DNA from: Chlorokybus atmophyticus
Taxonomy: Eukaryota > Plantae > Mesostigma and Chlorokybus algae
Direction of reading: 5' to 3'
Assembly: GCA_009103225.1 (NCBI GenBank)
Contig: RHPI01002076.1
Span: 62,001-126,000, forward strand
Length of the DNA: 64,000 nucleotides
In this document: piece after piece, positions 1 to 64,000 of the stretch
How positions within the stretch are numbered: the stretch's first letter is position 1
Layout: each line of letters begins with the position of its first letter
Translations under genes and position numbers: made by a program
The notes under the pieces: generated by a model
Seen by the model: the letters and a program-made list of their open reading frames with translations, nothing else
Databases searched by the model: none
What the model was told of the DNA's origin: nothing

Positions 1-3000
1 CCAGCATGTCGCGGAGAAGACTCGAGCGAGGGTTGGACGGAATGGAGAGAGTCGTCATACGCTTTCAAGTCAGCTCTTCCTCTGCGAGTGTAAGTGACTC
101 GTGTGTAGAGTGCAACGCTGGTGGAGCATCGTGTGCGTGTGTATAAAGAGTATATTCTCACGCGTGCGCGTAGAAGTGCATGGCAATCGCATGCATGTAT
201 GCGCTGTGTCGAGGTCACACATACACGAGTGCACGCATGCGCACGCACGGATGTGCGCTTGTACGGGCGCACGCATTGACCCACACATACGCGCGCACGC
301 ACGCATGCACGCATGCATGCATAGAGTGAACCTCTCAACATATCTGCAACCAGTTTACTGAGTGCTTCCGCCTCCTTCTTGCTCTCTCCCGCTCTCTGCA
401 TCCTCGTCGTAATCTACACACCCACATCTCATCTCAGCCCCCACCCACGCAAACCCCTGCGTATGTCATCTCTTATCATCACCATCTCCAGCGCCTCTTC
501 CGCCTGACCCCCCTTCTCCCCCAGCGCCCTCCTCGGGCCCTCGACGGGGAGAAGATACACAACATAGGTAAATGCATTGCAGGATGTCTTACTGCGTATG
601 CGCTTGTAAGAGCGACCATGCGTGTGGGTGTGGGCGTGGGCGTGGGTGCATGTGACTGGGAGGACAGTTGGAACGTATCAATGCACACCGAGCAGGAGCT
701 GAGGAAGGCCACAACTGTCTGTAGTTTGTAAGTGACGTATAGTACAGAGAGTGTCATGTGTACATGTGCTTTGTGGTTATGACACGCTTATGTACACGCA
801 AACTACAAGCCCACGGCTATCCTCCAGGGCTATCCTCCTCATCCTCCTCCATCTTCCCCCCCCCCCTCAACATCTCCCTCGTCACTCCCTCAACCCCACC
901 CCATCCCACCCATCCATCCACTGCACCGAACATGCCTGGAGCAGCGCCGGGTTGGCTGACCTCAAGACGGGACGTGAATAGAGATAGAGTCGCACGGGTT
1001 CTAAGATGAGAACGAGGTGGAGGAGTTGGAACGGACGCGGGAGAAGAAGATGGAGTAGAGGGTGCGGTGGTGGCAATCATGCGGTGGTCATGCAGTCCTG
1101 GAGAGGGGGAATGATAATGAGGGTTTGAGTGGTTGGGAGTGGGGTAGTGCTAGGAGCCCTCCATTAGCGTGACATGTGTGTGTGTGCGCGCGCGCGCGCG
1201 CGCGCGTTCGTAAATGTATATGACATTATATGCGCGTGTGTGCGCGACGTTTATTAGCGTGCATATGTGTGTGCGCGCATGTGTGCGCGCGTGACGTGGC
1301 ATTTCATGTTCACGCACACAATGTCACTTTTGGTGGCGTACTTCTCACGCATTTGAGTAGCGACACACTAATGATGCTAGTTCAACACCACACGCCAATA
1401 CCACAACAACAGAATCAAACCCCACAAGGCCACACCCGGGTGGAGGGAGCCGACGTCGGGGCGAGAGAGGACGCGGTTGAAACGGGCCAGGGAGGGCAGC
1501 ATCTGACGGATGTGTATGTTACACATGTTGGACGTGGTGCACATGTTACAAGTTGTACCTCAAGGAAGAGGAGGTCCCGCTGTTGGTCTTCACGTGCGTA
1601 CAAGTGCATTATCGGTTTGTCAACCATGGCCTTGAAATCTTCCGTCGTCACAAACCTCAACTTCTCTCCCCCCGACACACCATTACCATTGCCACCACCA
1701 CCCTCACCCGCTCCCTTTCTCCCTGCCCGCGTACGTGACCCACACGCCGTCCTCCTTGTCTGAATTAACACCTCCAACGGTAGCGAGCTTGTCGGCTATG
1801 ATGGTGGTGGGAGAATCTAAGCCGTAGCGAGAGCGACCCTGCATGAGGTACGATTGTCAATGAAAGGAGCCCAACAATACATGTGCGCGTGAGTGAAGGT
1901 GTGTACTCGTGTGTGTGCGCGTGTCTACGTGTCCATATCATTGTACCGCGCATGCATGTGTCCCTGTGTGTGCGCGTGCGCATGTGTGCGACTGTAAGTA
2001 TGTCCCTATGTTTGCGTGCACGCGCGTGTCTGCATATGTTTGTGTGTGTGCACGCGCGTGGGCAGGCACCACACGTGTGCCTTCGTGCATCGCTCACTTC
2101 AACCCATTCGGTGTGTCGCGGTGTGAACTGATAACGCCTTTGGTCATCCTGCGAAAACTCCTTCCGCACCTCTTCATACGCATGCACCGCTCGCCGCCGC
2201 CACTCTCACGCACTGGCTCGGTGCTTGCCATGTCTACAGCAGGTGTCGTGCCCTCCAAACCAATTGCGCACAACACACCTGTTCCAACTCTCCCCTGGCA
2301 GGTGTGGCCGCCTGCGCTACTACTCTCATTAACCCCACCAGGCGAGGACTCAGGTTGTGTCTCCCCGCCGTGCTCGTGGGATGCATCGAAGCCACTATGA
2401 CGATGCATTCGAGCGGACCCGCGTTGCAAAAAACTCTGTAGGTGATTAGTTGTTGATGGAAAGATACAACCTGGGTGGTGTCGTATTTGTCTGGTTTGGG
2501 AAGGTTCAAGTCCTCCAACTGAAGGAACACGCGGCCACCTGTTGTGGAGACAGGTGCCTCACATACCTGCATGAGTTTCAATGATGTGGGCGGCAGTGGA
2601 TGGTGGCAACTGCCGTGCGTTTGAGGAGTTTGAACCAGGCCTGTGACACCGTATACATGACGTTGTATGAGCCAACAGTCGTACCCAACATGCATTGAGT
2701 TACGACGAGTGCTTGCCTCCAAGATTGTGCTTCTCTGGCACCCTGCAAGCCCCACAAGCAAGCACGGCGCACCGCCTCTCAGCCACGCCATGTGTGGCCA
2801 TACCTGCATGCAGAAGTGTGAGTGTGTGCGTCTGCGTGTGTTCGCACGCATGCGATCCTATCAACACAAACCGTTTTCATGTGCGCATGCACACACCAAT
2901 CAGCTCACTTCAACAGCACCACCCCTTCAATACCACATACCTGCTGGCACGATCGGTGAGGAGAGGTGATCGTGAGATTGTGCATACTCAGCTGTATACA

Positions 3001-3160
3001 CTTCGCTTGCATGGGCTCATACACCAGACTACAGAACGTGTCTCGATCTACAAAGGGCAAAAAGCTAGAGTTTATTGCTCGAATCAGCACTTTGAGTACA
3101 CACAGGCTGTTAACAGCCGCTTGCAGCAGATTGACAATACGTGGTGTTCCACCAAGCACT
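1..3160 (-). pseudogene. DYNC2H1: Cytoplasmic dynein-2 (IFT retrograde) heavy chain pseudogene, AAA3-AAA4-stalk region, running off the window start
   Basis: Minus-strand exon remnants occur in DHC1b order: LLVGLAGCQRS (degenerate AAA3 Walker A, ~2730), FKLLKRTAVATIHC, DLNLPKPDKYDTTQVVSFHQQLITY, YEEVRKEFSQDD..FTPRHTEWV, LYAREDQQRDLLF, LHLVLIL..ANPALLQACSVQWMDGW, ITTRMQRAGESKKEAEALSKLVA. Frameshifts and an in-frame TGA follow IHC (~2580-2600), with internal deletions relative to the recalled DYNC2H1 sequence. Confidence 0.8.
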
Positions 3161-4927
3161 CTCCACTTCTAGCAGTCACTCAGCTTAGGACGACCGATGA
3201 CAGTCGGTGCTCATGCACATGTCTTCAGTAAATGACAATAACATATATTAACATGTCTGCAACACTGCTGTCTCTACTACCACGATGTCTACTGCCTACT
3301 ACTCCTGGTCCAGCAGGAGCTCCTGCATTGTGTCGCACACATGGTCGTGGGCACTTTCGCGTTGGTTCAACAGAAGGACGTCACTCTCCTTGATCATTTA
3401 CACACTAATGTTACAAACACCAACACATGGCAAACAGTTCGTGCCCATGCCTAACCAATACGAGTTACATGCACTACACACATGCCACAGCGGCAGCAGC
3501 AACCTGCACGACGTTGATCACGGGCTTGCGCGCAAACTGGACGGCTTGACGTACGTCGCTGTCATGGCGTGGCTGGCCGCCGAGGAGGTGTGGACGGTTG
3601 TATGGTGTTTTGTATGGGTGGGCGGTGGTGGCCGCCCCGTGAGGGCAGTAAAAAAAGGTGTCTGCTGTGGCGCTTTAGCGGCACACCTCACTACGGGAGC
3701 AGTCCTTGCGACCCATGTCGCGAAGGTACTTGCGACCCTCTAGCTGCGTGGATGTTTTGGTGTTCGTGTTGTATGAAAGCGATGTGCATTTTCACTTGTG
3801 AGTGTGCGTGTGTTCATACGCATGTTTGCCGTCATGATGGTGGCATTCGTGTGTTTACTCAATAGCCAATGCGACAACCAACAGACCAAAACAGACATAC
3901 ATACACAATACAAAAGCTCTCGGCGTGCTGGTCTCCTTGACCTTGGTTGCGGAGTCGAACATGATACAGCCCCCTGCAACCACTTGCTGGTGCCGCCCTC
4001 CGCAGTAGCGAGCATCATCATCGGCTTCGCCAGCACCGCCTCCACCTGCTGCTCGCGTTACCGCTCCATGCGCGCGCCGTCCTCGTGTACTCGGAAGTCG
4101 CCGGTACCAGTGAAGCTCTTCTTTCTTCTCTGCGTGGAGGGCCAGGTTACAGCAGGTCCTCGCACGGACCTCCCCCATGGCATGTGCATTGTTAGGCTGC
4201 CGCTTGACTGGGCGGATGAGTGGGTGGGGGTGGTAGTCGCGTTATCCGCACCCCATGGGATAACGCAACTACTTGCTAGACCCGCTATCCTGTTGGTATC
4301 CTCCCGGCGAGTATTATTTGCACCTCCTTGCTGCTTGCGCAACCATAGTGCATGGTTAATAAACATCGTCGTACTCTTGCCTGCAATACAGAGCTGCGAG
4401 AGGCATTATCTGCTATATGAAAACTTCACAGAGCTTATAACTGAAAGTTGGCTTGCATTGGGCCACCAATGTGTCCACTCTAGCGGTCAAGCTGCCTCCA
4501 TGATGCACGCTATGGCATAGATTCCCACAGACTTGGAGACTCATGGCTGGTCCGACCTGAGTCAGGCCATATGCGCATGCCTAAGTATGCGCACGTGAGT
4601 GTGCCTGTGCCTATTCGCACACGCATGTGGGCACATGCAAGCGAGGGTGCGATCCATGCCCGCATGTTTATGCTGCTCACAATACAACGTCCTCCTTTGT
4701 CAACTTCGGGGTGGTGAAGCGTCCAACACGAGAGCGGTGCTGAAGCAATTCATCAGCAGTGAGGAGCTAATGGCGATCAGCTGCAGCATCGTCCCCTCAG
4801 TAGAGCGCTAGCACCCGCTGACCAAGAAATGTATCAGGAAGCGCTGGCCCACGTGCAACCCCGAGTTGGCACCGCGTTGAGTGGTGTGCGTGTGCGTGTG
4901 TGTGTGTGTGTGTGTAGTGTGTGTGTG

Positions 4928-5319
4928 NNNNNNNNNNNNNNNNNNNNNNNNNNNNNNNNNNNNNNNNNNNNNNNNNNNNNNNNNNNNNNNNNNNNNNNNN
5001 NNNNNNNNNNNNNNNNNNNNNNNNNNNNNNNNNNNNNNNNNNNNNNNNNNNNNNNNNNNNNNNNNNNNNNNNNNNNNNNNNNNNNNNNNNNNNNNNNNNN
5101 NNNNNNNNNNNNNNNNNNNNNNNNNNNNNNNNNNNNNNNNNNNNNNNNNNNNNNNNNNNNNNNNNNNNNNNNNNNNNNNNNNNNNNNNNNNNNNNNNNNN
5201 NNNNNNNNNNNNNNNNNNNNNNNNNNNNNNNNNNNNNNNNNNNNNNNNNNNNNNNNNNNNNNNNNNNNNNNNNNNNNNNNNNNNNNNNNNNNNNNNNNNN
5301 NNNNNNNNNNNNNNNNNNN
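4928..5319. other. Assembly gap (N run) next to a (TG)n microsatellite
   Basis: Run of N characters preceded by (GT)n. Confidence 1.
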
Positions 5320-6302
5320 GGGGACATGTCATTAACATGTCTGTAATTGCTGGCCCCAGGTTGCGGCTGAGGCTGGAGGACCCTATTGTGTAGTTTTTTC
5401 TATGCGAGCTGCTGGAGCCCATTGCGTTGAATGAGGTAAAGGAGTGCATTCTGTTCCAGCAATCTTGGGTGGGTCCGCTGCACAAGGTGCGAACGCAGTA
5501 ATGCTGTGACGACAAGGAGCACATATGTACTTGCTGCACGAGTCGACCACTTCTTCCAGGCCTGCACGGTGGAAAAAGTGGTACTGCGAAATGAACATGA
5601 ATGCCATTGAAGAGTGACGAACGTTCCTGTGTGCTCCATTTGCGCAGGCAAGCGCTGAACGGATTGGCCTTGCTTGCAAGGCACGCGCTTCAGCAGAGAG
5701 CTTGGAGTCAAACCAGCACTTGCATAAAACACGTTCACATAGCCCGGATTAGCATTGTTATCACGTGCAGCATTTATGATAAGCGCACCCATGGCATCCC
5801 TATCAGCTTAAACACATTTGCCGTTCGCATCTTCTGTTCACATGTAGCGCATCATGATGCTCTACTATACTGTATGAGTTGTTGATTCTACCAGTTCATG
5901 CTTGGCCCCCTATGAACTGGACATATCAAATACATTGGCAAATTATGTTATGTGCACCAGTGCTGGACGTATTCCATCCCTTAAACTCTGCAAGTGTTGT
6001 CTCCATACGGTCTCATGCGCATTGCTGAGTATGAGGGGCAACACAATATGCACCAAAGAGCAGCTTGGAGTAGGCATCCCACGCACAGATGCAACAGTGT
6101 GACAGTGTGCAAAGTGGGTGCTGTACAATTGCCTTGGCTTGCACTCATCTCATCAGAACATCGTAACATGCATATATCGTGCTCATGCAGCTTGATAAAA
6201 GACAACAGACCTAGTAAAACCATTGCACACAATGTTCTAGACAATCGGGGTGCAATCAGGGCATCTCCTTGTGCCCATGATTAGCAAGACTGTAACTCAA
6301 TG

Positions 6303-8863
6303 CTACAAATAAAGCTGGATTAATTCATCACTCACAGCAGAAGGCGTGAGCACTCCAAGATCAGTAAACAACAACGTGATGAAGTTAGGCGGTGTGTAAT
6401 CGCGAGACGGATTCTCCACGTCCACACCTGCGAAGTCAATCAATGAGGTTGAGGTCTAGAATTAGAACTGTTTACACACACGCGCACGTCTCATGCGCAT
6501 GCCTACCTGGAGGGAGCTTGTTGCCAAAATACACAGGCTTTGTTTCAACTGGAAGGTCCCTCTGATTCAACGGGTACAACCTGGCAAACTGCAGCAGCAC
6601 AGTCAGTCAACGTAGCTTACCATCATTCAGCTAGCAGCGCAACAATCGCAATCGCAAACGCAAACACACTTGGTCAAGAGAGCTGTTGCTGCTTGCCTTG
6701 TAACTTTCAGCAGCAACATAAAACGGGCGATGCAGAACGTGAGCCGCGATGGCCATCTGGTACGTGCCGAGCTTGTTGATGACGCCGCCATTCTCCACAA
6801 CACCCTCCGCGCCGACGAGGACAAGATCCACCTGCAGGTGCGTGTGCAACATGTTGTCATTTGTGTGGTTGGGATGGGGGTGGGGGGAGGGGTGCCCTTG
6901 GGTCTTTTGTGCCAGAAACTTGTACCTTGTCCATGATGAAGGCAACTGCCGAGTCCAGGATAAGCGTCACGGGTATTCCAGCATTGCCCAGGAACAAGGC
7001 CGAGCGGATGCCTGCGTTGTCTGGCCTTCCTTCTGCAGCCACAGGACAACTATGAAACAATGGTCATCACAACCACGAAGACGCTTGAAACGAGTACATA
7101 CCCGTGCATATGACTGAGAAATGAGTGCCGTGGTTGGCAGCGCGCAGCAGCATGGCCAAGACGCAGCGAGAGAAGCCATGGATCAGCACAGTGTTTCCGT
7201 CCCGTATGAAGTGCTCGCCCAAAGTAGCAATGGTTTCACGCGCCTGCTTATGCACAAGTAGCAACTTTGTTGAAGGCGCAGCCAACCGCTTGTCAATTGG
7301 CATTGCAAATGTTACCTTCAAGGACGTCTCTGCAAACATCTCCCCTCGCTCGATCAGGTGCTGTTTGCAAGTGGCCAGGTCTGCATACTCCAATGTGGAC
7401 TCCCTCGTTACGTACCGAATAAACAGCTCGCAACCCGCCGCCAACGAGATGCTTGTGGGATCGCACCGCTTCAAAGCTTCTGCAGCCTCTTTGAGCTGTA
7501 ACGCCCAACTCAGTCTAACCACAGAAAGATATACTTTTGTCTAGGCAAGAATTGTTCAAAGCACCTCAATCTCAAGCCCCATCATCGTGGATGCACTGCT
7601 GCGGCGTATTGCGGCTGTGAGTGCTTTGATCGCCGCCACAGCAACTGCCAATTCAGGCTGAAGCATCCAATCGTGAAACTCCTGCAGAAGCACAGCAGAA
7701 GACAGCACTTTACCCATTAGCAGATGCAACAGACACACCTTACCCAAGCATACCTTCACCACGACACCAGCGGACTCGCTGGTGGTTTCGCGCACATAGC
7801 TCCCGCTCCCAGTGTAAGAGTCTCGCCGAAGGGTGTTGCCAGAAGTGGAGGTGGCCTACATCAGTTCGATTGGGTTAGTTAAGCGCGAGGTACCACTAAT
7901 ACACATAAATTAACAGGACTCTGCTCATAGCCATCGTGCTGCTACAACTTTGATGCACTAGTAACTCTTACTAGTGAGCAATTGTGCAAGAGCGCTTGAA
8001 CGTAACAAGCAAACCATGCCAATTGAATGGATGAAAGCTGTGCACATGCAAGTGCGGCAGACTGTCAACTCGTGTGCTTCTTCGTCTTTGCAGTCTGAAC
8101 GCTCAGTGGGGGGCAACAGCGCATGTCACATGCTGCAACAACACTAGGCTGCAAAGAATGTCAGAATGCAGCTCGGTTTCTCAATTTGGCATGCTACAAA
8201 GGACTGTAGTCGGCGCCAAGCTGGGACATGGACAAACTGGCCATTTCGTGCAGCAGTAGCGTTAACGTGCATGAGACGTACAGCAGCAATTCAGAAGATG
8301 AGCGAGATAACATTGACACACGTAAACTGACAGGACCCTGCTGCTGTGTTTCAGTTATTGGTAACTCTGACTTGTTAGAATTTGTGCAAGAGAGCATGAA
8401 CGTAACAAGCAAGCATGCCGACTCAATAATTATGTCTGTGCACATGGCCATGCGGCAAACAGTCAGCTCGCGTGCTTGTTTCGATGGTAGGCAACAGCGC
8501 ACGTCGCATGCCAGCAAGGACCATCACGCGTGCATGCATGCATGCAGCTCGACCTCTCAAACCTTGCATGCTACACTGGATCGTATTGGCGCCAAGCTGA
8601 GAAGTGGACAAAAATAACCATGGTATGCAGCAGCGTTGATAAGCAAGACGCGACGACAACGACACATACTCTAGAGGCAGAGAACTTGTTTTGCAGAAAT
8701 CCTACGAGACGGCAGAAACAATGGCTCAACCACAGGCGACAGACACCCGGATCTTTGAACTCCGCACCTGCTGTGGAGCGGCAATCCTCTCCTGGTGCTC
8801 CTCCATGATCATGGATATCGACTTGTGAAGCGACGAGCCGCCAGGCCCCGTCGGCCATGCCAT
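6303..8863 (-). CDS. EIF2B1: Translation initiation factor eIF2B subunit alpha, 9 exons, ~361 aa
   Basis: Exons 8863-8768, 7855-7754, 7681-7565, 7495-7316, 7243-7102, 7032-6926, 6831-6697, 6588-6507 and 6427-6303 join in frame. Motifs [45 protein letters not shown] and [30 protein letters not shown] are present. Intron 6696-6589 is GC-AG. Confidence 0.93.
7890..8660. repeat. Diverged ~390-bp tandem duplication filling intron 1 of eIF2B-alpha
   Basis: Paired blocks: TGTGCAAGAG..GAACGTAACAAGCA (~7983 and ~8382), TGTGCACATG (~8039 and ~8437), GGCGCCAAGCTG..GGACAAA (~8212 and ~8588). Confidence 0.75.
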
Positions 8864-9924
8864 CCTTTTCGGCGCCGCCGCCGCCGCCGCCGCCACGCCA
8901 AAGGCACTCACAGCATAGAGGACGTTGATAGCTCACACAACCACAGCAGTCGCAAGCAGCTTGGCCGCCATCAACATGCGAAAGGTGATTTTGACTCACA
9001 GCAAAACATGCTTTCCGGAAGTATGCACTCCAGAAACGCAGAATCCTTGTTCGCCAAACACAATTGCATTGTGATTGGTTACATTACTTTGCATGCTACA
9101 AATATGACGATGGAAATTTTTTACTACATGTAGCATTCAGGCCAAAATATGTATATACGAGCAAATCTCGAGCATATGCCAATGTACAAAAGATGCAAGA
9201 GGGAATGCATAACATGCAAACCTACGTGCACATGCAATGCAACTAACACCACCAGCACTCACCACATCGACCACCGGGGCAAGGTGCCTACATGCTGCCT
9301 GCTAACTACCTCTAAGTCTACCACTACTGTGTATAATACGTAAACGTTGTTGGATATGCGTACAAGATATGCTGGCAGTAGTTGGAGACATGCATGACCT
9401 CACTCACAGCATGCCAAACAGCAACATGCAAGCACATCACCACACAACCACCGGGCTATACACACTGTTTGTTTCTCACTACACTACACTAGTCTAGACC
9501 GTATGTAGTTACTGTTCATATCTGCGCGGATGTCGATGCCTGGTAAAAACTACACATTGTAAGGGCTTTAGAACACAATGAACATGCTAACTGGCAGCAT
9601 ACTTGACGCGAGGTGGCACATTGGATTTTGCGCATCACTGATGCATCCATAAACCTCTAGAAGACACACTTCCACTCAGACAACGCATAGCATGCCAATG
9701 TGGCACAGTTGACTACTCTGCAGCAACAGTCACATCGTTGGTGTTATGCATGCAGAAGCAAGCAAATGAGCAATTACAACATCCTCGCTGCTTACACTAC
9801 CCCTGATCCGCGCCAAAGACACTATGATTAACGTGCAAAGCATGTGTACCAGCTCCTGCACAAAAGAATACTGGCATCTAACTACTAAACTAACAACTAC
9901 GCCATATTCACCATACAACAACCC

Positions 9925-11249
9925 TCAACTCAACTTCCACCATGGTTTCTTTTCAGCGCTTTCTTGCTGTTGTGAGACAGGGCTGAAGTCTGGCAATGGC
10001 GGTGCCGGGTGCGAGCTGAAGGTGTCAGACAGTGTCTCTGTCTGAGGAGCATGTCCTTCTTCCTTCTCCTTTGAACCAAACAAACCACCAAACAATGATG
10101 AGACTTTTCCGGCCACAGTTTCCTCGGGCGCACTCTGCAATGGCCACCAGCGCATCAGTTGTACAACCACCATGCTAGCAACGCATCAACAATAGGCAGA
10201 GCTGAGAGCTTGAGGGTAGAGTTACCTCTTGCGAAGTGGGGGCCCCAACTTGTGGAAGTGGACCTCCAAGGCCTGCGGGCAGAGGTGGCAACTCCTCTGT
10301 TGGCGGCGGAGGTAATTGTGCAGTCATTCTCGTGAGAAGTATGCCCGCACCCTCAATCAACGCCAACAAGACACCGCCAACTGCTGCTGACCGGGCAGCA
10401 CTTGGAAGCCCAGCGCGTAATTGCAGAAAGCCACCTGTAGCTGCTCCAGCCATGATGGAGTTCCAAGGATCCTGCCAGGCGTTCAGTTGAGTGGGTGACA
10501 GCATGGAGGATTACCGCAATTCGACCAGAACAACGATTCGGTTGCATCCACCTCAAGGTGATGAATCCAGACCAGCTTGACACGCAAAACACCAAATCAA
10601 TGCGTTCTAAACTTAGCAAATAAAGGTATCTAGATATACACTATACTGTACACAGCAATTACTAACACAATTGGAACACAGCAAACAGGCAGTTCTGCAC
10701 GAAGAGCAATTGGCTTAGCGCACCCAACACAACACATGATTGCCGAGTGTGCGTATAACACTGTCGAGCAAACACCATAGCACGCACGCTGCATGTGCAT
10801 GCTGATATAGATGCATGCAATCACTTGGCATGCACCATGCATCCAAAAGACAACTGCACCACTGGCAGATGTCTGCAAGCAGACACTACTTGCATCAAAA
10901 GAGCAATTGAAATGTGCCAACGACATGCAACACCATTCTTTCAACATTGCAACAAGGCTGATGAGCTCAAGTTCTACAAGCGAACCTCTTTTTTCCGGAT
11001 GGCGACAAGGGAGCAATCAAAGGTGGAGAACAGGCCGCCCCAGACGGCGAACGACCCGCCTATCCGGGGAGCGTTGAGCCTGAGAGCGCTAACTCCTCCG
11101 GCGAGCCGGTCGCCTCTAGGGCTGTTCTTAGCGCCCTTGATGATGTGCCAAAGACCCCCGCCCACAGCGCCCATGCCAAAGGCGCCCCCAACGTCGTCAA
11201 CTATGCGGTGCGGGCATGGCTCCCGTCCATGGTCTACCGCACCCGACAT
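9925..11249 (-). CDS. TIM17: Mitochondrial inner-membrane translocase Tim17 with plant-type C-terminal extension, 3 exons, ~239 aa
   Basis: Exons 11249-10986, 10471-10226 and 10134-9925, all phase 0. Motifs [61 protein letters not shown]. Confidence 0.95.
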
Positions 11250-11704
11250 CCCTCCTTCCTCCTGCTTACTCCTTGCGGTTAAGGCAGCTCAAGCGGCAAA
11301 GTCGCTGTGTCGGTCGCCTTTCCACCACCAGCTCGCACGCCCCAAGGTACAGAACATGCGCTGTGCTACTGCTTTTCCTTGTCACTTTACAAGCCAGCAC
11401 CGTTGCCTCCTCCCCTTTATCCACCAGGATTAGATAGATATCACACCTTTGGCCGCCACCGCCGCCGCCGCCGTGACCAGCTGTCTGCTGACGCCAACTC
11501 GGGAAGCGAAAAGCATTAGGGCGTCCGTGCGCTGCTGCTGGCAGCTCTATAACAGGAATGTTCTACGGAAGTCGTGGTTGACTTAACGGGACGGCCAGCA
11601 ATAGGTGCTGACAAAACAGACGCAGAGGTCATCGTTTAGCGTACAGCAAGGTACTCCGTACGCTCGCATGGTGGCATGTTGCATTGTCAATGCCTTGAGC
11701 AGCT

Positions 11705-12000
11705 TGACTTAAGTTAAGTGAAACCCTACTTAAGTTAAGCCCTACATAAGTGAAGCCCTACTTAAGTTAAACTCCACGTTGTTACCAAAATAGCAGAGGC
11801 AAGTTGACATTGATTGTGTGAGTGTAATTTTAAGCTTACAATAAATCTTCAACAAACATTATCATTATGTTAATGAATTATGATATGATGATATCAATTC
11901 ACGTACTTTAAGTATATAGGGCATTAATCTTATTCATGTGACATTGATTGTTACATTTATTCTAATGTAAGCTCTAATGTAAGCTCTAATGTAAGCTAAT
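11705..12000. repeat. AT-rich segment with short direct repeats (CCCTACTTAAGTTAA-like units; TAATGTAAGCTC x3)
   Basis: Repeat units visible at 11705-11770 and ~11963-11998. Confidence 0.6.
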
Positions 12001-12261
12001 GCAAGCCTCAGTAGCGCACTAACACATTACGATGCCATGTGCACTTATGAAAAAGCATAGTAATATTACGGTATTTTGCGTCTCGTGCTTGTCTACAGGT
12101 TCTGGCCAAACTGGTTTCAAATTTGGAGGTTACCGTTTAGCGTATAGCACATACACTTGTATTGAGACATGTTGCCTTGTTACTGCAAGCAACTATATAT
12201 ATAGCGACGGTGTCACGAATTGGGATAAATTGTGACAGACCTCACTCATGGTAGTGTCTTT

Positions 12262-12515
12262 TACTACCATAGCCTAGTGGTCGGGCCCCAATTGTTGCAA
12301 TGGTAACGGAGCTTGTTGTCTCTGGTTCAATTCCCGTAGGGGACTGAGACAGATCCAAAGCAAAAACAAAACATTTGGGGCGGCTTGCCCTAGGCTGGGC
12401 GACTTGCGCGCCGAGCCAGTTCAACCTAAGGCCGCGTGAGCGGTCGCGCTGCGATGGCAGGTCGCGCGGTGAAAGCAAAAACAAAAACATTTGGGGCGGC
12501 TTGCCCTAGGCTGGG
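12262..12515 (+). mobile_element. SINE-like element: degenerate tRNA-derived head followed by a duplicated ~43-bp body segment
   Basis: A-box TAGCCTAGTGG (12270-12280) and B-box GGTTCAATTCC (12324-12334). D-stem is pairable but the T and acceptor stems are broken. Direct repeats AAAGCAAAAACAAAA(A)CATTTGGGGCGGCTTGCCCTAGGCTGGG at 12357-12399 and 12472-12515. Confidence 0.45.
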
Positions 12516-13261
12516 AAGGCTGTAATCCACGAGCGGAAGTGTTTAGTGTCATTGGTGCTGTCCACGCCTCTGCAACGTCCAGACCGTGACGGGGAAGCCC
12601 CTCGCTGGAGTGGCGGCTCTCTTGCCTCACACTGCGGCTGGGGCCTGGGTCAGCATCGTCTGCGCTGCTGTGATGTGGTTCTTGAAGGCCAATGAGACTG
12701 CGAAAGAATTTGATTACTGTTTCACTACTTAGTGTACCAACCTTAAGGACCGCAGCTGGCCAACCGGCAACTGGCTGGGTGCTTATCGTTGCTATGTCTG
12801 TTGCATGCAATGAACAAACAGAGGGTTGCACTCATGTGCTGGAGTGCTGCATCACCCACGCCGCCTTGTATATGTCTTGTATGGATCACATGTCAGACCC
12901 TTTACAGTCAGAGCACATAGATAGCACGGTACGTGCACAGTGTTACGCTAGATTATCACATTCCGAGCGTTGTCATGGGCGCGCAACCATTAGACACCCT
13001 ACGAGCAAGATGCCAGCAACTTACATCACATGCCATGATTGTGAATGAAGTGTGGAAGCACCTCAGCTTCACATTCGCTTCGCACACAATCAATGATCGT
13101 CTCTGAGTCATGGCAGAATGGCTACTATATCACAACCTTGTTGGTCATCACAGCGTGAACAGCGAGCACAACTATCCCTACAGTACACACCGTAGATCAA
13201 GTTATCCTAGATACAGCTTTGGAAGTTTGCATAAGGCGTACGCTCAGCAATAAGACTGAGA

Positions 13262-14098
13262 TCAGCACGTGCTGCTATTCTCACCAGATTCACTATCAAC
13301 AGTGACCAGCTCACTCCAGTGCGTCAACCTTTCTTGCCAGCTATCCGAGAGCTCCCCATTGCGCAGCATCATCTCTTTGTTGAACCAGACATAGAACGAA
13401 TAGAAGGGCCGTTCTGCTCCCGACACAACTAGCGGGTAAATGTGCCACCCCACGTAGGCCGACCCCTTCACAAGCCAGCTGTTGTTGTCTTCAGCTGCCA
13501 GCCTTGTGTAGTGTACTTTAACTGCTATGGGAACACGTGCCAACGTGCCATCATCAATCCGCAACAAAAGCAGCTCGAGCGTGCAATCCTTCGCAAAGGC
13601 GTTTAGCGCAGCCCTCGTCGGGTCCACGTAGTGACGCTTACAACACTTCAACGGTCTGTGCCTCTTCAAACAAAATGCGCCCCCTTGAAGCTTCCTTGTC
13701 TTCTGCGCAGCAACCTCCCGCGCAGCCGGCACAAGGAGGAGTTGGCTGTTATTTGCGTTGTTGAGGCGTAGCGTGCAGAAGAGCATGCACCTTCCTACTG
13801 GGTCGCTATACAAAGCCGGCGGGAGGCTGTTGAACAATTTGTAGCATTCGCGCACTGGCTCTAACATCCCTTCCCGCGAGGGCCATCTCTGTTGAAACTG
13901 TGCGACCTCAGCTTCAACAGCTGTTCGGCTCCAGGCTTTGTTGACGCAGCGCGCGGTTGCCAAATCTATCGGGCTCAGTGTGCTGAAGATGGCATGCAAC
14001 AGGTCGCTGTTGTCCAACACTTGAGCTTTGCAGCTGTCATCCGGCACGTTGAGAGACGCCTCCCACGCAGCCCTCCTTGCAGCTCTGCGGGTCTGCAT
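13262..14098 (-). CDS. Intronless F-box protein, ~278 aa, C-terminal domain not recognised
   Basis: Open frame from the ATG at 14098 (MQTRRAARR). N-terminal F-box-like motif VLDNSDLLHAIFSTLSPIDLATARCVNKAW. Confidence 0.75.
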   Translation of the reverse strand: MQTRRAARRAAWEASLNVPDDSCKAQVLDNSDLLHAIFSTLSPIDLATARCVNKAWSRTAVEAEVAQFQQRWPSREGMLEPVRECYKLFNSLPPALYSDPVGRCMLFCTLRLNNANNSQLLLVPAAREVAAQKTRKLQGGAFCLKRHRPLKCCKRHYVDPTRAALNAFAKDCTLELLLLRIDDGTLARVPIAVKVHYTRLAAEDNNSWLVKGSAYVGWHIYPLVVSGAERPFYSFYVWFNKEMMLRNGELSDSWQERLTHWSELVTVDSESGENSSTC

Positions 14099-14269
14099 GG
14101 GTGTCGGCTGCGGTGTTGACAGTAACGTACTGTTGGTACAAGCATACACTCAGGTTGTGCATGCACCCGCACACGCGAGCGTGCGCGTGTGTGTCTCAGT
14201 GCAAGATTGCCAGTGCAGCTGCCTTAGTGTCAACATGCGTGCTGGCATGTGCGTGTACGTGTGCGTTTG

Positions 14270-14630
14270 CAGACATTACCATGCCCATGCATGCAGCTGT
14301 TAGCAAGCTGTGCCACCAACATGTACTCGTTGTTTATATGTGCGTGCAAATATATTACTCGCATGAGCTGCTAGCAAGCTAAAATGTCAGTTCAACTTGC
14401 AAGCTGTGTCACCAACATTGTTGCGTGTACATGCACGTGTACAAACTCTACCATGCACGAGCTGCTGGCAAGCTGGTGTGTCACTGAACTCTGCGAGTCG
14501 CATAACCAACAGTCTTACTTGTTGCGTGCGTGTGTGTGTGCAGCTATTACCATGCCCACGCATGGTAAGCTCATAAGCTGTTAGCAAGCTCACATGTCAT
14601 AGAAATTCGCAAGCTGTGTCACCAACATTT
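14270..14630. repeat. Degenerate minisatellite (CAAGCTGTG(T/C)CACCAACAT x3; GAGCTGCT(A/G)GCAAGCT x2)
   Basis: Recurring units near 14303, 14399 and 14610, and near 14365 and 14459. Confidence 0.55.
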
Positions 14631-15083
14631 CTATCCGAAACAACTTACTAGCCTACCAGTATTCGACATATCAGCATATGCAACAGCGCCATGATGACAA
14701 CTGCTCCGTTTGATGACCTTCTATGTGATGAGCTGCTTTAACTCGTTATTGTCATGACGTAAACTGGACACGCTCATTGTACAAGTGGTGTTCACAGTGC
14801 TGTCAAGCCAGGCGTCTCATTCACAAAGCCAGGTTGATGGCATTGTTGCGTACCTGGCCAACTGAATCGGTCCTTCAAGCTTGACAGAGCAGCATGAACA
14901 GGCCGGGCACGCTTACAGGCAGGCGGGCAGGCAGGTGGAGAAGCCCACCCAACAACTAGCAAGGCCCACTGGCCAGCTATGTCAAAGCGCTGCCACACCC
15001 AGCCGCCGCCGCTTAGTGCTACCAGAAGCTAGAGGCGCAGCCACTGAAGCATCACACACGTACGACAGCACCACCGTTGTCGC

Positions 15084-15114
<31 letters not shown>

Positions 15115-15748
15115 TGTGAACCAAAACTTCTAGCATGATTACAGAGTGCAATGCAATGCACCATGAGCTCAGCGGCGGTGGCAATGTTAGGCTGAAGCTT
15201 CTTGTGCACTGCTTGGCGCACCGGTAAGCTTGTGATTGTTCGCCTCTGCGGCTGCGCCCTGGTCGGGCCTACTCAAGGTGTGAGCTGGGTTGTGCATTGG
15301 GCTAAAAAGCAAATAACGCACGGCTTGCGGGATGAGCATTGCATTGCATTGCTCTGCTACCTGCTGACTTGTGGTCTAATACGCAAGAAGTCAACAGGAA
15401 CAGAGCTGCAAACTGCTTTGTGTCCTGCGTAGTTGCTTGCCAGTGTCACTGGCAAGCTGTATGTGCCTGTCTGCTTGCTAACTGTTTGCGGAGATGTTAG
15501 CGTGCATGACACGTTTTGGTCTTGTGGTACACTCAGCTGTCGTCTCCAAGGAAAAAAAGCTTGCTATTTGTCTCGAAAACAAGCTGCACGTTGGCTCCGT
15601 GCTTGTCTGCTGCAGCCTGCAAGCCGTGAAGCACACAGCCACAAGACGATTGCAAGAGCTGTTTTTGGCAAACAGCCAGCCAGCTTAGCGTGTCCATCTT
15701 GTGTGTTTTGTCTTACACAGTGTGTGACACAGTATTTCCTTACAGCAA

Positions 15749-16720
15749 TGTAGACGCGGAAAGCGGCCCGAGGACTGCCTGCGCACGCACGCTAACCAAC
15801 CACGTTGACGGAAGCTTGTATGGACACGTGTTGGACAGTAGCGACATGAAGCAAGCCATCTTCAGCACACTCTCCCCAAATGAGTTGGCTTCCGTGCATT
15901 ATAAATGAGTGGAGATTTCGTGCTACCAAAGTCAAGGCCGCGCAGTTCACCCAAAGATGGCCTTGCATGGAGGCTGTTGTTGTTGGGGAGGGGGNNNNNN
16001 NNNNNNNNNNNNNNNNNNNNNNNNNNNNNNNNNNNNNNNNNNNNNNNNNNNNNNNNNNNNNNNNNNNNNNNNNNNNNNNNNNNNNNNNNNNNNNNNNNNN
16101 NNNNNNNNNNNNNNNNNNNNNNNNNNNNNNNNNNNNNNNNNNNNNNNNNNNNNNNNNNNNNNNNNNNNNNNNNNNNNNNNNNNNNNNNNNNNNNNNNNNN
16201 NNNNNNNNNNNNNNNNNNNNNNNNGGGGCTCTGATGTGCTATAGCGCAAGACGTTTAGGACTAGATTGCTACTACTCGGACCAACCAACCAACGATAACA
16301 TACAACATACACCCAACCCGAAGTACAGCAGGCAGGTAGGAGGGGAGGGTCGTCCACAGCTGTTGGCTAATCATCCCCCAGCTGTGCGCAGCCAAACAGG
16401 CAGCTGCATGTTGTTCTGCACGCTTCCCGATGGTGTGAAACACCTCCTCGTGCCACATGACGTTGCCACGCACGAAAATTGTGGCACCCTCATACTGCCA
16501 CATTTCTCCACGGGGACGTGTTCTGTTTGATGATACACAAGCCTCTGAAAGTTTGCAATCGTGTGCGTGTGGACAGTAGGCTGCGCTCGCCCACATTACG
16601 CTCAATTGACACTCATGCGCCTGCCCGTGCAGGTGCGCGCCCACTGCGTGAGTTTGAGGTTTGGGTCGCGCAGGACTCCCGCTGTTGGATCACCCGGGCA
16701 TCCCAATGCACTGGAGTCAG
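15749..16720 (+). pseudogene. Frameshifted, inverted paralogue of the 13262-14098 F-box gene
   Basis: VLDSSDMKQAIFSTLSPNELAS then a frame change to KVKAAQFTQRWP. After the gap come QLLANHPPAVRSQTGSCMLFCTL and, in another frame, GDVFCLMIHKPLKVCNRVRVD. All are collinear with the intact copy. Confidence 0.75.
15995..16224. other. Assembly gap (N run) flanked by G tracts
   Basis: Run of N characters. Confidence 1.
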
Positions 16721-18177
16721 CTGACCACTGCTGCCAGTGCAAGCATTGCAGCCACTGGCAGCAATATGCAGGTGGGTACATGCACAAATCCGTTGTAGTC
16801 TAGGTGCTGCCATGCATACTGCACCAGGGGGCTGATGTGTGGATGACGCAAGCTCAGGAGGTTCAACGCTGTAGCCAGGTTGGTTGACTTTCTTTTGCAG
16901 TGGTGGAGCTGTCTGTGGCACTCGACTGTCAAGTCCACTCTGGCAATTTGCTGTACGTGAGAAAGTGTTGCCGCTAGTATGCAGTTCTGTTGTTGACATC
17001 AGGGGTTACTTCACAAAGTTATACACACGTGCACTTAGTGCCCATGCCATAAGCAAACACACCTAATAGGAAACTCTCTTGTTGGAATAGTCGGACTGCT
17101 ACACGCTTTTCACATCTTTGCAGTGCCACTTGAGACACACGAAGCAAGCCAGTACTAAGATCCACAGGACTGCTCATTGCCTGATTGCATGGGTGCATAT
17201 GTTTCTTTAATGTCCCCGCATTGACAAACAAGTCAAACAGCGTCTTGCAAACCGGCATTGTGCTGAAGAGACATCACATTCTCCGCAAGCTGCTTTCCAC
17301 ATAGTGTTAAACACGCACTGCTGCCATTGACAATATCAGCGCGTCATGCCGCAATGCTGCCGCGTACTGCGTGGTAATCATATCAACAACTTCTAAACTG
17401 GGCTGAGCACTGTCGGCATGCTCCGGTCTCACAATAACAATCACCTTTATCAACACACAAGACGCAGACATTGAACCTGTAGCAGCACTTGCAGTCTTCT
17501 TGATTGCCTGCAGCGGCTGAGCTTTTGACAAATAAAGGTGCATAGACTTACATGTGCGCACGTGCAGTGCGCGAGCATGCACGCATTGTATGCATGTCAA
17601 TCGCGTGAGTGCGCATGTGCGGATTAATATCTTTGTTTGGGCGTGCGTGTGCGCGTGCCAGAACCCTTGTCATACAAACAACAACGCTCTTTGGCTAGGA
17701 AACTCACTTAATAGTAGCTCATCAGGCCTTGGCCACCACCAGTAGTGGTAGCCAAGGCAAGTAGTGGCTCCAAGTAGTTAGCAACCCCGGGTTGATGTTA
17801 TTCTTTAACCTACTTTGTACAAGTGCCCACGGGTCCCAGGACCGTCGCTATGCGGGCCTATGTTTATGTTGTGACATCCACCAACACCATAGCGAGCGGC
17901 GCTAAGTTACTACCATGCAGCGAGTCTTCTGCTCACTTCATCATTACGACTGGTGCTTTGTCTGGCTCTTTCAATTGACGTGATGTGACCAACGTCAGTA
18001 CATGCACTTGATTCTTGCAGAGAAAGCAGCTTCAAGTCTTTGCAATCTCAGCAATGCACGCTGTAAGCTGTAAGCTTGCCCACATGCACGAGCACTTCTC
18101 GCCAAGACAACTCCATCGGTTGTTCCACCTGCTTTGCTGCATTCTAGTTATGGCAAACACTGCATGCGTGTTTACAG

Positions 18178-18555
18178 AATGAAGCGGCTGATCTCCTGGA
18201 GTTGGCTAGAAATTACGAGGTGAAGATACTCTATGACCGCTGTGAGAACTACCTTATTGAGCAAACGCCTTCATCCAAGCTGCCAAGCGTGGTGAAGATG
18301 GCTGTGCTTGCGGACACACACAGCCTGCCAAGCCTCCGCAAGCACGTCATCTCTAGGCTGAAGTCGCCTAACAGCGTAGAAAGATTAAACAAGGAACTCC
18401 TGCGTGACTGCTGCGCAGATACGGTGCTGGACGTGATGTGTCACCATCTTTCAAACGAAAGGGAGCGCAGCCAAGCCTTGACAAGAAAGTTGAAGCTCGG
18501 AGGTGAAACCTGGAGCAACATCATCATAGTAGTAGAAATGATTCTACTACTTTAG
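18178..18555 (+). CDS. Orphan exon encoding the post-BTB helical half of a BTB protein (partial gene or pseudogene)
   Basis: After acceptor tttacag: NEAADLLELARNYEVKILYDRCENYL..VLADTHSLPSLR..CCADTVLDV. Homologous to, and with the same intron position as, both halves of the 21323-23030 gene. No BTB exon was found upstream. Confidence 0.6.
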   Translation, partial: NEAADLLELARNYEVKILYDRCENYLIEQTPSSKLPSVVKMAVLADTHSLPSLRKHVISRLKSPNSVERLNKELLRDCCADTVLDVMCHHLSNERERSQALTRKLKLGGETWSNIIIVVEMILLL

Positions 18556-21322
18556 AGCTCGGGGAGGTCCAACGATAGAAACAGCAATGGGAATGTTATA
18601 AGTTGGCTTGCATTGTTGAGTGCATATTATGGACAAGTTTGGTCAGCTAGAAATGGCTAAATCCTTAGTGTACTAGTGGTTATGGTATAAGGACTGATAT
18701 CGAGCAGTTGTGAGTCCAATGGCAGATATCTGGACAGTGTGCGACGCGGAGTGTGAGCAAGCCCGAAGACTCCGGACTTGGCTGAGTCTGGCGCAGGCTG
18801 GCGCATCCCAGAGCTTAAGAAGGATGGCAACAACTCCGTGTGTAGTCAAATGTATGGTGCGTGGCATAGCTTGTTGAAAAGCGTGTGAAGCTAGCTATGT
18901 GGCAAGACTTACAACACCGCGTTTAGCTGAGCATAGCTTACGTGGTGCTTGCTAGAGTAAACATGTGTAGAGACTGGCGGGGTTTAAAAGCCCGTGCACT
19001 CGTGGTAATCTAAGCTTGTAGAAAATACAATGTAGCGCGTGTATGCTCCTATGAGGCGGTTGTCGTGCATGTGTGTATGCTCACGATGTAGCATGTGTGT
19101 TTTTGTGCTTGCACCAGATCCATGTGCATGTGTAGTAGCTTGTCCGAATCTCAGCAGGGGACGTGTCAAGCACTCTAGTTGTTGCAATGAGCATTGTACA
19201 ACCGCAAGCGAACACGTGTTGCAGTCATCTGGCACGTGTTGCACAGGAAAGTGTGTGCTGCATGCCCGTGCTCTGGTTACCATCGTTGCCAACATATTCA
19301 TCTGCAAAGGATCCATGATCGTCGCATATAACCACCACACCAACCAACATGCATCTCCATGCCAGGGCTGCCAACCACATACAGACAACACGGAGGGTAG
19401 TGTGAAGTATGTACAGCGCTAGGGAAGTGAGGCGTGTGGTGTGATGGTCTCCTACCAACCATCAACACTGCAACCAGCAGCCTGCTGAGTTTGCGGCCCT
19501 CCTCCACTGGCTGGCTGCGAGCAAGTTGGCAACAGGCAGAAGGGTTGAGCCAAAAGTGGCAGTAGCGGGCAGCCACTCGGGCGAGCTGTTGTCTTGGGAC
19601 AGATTGCTTCTCAAACCAAAACAATATGCAGTACTTTGGGCGTCATTGAGGTCCTGAGATGCTTGTCTTTCGTGCGTGCGTGCGTGCATACGGAGATGAC
19701 TCATGCCCATGCATGTCTCTCGCTCACACACGCATGCGTATGCGCGTCATGGTCATTGTGCTGTAATGACATACACGGTGAATGTCATTACATCATGCGC
19801 CACAACTGCAGTGCAGTCATGCGTACGTATGCACGCATGTGTGTGCGTGTACCGGTCAGGCACAAGCAACGAAAACAAAAGTAAGTTCAGCAAGCCAAAC
19901 AAACACCTGCAGGTGCCTCCGGTGCGTGTGAGCACTTTAAAAGCACTGGCATGCATGCGCATATGTAGGCTTTCGGGGCCTGTGGAGTGTGCCGTTGTCC
20001 TATCAGTGAGTCAAGGACAGTGTAGAAAATATGCAATGCTGTGCATGTGACTCACCATTGCACGGCCCATGCAACATACACCAGCACAGTCACAGTCCAC
20101 CATGGCAGCAACTTATTTCACCACCGGGCTACCTATACAACCTAGGTAGCTAGCTTCGCTATTGCCCTTACCCTGTTAGTCAACATGCATGCATCATCAC
20201 CTGCGACACCGCCAGTAGTATCAGCCTTGCACCAACGGATGTCAACGATCACCACGACCAGCAGACCAGACTCCCCCCGCCACCGCTCTCCCACACCGCC
20301 ACCACCGCCAGTACTGCTGCTGCGGCTGCCGGCTGCATGCTTAGGGTTTCGTCAGTTGTACCACTCACATGCACGGTGGCATGCACGGCTCAAACTCCCT
20401 GCGTGGATGCGTTCATGTGTCCCTGACTGGTAGTGGTCATGTGTCCTCAGGACACAGACACAGACACACACACACACATACAAAGTTGGTACTTCTGCTG
20501 TTTCATTTATTGTGTAACAACGTTGTCATAACAGCTGCTAAGGCATATCCTGCATGATTCTATGCATATGCGCTCGGCCCGGGGTGGGTGGGTGGGGGTG
20601 GGGGTGGGGTCCAACTACAGTCTCTGGCGCATATGGTTTGTAGGCAAGCACTTATGAATAAGACAAGCCTGTGTCAGCCTCTTCAGGTCATGCAAGCAGC
20701 GGATTCCACAACAAAGAGTGTGTGCCTTGTCTCAGCACAACTTGCACACGAGATCTTGCTTACCGCTATGCAGCAAACAACAGAGACGCTTTCATTGCAT
20801 ACCAGCGCTACATGCTCAGTCCATTGCAGCACGAGCACCCTACAATACACAACAATTCAACATTCAGTTTCGCAAGCCAATGCAGTGCAACCCAGCCAGG
20901 AGCAGGTGCAACTCTTGGTGTTCCGACATACGCCAAGAACATGTGCCTTTGCTGTCTGAGCACAAGCTTCAAGTTCCGTACAATTGCTTGCGCGACTGCA
21001 GCGCACATGTGATCTTCATGCTACAGCGTTGTGGTGACCATCAATTATGCAAAGAGTGGCTGCAAGAACGACACAGGATGCATGTTTGAGGTGCTGTGTG
21101 TCACTGCAGGACGACACAACGACCAAGTTCATCGACGCTGATACTCTCTCAATGACATGCTAGTTCTGGTGCCACACCCACCTGCTGCTAGTCTAGAATC
21201 TACTGCAGACTGTACATCAACTTCGGGCCTCCGCATAACTACAATGTGATTTGTGGAGTGCCCAGAAGTTACCAAGTCAGCGTCACTGACTGGCCAGCTT
21301 TTTGATGCATGCAAGCTCTTGC

Positions 21323-23030
21323 TTAAGAGCAGCGAGCGCGCTTTACTAAGGGCGCGTGCAGCACGTCAAACACCGTGTCCGGGTGGCATTTGCAGAGGGG
21401 TCCCTTGGCCAACCGGGCCGGATGAACGCTCTGCAGTATTGCTATCGCCTTTGTTCGCAGTCTTGGTATATTGTGCAAGTCTGCGAGCACTGCCGCTCGC
21501 ATCGCGTCTGCAGGATTCTGTCCCGAAATCCACTCCATGATATGACCCTCACAGCGCTCAAACAGAAGACACACGTCATACTTCCTTGCCAACATGAGCA
21601 GCTTCTCCGCTTCCTCCTGCATCAGTTTCTCACTTGAAACTTCGAATAGAGTAGAAACTGCAATGATTCAATTCGATATGTAGACTGCGAACACACAGCA
21701 GCTCTTGAAGTCCCTTACCATGGAAGTAAATCTTGTAAGTGTCAACTGCGTGGGACACAGATGTTGCAGCAACTTTTCTACATCGTCTGGGTCCTCATCG
21801 AGATTCAGCTCGTTGCCTTGCATTGTTGCAAGCAGTTTGCGCAACACGCTGCTGTGCGCGGCTAAGATCCACCGGCTGGCGGCAAAGTGACGATCTGAAC
21901 ACAACAATGCATTCAGTTTGGGATGTACTTGGACACCGCTCTCCATGAACTTTACTGACTGTACTCACCTTTGACAACAAGCTGTAAATCAGACCACTTC
22001 TGAATTCTGTCCTTCAGAAGCCTGCCAAAATTGCCCAACAATGGTTTGCAGCAGCCTTCCTTACATGGGAGACTGTACAGCAACCATGCCACTGGCGGGT
22101 CAGGCTTTCAAGCAAGCTACAACGCCACATACAAGGCATGGGTGTGCTTGCACCAGCAGAAGCATGCCCAGCTCAAGCTCAGCAGTCATTCCATACGCAC
22201 CTGTCCTTGCCCACCACCTCCGCTGCTATGCGTGTTTCTGGAGGACAGGAGGTCTGTGCATCGTGCTCCATGGGTTGACCATGCAGTCGAACTAAATTGG
22301 GGTGGAGTATGTCAAAGATGGAGTCTGCGCGGCACTGCACCAGGTCTTTTTTTTTCAAATCATATGTGCAGTACGACAAACTCTTGATGGCTTGTGCGCG
22401 CAAAGACGTCATATCGTACGCCTCAGCCAGGACCAGCACTCTCACTGCTGCGCTCGTGTCGTTGACCACTGGCCACAATGTCCCAGCCAAGTAGTCATTG
22501 CACCGCTCGAACACAAGCGCAATGTCATACTTTCTGGCAAGCTCCAACAGTTCCTCAGCTGCGCTCTGCACACAGCAAACATTAATCTCGAGATTGCTCT
22601 CACTACTTACACATCAATAGCCAAAACAAAGTCTGCACAATAGCAGCACGCTACATGATACAGGGCAACGCAGCCAGGCAACGCCTTACAATTGAGCCGA
22701 CTGCTGTGTCTTTCACGTGCGCCGGACACAGCTGGTGCAGCAGCCTCTTGATCACCTCTGTGTTTTCCCCATCCAAGGAAAGGGAAGTAGCATCTGTGCT
22801 CGACAGCAAATTGTCCAGCACCGTGCTGTGCTGCGCCAACAGCCAATGGCTGGTGGGAAGCTCTTGACCTGAACATGACACCGTTATAAGCAATTACTCG
22901 TAAACGTTAAGAGAACATTGGCTGCAAGGCTGCATCTCATCCCATGCGCCAATGCGAATAGCAGCTGGAAAATTGCTGTCTACACAGCACCTTGAACCAT
23001 GAGGTGGCAGTCCGAGAACTTAGCAGCCAT
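21323..23030 (-). CDS. Tandem double BTB/POZ-domain protein, 6 exons, ~368 aa
   Basis: Exons 23030-22991, 22868-22690, 22565-22201, 22021-21969, 21894-21719 and 21616-21323 splice in frame (1107 nt). Two units: FSDCHLMVQGQELPTSHWLLAQHSTVL..LLELARKYD and WSDLQLVVKDRHFAASRWILAAHSSVL..LLMLARKYD. Confidence 0.75.
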
Positions 23031-23984
23031 GGCCACGTTGGACCTGCAAACGTTCAGCCTAAGTTAATGCTTGTACGAGTTGCCACGGTGTATCTTGCAC
23101 AAAGGCACTGCCTTGCCATGCCTGGCAGTGCTCGACACTTGGTACAAGAGAACAGCAGCACCAAATGCCAACAAGCGTGCAACGCATTGAGTTTCCGTGC
23201 ACACATGCATGGTGTGAAGCTTTCCACAAACTCGCTGTGGCACTTGCTGCGTACTGAGGGGGCTACTACTGAAGTGGCCTAAAATGCGAGTTCTCTTGGC
23301 ATCAGTTTTTAAAATAAAGCGAGACTGTAGTACACGCGCATGCAGGCAGGTCAGAGACAGTTTACTTGGAGTTGCTGCGCGTGCTTTTCCGGGCCAACTT
23401 GCCCATCGATTCTGCCATAGGTCGCCCTTGCATTGTGCTGATGCTCAAGACACCAAAGAGGAGAGCAACACTGCCTTTCTGTAGCCTAAGGCTGGGGCAC
23501 CAAGCAGAGTACGTAGTTTACAGCTCGCGCCATGCTTCGTCTGCATGTGTTAGAACTATGAGTACGCGCAACTCGCAGGCTGTGACATGCTGAGGTCTTA
23601 ATGCACGTCAATGATGGCTGTCAAGTACAGGAGAGCAGATGTCGAGCACAGGAAGGCAAGAGTGATATGCTAGTACACGGTCATCGGCCATGCGTCAGCA
23701 GCAAGCTGTCAGTGCGTGACTCGACGGACTTCTTCTGCCTCTAATCACTTGAGCTGTGATGCAACAAGCATGCAAACGGATGACAGACATCTTGCCTTGC
23801 GCGGATGGCCACCCAGGCCAGCACGCCCGGTCATAAAAAGTCGCAAGACGGCAGGACTCTATGATATCCTATGCATGCGGCTGACAGGTGCATGCATAGG
23901 GTGCAATTTGCTCAATTTGATTGCATACCTTTTGGACTCAAGTAGAAGTGCCCCGCCTGTCTTGCTCACTTCTCTGAGTCTACC

Positions 23985-26900
23985 TCAGCATGTAACTCCA
24001 CTTCCTTGCTGTTTCAAAGCGCCGAACTTGACAAGCCTGCGACGCTTGACCGCTGGCCCTGGTGGCTCAACTTGCATGGGGCGTGTGGCATCATCTTGCA
24101 GCTCGCTTTCTGACGGCTCCGAGATGTGTGTGAGAGTATCCTCCAGAGAGTTATGCGGGCTCTTGCATGCTGAGGTCAGCACAACGGGAAGTTGTTCCTG
24201 CAACCCAGCTGGCCTCGGCTCTTGGGCTTCAACAGCTTGACTCGGGAGCAGCCCTTCTTGTCCAGCGCCCTGCTCATGCATCTGAGCTGGCAGCAGCTGC
24301 TCCATGTCATGTTCATTGGTTTTGACCGCAGTACTGTTCACAACCAACTTTGGGCTTTCTTTCTCAACCTCCTGTCCGGTTAGCACAGCGTCAGCCCAGT
24401 GCGGATCAAGTGCTGGGTGGACACGCTGTTCCAAGTCGGCTACAGCGGTTGTTGAGGTTTGCTGAGCATCTGCCTCGCCAACATCAGCACTGCCGACCCA
24501 GGCTGCTACCTCCACAGGCATTGCATGCATAAGCATCTGAGTTTTTAGACTCTGTGGGCCGTTTCCTGATGGTTGTGGGCTTGCTGTCGGAAGCAATTCT
24601 GTTCTGCTGTGTTTTGAGCACTCTGCTTGTGGGCTGATTGCCGGCCTCTCGTTGCCAACATCGCAGTGCTGCTCGTTGGCACACACCTTACTTGGCTGAC
24701 CCTGCACAAAAATTGGCGCACGGCTGCTGTCATTTGGCCTCAAGTGACCGCCTCCAGCGTTGTTCAAGTAGCGAGCAGTGGCATCCTTCAATCTTTGCAC
24801 ATATTGGCTGTGCCCATGCACTGCAGCAGCTTTCTGTGCCGGTTTGTTGGGAGCCGTCCTCAATGTCAAAGCAATGGCGACTTCCGCCGTACGTATGTCG
24901 CGCTTCCCAACAATGTGCTGGTTACCATTGACGTATGCATCACGTGTCGCTCGCTCGTTTGCAGCTTGCATCCGCCTTACTGCTGCGTCGGCCGCCATCG
25001 TGACTACTGGCCTAGGCAGATTCCCAAACAAGGCGCGCCCATCGTGCACAACGGGATGCTTATCTTGCACAGCAGGACGCTGGTTCGAATTTCCAACTTC
25101 GGAAACAGCATCCACAGCTGCTTGCACTATGCGCCCAACACATTCTGCCTCCTGTCAAAAACGGTTATCAGTTTTTGATACTTGTTAAAACCAGGGAGAG
25201 TCAAACTAGTCACTTACTGCATCTGGGCTCGCAGAAGGCACCTGCACTGGCGATGCAGCAGCCTGTCCTGCTTGGCTCCTCAATACATGCTGTTCATCAG
25301 CATGCTGTCCTTGCTGCGGCTGGGTCAAGTGCTTGATCTGCTGGTTTACCACATCAGGTGACTCCCCCTGCGCATCCTCAACCACATCTCTGTCTTCAGG
25401 CGTACAACCTGATTGCTGTGGCCGTTTTCCTTGCTGCACCAATTTTGAAGGTGATGCCACTTCGATTGGCCTCTCTGCACCATCTGCAGGTGGCAGTGTG
25501 GCCTCAACTTGCTTGTTGCTGTTTTCGCCCAATGCGCGCATGTATGAAGCCCCTTTCACGCCAGTGGCTTTGGAACTTGCCGAATTTCTGTGCTGTGAGG
25601 CAGTAGCCTGCAAACACGGCAGCAATGATCAGAACGATGCAGTAGAAAGGCAACGCTGTCAGTGGCTGTTGTACAAGCCATAAAAAATGGTGATTGAGTG
25701 ACATCCGCACAAGGTTTTACCTTTACTGCTAACGGTGGTGTTGCTGGTACATGTCTCGCGCTAGTCACGGGTGTATTGCGGGCAATTTGCGGCGGATCAT
25801 GTGCTTCAGCACCTGCGGCTATGCATGTTGCCTGCTCGGGACGGGATTCTGGTTTGGCCACCCGCATCTGGCACAACCAATTCCAGCAGTCACTTTGCCA
25901 GTGCATGTACTCTTACAACTCAGTGTGTGCCTCATTGTAGTCAAGTTCAATAAACAAGTTGCAAGCCTCAACAAAATGCACCTCCGCTTCTTGCGTTGGA
26001 GACTGTTGAGTCACCCCTTGCATCTCACGCGCAAGCTGCATTCTGTGCTTCTGCAAATGTGCACGTCATCAGAACCTCAAATCCCATAACCACCCATCAG
26101 CCACGGGAAAAGAAGAGACGTTACCTTTGCGTTTGCGTATGCCAAAGCAGCGGCTTCAAGCTGCTCCTTCGCAATGCTCTCTTCAGCCATGGCCCGCGTG
26201 AGGCGGAGCTGCCGTTCCAAATCCTGCACCGTCGGCAGCTGAAGCGCTGTCACGCGTGTGTCACGTGTCTTCCGTTTCCTACACCACGACTTGGTATTGT
26301 CCTTGGCGCATGTGTGCTTGGCATGTGCATCCGTTGTGCCTGCTTGCAACTCTGCTGGCGATGGATGCGATCCTCCACTCTGTGTGCGTGGCTTCTTCCT
26401 TTTCAGTGTTTTCTTGGGTAACCTGTCTTGTGCTGCACGCAAGCCGTTTGTGGTTTTTAGGCGCGAGGTGCGGACTAGCCGGATTGGAGCTGCTTCAGCC
26501 TGCGTACATGCCATATGCATTACAACAATGGCATGCTGCTTGTACCACACCAAACAGATATCTACTTTGTGACCTATATTTACCAGCACAGTGTGCGCTG
26601 AACATGCTGAAGGGCACCATGCAAACGAAAAGCTGCTCATGCAATGTCACTACTCACGCTTTGCTTTCTCACCCTGTTTTGCTTCTTGCTCAGGCGCCTG
26701 GTTTTCTTGAAGCGCTGCTTGTTGAGCGTGTTTGCATTATGGTGCTCAGCACGCTCCTGAGATCAACATTCAAGTACTGAGCATCCATGCAACTGTGGGA
26801 AGAATGATGGCACCAACGCCTTTAAACACAATGCCAATAGCTGACCTGAGCTTCAACCTCCTGCCATTGCGTGCCACCACTTGCAGCATGTTCGTGTTGC

Positions 26901-27287
26901 TGCAAGTACATTCGCAAGTATTGATCAGCGCACAAGGTTTCGCTGCTCGGCACTGAACACAGTACAAGCTGAACACATGTGATGTAAAGGCCTAACAAAG
27001 CATGCCTAACATTTGCACAGTCAGTTGAATAGTAGTACTTGCATTTCCACGTGAGAGCTTCCATGTGCTGTACGGAAAGCAACACCCATTGACTAGCACT
27101 CTCGGAATACGAGCTGATGAGGAAAGCAAACAGACAGAAGCTGCAGCTTCACCTCAGCTGCCAGAGCGATTGCTTTCCTCCGCTTCTCCTTGCGCCTGAG
27201 TCTTTTGCTACGCTGCGCTCTCTGTCCAGCTGCTGCAAACACTCTACCCGCAGCAGCCCCACCATGACCAGGCCCAGCAGGGGCCAT
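23985..27287 (-). CDS. Uncharacterised multi-exon gene or pseudogene, low complexity, possible N-terminal Myb/SANT-like motif
   Basis: Long same-strand open frames (23985-25127, 25206-25625, 26077-26640) with splice-like borders and an Arg/Lys-rich first exon (MAPAGPG..RRKEKRRK). The 5' exon phases could not be reconciled. Confidence 0.4.
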
Positions 27288-28075
27288 GAGCTTCAACCAC
27301 AGGCGTCGGCTGCAGCCTGTTCCCGGAACCAGCTGCCAACCTCGGCAACACAAAGCTCCCCAAAGGCAAGCTGGCCAATGCAATCAACTCTATAACTGCC
27401 ACGTGATCTACACCGCCGCCGCTACCGTCACCGCCGCCGCCGCCGCCAAGCACTTGCTCGCTACGCATGCACAATGGCTGCATAACAAACGACGGCTACA
27501 TCTAACCTCATTCTTTGTCTGTTAACTGGATCAACCCATTTGCTTGGCTTGATCTGGCTAAGTTAAACCAGCCATGGTTGAACTCAACCGCGAGGTTTGC
27601 CATTGCGGTCGTTGCTTCAATTCTGCATGCTGCGTTTCGTCCACGTTTACGTGATTCCACCTGGTTTGTTTCAACTAAACAGACCGGTTAAGTTACTAAA
27701 CTTTTGTTCGTTCGTTTCTCGCGTTTCACAAAACGCATTGCAAGTTGACTGCCTCTGCCTTTGCCAATGGCAATACTGCAGGCAATTACTGTGTCACACA
27801 TGATGCGTATGTGCAACTCCCATTCGCATTTACTGTACACTTACAGCTATGGAGCTCTACAGGTCACATTCTCAAATCAAAGATATGTGTGTCGACAACA
27901 ATCGTGCTTTACGCAACGACTCGAGACAAAAATGACCTGAGAGATACCGCACTTGACTGCTAGAAGTTATGTGTGAACACATTGCACATGTGCATACATG
28001 AGCACGTACAGCATATCAATGCACCAAACACTCATCTCCATGCCTAAACAAAGATCAGATGTCCCATTACTATCA

Positions 28076-31000
28076 CTACTGAAACCACCCTCGCGCCGCT
28101 CCTTGCGCCGGCACCGCCTGCCCCTTGACCTTTTCCCATACCGCCGACGCGGGCGCGTTGTTATTCTGCGACGACTTGAGCACCTCGCGGCACGACTCGA
28201 GGACCTCCGCGCGCTCCTTGGGCTTGATGTCAGCGCGGAGGGAGAGGACCTTCTCCAACGCGCTGAACGGGATGTTGGACGCAGACTGGGTGGAACCAAC
28301 TGATGGTGAGCATTGAGAACGACACCAACAATAACAACAACAGCAACAGCAACAATAACAACAGCAGCAACAACAATAACAACAACAACAACAACAACAG
28401 CAAAAACAACATGAAACGCAGTAACAACAACAAAACAAAAACAACAATGATGCCAACAGCAACAACAACAAAAAAAAAAAAACGACAACGACAATGACAA
28501 CAACAATAACAACACACCTGGAGCATGAGTGTCAGTGACAGCACAAACGACTCCGTGTTATCCGCGCTTGCAAAGTCCCGTATCCCCGACAGCGGCTGCA
28601 TGGCGCTATCGAGCGTCTTGCGTGGCAGATAATCCTCAAACGCCGATGCAAACGCAGCTTCATCCTCTTCCATGCGCGCGAGCGTGTTCTCCTTAATCGG
28701 CGCTTTTTGCTTGAGGAACGCCGTCAGGTACAGCGCAAGAAGCTGATGCAAAGCCAGCTCCGTCACGGAAGTGAAGTAGTCGGGATCGGTCCACGCTTGC
28801 AAGTCGCCAAAGTAGTCCTGGAGAGTCGCCACGATCGTGCTGGTCACCTCGCCAGTCAGCCACGCTGTGCGCAACACAACAGCGATGAGCAAGCAGCTTT
28901 TTCACAAAATCAACTGCCTCAGCACGCACACACAGACATGTATACATATGGGCGTGCATGCGTCTGTGCGCATGCATGAGCATTTACGTGCGCACCCGCG
29001 CACACACGCACGCGCGGGCGCACGCGCGGGCGCACGCCGACAGCACGTTGAGTAAGCTGCATGCCCACACCACCAACATGTTTCTTCATACCTGGCTCAA
29101 ACAGCTTGCTGAACACTTCCTTGACTCCCACATCCCCAAACACCGCTTCGCACAATACCCCCGCCGCCTCTTTCGCCACCTCCACAAACCCTTCACTCGC
29201 CCTCCTACTCTCCTCATCACTCACCGCTCCCACCTCATCCCCAAGTGCATCGAGTAAAGCCATCACCGCATCCTCCGCCAGCCCCCTACTCCTCACACTG
29301 TTATTAATCACCGCACACAAGTACTCCAAAGGTATCTCCGCAGCTTGTTCAACATGCAGCTTCATCCTCTGTGCCTGTTGGTAGTCCAGTATGGCTTGGA
29401 TCACGGATGAAGCTAGCTTGGTGAGTATGTCCCCCGTGGCGGTGTCTTGGACGACGGTGATCTGTTCTCCGAGGATGCGGAAGAAGTCGATGGGGGCGGG
29501 GGAGTAGAGACGGCCGTCGTCGTGGGACTTGGGAGGGGACTCGCGGTCGGCAGTCAGGATGTTCTCGGACCAGGTCTGGGGGGATGAGAAGAAGAGTGTT
29601 AGGAGGAACCTCGTGGCGACACAGATGTAAGATGGGTGAGAAGACGCACGTGTAGTGCGCGTGTATGTGTGCGCATGTTCGTGCATGTGTTAGTGCGTTT
29701 GTTGGTGTGCAACTGCGGGAGCCGGTATGCATACATGTGTGCGTGTGTACTTGGTGTACTTGCACTTGTGTACTTGTGCGCGTGATTGTGTTTGAGTGTA
29801 TATCACACACATGCATGTCCGTATGTCTGTTAAACACGCACACACCCAATATACGTGTTTGTGTGTCTGCACCCACGCACCCACCCACCCACAACATACC
29901 TGCATCGTCTCCCGCATGCGCGCCACGTATGTCGATATCAGCCTATCCAGTCCTATCCCTCCATCCGCCCCCGCCGACAGCGTCGCAATGGTCTCTTCCT
30001 GATTCATCTCATGCAGTTGTCTCTCATAGGCCGCTAGCCACTGCACCACGGCAAGTATGTCCGTGTTGGCCATCTCCGCCGCCCTCTCCCCGAACCCACA
30101 CAACATGATGTAGAAGTGTCTGTTGAACCTCTTCGCCATGATGGAAGCGACATCGTATTTAGGCGGGAAGCACGGGCCGACGTACTTGTGGACTTCACGT
30201 AGTTGCGAGGCGAGGAGTGTGGCGGCGTCTAATGCGGATGTTGTGTCGGATTCTTGTAAGAACTCGGGGAGGAGTGTGGCGAAGCGTTCGTCGACGGATG
30301 ATTCCAACTTGGCGAGACAGGAAGCCATGTAACCTTTCTCAGTGAGGAGGTTGCTGCTAGCGCCGACGTTGCCGGCATCGATCTCCTTGCGGAGCTGCTC
30401 GTCAATACGCTCCTGCATCTCAATCACTCTACACAACAACAACAGATGAGGTTGACATGTAGCTGCATGCATATGAAGCCACTCATTGAGCTGCACACGC
30501 ACGCGCACGCGCATGCACACGTGTGTCAGCACATGCCAACATGTTACCTAACTGCTCGCACCAGTTGCGAAGGCCTGCATGAGGGCAGAGGAGGATACAC
30601 ATCAGGGTGAGTAGTCAGAAACAAAGAGGAGAGGTATGTTACTACCACGCACTCACTTGGACTTGGCGATGCGCACGCTGTCAGATATAGTCCGCCAGAG
30701 CAGTTCTTCAAGCTGCGCGCGCGTCTGCGTGATCATGTCGACGTACTCCCTGCGGTTCACACAAGCACACGTACAGTTGGCAGCCAAAGTGCCATTGGAT
30801 GATATACACAATGACACAGCCGGTTGACTTGACTCGTTAGGCCTGAGCTACAGCAGCCAAGATACAGTAAACCCAGTTATGACAAAGTTCTGCACTAAGG
30901 TGTTGGCAAGTGCAAGCAAACCACCTTGAGGATGTAGTACCCACACATGTAAGCCCAGCCTCAGTATTAAAAAGGCAAAGCTTGCCCAAGTCATGGCATG

Positions 31001-32925
31001 CGTGACTCACTTGAGACTGCTGTCGCCGATCTTGCGGTCCGTTATGTTGGCCTGCAGTGCCGCGAACGCAAAGCGACTGCGCCCTTCCAGCGTGGCCAGC
31101 AGCTGTGTGAAACAAGCGGAAATGAGGCAACTCGCACGCACAAGGACAAACAGAGAGTGCGGAAGAGGTGTGGCAACAGGAGCAATGGACGTATGTACAT
31201 ATGGACACACCATTACCATCTTAAGAAGTGCTAATTTCAAATTTGAGTATATAACGTGTGTACACAAAAACTTGTGACGCAGACAACCGTACTGAATCAC
31301 GCGCCTGTACTGATGGAAGCTTGCATCAGTGCCGTTGCAAGCAAACCACGCGTACACCTGCCCACGCATGCACACACACAACAAGTCGGACAGAGAAAGA
31401 CCCACACTTTTACATCCCGCTCACCTCGTACGCCGCGAATGGATCGTCCGGATCCCTCAGCTGTTCCGCGACGGCCGCCAGCTCCTCCGGTATGGTGGCG
31501 ATACCCTCGACGTCCCGAAGCGTGGCGTCGAGGTTCCCTCGCGCGCGGGCGAGGAGGTTGACGAGGTCGAGGTGGGGGAGGAGGGAGGAGCACTCCGCGC
31601 AGAGACGGTCGATCATCTGGGAGGTGCATTCCGTGGCATTAACAGTGTTGGGACTTGTCAGACCATGCTAGCGCTGTGGATGAAGACTGAAGACTGGCTT
31701 GGACAATCGATCAGCTTTTGGCGCTGTGGACGTTGCGGGGTGCAAGTTGCGCGACACGATCGATGTATGCACATACCCTACTTGAATGATACCACATAAA
31801 AGTGCGTGCTACAGCAGTACGCACATGCATTGCCGGTGCAGATGTGTGCATGCGTGCGCTTGCGCGCATGCACGGTGCATACTTGTGCATGTGCGTGCGT
31901 GCGTGCGTGCGTGCATTGCGTGCGTGTGTGCGGTGCGCACATTGATCTACTCCACAAAAACAGTGATGAACAAGTGTGCGCCGGCACGCAGACCTCTACA
32001 CGCACACGTACGCATGCATGTGTGCGCGCTTGCATGCGCATCACACCACCCCCACCTGGAACGCCTCTCTTATCGCCCCCAGGTCCTCCCTGCACCCCTC
32101 CAAGTCCCCCCTCCCCTCCCTCATCTCCCCGACGAGCGTCTGCACCGTGGCAGCGATCGCGATGTCGTTGGCGGAGGAGCGGGACGAGAAGTCGGAGCGG
32201 AGGGAGGGGAGGAGGGAGAGGTGGGAGGGGAGGGGGAGGAGACGAGTGATCTGTGAGCGAGAGAGGGGAGAGGAGAGGAGAGGAGAGGTGAAACAGAGAG
32301 GTTGGTATGAAGGATGGGGAGGTCGAGGTCATGTGAGTAGGTGCAAAGGCACCAGCAGCAGGAAGAGGAGGAGGAGGAGGAGGAGTGACAACAAGTGTTG
32401 TGGTATGTACTGTGTGGGTGTACTGGTGGTAGTCAGCATGTCGTGTGGTAGTGCACAGTAATGGTAGAATGGTTTGCATATGATGCACTGATGGTATGTG
32501 TTGGGCACAGGCAGACCAATGCCTCGGATCCATGACTGTTTACACCGACTTTTAGTACCGCGGCTAGTGTCATGAAGAACTCCACTCTTAGTACTCGCAT
32601 GTATGCTGCAAAGCTGTGTCTTTTTGTGGACCCAAGTCGACTTGATATCTAACACAGTTGCGAGCAGTGCCCATTTGCATTGGTGTGCCGCTAACACTGC
32701 ATCAGAGTGAGAGAGGCCTGGCCAGAAAGGTACCCAGGTGACACTGCTGTGTTGTTGTCTTTGGTATCGCTTATAAAAATATACGTATATGTGTGTAAGA
32801 AGTACCAGCAAACTGCACATGCCCGCACACACACAACTGTCATTCGCACACTATCGTGTTGCACATGACATTCCCACCTCCTGCAGCGCCGCCTCCCTGG
32901 CTTCCACAGCATTCGCCATGTCCAT
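28076..32925 (-). CDS. SEC6: Exocyst complex subunit SEC6, ~9 exons
   Basis: Exon 1 32925-32878 MDMANAVEAREAALQE; exon 2 32250-32056 ITRLLPLP..RSSAND; exon 3 31616-31425 MIDRLCAEC..LARARGNLDATLRDVEGI. Later motifs VGPCFPPKYDV, LYSPAPIDFFRILGEQI and DFASADNTESFVLS match recalled plant SEC6. Confidence 0.92.
28322..28510. repeat. (AAC)n-rich microsatellite in the last SEC6 intron
   Basis: Visible imperfect AAC/AAT/AGC trinucleotide run. Confidence 0.9.
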
Positions 32926-33146
32926 GCTGGACTACCTCTCACCCTCGCCGCCACCGCCGCCCTCCTCCTCCACCTGATCCTCCGTCTCCTCCTCGCCCTC
33001 ACTCCTTCGCCAGCACCGCCGCCACCGCCACTACATCTCCCTCATCAACTACAACTTCATCAACAACGACAAGCACGAGCACAAGCAGAAGCAGAAGCAA
33101 GTCGACCATCAGGCGGCGGCGGCGGCGTTGGTGGCCTGCGTCAGCG
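32926..33146. promoter_or_regulatory. Compact bidirectional promoter / shared 5' region of SEC6 and eIF2B-epsilon
   Basis: Only 221 nt separate the divergent start codons at 32925 (-) and 33147 (+). Confidence 0.6.
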
Positions 33147-35151
33147 ATGGGTCCGCCAGGCGGCAAGGGTGGTAAGGGCGGTGGAGGTGGAGGCGTGGGC
33201 GGTGGCGAGGTGGCGGACGTGGCCTCCCTCCACGCGCCGCTCCAGGCGGTCGTACTGGCAGACAGCTTTGCGCAGCGGTTCAGACCGATCACGGTGGAGA
33301 GGCCCAAAGTGAGAACACACAGCTTGACATGCATGCGTGCATGTGTAAGGAGGAGTTCATAGTGGGATGTTTTCAAAGAATCAGGGGGTGAATGAAAATG
33401 GTCAGTCAAACAGTCACAGACTGAGTTAGGCATTGCTCACGACGCGAGTGTAAAAACCATGAGGATACCGCATGCGGTTACTGCAGTGCGCACAGTTACA
33501 ATGTGTGTGTGATCTCACTTTTTGTTGACTTCAACAATGAATCCAGTTGTTTGTTTTGTGTCTCCAGCTTTGTGGACTTGCATGGCCGTACATTGCTACC
33601 AGATCTAAACTTGCAGCAGATGACATCTGTATCTCTCTATCAAATGCATGCTTGTGACTGTGCATGCATTGTGATCTGTAGCCTTACACGCAATGCTCAC
33701 AACTATAAACAAACTCAACCTGTGAACATCATGCAGGTAGCGCAAGTGTATCATTCATGTTGACCACTATGTCAATCCTCGCTTAGCATAACTCCGTTAC
33801 ATAGTGATCTTCAATATTGTCTAATCTGCCAGGCACAAGCAGGTCATACATAGTGCATGAGGACTGGTTGCTGTGTAGTTAGCCAACACCTCTGCTTAGG
33901 TTCTGCTGCCTCTGGTGAATGCGCCCATGCTGGACTACACGCTGGAGTGGCTGGCGGGCGCGGGCGTGGAGGAGTGCATCGTCTTTGCTTGCGCGCACTC
34001 ACGACAAATACAGGTATAACATACATATGCAAGCGCATGCGCGCACACATCTACATGCACACGCTCACACGCACGCGTGCAGGCATGCACACTCACATGC
34101 ACGCACAAGCATGCGGCTGCACACACGCACGCACATCTTAACACGTGGACACACACGCGCGCGCACACAGCAATGCCGAGGCCAGAGGTTCTCATTGCTC
34201 GCTCACAGCAACATCATCAATCACAGGTGCACTGCGAGAAGCGTTGGCAGCACGCCGGCACCATGAAGGTGACTGTGGTGGTGTCGCACGCGTGCATATC
34301 GGCCGGGGAGGCTCTGCGTTTCATCGACCAGCGCAACATCATCCGGTCCGATTTCGTGCTCGTGACGGGGGACACGGTATCCAACATGAGCCTAGACAAG
34401 GTGCGCGCGAGTGCGTGTGCATGTGTGGGTGGGCGCGTGCGATATTGTTGTTGGCCATATCATTGACTTGTTCAGTCTCCGTACTGAGACGCGCTGATCT
34501 CCACAACTGCGCGCGCAGTCCATGGCAACATCAATGTGCACAAACCAGGGGTATATTGTAGTGTTCCTTTTTGGTCCTGTGTATACTCCCAGCTTTTGAT
34601 GATTACTTTCCCAACCCCTTAACCACTTTTGCTGCAACTGCCAAGTCCAACATCTACGCTGCCCTTAACACTAGAGGCAGCCATTGGTTGAGAACCCAGC
34701 TCATCCATACATACTTTAATCAACCCAGCATAACACTCACTCGTGCACGTGTGGTTGATTCATCCCATCATCACCTATCCACTCACTATCACACCCATCC
34801 ATGCATCCATCCATGCAAGCAAGCTTGCATGGATGGATCCATTCATTCGTCCACAGTCGTGTACTTATTAACATACTCTCACACACATGTAGCTCACACC
34901 CCCACCCCCACCCACTCACCCACTCACCCCACCCCTCCCCCTCCCCCTCCCCCCCCCCCCNNNNNNNNNNNNNNNNNNNNNNNNNNNNNNNNNNNNNNNN
35001 NNNNNNNNNNNNNNNNNNNNNNNNNNNNNNNNNNNNNNNNNNNNNNNNNNNNNNNNNNNNNNNNNNNNNNNNNNNNNNNNNNNNNNNNNNNNNNNNNNNN
35101 NNNNNNNNNNNNNNNNNNNNNNNNNNNNNNNNNNNNNNNNNNNNNNNNNNN

Positions 35152-35185
<34 letters not shown>

Positions 35186-35820
35186 TTCAGGTCCTTTCCG
35201 CCCACCGTTCCCGCCGCGCCCTCGACAAGTCCTGCGTGATGACCCTGACCGCCCGTCCCTGCCACCCCGACCACCGCTCTTATCGACTCGGGGACGCGGA
35301 CCTGACGGTGGCGGTGGACGCGGGGACGAGGCAGCTGCTGGTTTATGAGGAGGAGGGGAGGGGAGGGGTGGGGAGTGTGGGGATTGATGTAGCAATGCTG
35401 GCGGAACGAACCAGCACGGCAACGGCAGTGGAAGTGAGGTATGACCTGCAGGACTGCTACATCGACATATGCGCGCCCGAGGTGGGTGGGGTCATGGGGC
35501 AGCATTGCTCTCTCGCACACGCACACACGCATGCATGCTCGCGCGCTTGCGCAGGTGCACGCACCCACCCGCACATGCACACACTGGCATGCACGCACAC
35601 GCGCACACGCACTGGCATGCAAGTGCCGTTGAGCACACACACACGGCCACAGGCACGCGCGCAAGCACTGGCACACATGCTCTGGCATGCATGCACACGC
35701 AATCACGTACACACATGCATGCGCGCACGCACATGGACACACTCGCACGCGCACGAACATGCATGCACACACCCAGGCACGCACAAGCACGCATACATAC
35801 GCGCGCATCTGTGCGTGCAC

Positions 35821-35874
<54 letters not shown>

Positions 35875-38800
35875 NNNNNNNNNNNNNNNNNNNNNNNNNN
35901 NNNNNNNNNNNNNNNNNNNNNNNNNNNNNNNNNNNNNNNNNNNNNNNNNNNNNNNNNNNNNNNNNNNNNNNNNNNNNNNNNNNNNNNNNNNNNNNNNNNN
36001 NNNNNNNNNNNNNNNNNNNNNNNNNNNNNNNNNNNNNNNNNNNNNNNNNNNNNNNNNNNNNNNNNNNNNNNNNNNNNNNNNNNNNNNNNNNNNNNNNNNN
36101 NNNNNNNNNNNNNNNNNNNNNNNNNNNNNNNNNNNNNNNNNNNNNNNNNNNNNNNNNNNNNNNNNNNNNNNNNNNNNNNNNNNNNNNNNNNNNNNNNNNN
36201 NNNNNNNNNNNNNNNNNNNNNNNNNNNNNNNNNNNNNNNNNNNNNNNNNNNNNNNNNNNNNNNNNNNNNNNNNNNNNNNNNNNNNNNNNNNNNNNNNNNN
36301 NNNNNNNNNNNNNNNNNNNNNNNNNNNNNNNNNNNNNNNNNNNNNNNNNNNNNNNNNNNNNNNNNNNNNNNNNNNNNNNNNNNNNNNNNNNCTTACCCCA
36401 TCCCCTCCCCATCCCTTCCCCCTCCCGCAGGTCCTCTACCTGTTCACCGACAACTTCGACTACCAGCACCTCCGTCGTGACTTTGTCCGCGGCCTGCTGT
36501 CCGACGAGATCTACGCCAACAAGATCCACGTTTACGAGCTGTCTAATGAATACGCCGCGCGGGTGCATAACCTCAGGAGTTACGATGCGGTCAGCAGAGA
36601 CGTGGTGAATAGGTGGACGTTCCCCATCGTGCCGGATACCAACTTGGTACTACCGGAATCGACGTACAGATACGCGAGGCAGAACGTGTACAAGGAGGAA
36701 GGTGGGTGAGCTTCATGACGCGGATGTGCTTGCGTGTGCGTGTGCACATGTGTGCGTGCGCGTATGTGTGGACACATGCTGGTTGGCAACGCGCGCTGAC
36801 AGTTGTTTGCACAGTTGATGTTTGTACGTGTGGTTGGTTTGAATCACGAAAGCCCAACAGTCGTGCAGGATCATCCGTATGTGTTTTCCGCAGGTGTGAT
36901 GTTGGCGCGGTCTGCGCAGATCGGCGAGGGCACCGTGTTGGGTTCGGGTACTTCCGTTGGCGAGCACACGCGGATAACGCAGTCGGTGCTTGGGCGAGGC
37001 TGCGTCATTGGCTCGAGCGTGTCGATATCCGGCTGCTACCTCCTATCCAACGTTGTCATTGAAGACGGCGCGAAACTATCCAACTCTATTGTATGCGATG
37101 GAGCGGTCGTGCAATCTAATGCTGTGATCGAATCTGGCAGCATCATCTCATACAAGGTATGATGGTCCATTGTATCGTGTATTATGTTTTGTCAATATGG
37201 ATGGCCACGTACACACGTTTGCAAACACGCGTGCTCGCGCGCATGCACGCCCAGAGAGATGCGCACACGTGCGTGCATGCAAGAACGCAGAGACGCACAC
37301 ACACGCTCACGCACGCGCACGCGCGTGTGCACACACCAGGTGGTGATAGGACCCGGGTTCCGGGTCCCTGCCTACTCGCGGATATCGCTGCAGCCGCAGC
37401 CAGAGGCCGCGGACAACCCCAGCGACGACGAGCGCGAGTACGCCGCTGCCGGGGGCATATACGGCTCAGGTACGGGAGGAGAACCACATCAACACTTGTG
37501 CTGTCTACTTGTTTGGAAACTGTTGTTGGAAGAAGAGACCCATCCCAACATGCCAATTCACAGATGAGGAGGAGGACGATGACGACGACGACGATGACCA
37601 GTCCGACTCCTTCTCTCACCACGTCTCCGGTCCCACCACGATCGACTACGATGAGTCTGAGGTCGGCCAGGGCGGGTCGGGCATCCTGTGGGCCTCCGCG
37701 CGGGACGTGGCGGCTGGTGTCGGAGGAGGAGGGGAAGACGAGGAGAGGAGGATGGGGATGGGGCCGCCGACGGTGCCACCGGGGGCGGACTCAACGGCGG
37801 GTAAGGAGAGGATGTGGGTATGGGTGGAGGCGTGTGAGTCGGGATGGGGTGAATGTGAGTGCATTAGTTGGTGGTGGTGGTGGTGGCGGTGGGGTGGGGT
37901 TGCTTGGACTGGTATATCTGTGGCTGTGCGCATGCGTGCACAGACACACGTACCAGTCATGCTTGCGTAGAGCGGGCTATGTGTTGACTTGTATGCTTGT
38001 GTTTGTTGAGTTGAAGGGTTCTGCCAGTGCGTGGTTGTTAGTTTTGAGGTTGATTGTTGTGGTGGTGTGCAGAGTCGGAGGAGGAATTAGCGGCAAACAG
38101 CGCAACCGCTGATACGAGCGGCGTGGCCGAAGAGCGCGGCGACGCGCCTGTCGATGAAGAGCAGGCCAGCGACGAGGACGAGGATGACGACGCGCAGTTC
38201 GCCCGCGAGGTGAGTAAAGAATCGTAGAACGTAAATGGTACCAACTCTCACATTGTGTGTGCGTCTGCGTGTGCGTGCATGTCTGCGCGTAAGTGCACGC
38301 GCGCGCAGACACGCGTGTCTGTGTGTGTGAAGTTGGTCCATGTTGGGCTTGTTGGATTGCAGGTGCAAGAGACGTTCAAGAGAGGCGTTGCGGAGGGGTT
38401 GCAGCAGGACAACGTTGTGTTGGAGATCAATGCGCTCAAGTGAGACGTAGTGCTGGTCTAGTTGTGTTGGCTTCTGATGCATGATAACACATCACCCAGG
38501 CTCATCACTTGTTGTTGGCAGGATGGCGTACAATCGGACATTTGCGGACTGCGCTGGAAGCCTGTTCACTGCCATCCTGCATCTTGCACTTGACCCTCCC
38601 AACCCAACACTCAGTAAGCAGCCCTAGCGTTCAGCTGTGTGCATGCACGAGCGCGAGCGCATGAGCGTGCGCTCGTGCATGCGCGTGCGTCATGCAATGA
38701 TGCTTCTGTGCACCCGTCGAGGCATGTAGCTGCTGGCTTCTGATCAAGCAATGTATCTGCATGCACAACAACAAATTGGACAATAACATTGCTTATACTA

Positions 38801-39617
38801 TTGCGCAGAACAATTGCTACAGCGCACTCAAACCGCAATCTCAAAGTGGAGCGCTCTGCTGAGGCGTTTCCTTAAAACGGAAGACGACCAGGTTGGTCAT
38901 CAAACTCTCAAAAACCTGTCGTGCTCGTGCACATCGCTTGCCATTGCAATGTGCCGAGTTGATGGGTGTCAATGACATACTACAGGTGGAGGTGCTGCTC
39001 GCATTTGAAGAGTATTGCGCAGAAGAGGAGGCTTCCTCAGGTCCCGGACAGGGATTCACCACCCTGTTTGCAAAGGTACTGCAACGCAATATTGTGTGTA
39101 CCAGCTGTACTGTTGGAAGTTCCTGATTGCTGTTCGGTCGTATGTGTGTTTGTTCACTGCTGGCTTAGGTGTGTGTGCGTGCTTTGCGCGTGCGCGTGTG
39201 GGTGCGTGTATGCTCGTGTTTGTGTCTTGCACTGCTGGCTTCGCTTATTCTTGTTCGCGTGCTTGGTGGAGTTTGATGCCGTTCACTCTGCTGGCGTTCC
39301 CATGCACCTCTCAGATTATGTGGGTCCTCATGGGTTGGCAGGTGTTGCAAATTCTGTATGACGAAGACGTGCTGCTCGAGGACGCGATCATGCTGTGGGC
39401 TAACGAGAAGAAGTTTGCGGACGAGGCCGACCGCCGCTTCCTAAAGCAGTGCGGACAATTCCTGCAGTGGCTGCAGGAGGCCGAGAGCGAGGAAGACGAA
39501 GAAAAGGAGGAAGAAGATGGTGATATTGATGAAGGTGAAGAGAAGGCGGAGAAGAGTCAGAGTAGCAGTAAGCAGCAAGATGAAACACCTGCCAAGGACG
39601 ACGCGCAAGCCAGCTAG
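33147..39617 (+). CDS. EIF2B5: Translation initiation factor eIF2B subunit epsilon, multi-exon (contains two assembly gaps)
   Basis: Motifs LQAVVLADSFAQRFRPITVERPK, VLLPLVNAPMLDYTLEWL, IRSDFVLVTGDTVSNM, RYDLQDCYIDICAPE, HNLRSYDAVSRDVVNRWTFPIVPD; hexapeptide repeats; W2 domain ILYDEDVLLEDAIMLW..FLQWLQEAESEED. Confidence 0.95.
34961..35151. other. Assembly gap (N run) within poly-C in an eIF2B-epsilon intron
   Basis: Run of N characters. Confidence 1.
35875..36391. other. Assembly gap (N run) after (CA)n in an eIF2B-epsilon intron
   Basis: Run of N characters. Confidence 1.
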
Positions 39618-39930
39618 TTGAGAGCAAAGTTGCAGCCTGCATTTGCCGCATTGCAACTCAGTCTTTGCGTGAGATGAAGTGTCGTCACATGGATGGACAG
39701 TGCTGCATTGATGGGCAACCTGGCATGCCGGTGGTTGTTCATTGCAGAAAGGTAGGAGCATCAAGAGAGAACTGCACTGCCGCCGTGGCAGCTTCATGCG
39801 ACGGAACGGCTGAGTTTGTAGTGAAATTGGCTGCTTCAACAGCACCCGTGTGTTTCAGTGCGCGCGCACTGCGCTTGAAGGTGCGGCTACTACGTGCAGC
39901 TGTGGTAGGCTTGCTTCTTAGTGATAGATC

Positions 39931-40421
39931 ACGACAGCAGTGCCCAGCATTGCTCATACACACGCACGCAGACAGGTGGTAACGGTAGCTAATCGCTGAA
40001 ATGAGTACTGTGTACTGGGAGCCATTGTTGGGGTCATGCAGGTCGCCCTTGCAGTTGACACACAATACTAGCATTTCAGGGGTTGATAGCCTTCACGTCA
40101 TGAAACTTGTTGAGAGACACCAGCAAGAACACTTTGACAGAGATAGACGCATCAAACCACTTTCTCGCCACATTGTCACGACAGCAGTGCCCAGCATTGC
40201 TCATACACGCACGCAGACAGGTGGTAACGGTAGCGAATTGCTGAAATGAGTACTGTGAACTGGAGCCATTGTTGGGGTCATGCAGGTCGCCCTTGCAGTT
40301 GACACACAATACTATAATTTCAGGGGTTGATAGCCTTCACGTCATGAAACTTGTTGAGAGACACCAGCAACAACACTTTGACAGAGATAGACGCATCAAA
40401 CCACTTTCTCGCCACATTGTC
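39931..40421. repeat. Near-identical ~245-bp tandem duplication downstream of eIF2B-epsilon
   Basis: Copies 39931-40177 and 40178-40421 differ by a few substitutions and small indels. Confidence 0.95.
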
Positions 40422-40731
40422 ACAATGGGCATTCAGTTCACGCAAGCAAAGCTGTGTTGGCCACTTCATGGCCACACTGCCACACCTTCAGACACAAACA
40501 ACTTTGCACGCCCTGCCCTCTACCGCGCCTCCGCCCCCGCCCCCGCCTCCACCGCCTCCGCCCCACGCGCCCAAAGCTGCTAACGTCCGCTGCGCAGCAG
40601 CCGTTGCACTGCTCTTCCTCAATGGAATGCAGCATAGCCTATGCTATGCTATGCTTGTAGGCAGGCAGCCTGGTAGCTTTATCTCAGCGGCTAGCTCCAC
40701 AGCCAGTGTGGTCAACAGCGGCAGCGTCGCC

Positions 40732-43700
40732 ATGGCGGGCGTGGAGGCGGACGGGCGTGGGGGAGCGGCGGCAGCCGTGATGGCACCAGCCTCATCCTCG
40801 ACGTCGTCGCTGCAGGACATAAACGCTACGTAAGCAACCTGAGACTGACGGCTTTAGTGGCCCATACTGCTTGACCGTTTCTTTGTTCTCTTGCTTTCTT
40901 GCACTTTCTTCGTGCGTGAGTGAGTGTGTCTATTCTTCCGTCTTTTCGTCTGCTCTGAAGGGTTTGTGCTGTGTTGTCAACTGCTGTTTCAGCTAATTGT
41001 TGGTCGGCTGTGTTGGCCTTTGTGTGGATGAGCAGCCAGTTCAGCTCGGCGCAGTATGGGTTCTTTACTTCTGGTGGTGAGCTGGACGGCGAGCTAGAGC
41101 CGGGGCTAGAGGCGCCGCCAGAGGAGGAGGGTTTGCCGCTGGAAGCTCTGGGCGGCGACGACGACGACGACGATGGCGTCGTCGACAACCTGCCTGTCGA
41201 TGAAAGCTGGCTGGAGCACGAGGATGAAGACGCCGCCTCGACGTCGATGTCCTCGCTGACGTCAGCTCTCGAAAAGGTTAGTGGAGCGACCCTGCATGTA
41301 AATATGTGTTAAGGTTGTCCGCAACTCGTGTCAAGGTGTCGCTGCACTTGTTGTTACTGGAGCAGACCTGCTCTTTGTAAGGCTGCGTGGCTGCTGGTGG
41401 CTTTTGCCTCTGCTTGTTAAGCGCACTAGATGTTTGCAAGTAGAATTTGTTGGTGAGCGATCCCCAAGCAGTGTTGCTTTCGTACTTGTGCTACAATAAT
41501 ATCTGATCAGTGGTTTGTGCTTGTGCAATGTTGAGCGAGTCCCAAGCGGTGTTTTTTTCTCATAACTCGTGCTACATTTTTCTTCTGTGGTTCGGTTGCA
41601 ATGCATTGCAAGATGGTACACAGACGTGACCAATGTGGCGTCTGTTGTGCATAATATCTATCAGCAATCTGTCAGCCAAGGATCAAACTATCACCGCTGT
41701 TACATGCGGCCTTTGCTTGCACGCCGCTGATTGTGCCATGGATGGCAGGTCAACCTAGACAAAGCAACTTCAGAGCAGCTACCAGGTCAGCCTGTGACAA
41801 CATGTCAAGCTTGACATGCACAGGGTTTTACATGTGTAGCATTATCGGAATGCCCATGTAGCAGCGACATAAGCTCACTGCCTTTGCTCGGGACACAGAG
41901 AGGCTGCAGACACGCCCACCCGATCCTCGCCTCGTTCCCCTGCCAAGCATATGGCTGCCATCAAATAAAAGCGGTGTTGACCCTGGTGGCCAACGCCCTT
42001 CATCATCCATATCATCATCAAGCAGCTTGGCGCAGTCTCCTTGGTCAGTAAGCGAGCCTGCGCAGTCTTCAGGCCAGCATGGAACTGCACCAAGTGCAAG
42101 TGCCTTACAGTCGTCAAATGCTTTCCAGACAGATTTTCGGCAAGCTCAGGTCAGCACCATACGCAAGAAGACATTCAGCTAGCAGCATTGTTGTGGAATA
42201 ATGTTTGAAATGTGACCAATGCGGTTTGTCGTCAGCAGCCACGTCAGACTTCACTGGCAGCTTCTGGCAAGCCGCCTCCTGGCTTTCACATGCCAAGCTC
42301 CATGCCCTCAATGCATCCTCAGTCTGTGCGAGCTGCTTACCCTCCCGACAGTGCTGCTGCCCCTTCACATCGCCCTCCTCCTGAACTGCCCTATCCTCCT
42401 GCACATGGCCGTCAAGACCAAGATCTGTTAAGTCCCCCTTTTGGTGGACCACACACGCATGCAGCGCAGGCTTATATCAACGGCCAACAACAACATCAAG
42501 CAGCTCCCCAACACCAACAACAGCAATACTCCCAGCCACCTCCTCATCGGCCTCATCATGCAAACATTGCACCGCCTCCTCCCCCAGCCTCTCACTTGAA
42601 CTGGCAGCAACAACTTGAGAGCAACTATCATTATGATCAGCAGTTTGCTCCAGAGGAACCGCGGCTTCAAGGCGGGAAGTTCATGTCTGCTGAGGAGATC
42701 CAGGGCATTGTGCGTGCTCAGATGGCTGCCACGCAGTTCGTTAACCCTTATGCTGATGATTACTACTATCTGGCATGCTTGGAGAAACAGGACGCCAAGA
42801 ATCCGGGCCTGGTGCCGAACCGCACCCCCTTCGCCCCGCCTGCTCTGCGGGAAGTTCGGCCTCAGTCTGGCAAAGCGCAGGAGCATGCTTACCTTCACGT
42901 AAGTACTTGTGCACCTGCGGCAGCCATGCGTCAACATGCATTGACTTGAAGGTGCATGGATGCAGGTTGAAGGCTTGGGACGTGTGAACTACTCCAATAT
43001 TCGCACTCCTAAGCCGTTGCTAGAGCTGGCTCTTCGCAGTGAGTCTCCTGCATCCAGCGACTCGCTCAATGGCCTGCGTCAACGGCCTCTTGAGGAGGAA
43101 CCGCTACTCGCAGCTCGCTTGGCCATTGAGGATGGAATGAGCGTCATGTTGGATGTTGACGACATCGAGCGCGTAGTCAAGCTGGGTCTTCCACCTGCAG
43201 CTGTGCAGAACTTGCAGCGCAGACGGTACGCGCTGCTGGAAGACTTTGCCTCTTCGCTCAGGCTTGGGGAGCCTTTCGCTGGACAGCATGTTTCGGATGC
43301 GAGCCATGATCAGGTTCTGCTACGCTTGCTTTCTCTCCATAAAGGCCGCAGATTACTTTCTCGGTACCTGCGGGCGGTACCTCTGGGCAGTCCACTGATG
43401 GTGAGAGTGGTTTTGCCACTGATGCGGCACATCAATGAGCTCTTCGGCCAGCACGTTGTTTCCGACTTGGCCGCGGATTCGATGCCTTTGGCTTCGGCTG
43501 TAGCGGAAGCCGCCGGCACCATGGACATAATAGCTATTGTTGCCTGCGTGTCAGCTGTGGCAAGCGCGGGTGAGCTGCCTCTGCAGCCATCCCCTCAACG
43601 CTCCGATCCTCGCCCCGCTGGGACTGTGATGGTGTTGCAAGCGATGCTCGACCGCGCGGCAACTCTCTTGAACACGCGTGCAGGAGGATCGGCGACGCCT

Positions 43701-43916
43701 CCCGCCGTGTTTGCAGCGTGGCGCAGCGTGTTTGGCGCTCTGTTCAGACTGGTGTTGGCCAGCGTGGTTCAAAGGATGACTGCACCTGTTACGAGCATTG
43801 GAGAGACAGATGTGGCAGTACTCAGAGCGTTGGTGCCTCACTGCGACGCTGCCCAGGAGGAGCAGCTGCGGTGGTGTTGGTCCACTGTCACGCGCAACTT
43901 CAACCCGGCGAGCTAG
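40732..43916 (+). CDS. PAT1: mRNA decapping activator PAT1, multi-exon
   Basis: gccATGG start at 40732. Motifs SAQYGFF, KFMSAEEIQGIVRAQ..NPYADDYYYLACLEK, VEGLGRVNYSNIRTPKPLL, LEEEPLLAARLAIEDG..LDVDDIER, VLLRLLSLHKGRRLLSRYL. Internal exons at 41.7-42.2 kb are less certain. Confidence 0.88.
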
Positions 43917-44093
43917 TTGGGTAACAGTTGACACAACATGCCTCTGCACATTGTACATGGACCCTTGGTGCCTCACTGCGACGCTGCCCAGGAGGAGCAG
44001 CTGCGGTGGTGTTAATCCACTGACACGCGCAACCCGGCGAGCTAGTTGGGTAACAGTTGACACAACGTGCCTCTGCACATTGTACATGGACCC
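43830..44093. repeat. ~130-bp tandem duplication of the PAT1 stop-codon region
   Basis: 43830-43964 is repeated at 43965-44093; the second copy has TGG changed to TAA and a 6-nt deletion. Confidence 0.95.
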
Positions 44094-45035
44094 CTGTTTC
44101 ACAGTGATAGTGGCATAGCCATCTAGTCCCCGCAATATATGTTTTGAGGGTCATAGTGACGGCTGGCCTGCATGAACTTGGGCCAGGCTCTGCCCGTTTG
44201 TGAGTATATACACCTGCAGCTGCTGAGTGTGGCTAGTATATTGTTGCTGTTGGAAGTTTGCGTCCTTTTTCTGGAGTATGGAGTAGTGCACTGTTGATGT
44301 ATCAATTGCTGACGTGTTGTCAAATACATAACCAACGGTAGAGTTGCTAAAAACGCACAATTGCAGTTTCACTGGATGACATTATCATGAAGTGTGGGTG
44401 GTGAACTTGCGTTGGCATGAGCTCGACACGTCGCATGCATGCCATGCCATGACATGACGTGCGTGTGACACTTTGCATGCAGCCTACCTAGCGTACCATC
44501 TTGTATGATGTGGCAGACTATCTTTGTACACTGGGCATAGGCATAATTAACATTTGTGCTCACATACGCTATCTTAGATGACGCATTGAGTGACATATGA
44601 CGTATATATATACGTATATATGACGTATCTTAGATGACGCAATGAGAAACATAGTCGAGGACGAGGGCCAATCATAGTAAGGCTGAACTAAAGGATGGGT
44701 GCCTTTGAAAGACAAGGGTGTTGGATTTGTTGCGGTGCGCGATGCCCGGCAGCGTACGCTACACGCAGCAACACGGACAACAGAAGAACACATGGCATTA
44801 GGCAGGATAGTGTGAGCACATGGCAATAGCAAGAACAAAACTCTCTAGGTATAAACATTAGGCTGTTTGTAGTTGTCTCTGTATTGTATTGCGAGAGAGA
44901 GAGCAAGCAATGTACAAACCTGATTGACCGCAGTAGGTAGGCACCTAGTGTACGATGCACGTGAGTCTGTCTCGAGTTGTCAATTCAAGGACTTGGTTCA
45001 GATACGGAGTCGAGCGACTCTCTGTGGAACCGGAG

Positions 45036-48000
45036 ATGACGGCGGCGGTGGAGGTGGCGGCGGCGGCGCCCGCCGCCAAGTTGCCGGCGGGGGCGTCGCC
45101 GGAGCTGCTGGGGACGTTCTGGGGCTTGGCTTCCCTGGACCCTGCGGTGCGGCAGGCGTCGTCGAGGGAGCTGGTGCGGGTGGTGGGGGCGAGCGGAGAC
45201 AAGGCGGCGGCGAGGTACGCTCTGAGGCGGCTGCTGAAGGGGCTGGCGTCCTCCCGGGACGGCGCCCGCCAGGGTTTTGCCTCTGCTCTGGCCTCCCTCC
45301 TGGCCTCTGCTCCCGCCGCCTCTCTCTCAGCCGACCTGCCCAAGGAGGTCGCCGCCGCCTTGGAGCTGTCCGGCGGAGGAGGAGGAGGGCCGAGTGCCCG
45401 CAGCCGCAAGGATGTCAGGGAGGTGCTGCTGGGCCGTGTGCTCGCCTACGGCGCCGCCGCTCAGGCCGGCCCCGGCAAGCTGGGCCCTTCCTCCTCCGCT
45501 GTCCTGGCAGCAGCGAGGGACCTGCTGGCGGCGGCGGAGCGCAGCTCAGGGCTCAGGGAAGCCGCATGTTGCGTGCTGCTGAGGCTCCACCAGGCTCGTC
45601 CTCTTTCCCGGGAGGATGCTAAGACGCTGTTCAGCGAGCAGCCGCTTGCCAGCTGGTGCGGCGGCGAGAAACCCACCCGCCCAGAGGCGCTGCTGCTCGT
45701 CCTGGGCGGCCTGGCTAAGAGCCTGCAGGCAGCTGCTGCTGGCTTCGCTGCACCGCAGTGGGTCCAAGCACTGGCCTCTGAACCGCTGCAAGCTTTGGCT
45801 GATAAGGACATGCTCGGCAGACTGAAGAATGTCCTGCTGGTTCGTACACACGCATGCGTTGATTGCATGCATGTACTTGAATGCATGCATGTCTACACCT
45901 TCGTGTACACGTGCCCACATTGTCTGTATTGACCCTAGCCTGGAGCATGGTCTGGTCTTCCAAGCCAACAAACAGAGTGCATTGCGCATGTTTTGCATGG
46001 AGCTGGACAGCCATGCATGCGTTGTTTTGATCTCGCCCGTTTGGTCCAGCAGCGATTCCTGAGCTGCATGCCTGTGCGCGTTTTGACTGGCATTGCAGAC
46101 ATCAACTCTTGTACTCAATTGGTTCACTTATCCGTTCTCTTATCGGCTTCATGCATGTTCACGCAATAGTTGTTAGCCAAGCAGGTAGTGATTCAGCTGA
46201 CATATGTATGTTTCGACTACAGGACTCATCCAGTGCGCATCCGCGCATGCACGCCGTTTGGATGGTGCTGCTTTCGGTGTCCAGTGCAGGACAATGTACG
46301 TTGCCTACCAAAGCAGGCGAGGTTGTCACCCCAAGCAAGGAAGCTATCGACGCTTTTCTCCCAGGCTTGTGGCAAGAAGTGGTCGATGATGGTCTGCTGG
46401 CCTCCTCTCCCGAGCGCAAGCACCTCGCCTACAGCTTGTTTCAGCTGATTTTGCCTCATCTCACGCCACAACAGCTCATGTGCTGCCTGTCGGAGCAGTT
46501 TGTACATGACGTGGCCACGCACGCGCGCAGTACTGCCAGCCCTTTGCACCCGGCAGCATCTCAAGTGTGTAACCTTCTGCAGACGCAGTGTGCTTCTCTT
46601 GGCAACGGTGATCGAGTTGCAGCTCTATTGCGCCTTTCTCAGTTCACTGGTGGTGCCTTTGATCGAATGACAAACACTCGGACTGTCGCCACTCTGCATG
46701 GATTGCTTTCTCCAGATGAGCTCGAGCTCTACCGCAGCGCCTTGCTGCAGCTGTTCAACACTTCAATGGACACGCAGGCAGATGAACCAGCTGATGGACT
46801 GGCGACTTGGGTCGTGAACGAGCTGTGCAACTTGTTGAAGCACCCCAGCTTGTCCGAAGAAACCAATCAGCAGGCTGCGTTGCAGTTTCTGGCCGCGCAT
46901 GCTTTGCTGAATGTGTCATCAGAGGACTCCCCAGATGGATTGCAGTCTGTCAAAGCATCGGCACGGCTTCAGCAGCTGTGCGCCGCTCGGCTCGCGAGCG
47001 TTCTCTCAGCGCCAGCTGATCAGGTGGCAGCGAGGCGCATAACAGACCTTTTGGGCTTTCTGGAGCGTACGTTGAAGCTGTCAGGGGTTGAACTGCGCCG
47101 ACCTGCCGAAGAGGAGCTTCAGCAGTCATTGCAGTCCCTAACCAACAACTTGCAGTCCGAGGTAAGCGTGTCCTTGCTTTGTGGACTTGCGGGCTTGCAA
47201 ACCGTCAACCTGCAGAACAGCGTGCTGATGCTGTTGTAGCGTTGCTGTCATGGTTGGTGCATTAATTGTTGAATTCTGCAACTGTACTGCATGGGCTTCA
47301 TAGGCTTCAACTAGTAACTCGTGCAGGAGGCCAAGGCAACCAGCGACAGTCAATCTAGGCTGACTGTGCTGCGCGTCTTCGTGATGAGGGTTCACTTGCA
47401 GTATCTGCTGGAGCCTGAGACGTATGCCCAAGCTGCGCAGGAGCTGCCGCTGTGCATCCCGCACCTTCTGAACGACACCAAGCCGGAAGCGGACGCGCCG
47501 TCTGCGATAGATGTGTTTGTGGATCTCTTGATCAGCCTGCTTTCCACTCCAAATGCACCCTTGAGAGACATAGTGGAGCAGGTGTGTTGGTGGTGCAATC
47601 CGCTAGACAAAGCTCTTGCATACATCTTCATGGTGTAGTCACTCATTACTGGAGCAACGTTGTAGAGTTGCTTCGCCTGCACAAAGGTTTATAACAATAA
47701 ATGCTTTGGAACAGGTCTTCAAGGCGTGGTGCTTCAAGCTATCAGAGACTGCCGTAGAAGACATGTTGAGAGTTGTGAGACGTCGCATCCGTGAAGCTGC
47801 TGAAGACGCAAGTGATGATGATGTTGATGACGATGACGATGAGGAGGAGGAGGAGGAGGACGAGGATGACGTTGATGAAGGTGGTGATGACGAGGATGAT
47901 GGAGACAAACATGCATCTGATGTGGCGCGGTTGATGAAGGCTGAGGTTTCAGCAAGGGCAGTCGGTGATGAAGTTGGCTCAGAAGCTGACGAGAGTGATG

Positions 48001-49154
48001 TGGACGAGGAAGACATGGACGACGAGGCCATGTTTGCAATGGACAAGAACTTGGCTGCTGTGTTGTCTGCAAGTCGGCAGGCAAAGCTGCAGATGACTAG
48101 CACACAGCAGAGCGTGCTCAACCTGAAGCTACGCGTGCTGAGTCTTCTAGATGTCTTTCTGCATCGCCACCCAACAAACTTGCTCGTGCTACGCATAGTT
48201 CCTGCTTTGCTCCGCACGGCCTCGGCTCTGCATGATGTTGCATCTGCTGGCGTTATTGTGGAGAAGATTGTTGGCATGCTGCAGCGTTTGGCCAAAAGCA
48301 AGGACCATCCCAAAACTTTGGATCTGCCAGTCAGCCTTGCAGCAGAAGCGCTAAGGCAAGCTCTTCTCATCAGCGCTGCCAACAAGCGCGTGGCGAATGC
48401 AGCTATGGCCTGCAGCCACTTTCTCGTGCGGGTGCTGCAAGGAAGTGGCCAGACTGCCGTTGTTTGCGACACTTATGGCAAGGTGTTGCACGATGCGCTG
48501 GAAAGGAAAGCGCTCAAGCTGCCAGTTGCACTGCTGCTGGACTCTTTCTCCAGGCACACTTATCTTGTACCTGCGCTGGTGCCAAAGCTGATCCACTTGG
48601 GTTCCGCCGCTAAGACAGAGTTTTTGCGGTGCGAAGTGTTGGCGTTGCTCGCCAAAGTGCTGCGACACAACAACGTCGAGACCAACGCGTGCATCGGCGC
48701 CCAAGCGGTTCCGTTGATGTTGTTGCTGCAGTCCGCAATGCCAAAAGAACTGTCCAAGCCTGCACGCAAGGCAGACGCCTTGCAGCTCTGTTGCGTGGCG
48801 TTGCAGGGGCTTCAGCGGGTCCAGAAAGTGCTGCTGGCTGAAGACAATACAGCTCTCATACAAGCTGTCCAATCATCTCAGATTGCCACTCAGGCAGAAT
48901 GCAGCTCGCGCATTCGCTCGCTGCAACGGCAGGCTTTGAGCCTTTTGGGTGTCAAAGATGCAGCTAAGGCGGCAACTCAGCATACAGGCAAAAGGCAGGC
49001 CGATCCTGAGAAAAAGCAGCAGTTGAATCAGCCTCAAGTGTCAAAACGCAAGGCTTCCACAGCCAAGAAGGTCACCAGCAAGAGGCAAACAATGTCCGCA
49101 GTTGGCAAGGAATTAAAACCACAACAAAGCAAGGTGAAGCGTGTCAAACATTGA
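45036..49154 (+). CDS. POL5: MYB-binding protein 1A / DNA polymerase phi (Pol5) family nucleolar protein, ~4 exons
   Basis: Motifs FWGLASLDPAVRQ, YALRRLLKGLASSRDGARQGFA, HPRMHAVW, SSPERKHLAYSLF, DVFVDLLISLLS; acidic tract; MDDEAMFAMDKNLAAV; FKLR-like LKLRVLSLLDVF; basic tail. Approximate exons 45036-45840, 46222-47161, 47327-47581, 47714-49154. Confidence 0.85.
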
Positions 49155-50364
49155 CGGGGTCGTGGATTGTGCGTATCTGGCCAAGTACCAGTACCATCAT
49201 TGTCGCCATGGTACATCTTGCAGAGGCTGAAGATACCACTGCACTTATGGTGGGTTTTCGGACTGGCCATGTCCCTCCACGGGGTGTGCGTTGGTGTCAG
49301 TTTACTTCCACAATGCTGCTGCTGGCAGTGGTGTGCAGATACATTCATGCCCACTGAGTTGATGATCTGGTGCATCGCAGGGGCTCTGCAGCCGTCCAAT
49401 GACATCTGCAATGTACCAGGACAGGGGCTTTGGCATGCATGGAGCTATGTCATTGCTTCGCAAGCTAGTTGCGGCTGTGTGTTCTTTACAGTGAGGTCGT
49501 TGCCCACATGGTGACATGTTGCAACCTGGCCTGCTGCGCTACGCATGTTTGGGCAGTCCACAATTAGGTGGTGATGGTCATTGGGCTGCACCGGGCCGGG
49601 TCGGGACGAGTGTGCTTTCCTCCAATGCAGCATCGGTGTAGGTTGGTGCCTCAACGCGCCACTTTCGACTCATACTGGAGGCCTGCAGTGCGACATGACC
49701 TGCGTGCCTTTGCACATGATGAGCAGTTGTTGTGGCAGGTTTAGCCAAATCCAACCTTAATAGTACTATGGTGTGCATTTGTGTACTCTGCAAGTCTGTG
49801 TACATAAATGTACAGCATGCATGTGGTTACTGCCAGAACAGACATCCAGGATCACAACTGCCCGTATCAATGCAATGCCGTCACAACTAAACTACCACAA
49901 CAACAGCTATTAGTACAACAACAGCTAGCCAGCAGCACGACCACCATTATTTTATGCAGAGGTGTGCAACAAACGCCAATGTATAAGATAAGAGCACTTG
50001 CGGACTGAACAGTCACTAGCCCTTCAACTGACAACATTCACCCGCTAGTTTAGTACCACTGGCGTGGTGCATAGCGGACTGTCGTTGACATTTGGAGTAA
50101 TCCAACAAAAATAGCAGCATCACAGTCTATCAGTACACTTATTGTGTCCCAAGTTGCTCAATGCACAGCAATCACTTATGCACAACCGGGTATGACATCA
50201 AAAGCAGAATCACCATATACACACACAAAACAAAATATAGCAAAAAGAGGACAATGGCTTCACCTACAACTGAGCCGCAATCAGAACCAACAAGTAAAGT
50301 CTGGTCTCACATCACCAAAACAAACTAACGCGAGTGTAATATACTTAAGCAACAACAATGTGAC

Positions 50365-53129
50365 CTACACCATGGTAACATCACTGCCTTCACTGCCATC
50401 GCTGTCTGCGCCAGAGTCGCTGGACAACTGACCACGATCAGATACTGCAGGCCCCTCACTGTTGTAGTCTACATCCCCATCTTCCATGTCGCTGTCACTG
50501 TCGCCTGCTGACGCATTGCTGGAACGTACATAGAACATCGGAGCTGCAGTGCTGTCGAAGCCGTTGAAGTTGCTGCCAGCAGCCATGGTGTAGGCTCCCA
50601 TGTCAGAAAACATGAGCCAGTCTCCGCAAGCCAGCGGAGGCAGCCAAGTGTCCTTCAAGACAGTGTCGAGACCATCACAGGTTGGCCCAAAAACAGTGGA
50701 GCGATACTGCTTAGAACCAGCACTGTCGCCACGCGGCTGCAGAGGTCTCGCAAAAAGAGTGGCATGATCATACAGGAGGCAGTTCATGGAGCCGTACAGG
50801 CCGTCGCTGATCCAGTACTCCTGCACAGGCTCTCCAGAGTTGCTGCGCCTAACACGAGTTCCAAAAATGTTGCTCGCCAATGCTGCTGCTGACTCCGCGA
50901 AGAACCTGCCTGGCTCTGCAATCACCCTAACTCCGGAGCTGGCCGGGAAGTGCAGATTTAAGGCAGCATTGATGGCATGGGCAACGTCAGCAAAGGAAAG
51001 GCCGCCAGCAATACCGCCACCGGAAAACCCACCACCGATGTCAAGGACAGTCATCTGGGGGAGCCCAAGCTGCTCCGTAAGCTCAAACACATGGCGGGCA
51101 GCTTCAATTGCTGCAGAGAATGCGGCTGGGTCACTTGCCCCACTGCCAACGTGGAAGTCTACACCTTCCACTCTGACACCAAGCTTCTGAGCGGTCAGAA
51201 GCAAGTGCTCAACTTCTGCCATCTCCGCACCGTACTTGACTCCCAGTGGGCACCTGGCGAGCTTGTCATCTGCTCGGATGCGCAGCAACATTCTTGCATT
51301 CGGATCTGACACCTTGACCTTGTGCAGCTCCGACTCAGCATCAAAAGACATCAGATGGACACCAGCTGCAGCAGCGTGCGCAATATGCGCTGGTAGCTTG
51401 CAGGGGTTGGAGAACACGATACGATCAGGTGTCACTCCGAGCTGCATGACCTTGCATAGCTCAGCCTTGCTGGCGACATCAAATCCTGCGCCTTGGGCAG
51501 CAAGCACGGCCAACAGAGCGTTGTCTGGGTTGCACTTGACAGCATAGTAGGCCTGCACGCGTGGCAGCAGTTGAGTCCACTCTGCCCAACGGCGCTCCAC
51601 TGCACCGAGATCCATCACATAGAAGGTCTCCTCCAAGCCATGCTCCACAATGCAGTCCTTAGCGAACTGGTCGTACTCAGCAGACAGGGATTTCCCGCCC
51701 AAGCGCACAGCACCAAACGCATCATATACAGCCTCGAGGTTGCCAGCATCAACATGCCTGCTAACTTGCTTCAGCAATGCTTGCTCTTCCAGCATGGCCT
51801 TCTTTGTCACCGACGTGGCAGCAGTCGCACAGTTGGCAGATCCGCTACCTCCCTTGGCAACTGTGCCAGTAGCCGTTAGCTCGCAGCGTGCTGCGCGCAA
51901 GGGGCGTCCATCATTCAAAGTGAAGTTGTAGAAGGCAACACTTCCGCCATTGAGCAGAGACTGCTTGGTCCCGTTCAAGACCTTGTACCCAGCAGCGGAG
52001 ACAGATGTTGCCCACATGCCCTGCTTTGCAGTGGAGGCACCATCGATGGTGATTGCCACAGACACACGACCTGGCTTGAACACGCACAGCACCCTTGCCA
52101 GCAGTGCATGGATGTCCAGATCAGTTCCGCAGCCACTGGCTTCGAAACTGGCGTAGCTGAAACCAGACTCAGGTGTCACATGGATGGTGCTGTGCGCTGC
52201 ACCATCAACTCCGTTCATGGAGTAGCCGCACGGCTCGAACATGAAGGCATCAATCTCCATGCTTCGAATAAGCTCACTGATAGCGGAAGTCCTTGTAGTC
52301 TCTGCAGCACTGATATAGTCTGGACTACGGAAGAACTGCGCAGCCAAGGATTCGTCCAGCTCAGTCATGCAAACTTCAATTGTGCGGTGGCACGCAGTTG
52401 CCGTTTCCTCAGCATCAGCAGTATAGACATGCCAGTGTGGCCCCCCACCTAGCGCATCACCTAGCACGAATGCTCTACTGCCGCCGGCCAACTTGCCAAA
52501 GTAGCGTTCTAGGAACTCCGTCTCCTGTTCAAAGCTACCATGAGGGTATGGCTGGACTTGAGGAAACATGAAAGTTCCTCGAGAGAACTTGACGCGTCGA
52601 ATTGGCATCTTCAGCTGGCCAGCTAGCTCAAGGATGCTTGGCACAGCCTACGCAACAGAACAAGCATGAGACTTGCAGAAGACTACTGCAATGCCCAGAA
52701 GTGCAACTGGCCAAAGTACACGACAGAACAACCATGAGACTTGCAGAACAGTGAGCTGCAGTGCCAACAAGCACAACTGACCTACACGAATTTAGAAACA
52801 AAGTATACCTTCAACAGTGCCGTAGTGCCACATGTCTTCAGCACCAGCTTTGTCGGGTAGACAAAAAGACTCGACTCCGACAACACATACGAGTCGAAGT
52901 AGTCGTTGCTCAGCTGGGAAATGATGGTGCACTCAGCAACCTGCAACATCTTGTCCAGCTGGGATCGAGTCAACTGTCGTAAGCCCTTGTCAGACCGTGA
53001 CTTGGGCAGGTAGAAATCCAATTCAAGGCGCTTCTCAAAGCCCTCAAAGCCGGGAGCCGGGAGGCACTCCACCGCCAAAGTGGGAGGCACAGCAACCGGC
53101 TCGTCTCCATGAATGTCAGGCATTCCCAT
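50365..53129 (-). CDS. SAMDC-ODC: Bifunctional S-adenosylmethionine decarboxylase - ornithine decarboxylase fusion, 2 exons, 867 aa
   Basis: GCCGCCATGG start at 53129; exons 53129-52809 and 52647-50365 (161-nt GT-AG intron). SAMDC motifs: [14 protein letters not shown]|[33 protein letters not shown] motifs: [59 protein letters not shown]. No stop or intron between the domains. Confidence 0.96.
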
Positions 53130-53292
53130 GGCGGCTGGGAACCAAACAGACACGCACGAAGCGATAGCGATAGCACCCGACAAAGGGTGGATTGGTGGGT
53201 GGGGTGACCCGGAAGACGGCCCGCTGCCGTCTTGGCGCGGGCTGCTCCTAAATACCTTCAGCAGGGGAAAGAGCTAAACTAACTAACCACTA

Positions 53293-53528
53293 TCAGGAAG
53301 GCATGCGCACACACTGCACAACACACCACCGTGTCAGTAACCGTAATCAATATTTATCTCCAGCAGACATGCAAACAGACACAACAGGTAGCGCAGTGCC
53401 AGATAACTTACGTCTGCGTATGCAGCAGTGTGGAACTTCGGGATGCCGTCTGCGCGTACGTCCTCCACAGTGTATTGCAGGTGAAACTCAGAGTACGTGG
53501 TCTTGGACTTGCCGCCCTTGCGCTCCAT
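53293..53528 (-). CDS. Conserved plant-type SAMDC regulatory uORF, 45 aa, split by a 98-nt intron
   Basis: Exons 53528-53412 and 53313-53293 give MERKGGKSKTTYSEFHLQYTVEDVRADGIPKFHTAAYAD|CVRMPS*. Donor gtaagt, branch-like CTGAC, acceptor gtgcag. Aligns with the recalled plant consensus MESKGGK..GYSIEDVRPNGGIKKFRSAAYSNCARKPS*. Confidence 0.9.
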
Positions 53529-53537
53529 GGTCAATAC

Positions 53538-53771
53538 CTCTGCAGCGATGACAGCGTCATCAGCCAACTATGCTACTACCGTGAGTAATTTGCCAGACTG
53601 CTACCCCATTCAATGCTTGCATAAGATGCAACAAAAAGCGCAAACGTGCAAGAAGTGTGACTGAGCGAACGGAGATCAACGATCAACGATCAACGTTGAT
53701 CGTTGATCTCCGTTGACACAATACTGCTGACTGCTGCAAACTCGATAGACTTGCAGCTTACATACTCGCAT
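53538..53771 (-). promoter_or_regulatory. Predicted tiny uORF (Met-Arg-Val-stop) whose stop codon is created by splicing
   Basis: Putative leader exon 53822-53762 (acceptor ttctttgcgtag, donor gtaagc) ends ATG CGA GTA T. Joined to acceptor gctgcag at 53539 it gives TAG, 9 nt before the small-uORF ATG. Depends on predicted splicing. Confidence 0.5.
53668..53714. repeat. Perfect 20-bp inverted repeat (hairpin, 7-nt loop) built from GATCAAC units
   Basis: AACGGAGATCAACGATCAAC (53668-53687) and GTTGATCGTTGATCTCCGTT (53695-53714). Confidence 0.95.
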
Positions 53772-55297
53772 CGCCCTTAAGCAACAAGCGACTCGTGCAA
53801 TACCAATGTTGATATTTTAAGCCTACGCAAAGAACACCACTGCCACCCTGTAGCCTAAACCCTAGCTGCCTAACCTCAAGCCAGCAATACTACGAGCACC
53901 CCAAGCAGCGCCCAAATCAAGTTCAGGGGCAATAAGGATCAGCAATAAGGATGTATAAACCACGCAGCTCAATGCGCATAGGGAGTCTGCAACCCATCAG
54001 CCCTAGACCAGCTTGCTTGCTTGGCAGCAAGCTGACAACTCACCGTGATTAACGCGGTCCAGAGAAACGCCAGCTTGACAGCTTCACCCAGCAGCGCACC
54101 ACGGCGCTCCTCACCGCAAGCAAAGAGAAAGCCCAAAGACGGGGGCGGCGACGGCGACCCCGGGAACGGCGGCAGCGACGGCGGCGACAAGTGCACACAG
54201 CAGGAGTTGTGGGCCACGTATTTGTGGACCGCGGCAAATGTGGCGGCTGATTCAGCCGGGCTCACAGCTGCTTGCGGTGCTATGCAAGGCAACTGAACAA
54301 CGAGCCCACAATATTCCTATCTGCAACCTACCGTGCCGGTTTGCACGCAATCGCCGGGTTTACTACTGTAACCGCCGAGTGCGTTAGCATGCCCGCCCGC
54401 GCCATTCAAGTGCGAATGGCACCGCGCATGCCGGTTTCTGCTTTCTAATCCGCATCTGCTATTAGCAAACGGCACGGTTGGTTGCAAACAGCATTACATT
54501 ATAAAATCGAGTTTCATATCGTTATTCTCGACTGACGCTGTTGCCAGTCTGAAGACCCCCCTCCTTTCAAAAGACCTCCATCCCTATAATGAGTGTAATG
54601 GTTGCATTGTATACAACTTTATGCTTCTTCAACAGAAGGGGTGGGGAATTCAGTTAAAACAGGGGGTCTGTTCGAGTTGGTAGGGTAGACAACCAAACTA
54701 CGATGAGTCATCGTCTGTGACTGATACTTTAAACGTATTAAAATGTAAACGTATTAAAATGGTAATGCACAAATGGTACCGTACAATAATGATCATCTTT
54801 CCTATGATAAACGATTCTTATATTAATGAAAGCTTGGTAAGGTTTGACTTGAGCTTTTTGTGAGCTTAGTAATGTTCACGCACGTAACCCTCGTTTTCGC
54901 ATAATAAAGAGGGATCAGCCTTCCAAACGCATGCGTAATGTGTATATGTCTTTATTCACAATTACAATTTATAACCACCTTGTACGAGCCCTCCCACGCA
55001 TGACGGAACTTGATTGCACACAATGTAGCTATAGCCGCTGACGGTAAGGCTTGCGACTCACCGCGTGGGACCTTGTTCAAAATCACATTAGTAAATGTAA
55101 AAAAGAGGGGATGATAAGGTGCAGCATTGCAACGTGCCTGTTGCCTAGCATGCGCATCCTCCAAGTTCTAGATTGTGGCTGCATGGAATACCGGTATCTA
55201 GCTTTTGGTATGGAGCTCATGCTACACGTTTGCATACAAAGCTATATGACTTGGGTAATTACGGTTGAAGTTCAGCCCTCACACGGTGTAAGGGCTG

Positions 55298-55622
55298 CCG
55301 TGTTTACCCGTTCACAGTGCCCCCCTTCCAACATAGTGCCCCCCCCCAAATTAAGGGGGGGTAATTGTATTCAAGGGGGCACTCAATTTGGAGGGGGCAT
55401 TGTATTTAGATTATGCCGTCTGATCGCATTTGACTGTATCGCACACGAGAATTGTGTAACATAACCGTACCCAAGTGTAACCTACTGTATTTATGCATAA
55501 CTCCATAGCAGGGGGGCACTGTATATGGAATAAAGGGCATAATACAACTTAACAATGTGCCCCCCATAGATTTTTAAAGGGGTAATTGTAATAGGGGGGG
55601 CATCGTAAACGGGTAAATACGG
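55298..55622. mobile_element. MITE-like non-autonomous DNA transposon (~325 bp) with imperfect TIRs
   Basis: Left end CCGTGTTTACCCGTTCACAGTGCCCCCCT; right end AGGGGGGGCATCGTAAACGGGTAAATACGG followed by TA. Internal repeat TGCCCCCC..AAGGGG(G)GTAATTGTA occurs twice. Confidence 0.65.
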
Positions 55623-55829
55623 TATATCTTTATGAGACAGCTTCAAGTCGGTTGCAAGCATCATAAATGATTGGCTTTCCACCACACATAAGGCCCTGCC
55701 TTACGGAACTTTCAACTTGAATGACTCAATTGTTTGGAACTTGGTGCTCTCGTTACCTGCTACCATCTGCAAAGGTAGCCGCGGATAACCATAAGTCTAA
55801 ATAGGAATGTGAAGTCATGTATAGCTAGG

Positions 55830-56450
55830 GTGTTAACGTTGCTCAAAGTGCGATGAAGCCACTCTATGTGGCACACAAGCCATTAGACTCGAGTCTCAGC
55901 TCAGAGTGGTAAAGAGATGGTGAAACTTCGACTTTTAACATTCTGTGTACGGCCATGGCTCGATGTCTGAAGCCTTGATTGCAGAGATATCTGGTTGGTC
56001 ACCTATGGCGCTTGATGATGGAAAGCAGGAAGACCGCCTCGTGTGTTGCAGCAGCTACAGAGTTGGCTAACACCTTAGCGAACTCCCCTTCCTATTGGGA
56101 GGGGAGAAGTATTAGTCCACCTTGTCAATACTCCACACACACCACCGCAAAATGGTTCAAACGTTTCGCGGTGGTTAACGTTCCCACGATGAGGGGCAAG
56201 TTGCCCTTAATGGTGGGAAGGAAGAGACAATGTCCCCTGCAATGAGCTGAACGGTTCATAAGCAGTGATGGATCAAAGCAAGATTGGCGACAATGCGAGG
56301 GCCCTTTAATTGCTAGTACAGACCGCTGGACTGAAGTACTCCTTCTCGATTCGAAGTCTTAGCTAAAGGAAAATGACATGCAACTTGTGGAGAATTGTGG
56401 AAGCCAAGTGTGTCTTATAAGACAATTTTCATGAAATGGCGGAAGCCTCA
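55830..56450 (-). mobile_element. Decayed LTR-retrotransposon (gypsy-like) integrase fragment
   Basis: Frameshifted remnants in integrase order: EPF/QLIAGDIV, VGTLTTAKRLNHFAVVCVEY/TRW, FLLSIIKRHR*PTRYLCNQG, SLYHSE..SNGL/IEWLHRTL. Confidence 0.65.
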
Positions 56451-59087
56451 GACAAACACTTTCCATTAACCACAGAGCCGTGCATGCATTAAGCCCCCTA
56501 TCACCTCAGAGGAGAGCTCGCCTTTCCATGGGTGGCCGCGGATCAGACCAACGGAACTGCTTGCTGTGCCTTCAGGAGCTGATGGCGCGAAGGAAGCTGG
56601 AGCTGAGGCCAAGCAGGAGCAAATGCTGGCGCTGGTGGCTCGCTTCTAATGTTCCAACACTACTGAGTATGTTGCCAAGGCTTTCAACCCCTGCCCTTTT
56701 GGCGAGAGCGCGAAGTGCTGTGCGCAGCAACATGGCAGAGGAGGTGGAGGCGGAGGCGGAGGAGCAGAAGGCAGGAATAAGACAAGTGGAAGCTCAGCAG
56801 GCGCAGCGGTTGCTGCGGGTTTCCCCAAGCGGCAGCATTTTGGAGGTTGACGCCTGCCTTGGTAAGCTTGACCTCGGCCTGGTCTGGATCTATGCCTGCC
56901 AGGTTGCAGCTCGTCTGCCAGACCACGGTGGCTTGTGTCTCAAAGGGCCTGTTTGGTTGTTTAGTCAGCCTGCGTTTGCATGCTTGGAACAAGCATTGCG
57001 AGGAAAGCAGCTTGCCGTGTCATGTCAGCGTCATGGCGCGTTTGAGTGTTGTGTAGGATGTAGCCCTGGCCGTATATGTTAATGGCTACATGGCGCTTGA
57101 CTAAGACCCCGACAACGAGCAACATTGCGAATTGAGCTTTCGTGTGTGCTGTTTACCCAACGAAACTAGTTTGGTGCCTTGTGGTGTCTTGTGGCTCATG
57201 CTGCTGTCTGAAATTGTAAAAGCAGATAAATGAAGTGGCGGACTGCAGATGGTGAGCTGACAGCTCACTCGCCAGGCAGTGCCCAATCCGCACAGCAAAA
57301 CATATCCAGATGTGACGCGTTACAACAAGATGTATGTCATCGGGTCACGTGGAGCCAGTTTCAGGGTTGAATGCCACACAACCGCCTGTGTGGATTGTTT
57401 TAACATACGCGCATCTGTGCTTGTTGAAATCGGAATCAACGAAAAGCGTCTTGTGCACTGCTACACGAGCTACAAAGGCAGACCTGTCATGTTCAAAAGA
57501 TAGCTTGCAGCTGCCAATCTCCAAACACAAGCGCTTCATCTTCGCATCTCTCGGTGCTGCTGGCTCACTAACCTTGCAGGTGAAGCGAGTGTCACGAGCG
57601 CCGGCGTAATTACAGGAAAATCTTATGTGGAGCAAGAGTTGCCCAACTCCTGCTCCTTTGCCGTATGTGGACACGGTGTTTACAAAGTTTGTGAAGAAGT
57701 TGCTCGGTAAGAATGTTATCGAGCGGCTTTTTAACATTTCTCAAGGTGGCCTCCCCAATATTGACGCTGGCGACAAAGTCAGCTGCTCGCAAAAGACCTC
57801 ATAGTAAGTTGTGTAAGGGCGGTGTCTCGGGTTCTTCTCGCTGCGAGTTGAAACAGCGGATGTGTTGCAGTTGCGAGGCATGTTGTCGCGCACCAACCCC
57901 CAAACATGCCAAGCTTTATGAGAAGGCAAAGTCGTCGGCAAGGCTGAAAGCAAGGTTGTTGTTGCCCTATGTGCCTTGCTCCACAGGCCCGTGAAGTTGG
58001 AGGCACCTGCAAGGTGGCGCATGCGCACACGTGATGGAGTACAATTTCACTGGCGACAGCAATGAGGATGATGAGATTTAGGTGTGGACGGTTTCCAAGA
58101 GTTAAAATAGGTCTAGTTGTGGAGACAGTGACAAAGCAGCTATGTATACCTGTACATTATGCACACTGTGGCACTTGTACATAACAGCTGCAGTTATGTA
58201 CATAACAGCTGCAGTTTTCTACGTAAGGCTAAGGTGCATTAATCATTCTTCAGGTCTACTAATCAACGTACATTAGTGCTTGTACATTTGTACAATCATC
58301 GTAGCTGCTAACAGCACTGCGCCGACCTCTTGTCAGTGATGCGACGCCAAGATGCCATGCAGCTTGCAGCATGCATAGTACATGATGGCTGTACGCACAA
58401 AAGAGACTCTGATTGGTTGTGGCAACGGTTGCCACAACCAACTAGGTCCTGTTGCTGAACAAGTTGCTGCCATCTCTGTTGGGAAGAAGGACCAATCCTC
58501 CCTTTGCATGGCGTGGCCTGACCGCTACTACTGTGTGAACTACACGAGCCACACAAATCTGACTGCTCGTGTAGAGAGTAGCACAAATTGGTTGCCCACT
58601 GCGGCAATGTTGAACCATGATTTTTGCATGAGCTGTCACCTCTTATCATGTATTCCTGCATGTATACGAGTTAAGCATACACATTCGTATGATGCCATCA
58701 CTCGAAGCCATGTTGCCTTTATTGCTGCTGTGTCAGGCGTAATGCTACGGTCGATCAGCAATTCGTATCCAATTCTGCAGCGCATACATAGTGATGCACG
58801 CCGTGTGCATGGATGTGAACTTGTATTTGATGGATTTCCCAATGTTGTTCTTTGCAAATGTTGCAAGGTGTGCTGCTGGCTAGTTGCAGTGTAACATCGA
58901 CAGAGTGCGCGGCAGCATGTGAGACTACAATAAGCACACCCGCATACAACTTGAAGAAAAAGCTTCTGCCTCGATTACATTCCTTTCCTGTGTACTAGCG
59001 GATTCACAACAATGCGAGCTGCGCTTGCCCACTAGGCTACATACAATCTCTTCTCGCTCCATTTACACGCAGTCTTGGCTCGAGAGC

Positions 59088-60770
59088 CTATTGCGTAATA
59101 TCTCCAGTGAAGACTGTTATGTACAACCTGCATTTGGAACAGACCTGCACGAGCTCGTGTACACTACAGTTCTTGTACAACATGTTGTCGCCCGCAACCG
59201 CCACAATGTCATAGTCGCTCTCCACCTGAAAGGCAGGTAAATGTGAGTCCTCTGCACACGCTCATACATGCCACACACGCCCAGTTATGAGCGCACGGGC
59301 ACACACACTTGTACCCACATGCACATGGCCATGTTATGCAAGTGTGCATGCGCACGCATGCACGCGCGCACTCACGCACGCACCCACCGACCCACCGGTG
59401 TGGGTACCCACACGCACGCATTGGTACTCACCCTGCCTCCGTTAATGGCCACGGTCATGACGCGCTGGCCAACTTGGGTCCAGTAGCACTCTGCCCAATG
59501 CAGACTCACAGTGTATGTACCATTCGTCACAGGAACCTACCGTACGTGACGTACACATAAGGACATCAGTACTCTCAAACCACGTCTGAGTATGCATCCC
59601 CTCACCTTGGTACAAGATATTCGACTATAAGTAGCGCTTGTTATAACCTTCTTGGAGTCCGCAACCATACCACCAGTGTAGTAAATCCTTTACCCAAGTG
59701 ATACCCGCCGAGTCCACAAAGTTGGCTTTTGACCCGCATGCAATGTACGCAGAAGTCGTCCCTAAAGTGATTTGTCAAAAACATGCAGCCCAAGCACGCA
59801 TGCACATGCATCACTTGCATTTTCTGTACACACAAGAATGTGCACACGCATACACACCTGTAGGTCGAGATAGAGTTGTGGGTGGAGAAGGTGCCGGCGG
59901 AAGCGGGCCCGGGATGTTGGCAGGAGAAGTCTTTGTGACCGTAATGCCCTTGAGCTTTGCGATGTCCGTCACGGCAATGAACTGGACGTTCAGGCTGCCG
60001 TCAGCTACGTGAGTGGTGAAAGTTTGTAGCGCAGCCGCGATGAGCTCGTCGTCAATGATGTTGTAATTTATCAGCACCGTCACGCCCTCCACCATGACGT
60101 TGAAGTCCAGCGTATATTCCCAATGGCACAAGCATGTTCACATGTAAATGCGTGTGCGTGCGCGCGGGCGTGCGTGTGTCAGTGTCAAGCAAACCATACT
60201 TGAGTGCTGTAGACCTCGACAATGCGCAGGGTCACATCATACCAGCCTGGTGTGACCTTGAACCTGCAGTTGGCGTTGTTACCGTGGTGCTCGCTCTGGT
60301 ACACCATGGTGGCCATGTCTGCAGGGTCAACACCTGATGAATGACAGCAGCATGTCAATCTTCACAACCACCGCTTGTTCACAAACACCCCTCTTTTAGA
60401 CCTGCTTTTGCAACGCAGAGGCGGGGACGGGCAAGGGGGAAGGGGGCAGAGGGCGCCGTGTCTACCTCCGTCGACTTAATCAGCATGGTTCACCAATAGC
60501 TGCCGCCCTGGGTCAGCAAGCTCTGGTCCGCAGGGTTGGGCGGGTGGGTTAAACAGCTCAGAGCATCCAACAATCAGACTGTCCAGGACAGCACCAACAC
60601 GGTCAGGTAAGACTGCCCACCAAGAGGCTGTGACAAGGGAGGGGCCGATTGGCTGGCCCCTTGGCTGCTGCATGGGCCCAATAGCGACCAGTTTAACCTT
60701 GGTTGACTCTTCGGTGGTAATGAAGGCAGCTGTCACATCATCCCCGGTGGAAGCAGGCAAGTGAGACACT
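59088..60770 (-). pseudogene. Tandem malectin-domain (carbohydrate-binding) gene, frameshifted
   Basis: Domain 1: VYQSEHHG..FKVTPGWYDVTLRIVEVY and FNVMVEGVTVLINYNII..DGSLNVQFIAVTDIAKLKGI, then a Pro-rich linker. Domain 2: NFVDSAGITW/YYTGG, VPVTNGTYTVSLHWAECYWTQVGQRVMTVAING (clean exon 59536-59432) and DYDIVAVAGD. Frameshifts near 60110 and 59690. Confidence 0.72.
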
Positions 60771-62390
60771 GCTCAGCTCCGAGCCAAGCGTAGAGTTTAC
60801 GCTAGTGCGGGTCGCCTGTTGTGCATGCGGCACTTCCCGTGTCTTATGCGCTCGCTGCTCCTAGTCTAGGTCACTGAAGAGCTCAGTAGTAGCGGCGCTA
60901 ATGCGCTGCTCGCCCAATGGGGCCGCAGCTCACCATGCGCGAACATGCAAGTCGTCGCTTGCTGTCTTGCTGCCATGCGGCTGCAAACGTCACGGTGAAC
61001 AACACTGTTGCATGGCCTGCAGAGTACATCAGCGCTTCTCAGCTCACACAACTGGCAGCACAGAGCAGCATTTTGCTGCTCAACTGCAGAATGATGACAC
61101 AGCACGGTCAGCCTGATGAGACTTACAGTCAAATCTGTTGGCATGATTGGATTCGGACAAGCAGTGGAGCCATACAACCGCAGCTTGCAATGTAGCAAAG
61201 CTTGAGCATTCAAACACCATGACCCTGCAGCTGCGAATCTCATTCATTCATGCAGCCATTCGTGCACTTTTGCAGCAACGCAAGCGATTGCTAAGTCACG
61301 TGTGGCCAACCTTTTCTTTTTGGGGGAGAAACCTGTTAACCCACCCCGTCCTGGCGATAACCATGCGGCCAGCATGGCTGCCACTGGCGCAAGTCATCAT
61401 TGCGCATGCTGCACAAAATGGCGAGAGTGCCCGCAGCACGTGCAGCAGCATGGGGGAGAGCGTGAAGAACGTCAGCTCAAATTCTGTGCGTGCCCAGGTA
61501 TGCGCATTGTTATTGAGGGCTTAAGCACTCTTCCTTGCTCGGTGTGCTGATGTCAAGTGCAGCAACTTGAGAGTCCCTCACTGGAGACACACTAGTAATG
61601 AAGCATGGGGCACATCCAAAGGCACTATTCTAGTGTTATGAGCCGTAGCATGGATGCGGAAGGAAGTCAAAGTTTTCGTGATTATTTTAAACTATATGCT
61701 GCATTGAAATGAGCAGCATCAATTCTACTCAGTTAACTTGCAACTAGGAAGACTCGATTAAGTGTTGGTGCTAGCCCAGATGAGGCACTCGCACAATTAT
61801 TGCTGTAATGTTGCCAGCTGAGCAATGCCTTGTATGCTTATTAGCAAGTATGTGATATTGAGTGTTTGCATGCGCGCGTGCATAATCAGCAAGGGAGAGC
61901 ACTTGGCCAAGTGCAACCTATGAGCTGCATGTCGTCGTGTGCGTATGTGCATGTTGATGTTGTCATGTACGTGATTTGCTCGCCATGATTCTTATCCTGC
62001 TTGGCCATGGTTATGCAGTTGCAAAGTTATCTGTTTGAAATCTTATGTGCATAAACAACCTAGCAATCACTGTCGTTACAACTATGGCGTAGCATGTTCA
62101 ACTTGGCTACGCACACATCCGTATATAAGGATCTATCACACGTTCCAGTACCTTCGTGACAAGGTTTAGCAATACATTCAACGCTACCTTAGCATGGGCG
62201 CCTTTACGCAAAGAGCTTAAAAGTAAAAGGTACCCGGGATACAAGCACACAATGATGAACGAAAGACACGTAATACCGATCTACTCGACAATATATGTAC
62301 AAAACAACCACACAAGCCAAACTAGGCTAAGATATGATGTTGAAAGAGGTTAATGTATATGTGTACATTTTGTATTTGTGTGTATATGCG

Positions 62391-62740
62391 CAATGCAAAT
62401 GAACATGCAAGGAACAGACATGCTCAATGCAATGAGCATAATACGCTTATGATCTCTATTATTTGATGTTAACGCACAGGCTACACAACTACGTTGCTGC
62501 TGTACCACTCCGTTAGTTATATTGTTGCGCAACGTGTTATGTGTGACATGTTACGTTAACGTCTTTGTGCACATCATATCATGTACATCATGTATTAGTG
62601 TTCAAATGCAATGCAAATGAACAAGGAATAAACATGCTCATTGCAACGAGCATAATACGCCAACCATCCCTATCATTTGATGTTAACGAACATGTTACAC
62701 AATTACTGTTGTAGTCTAATTTAACCACCCCGTTAGTCAT
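62391..62740. repeat. Diverged ~218-bp-period direct repeat in an AT-rich region
   Basis: CAATGCAAATGAACA..CATGCTCA(A/T)TGCAA(T/C)GAGCATAATACGC..ATTTGATGTTAACG starting at ~62391 and ~62609. Confidence 0.75.
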
Positions 62741-64000
62741 GTTCATTCATATATGTACACCTACGTACGTACGTACATACAGTAATTCTTGAAGCGCATA
62801 GCGGCTTGTATGGTTAGCAGCTGTGGGTGACTCAAGGTTTTTTAAATCTTAATGTCGACCTTCATCGATTACAACACAGTGTAGTTCAAACAAGTCAAAA
62901 TTCCATCTTGATACAAACATCATCGCTTTGCCGACGCCCTGTTGATTGTAACACTATATAATACATTTCGCCCCCCGTAGTAACTTGATTTAGTATACAG
63001 CGTTGTTCACACACAGTAATGTATGTTATATGTAAACATTATTCATGAGAGTTTACACTTTTATCATTGCCATGGCCTATACAAGCTTGCACTGGCGTTG
63101 CAAGAACCGCTAATAACATCAATGTCTTGATGTAACGACAAGTTGTCATTGCATAATAAATTGTAAGATGTAGTTAATGACTAATATTTACGATATTGCG
63201 CTAAAATAATTATGGTCATTGCTTAAAGGAAGCGACCTTTTTGTAATATCAGGCTTAAACCATACATGGTCACTGCATTGAGTGTAAACTGAAATGCAAT
63301 ACACCATGACAATCAATAATATTGCATATGCGCATTGTTGATAACAGCACGTATGCTGGTACCTGGTAAGTCTCAACTTGAGCTCTTCATTTTGCTTGGA
63401 CATGCCCATTGTCCTGGACATGCATGTCGTCACGCTCGAAGCAATACATGGCGGCAGGATGGACACCAATCCACTGCCTCACTGATTCAGAAACCCTGTC
63501 TGAATCACTGACTCACTGAGTCACAGAGTCAAACTCAAGCCTGGCGTTTGTCACCGACCTGCCACAAATACCGCGCGCCTACAGCACAGATAGCGCGCCC
63601 GACGACGGCGGCGGCGGCGGCGGTGGCGTTGAGGACGTAGAGGGCGCCAGCATCGTCGTGGTCACAAGGGTCATTGGAGGAGTTCAATCCATTTGCATTA
63701 CGCCTGGTCTGCTGCTTGGAGCAGAGACATGCCAGAGTTGGGTTCAATTATGGTGCTTGCTGCAAGGCTGACTTGGCAGCAGTAGCGCCGGCTGGGGCGT
63801 CAATGAGGCGAAAGTAGCTGTCATCCGGCGTTGGCCACACTCGTGAAGAGATTGACCCTTCCAAAAGCCACCAGCTAAAACGCCTTTCTTGTGTGCGCTG
63901 CATAGTAAGGCACGGGTGCTGTCGCAATTTCTCGCTTTTTGCATGAGACCGGACTTGACATGTGCGTATGTGCACAAAAGTTTGATATGTGTACGCATTC

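Follow-up and report, generated by a model that had tools for sequence, protein, structure and literature searches.

In a 64,000-nucleotide stretch of Chlorokybus atmophyticus DNA (the window, to which all positions below refer), a minus-strand gene with two exons was found to be a real fusion of SAMDC (AdoMetDC) and ODC. The locus is very probably a functional nuclear gene, of which a single mRNA would be translated into an 867-residue bifunctional polyamine proenzyme. This gene is nothing new in kind, as it is already represented by a public gene model and as the AdoMetDC/ODC type has been characterized in Plasmodium. It is an ordinary member of an old, widespread, and little-studied fusion family.

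Gene structure and the domain junction

The coding sequence is divided over two exons (Table 1), and the only stop codon in the spliced 867-aa product was the terminal one. Exon 1 covers the disordered N-terminal segment, the beta chain of SAMDC, and the first part of the alpha chain, and by itself it matched Pfam SAM_decarbox at 9e-35. Exon 2 specifies the remaining part of SAMDC, the linker, the whole of ODC, and an acidic tail, and matches to each of the Pfam profiles SAM_decarbox, Orn_Arg_deC_N, and Orn_DAP_Arg_deC were located inside it. Because the domain junction lies within one ORF of exon 2, SAMDC and ODC are joined without recourse to any predicted splice. A 32-nt direct repeat was observed within intron 1, with copies at 52649-52680 and 52717-52748 that are 91% identical.

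A preliminary description of this DNA had placed SAMDC and ODC in one 867-aa polypeptide and had argued that their junction, being inside one exon, was not a gene-model artefact. The two-exon gene, the Pfam matches, and the motifs described below confirmed the first point, and the uninterrupted 759-codon ORF confirmed the second. The 867-aa product corresponds to residues 82-948 of public gene model P0001, whose 5' end is partly artefactual in that a uORF was spliced onto the main ORF to yield 948 aa, and two entries from other organisms (Closterium P0260 and frog P0366) are clearly mis-modelled. An assembly or annotation artefact that joined two neighbouring genes is, however, extremely improbable in view of the splice-free junction, a Chlorokybus paralogue on another scaffold with 92% identity and the same architecture, and the occurrence of the same domain order in at least 155 proteins, many of them from transcript assemblies. 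As far as sequence goes, this explanation was therefore rejected. A look-up of the exact 867-aa sequence in public assemblies (Chlorokybus transcripts) gave no match.

Table 1. Features of the SAMDC-ODC gene and its leader, with positions in the window.
Feature	Position	Strand	Basis or remark
Possible tiny uORF, 9 codons	53560-53531	minus	Unspliced genomic reading
Plant SAMDC-type small uORF, 45 codons after inferred splicing	53528-53293	minus	Pfam AdoMetDC_leader
SAMDC-ODC CDS exon 1, codons 1-107	53129-52809	minus	ATG at 53129 and GT donor at 52808 read; translation verified
SAMDC domain, residues 27-349, spanning intron 1	53051-51922	minus	Pfam PF01536, 2.2e-102
Predicted autoprocessing site Glu85/Ser86, with Ser86 predicted to become the pyruvoyl group	52877-52872	minus	Alignment with human Glu67/Ser68; codons verified
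Intron 1, 161 nt	52808-52648	minus	GT..AG (GTATAC...GCGTAG)
CDS exon 2, 2,283 nt, codons 108-867 and stop	52647-50365	minus	Single uninterrupted 759-codon ORF
Disordered, weakly conserved linker, residues 354-387	51909-51808	minus	AlphaFold2 pLDDT <50
ODC domain, residues 449-816, TIM barrel and beta-sheet domain	51624-50521	minus	PF02784 and PF00278
Lys478, predicted PLP Schiff-base lysine (T. brucei ODC Lys69)	51537-51535	minus	Alignment; codon verified
Acidic Ser/Asp-rich C-terminal tail, residues 820-867, disordered	50511-50368	minus	pLDDT <50

Sequence features of the SAMDC and ODC halves

The match of the N-terminal half to PF01536 scored 343.1 bits (cut-off 22.2) and covered profile positions 3-342 of 343. 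Its best relatives of solved structure were potato SAMDC (1MHM, 1.5e-60) and the human enzyme (1MSV/1JL0). The motif YVLSESS aligned with the human proenzyme site Glu67/Ser68, and S84, E85, S86, and S87 were invariant among 30 aligned fusions. The SAMDC motifs were located at residues 83-87 (LSE/SS), 98-102 (KTCGT), 245-250 (EPCGYS), and 262-267 (IHVTPE). Also invariant in this alignment were the FEGFEK residues Glu29 and Glu32, Cys100, Phe244, Ser250, His263, and Glu267, whose human counterparts are Glu8, Glu11, Cys82, Phe223, Ser229, His243, and Glu247, respectively. The half thus combines a full-length profile match, the Glu/Ser cleavage motif, and the catalytic and substrate residues by which a class 2 SAMDC is recognized, in agreement with the earlier reading of a complete, plant-type SAMDC with its E/S site and KTCG, CGYS, and IHVTPE motifs.

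In the C-terminal half, Orn_Arg_deC_N (PF02784) matched residues 455-691 (7.7e-72, 242.1 bits, cut-off 23.4) and Orn_DAP_Arg_deC (PF00278) matched residues 449-791 (2.8e-18, 66.4 bits, cut-off 23). A scan with these two profiles and SAM_decarbox had been proposed in the preliminary description, and all three scored far above their cut-offs, well outside the range of chance matches. Lys478 was invariant among the 30 aligned fusions, and the motifs YAVKCN (475-480), FHVGSG (605-610), AEPGR (684-688), LYDH (732-735), GPTCDG (761-766), and MGAYT (790-794) were all located. Residues K478, D497, R563, H606, GGG 645-647, E685, and R688 (T. brucei ODC K69, D88, R154, H197, G235-237, E274, and R277), as well as D722, C764, D765, Y793, F801, and N802 (T. 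brucei D332, C360, D361, Y389, F397, and N398), were either invariant or conserved in at least 90% of the 30 fusions. Both profiles, the PLP lysine, the glycine loop, and the equivalents of Cys360, Asp361, and Asp332 that together characterize an ODC were thus found in the sequence, and the complete fold-III ODC reported earlier, with its PLP lysine and every motif then named, was recovered.

Other substrates were considered for this half. The arginine decarboxylase of PBCV-1 (2NV9) was among its solved relatives at 2.5e-71, and in one source the name of a Huperzia homologue (P0254) starts with 'lysin...'. Homologues of ODC whose specificity has changed are known, and chlorovirus and Pelagibacter cases have been described (PMC10407285). 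However, the best solved matches were true ODCs (T. brucei 1F3T and human ODC entries, at about 2e-102), the residues that bind the distal amine of the substrate, Asp722 and Asp765 (D332 and D361), were of the ODC type and invariant, and the domain fell within a green ODC clade that includes seed-plant proteins annotated as ODC. Asp722 is the same residue as in ODCs, at a position that is presumably Glu in the viral arginine decarboxylase. Decarboxylation of arginine or lysine instead of ornithine is, on these grounds, highly improbable, and this option was rejected.

Both halves look catalytically complete in sequence. A fusion with a single activity, its other half serving as a catalytically dead scaffold or regulator, would have precedents in this pathway, in the manner of antizyme inhibitor or trypanosomatid prozyme. 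Antizyme inhibitor (3BTN, 4ZGZ) was among the solved relatives of the ODC half, and trypanosomatid AdoMetDC (5TVF, reportedly a complex with prozyme) was among those of the SAMDC half. Dead paralogues usually lose catalytic residues, whereas here the catalytic and cofactor residues of both halves were fully or almost fully conserved across 30 fusions of widely separated lineages, and column conservation in the fusion alignment reached 0.7-0.85 in the catalytic blocks. With these residues intact and conserved in both halves, a dead-domain scaffold is very improbable and was rejected.

Column conservation over residues 361-400, by contrast with the catalytic blocks, was 0.17. An AlphaFold2 monomer model showed two confident domains (pLDDT mostly >90) with the disordered stretch between them; its pTM of 0.56 means that the inter-domain geometry is not reliable, and the model thus lends no support to regulation between the domains. 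After the 34 disordered residues, modelled helices run into the ODC domain. By homology to solved structures of both enzymes the gap between SAMDC and ODC is about 55 aa. The length of 60-70 aa first estimated was about right; among 119 fusions, linkers of 18 to 211 aa were measured, with a median of 66. The C-terminal tail was not conserved, with an alignment occupancy of 0.13-0.37.

Leader reading frames, distribution, and domain trees

Upstream of the main ATG, the first exon of the small uORF matched AdoMetDC_leader (PF08132) at 6.6e-9 (35.9 bits, cut-off 25). Its inferred intron is 98 nt long (GT..AG, 53411-53314), and the spliced uORF would terminate in Cys-Val-Arg-Met-Pro-Ser-stop. It aligned with a contiguous, unspliced uORF on an intronless 3,229-nt contig of a relative (L001), which carries a tiny uORF, a small uORF ending in CVRKPS-stop, and an 876-aa fusion ORF. 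The spacer between the uORF stop and the main ATG measured 163 nt in Chlorokybus and 162 nt in L001. The tiny and small uORFs of L001 overlap by 1 nt (ATGACATAATGG); in the unspliced reading of the Chlorokybus DNA, the tiny uORF stops 2 nt before the small-uORF ATG and the plant-typical 1-nt overlap is absent. According to PMC13582744 (citing Hanfrey 2005), plant SAMDC has two overlapping uORFs that confer spermidine/spermine-regulated translation. Consistent with such a role, the leader uORF of Chlorokybus probably acts as a single polyamine-sensing brake on the translation of the SAMDC and ODC activities alike. If the green fusions share the seed-plant SAMDC uORF, as seems to be the case, one translational brake would throttle both rate-limiting decarboxylases.

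At least 155 two-domain proteins were retrieved, and SAMDC preceded ODC in 155 of 155. They came from chlorophytes, streptophyte algae, liverworts, Selaginella, ferns, Cyanophora, Chromera, apicomplexans, and Diphylleia. Among the Mamiellophyceae, Crustomastix and Mantoniella carried the fusion; the Micromonas fusion mentioned in the preliminary description was not confirmed by the literature searched. The preliminary description had regarded the two enzymes as products of separate genes in land plants, which does not hold for liverworts (Marchantia, Riccia, Calypogeia), Selaginella, and ferns (Adiantum, Ceratopteris), all of which yielded full-length fusions. Its reading of this copy as a green-lineage fusion was too narrow: the fusion is neither specific to this copy nor confined to green organisms, since it also occurs in Cyanophora, Chromera, Cardiosporidium, Selenidium, Diphylleia, and Leptophrys. 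Contrary to part of the malaria literature (PMC3940083), the fusion is thus not unique to malaria parasites, and it is present in the model plants Marchantia, Selaginella, and Ceratopteris. The Plasmodium relatives Chromera, Cardiosporidium, and Selenidium were found with the Chlorokybus protein as query, and the best 150 representatives matched by it did not include the Plasmodium protein itself. In full-text literature searches, no paper was found that describes a SAMDC-ODC fusion from the green lineage or that assays either activity or proenzyme cleavage in one. The Closterium and frog entries mentioned above are examples, in other genomes, of mis-modelled 'stand-alone' or 'fusion' proteins.

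The domain trees were built without a Plasmodium sequence and without non-green stand-alone SAMDCs, and the SAMDC tree thus had no stand-alone outgroup. The Chlorokybus SAMDC domain was nested among plant SAMDCs, and its ODC domain was placed inside the green ODC clade with 100/96 support. The Chromera, Cardiosporidium, and Selenidium fusions formed a clade of their own, and the weak backbone of the trees did not fix its placement relative to the green fusions. The trees suggest that the ancestor of the green lineage may already have had the fusion, and that the stand-alone ODC of seed plants may be an old duplicate that lost its SAMDC half. They offer a testable history of plant ODC and SAMDC, with an ancestral fusion and later fission. 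A more far-reaching scenario is put forward tentatively, as one that may well prove wrong: a uORF-controlled fusion would be ancestral in the green lineage and possibly already in an older ancestor shared with glaucophytes, alveolates, and CRuMs, the ODC and SAMDC of seed plants would be fission products, and the Plasmodium enzyme would be a relic and not an invention of the parasite.

Repeated origin of stand-alone ODC and SAMDC genes from the fusion family, as seen in these trees, could also be taken to indicate that the fused gene yields two separate enzymes, whether by an internal promoter, by alternative polyadenylation or splicing, or by proteolysis of the linker, which is disordered and unconserved at residues 354-387 and could be cut. 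Several observations argue against this. The ORF is uninterrupted, and transcriptome assemblies (TRINITY, MMETSP) of Coleochaete, Netrium, Crustomastix, Mantoniella, Tetraselmis, and Acetabularia hold the whole fused ORF on one molecule. The Plasmodium enzyme stays joined except for SAMDC self-processing (PMC3940083), and retention of the fusion from prasinophytes to ferns would point to selection on the joined state. Production of separate enzymes is accordingly considered quite improbable.

Proposed mechanism and comparison with known systems

In the proposed mechanism, the bifunctional proenzyme would cut itself between Glu85 and Ser86 to give a small beta chain (residues 1-85) and a pyruvoyl-bearing alpha chain, which would extend via the flexible linker into a complete PLP-dependent ODC. 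The ODC active site is predicted to form across a dimer, from Lys478 of one chain and Cys764/Asp765 of the other. Since such active sites would span the dimer, the expected working unit would be (alpha-beta)2, as reported for Plasmodium AdoMetDC/ODC. The predicted products, putrescine and decarboxylated AdoMet, are the two substrates of spermidine synthase and would originate from equal numbers of domains, both held under the putative brake of the conserved leader uORF. The forced 1:1 putrescine/dcSAM capacity proposed in the preliminary description is at most conjectural: joining the enzymes secures equal numbers of SAMDC and ODC domains, not equal fluxes.

The closest characterized system is AdoMetDC/ODC of Plasmodium falciparum, with which the Chlorokybus protein shares an N-terminal AdoMetDC, a hinge, and a C-terminal ODC in one polypeptide; the Plasmodium-type order claimed at the outset was thus recovered in a single reading frame. 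The Plasmodium enzyme is much longer and contains parasite-specific inserts, whereas the Chlorokybus protein, at 867 aa, is compact and has a short linker and a plant-type SAMDC, and its gene has a plant uORF. For inter-domain regulation of the Plasmodium enzyme, which is hard to express, a tractable model could be provided by a compact homologue free of inserts, taken from an alga that can be cultured or from a liverwort that can be transformed. Of the two, the Plasmodium enzyme is the one that has been characterized biochemically, and the Chlorokybus protein is known from sequence. PfAdoMetDC/ODC forms a heterotetrameric complex, in which equimolar synthesis is achieved via inter-domain modulation of AdoMetDC activity (PMC3940083).

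With stand-alone plant SAMDCs (potato 1MHM; Arabidopsis SAMDC1-3), the Chlorokybus gene has in common a small uORF that ends in Pro-Ser-stop; it differs from them in the whole ODC at its C-terminus and, in the unspliced reading, in the lack of a 1-base overlap of its tiny uORF. Arg34 and Lys127 of the Chlorokybus protein are basic, as are the arginines of potato SAMDC at these positions, where the human enzyme has Leu13 and Phe111. Asp174 of human SAMDC is absent from Chlorokybus, which has His194 in its place. The equivalents of Arg34, Lys127, and human Asp174 have reportedly been linked, in work on the potato SAMDC structure, to putrescine-independent activity.

Compared with eukaryotic stand-alone ODCs of the alanine-racemase fold (T. 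brucei 1F3T, human 1D7K, plant ODC), all active-site residues are kept in the Chlorokybus ODC, which differs in being attached to SAMDC. Its acidic C-terminal tail is unrelated in sequence to the degradation tail of mammalian ODC. Antizyme is not known from plants, and control of the Chlorokybus ODC is therefore more likely to be translational.

Other fusions of polyamine enzymes join successive or feeding steps of spermidine synthesis (PMC12803844; PMC6356823). They include bacterial and diatom AdoMetDC-aminopropyltransferases, animal spermine synthase, and actinobacterial fusions of an ODC-like domain with class 1 AdoMet_dc, and atlas clusters from Actinomycetota combined Orn_Arg_deC domains with PF02675 AdoMet_dc or with Spermine_synth. 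Since the partners differ, or the SAMDC domain is of the prokaryotic class 1 type, these proteins are independent events that lie outside the SAMDC-ODC family to which the Chlorokybus gene belongs.

Structure and predicted catalytic competence of the fusion gene

Splicing of the two exons of the SAMDC-ODC gene (see table) yielded a product of 867 aa, exactly the length claimed in the preliminary description and identical to residues 82-948 of P0001, a public model from the early-branching streptophyte alga Chlorokybus atmophyticus (948 aa; JGI Chlat1 1737, Chrsp13S02157). As that description had also stated, the boundary between the two enzymes was located within one exon, the 2,283-nt exon 2, so that their joining requires no splice prediction. 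All motifs named there were found in the translated product, and the HMM scan it had proposed matched SAM_decarbox, Orn_Arg_deC_N, and Orn_DAP_Arg_deC on this single protein. Intron 1 contained a 32-nt direct repeat (52649-52680 and 52717-52748, 91% identical), with copy starts 68 nt apart. A convergent neighbour on the plus strand (47616-49154) consisted of a long exon whose translation comprises an acidic segment and the C-terminal portion of a DNA polymerase phi/Myb-binding-protein-1A-like protein (Pfam DNA_pol_phi, 1e-22).

Positions of gene elements and protein domains of the SAMDC-ODC fusion
Feature	Position	Strand	Details
Small uORF	start 53528, end 53293	minus	upstream of main ATG; 45 codons after splicing
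uORF intron	GT at 53411, AG at 53314	minus	98 nt; predicted splice
Exon 1	53129-52809	minus	ATG at 53129; 107 codons; GT donor at end
Intron 1	52808-52648	minus	161 nt; GT..AG
Exon 2	from 52647; stop 50367-50365	minus	2,283 nt; uninterrupted
SAM_decarbox	residues 27-349		Pfam, 2.2e-102
Orn_Arg_deC_N	residues 455-691		Pfam, 7.7e-72
Orn_DAP_Arg_deC	residues 449-791		Pfam, 2.8e-18

Among solved structures, potato SAMDC (1MHM, 1.5e-60) was the best match to the SAMDC half, and mutants of the human proenzyme came next. In alignments, the predicted self-cleavage site Glu85|Ser86 (YVLSESS) corresponded to human Glu67/Ser68, Cys100, Ser250, His263, and Glu267 to human Cys82, Ser229, His243, and Glu247, and the glutamates of the FEGFEK motif to human Glu8/Glu11. 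At the sites equivalent to human Leu13, Phe111, and Asp174, the Chlorokybus protein carried Arg34, Lys127, and His194, and potato SAMDC Arg, Arg, and Val. Since basic residues reportedly take the place of bound putrescine in the potato structure, the Chlorokybus SAMDC half is expected to be a putrescine-independent, plant-type enzyme. The ODC half matched Trypanosoma brucei and human ODC at approximately 2e-102 and retained equivalents of Lys69, Asp88, Arg154, His197, the GGG loop, Glu274, Arg277, Asp332, Cys360, Asp361, Tyr389, and Phe397/Asn398.

When 30 fusions of widely separated lineages were aligned, these SAMDC and ODC catalytic residues were invariant or nearly so; conservation of residues 361-400 was only 0.17. 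An AlphaFold2 model built on this alignment (mean pLDDT 81.8) showed two confident domains and disordered stretches at residues 1-26, 354-387, and 820-867; its pTM of 0.56 made the relative placement of the domains unreliable. Nothing in the sequence suggests that either half is a dead domain.

Distribution and history of the fusion

When the product of the second exon was used as query, more than 120 proteins among the matches listed had the precomputed architecture PF01536 + PF02784 + PF00278. These included a Chlorokybus paralogue (92% identical to the protein encoded in the window) and proteins from streptophyte algae (Mesotaenium, Klebsormidium, Closterium), liverworts (Marchantia, Riccia, Calypogeia), the lycophyte Selaginella, ferns (Adiantum, Ceratopteris), and many chlorophytes. 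An exhaustive HMMER scan over 1.84 billion cluster representatives yielded additional, more divergent fusions. In the pooled set, at least 155 two-domain proteins were found, with SAMDC preceding ODC in 155 of 155. Cluster look-ups, with taxon names as given by the source records, added further green hosts (Coleochaete, Netrium, Crustomastix, Mantoniella, Tetraselmis, Acetabularia, Neomeris), the glaucophyte Cyanophora paradoxa, the alveolates Chromera velia, Cardiosporidium cionae, and Selenidium serpulae, the CRuMs member Diphylleia rotans, and the rhizarian Leptophrys vorax; since the latter eats algae, contamination is possible. The earlier statement that SAMDC and ODC are separate genes in land plants thus applied to the seed plants and mosses in the sample, but not to liverworts, lycophytes, and ferns. 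Fusion and stand-alone copies occurred together in several species, among them Adiantum, Calypogeia, and Klebsormidium. The full-length query also matched, over its ODC part, a 1170-aa model from the frog Gastrophryne carolinensis (P0366) on a 525-Mb scaffold. This model was absent from the two-domain proteins listed by the domain scan of the pooled set and may represent contamination, a sequence from a parasite, or an erroneously joined model.

Each tree was based on a single alignment method and a single model. In the ODC tree (61 rows; careful tree search; rooted on stand-alone representatives), green ODCs formed a single clade (support 100/96), whose nearest neighbours were fusions, namely those of Cyanophora and Diphylleia, an MMETSP protein, and one more. 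Within the streptophyte ODCs (96/87), the Chlorokybus fusions paired with a stand-alone Mesostigma model (98/91), and this pair was sister to two clean clades: stand-alone ODCs of Klebsormidium and land plants (96/88), and fusion-borne ODCs of Klebsormidium, Coleochaete, Zygnematophyceae, liverworts, Selaginella, and ferns (96/89). In the simplest reading, which depends on the root, the ancestral green ODC would already have been fused, and a duplicate without the SAMDC half would have arisen before the Klebsormidium split and become the seed-plant ODC.

In the SAMDC tree (51 rows), by contrast, land-plant SAMDCs formed a single clade (99/97) in which fusion-borne and stand-alone copies were intermixed by plant group. 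Monophyly of the stand-alone SAMDCs of land plants was rejected by an AU test (p ~6e-58, for a group defined after a quick tree). The conflict between two old, clean ODC clades and mixed SAMDCs suggests either repeated loss of the ODC half (fission) or gene conversion between fusion-borne and stand-alone SAMDCs. Some 'stand-alone' models in the trees may be truncated; a Closterium 'stand-alone' ODC (P0260) was identical to the ODC part of a fusion, and a Marchantia paleacea model (P0132) was, at 562 aa, long for a stand-alone SAMDC.

Upstream open reading frame

The first 39 codons of the small uORF matched Pfam AdoMetDC_leader (35.9 bits; cut-off 25). Without its 98-nt intron, the uORF terminates in Cys-Val-Arg-Met-Pro-Ser-stop, a predicted splice that was supported by L001, an intron-free 3,229-nt contig of a relative (public run ERR2041114). 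L001 contained, in order, a 2-codon tiny uORF whose stop overlapped the following ATG by one base, the classic 1-nt overlap between tiny and small uORFs; a 53-codon uORF ending CVRKPS-stop; a spacer of 162 nt, versus 163 nt in Chlorokybus; and an 876-aa fusion ORF. In a second public contig, L002, a uORF with a KPS-stop end lay 49 nt upstream of an 869-aa fusion ORF. SAMDC-type uORFs were thus situated directly 5' of the fusion ORF in both contigs (L001 1-510, L002 1-160). In Arabidopsis, paired SAMDC uORFs place translation under regulation by spermidine/spermine, as stated in a passage of PMC13582744 that cites Hanfrey 2005. By analogy, a single uORF brake would act on both decarboxylases in Chlorokybus.

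In P0001, the uORF was spliced to the main ORF via a different acceptor (window 53293-53560, minus strand), and the model of the paralogue (P0002; Chrsp1S03129, outside the window) joined them in yet another way. Both joins look like annotation artefacts that hide the regulatory uORF. P0002 additionally lacked 48 residues, among them the cysteine of KTCG and the site of self-cleavage, because of either an incorrectly selected splice site or a genuine deletion, which would kill its SAMDC half.

Comparison with known systems

A literature search found no paper on green-lineage members of the SAMDC-ODC fusion. Public annotations nevertheless show the architecture plainly, and a public model of the window gene exists. 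This locus in itself is of less value than the wide spread of the family, the shared uORF, and the suggested origin of the seed-plant genes by fission. Actinomycetota clusters in the ESM Atlas combined Orn/Arg-decarboxylase domains with prokaryotic AdoMet_dc (~506 aa) or with a spermine-synthase domain (~653 aa), and appear to be bacterial fusions that joined the same steps of the pathway independently. Among characterised enzymes, the nearest counterpart is the AdoMetDC/ODC of Plasmodium falciparum, a heterotetrameric bifunctional complex, called unique in its literature, in which AdoMetDC activity is modulated by the ODC partner (PMC3940083). The Chlorokybus fusion has the defining architecture of this Plasmodium-type enzyme and, as far as can be judged from its sequence, would work like it.

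Follow-up and report, generated by a model that had tools for sequence, protein, structure and literature searches.

A probable orthologue of the plant SAMDC small uORF in the spliced leader of a bifunctional AdoMetDC-ODC gene of Chlorokybus atmophyticus, and its counterparts in other green lineages

A short reading frame on the minus strand of the Chlorokybus atmophyticus DNA analysed here (a stretch of 64,000 nucleotides, referred to as the window) lies upstream of a gene in which AdoMetDC and ODC are encoded together. A preliminary description of this locus had taken the short frame for the regulatory uORF of land-plant SAMDC genes and had placed ODC under its control. The locus therefore raised the question of whether the short frame is a genuine member of that uORF family, whether it is carried on the same mRNA as the fused gene, and what such an arrangement would mean for the control of ODC. 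The question was followed from the transcript structure of the locus to its relatives in other green organisms, and then to the action that the peptide may have.

The uORF, its spliced leader and the fused main ORF

The uORF had 45 codons on the minus strand in two exons (53528-53412 and 53313-53293), with its ATG at 53528. Codons 1-39 (MERKGGKSKTTYSEFHLQYTVEDVRADGIPKFHTAAYAD; 53412..53528) translated to MERKGG...AAYAD and codons 40-45 with the stop (TGTGTGCGCATGCCTTCCTGA; 53293..53313) to CVRMPS-stop. The AUG stands in the context ACCATGG (TTGACCATGG), which is strong, as a reading of the sequence at 53528 confirmed. A phase-0 intron of 98 nt (53314..53411, minus strand, GTAAGT..GTGCAG) separates the two exons and sits six codons ahead of the uORF stop. 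Without splicing, the frame runs on as a 77-aa read-through ORF, which is present in the ORF list at 53334-53567 (minus strand, TTG start) just as it had been reported. The penultimate Pro and the terminal Ser of the family were retained in the Chlorokybus peptide, while two conserved sites of the alignment departed from the consensus (RADG for RPxG and RMPS for RKPS). The second of these changes accounts for the in-frame ATG inside the exon 53293..53313, which yields the nested MPS-stop that had also been pointed out; judged from the alignment, it appears to be a single K-to-M change found in no other species there, and no function is assigned to it.

Search of the spliced 45-aa peptide against the Pfam family AdoMetDC_leader (PF08132, curated cut-off 25 bits) gave 50.9 bits and an E-value of 1.4e-13 over profile positions 1-51 of 51, whereas the unspliced reading gave 34.4 bits and covered profile positions 1-45 only. 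The splice, which was confirmed by RNA as shown below, thus gives back the C-terminus of the family, and the plant-like end AAYAD plus CVRMPS-stop that had been predicted was borne out by both translation and profile score. The score of the Chlorokybus peptide was the lowest among the streptophyte copies (50.9 against 58-89 bits, the others being exon-1-only queries), and the match is still far beyond chance. By sequence comparison, the uORF is assigned as a true homologue and orthologue of the plant SAMDC small uORF (CPuORF homology group 3). The identity given in the preliminary description was therefore correct, and its label "land-plant" was too narrow for a family that has been published in green algae.

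RNA evidence was taken from assembled contigs of three runs (X1, X2 and X3, labelled "RNA?") placed along positions 49800-54600, a material in which minor isoforms would go unseen. Two same-organism runs covered most of the window, with shares of 0.83 and 0.74. A joint at 53313/53412 in an X1 contig skipped exactly 98 nt, and the ends of the skipped piece were CT..AC on the plus strand, that is GT..AG on the gene strand. The canonical intron that had been proposed at 53411-53314 is therefore spliced, with its coordinates exact. A 309-nt X1 contig carried this joint together with a second one at 53539/54044, which removes a leader intron of 504 nt (53540..54043, minus strand, GTGAGT..CTGCAG) ending 11 nt ahead of the uORF AUG. 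Beyond it, 85 nt of the same contig represented the observed part of leader exon 1 (54044..54128, minus strand), in which no AUG was present. Over the 397 nt of observed spliced leader, just two AUGs preceded the main AUG; these were the uORF AUG, which is the first of the observed leader, and its internal in-frame AUG.

A tiny uORF overlapping the AUG of the small uORF was looked for, and no AUG was found in the 96 nt of observed leader ahead of the uORF AUG; one may lie farther upstream, beyond the observed part. A 9-codon candidate just upstream in the genomic DNA (ATGACGCTG...TGA) was rejected because its AUG falls inside the 504-nt leader intron. The same intron contains a perfect 21-nt inverted repeat (AACGGAGATCAACGATCAACG and CGTTGATCGTTGATCTCCGTT, arms 5 nt apart, with GATCAACG units) at window positions 53668-53714, where there was no RNA depth.

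The spacer that separates the uORF stop from the main AUG was 163 nt long (53130..53292, minus strand), free of AUGs and unspliced. Contigs 52836-53247 (X1 and X2) and 53218-53313 (X1) were continuous through it, and no joint was seen between 53313 and 52836. A spliced spacer of about 42 nt had been expected earlier, but the intron needed for it (about 53255-53135) was unused in the X1 and X2 contigs. The 309-nt X1 contig ends at 53218, and the unitigs 53218-53313 and 52836-53247 have 30 nt in common, so that the uORF exon and the main-ORF exon are neighbours in the assembly graph. Through this link the claim that the uORF and the SAMDC-ODC fusion share one mRNA was upheld.

Downstream of the spacer, the main ORF consisted of 867 codons (53129-52809 and 52647-50365, minus strand) with one terminal stop. 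Codons 1-107 (52809..53129; start context GCCGCCATGG) encode the N-terminal part of AdoMetDC with the motif YVLSESS (PF01536, E-value 8.7e-35). Codons 108-867 with the stop (760 codons, 50365..52647, minus strand) encode the remainder of AdoMetDC, followed by a linker, by the ODC domain in full with its PLP-binding motif, and by an acidic tail (PF01536, 4.2e-60; PF02784, 5.9e-72; PF00278, 2.3e-18). The Pfam names of the three domains are SAM_decarbox (PF01536), Orn_Arg_deC_N (PF02784) and Orn_DAP_Arg_deC (PF00278), and the motifs read in the protein were YVLSESS for proenzyme cleavage, KTCGTT, AVKCN with the PLP lysine, GGGF and GPTCDGLD. From these domains and motifs the main ORF is read as an intact fusion with AdoMetDC at the N-terminus and ODC in the same uninterrupted ORF, and both enzyme halves look catalytically competent.

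The coding intron of 161 nt (52648..52808, minus strand, GTATAC..GCGTAG) keeps the frame and was confirmed by contig ends at 52649 and 52808 (X1, X2 and X3) that carry the sequence of the other exon. At the 3' end, an X2 contig terminated at 50220 in 21 consecutive T on the plus strand, which corresponds to the poly(A) tail of a minus-strand mRNA and delimits a 3' UTR at 50220..50364 (minus strand). Taken together, the joints and the poly(A) end indicate that the contig material represents spliced, polyadenylated mRNA. X3 contigs at window positions 51261-53153 differed from the window at 1-4% of coding positions and were labelled as the same organism; their source may be the paralogue or a different strain or species of Chlorokybus. 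The acidic Ser/Asp-rich C-terminal tail (window 50365-50520) was common to the fused proteins P0003, P0006, P0012 and P0091 and is reminiscent of phosphorylation or degradation signals. An adjoining ORF of 512 aa on the plus strand (window 47616-49154) showed a long Asp/Glu-rich stretch and a Lys-rich C-terminus.

The same leader before fused and unfused genes of green lineages

Protein database search identified AdoMetDC-ODC fusions in the streptophyte algae Klebsormidium, Mesotaenium and Closterium, in the land plants Marchantia, Riccia, Calypogeia, Selaginella, Adiantum and Ceratopteris, and in the chlorophytes Cymbomonas, Micractinium, Nannochloris, Trebouxia, Coccomyxa, Elliptochloris and Bryopsis. 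Fusions were also found in many environmental and transcriptome contigs. A homologous uORF was present upstream of the fused gene in all nine cases whose DNA was examined. Counting Klebsormidium, Closterium, Marchantia, Selaginella, Cymbomonas, Micractinium, a metagenome alga, a second copy in Chlorokybus and two contigs from transcriptomes, the same uORF stood before ten further fused genes or contigs, from both Chlorophyta and Streptophyta. No description of the combination had been known when the locus was first described; with the land plants Marchantia and Selaginella among the ten, it is not unique to this genome. Found in many green algae, in liverworts and lycophytes and probably in ferns, it is an old design that these lineages have in common.

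In Marchantia polymorpha the uORF reads MEAKGG...AAYSN, intron, CVRKPS-stop, with a spacer of 184 nt and a PF08132 score of 88.8 bits on exon 1. The uORFs of Klebsormidium (ending ...PAYSN, intron, CLKAPS-stop; spacer 172 nt) and Selaginella (ending ...AAYSN, intron, FVRKPS-stop; spacer 222 nt) both coincide with a PF08132 gene already called there. Transcript contig L004 carries an already spliced uORF (MESKKPS...AAYSNCVRKPS-stop; 83.6 bits) with a spacer of 162 nt, to which the 163-nt Chlorokybus spacer is close. This contig of 3.2 kb holds the uORF and the whole fused ORF on one molecule, and so does transcript contig L008 (MMETSP) from another species, where the uORF has 49 aa, ends in ...DMLGKPS-stop and is followed by a spacer of about 33 nt. 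The chlorophyte uORFs end in ...AECFD, intron, CVRKPS-stop in Cymbomonas (spacer 74 nt) and ...AGFCD, intron, CVKKPS-stop in Micractinium, and that of the metagenome alga (L009/L010) in ...AGFTDCVKKPS-stop with its intron elsewhere. Alignment gave a shared core of E-x-PL-x-Y-x-[VI]-ED-[VI]-RP-x-G-x-x-KF-x-x-AAY-x-[ND]-CV[RK]KPS-stop. Search of chlorophyte uORF first exons with PF08132 produced no match in Cymbomonas, Micractinium and L009, and 14.2 bits in L008; the homology of the chlorophyte uORFs is proposed from where they lie, from the alignment, and from the intron and the CV[RK]KPS-stop ending that they share.

Eight genes had the phase-0 intron at one and the same place, six codons ahead of the uORF stop. 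Six of them are fused (Chlorokybus, Klebsormidium, Marchantia, Selaginella, Cymbomonas and Micractinium) and two are stand-alone SAMDC genes, from the moss Physcomitrium and the angiosperm Asparagus; the intron was absent from Chara. In addition, an intron ending 9-22 nt ahead of the uORF or uORFs was present in Chlorokybus, Marchantia, Selaginella, Klebsormidium, Physcomitrium and Asparagus. Leaders of one architecture, in which two intron positions are conserved, precede fused as well as unfused SAMDC genes over the range from chlorophytes to angiosperms. Whether the peptide occurs with fused or unfused SAMDC was a check proposed with the preliminary description, and the uORF precedes SAMDC genes of both kinds. 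Marchantia (ATGTTATAATGG), Selaginella (ATGTTTTAATGG) and contig L004 (ATGACATAATGG) had, ahead of their fused genes, tiny uORFs with a one-base overlap. The dual-uORF regions, each with a 2-codon tiny uORF and the small uORF, were located at 4428-4816 of L002 (Marchantia), 3553-3778 of L005 (Selaginella) and 178-347 of L004, which places ODC in these three behind the classic SAMDC circuit.

The best database match of the window's main protein was the Chlorokybus model Chrsp13S02157 (P0001, 948 aa), with 100% identity. A second Chlorokybus gene, Chrsp1S03129 (P0002), was 92% identical and had its own uORF peptide beginning METKGGKSKTTYSEFRLQYIVEDVRADGIPKFHTAAYAD, in which 36 of 39 residues were identical to the window uORF (33.6 bits on PF08132). 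In view of this copy with a uORF of its own, the label "single-switch homeostat" that had been given to the locus appears overstated. The P0002 model is without approximately 45 AdoMetDC residues, among them the YVLSESS cleavage site and KTCGTT, which points to an error in the model or else to damage in the SAMDC half of the second copy. No stand-alone Chlorokybus SAMDC or ODC was present among the best 120 hits of each domain-only protein search.

For the SAMDC domain, a maximum-likelihood tree (43 rows, without a non-green outgroup) separated Chlorophyta from Streptophyta with support of 99/97 and placed Chlorokybus as sister to all remaining streptophytes. Fused and stand-alone genes were interleaved in it, and no fewer than five changes of state are required by its well-supported branches. 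The tree of the ODC domain (45 rows, rooted on two insect ODCs) showed one green clade with support of 100/100, again with fused and free genes interleaved. Fused genes were basal on both sides of the green split. Two free Closterium ODC entries, P0253 and P0260, were nearly identical to the ODC half of the fused P0091 (branch lengths 0.003-0.02) and are probably cut-down models of the Closterium fusion, which calls for caution with counts of free against fused genes.

As the trees have it, the fusions of the green lineage appear to be one family tracking the species tree. The simplest reading that they suggest is that the ancestral gene was already fused and carried the uORF, and that genes were later duplicated and lost domains. 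A fuller scenario is put forward tentatively, and on balance the scales tip slightly against it. It holds that the uORF did not originate as a control of SAMDC only, that in the green-plant ancestor it already governed an AdoMetDC-ODC gene, that the dual-uORF form still operates in liverworts, lycophytes and probably ferns, and that the stand-alone SAMDC (uORF kept) and ODC (uORF lost) of seed plants are later products of duplication and domain loss. If this were true, polyamines would act back directly, via a nascent-peptide sensor, on the translation of ODC over much of the green lineage, a form of control for plant ODC of which no description was found in the accessible literature. The wider pattern, in which an ancestral arrangement still present in land plants puts ODC under the SAMDC uORF, may merit a test by a polyamine specialist. 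With Chlorokybus, the plant SAMDC uORF and its intron positions are placed at the very base of the streptophytes.

How the uORF may act on the bifunctional mRNA

The reading preferred here, with a probability of roughly 0.75, is that the uORF is the Chlorokybus orthologue of the SAMDC small uORF, lies in the spliced leader of the bifunctional gene and acts as in Arabidopsis. Polyamine-dependent stalling at the Chlorokybus uORF is expected by homology with Arabidopsis AdoMetDC1. For plants, the accessible text of Ivanov, Atkins & Michael 2010 (PMC2811004) describes sequence-dependent repression of downstream translation by the small uORF, which mediates polyamine feedback, and notes the penultimate Pro. 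For Arabidopsis, polyamine-responsive ribosome arrest at the uORF stop, together with nonsense-mediated decay (NMD), is attributed to the uORF peptide by Uchiyama-Kadokura et al. 2014, as cited in the accessible text of PMC5587730.

Under this mechanism, most scanning ribosomes would translate the uORF. At high polyamine levels the nascent peptide would arrest the ribosome at the uORF stop codon, which would block scanning and reinitiation and would probably trigger NMD. An exon junction is located 484 nt downstream of the uORF stop, so the mRNA would be an NMD substrate upon termination or stalling there. At low polyamine levels, termination would be normal and 40S subunits would reinitiate at the main AUG, as the 163-nt spacer would permit. 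Because the main ORF is bifunctional, putrescine synthesis by ODC and the synthesis of the aminopropyl donor by AdoMetDC would be throttled together. As the observed leader shows no tiny uORF, the bypass at low polyamine levels would rest on leaky scanning or reinitiation and not on the dual-uORF trick of land plants. The preliminary description had set ODC under the SAMDC peptide sensor in place of antizyme-type control. Its first half stands in so far as ODC falls under whatever control the uORF exerts, and the contrast with antizyme adds little.

An unlikely alternative is that the uORF is a conserved and constitutive brake, translated and lowering translation of the main ORF with no polyamine response in Chlorokybus, which would have lost it or never had it. 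Ribosome capture and NMD could for example be its sole action. The two altered consensus positions (P to A in RPxG and K to M in RKPS), the lack of a tiny uORF for regulated bypass and a Pfam score below that of the other streptophytes would all fit a peptide of this kind. However, it is the peptide sequence and not merely an ORF that has been kept across the green lineage and in both Chlorokybus copies (36/39), which argues that selection has acted on the peptide itself, as it would if the peptide arrests ribosomes. The conservation of the penultimate Pro and the terminal Ser also speaks against a merely constitutive brake.

Very improbable is the reading of the first uORF exon as an N-terminal coding exon, with 39 codons spliced to an acceptor near 53255 to give an N-terminally extended enzyme. 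This is what the JGI model P0001 depicts, in which uORF codons 1-39 are spliced so as to continue in frame with the enzyme, and P0001, its paralogue P0002 and the Closterium model P0091 all merge the leader peptide with the enzyme. The merged models yield a false Pfam architecture of PF08132+PF01536+PF02784+PF00278, and the RNA contradicts the Chlorokybus model. The sole RNA joint from the donor at 53412 goes to 53313, with the stop 21 nt on. Moreover, the JGI acceptor near 53255 is rejected in view of RNA contigs that contain 53256-53313, the piece modelled as intron. The splice from 53412 to about 53255 being absent from the RNA contigs, P0001 appears to be an artefact of prediction; gene predictors that maximise ORF length often make such an error of merging leader and enzyme. 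Spliced transcripts of other species also end the uORF at the PS-stop well ahead of the main AUG. The public Chlorokybus models, in which a regulatory peptide is read as part of an enzyme, are corrected by this result. Finally, a chance ORF with accidental resemblance, which has its short length alone in its favour, is refuted by the Pfam E-value of 1.4e-13, by a splice confirmed independently of similarity and by the at least 12 other genes in which the uORF has kept its position, the place of its intron and its C-terminal motif.

Comparison with known polyamine control systems

The closest known system is the plant SAMDC small uORF, exemplified by the S-uORF of Arabidopsis AdoMetDC1. The Chlorokybus uORF resembles it in its full-length profile match, its position in the leader of an AdoMetDC mRNA, its core ...ED[VI]R..G..KF..AAY..CVR.PS-stop and its penultimate Pro, and resembles the SAMDC genes of Asparagus and Physcomitrium in the phase-0 uORF intron and the intron just upstream. 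It differs from the plant system in that the main ORF encodes ODC too, that A and M replace a conserved P and K, that the N-terminal Ser/Lys-rich part is shorter than in land plants (45 aa against 48-55) and that the observed leader is without the overlapping tiny uORF of land-plant SAMDC leaders.

Among green algae, the uORF family is already known, having been described for Chlamydomonas, Volvox, Chlorella, prasinophytes and Ulva in the accessible texts of Ivanov, Atkins & Michael 2010 (PMC2811004) and Hayden & Jorgensen 2007 (PMC2075485). Also known already is the PF08132 gene beside the fusion in the annotations of Klebsormidium and Selaginella. According to the accessible text of PMC2811004, Chlorella and prasinophytes lack the tiny uORF, which agrees with the observed Chlorokybus leader. 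Unlike the present case, those green-algal uORFs are presented in the accessible texts of PMC2811004 and PMC2075485 with no mention of an ODC fusion of the main ORF, and Chlorokybus is not included there. A literature search, in which subscription journals lay mostly outside the range, found no text on a uORF before a fused gene, nor on the fusion in streptophytes or land plants.

The bifunctional AdoMetDC-ODC of Plasmodium shares with the Chlorokybus protein the AdoMetDC N-terminus, the linker and the ODC C-terminus in one polypeptide; Plasmodium is not known to have a conserved-peptide uORF. A fusion in the green alga Micromonas is said to be mentioned by Green et al. in 2011 (Mol Microbiol 81:1109). 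It reportedly has the same order of AdoMetDC, linker and ODC. Indirect support for a Micromonas fusion comes from a review table which gives one accession for both enzymes of Micromonas pusilla (PMC6356823).

In principle, the proposed control is comparable to the mammalian MAGDIS uORF of AMD1 and the frameshift sensor of antizyme, each of which has a polyamine-sensitive translational event in a negative feedback. The AMD1 uORF has no sequence relationship to the Chlorokybus uORF and encodes a peptide of another length. Antizyme acts on the ODC protein, by frameshifting, and the Chlorokybus case has no antizyme element. Antizyme is not known from plants. The ODC mRNA of many green organisms, among them the transformable liverwort Marchantia, carries one or more uORFs of the polyamine-responsive family, and this offers a simple possible answer, testable in Marchantia, to the question of how polyamine levels could act back on ODC in plants that lack antizyme.
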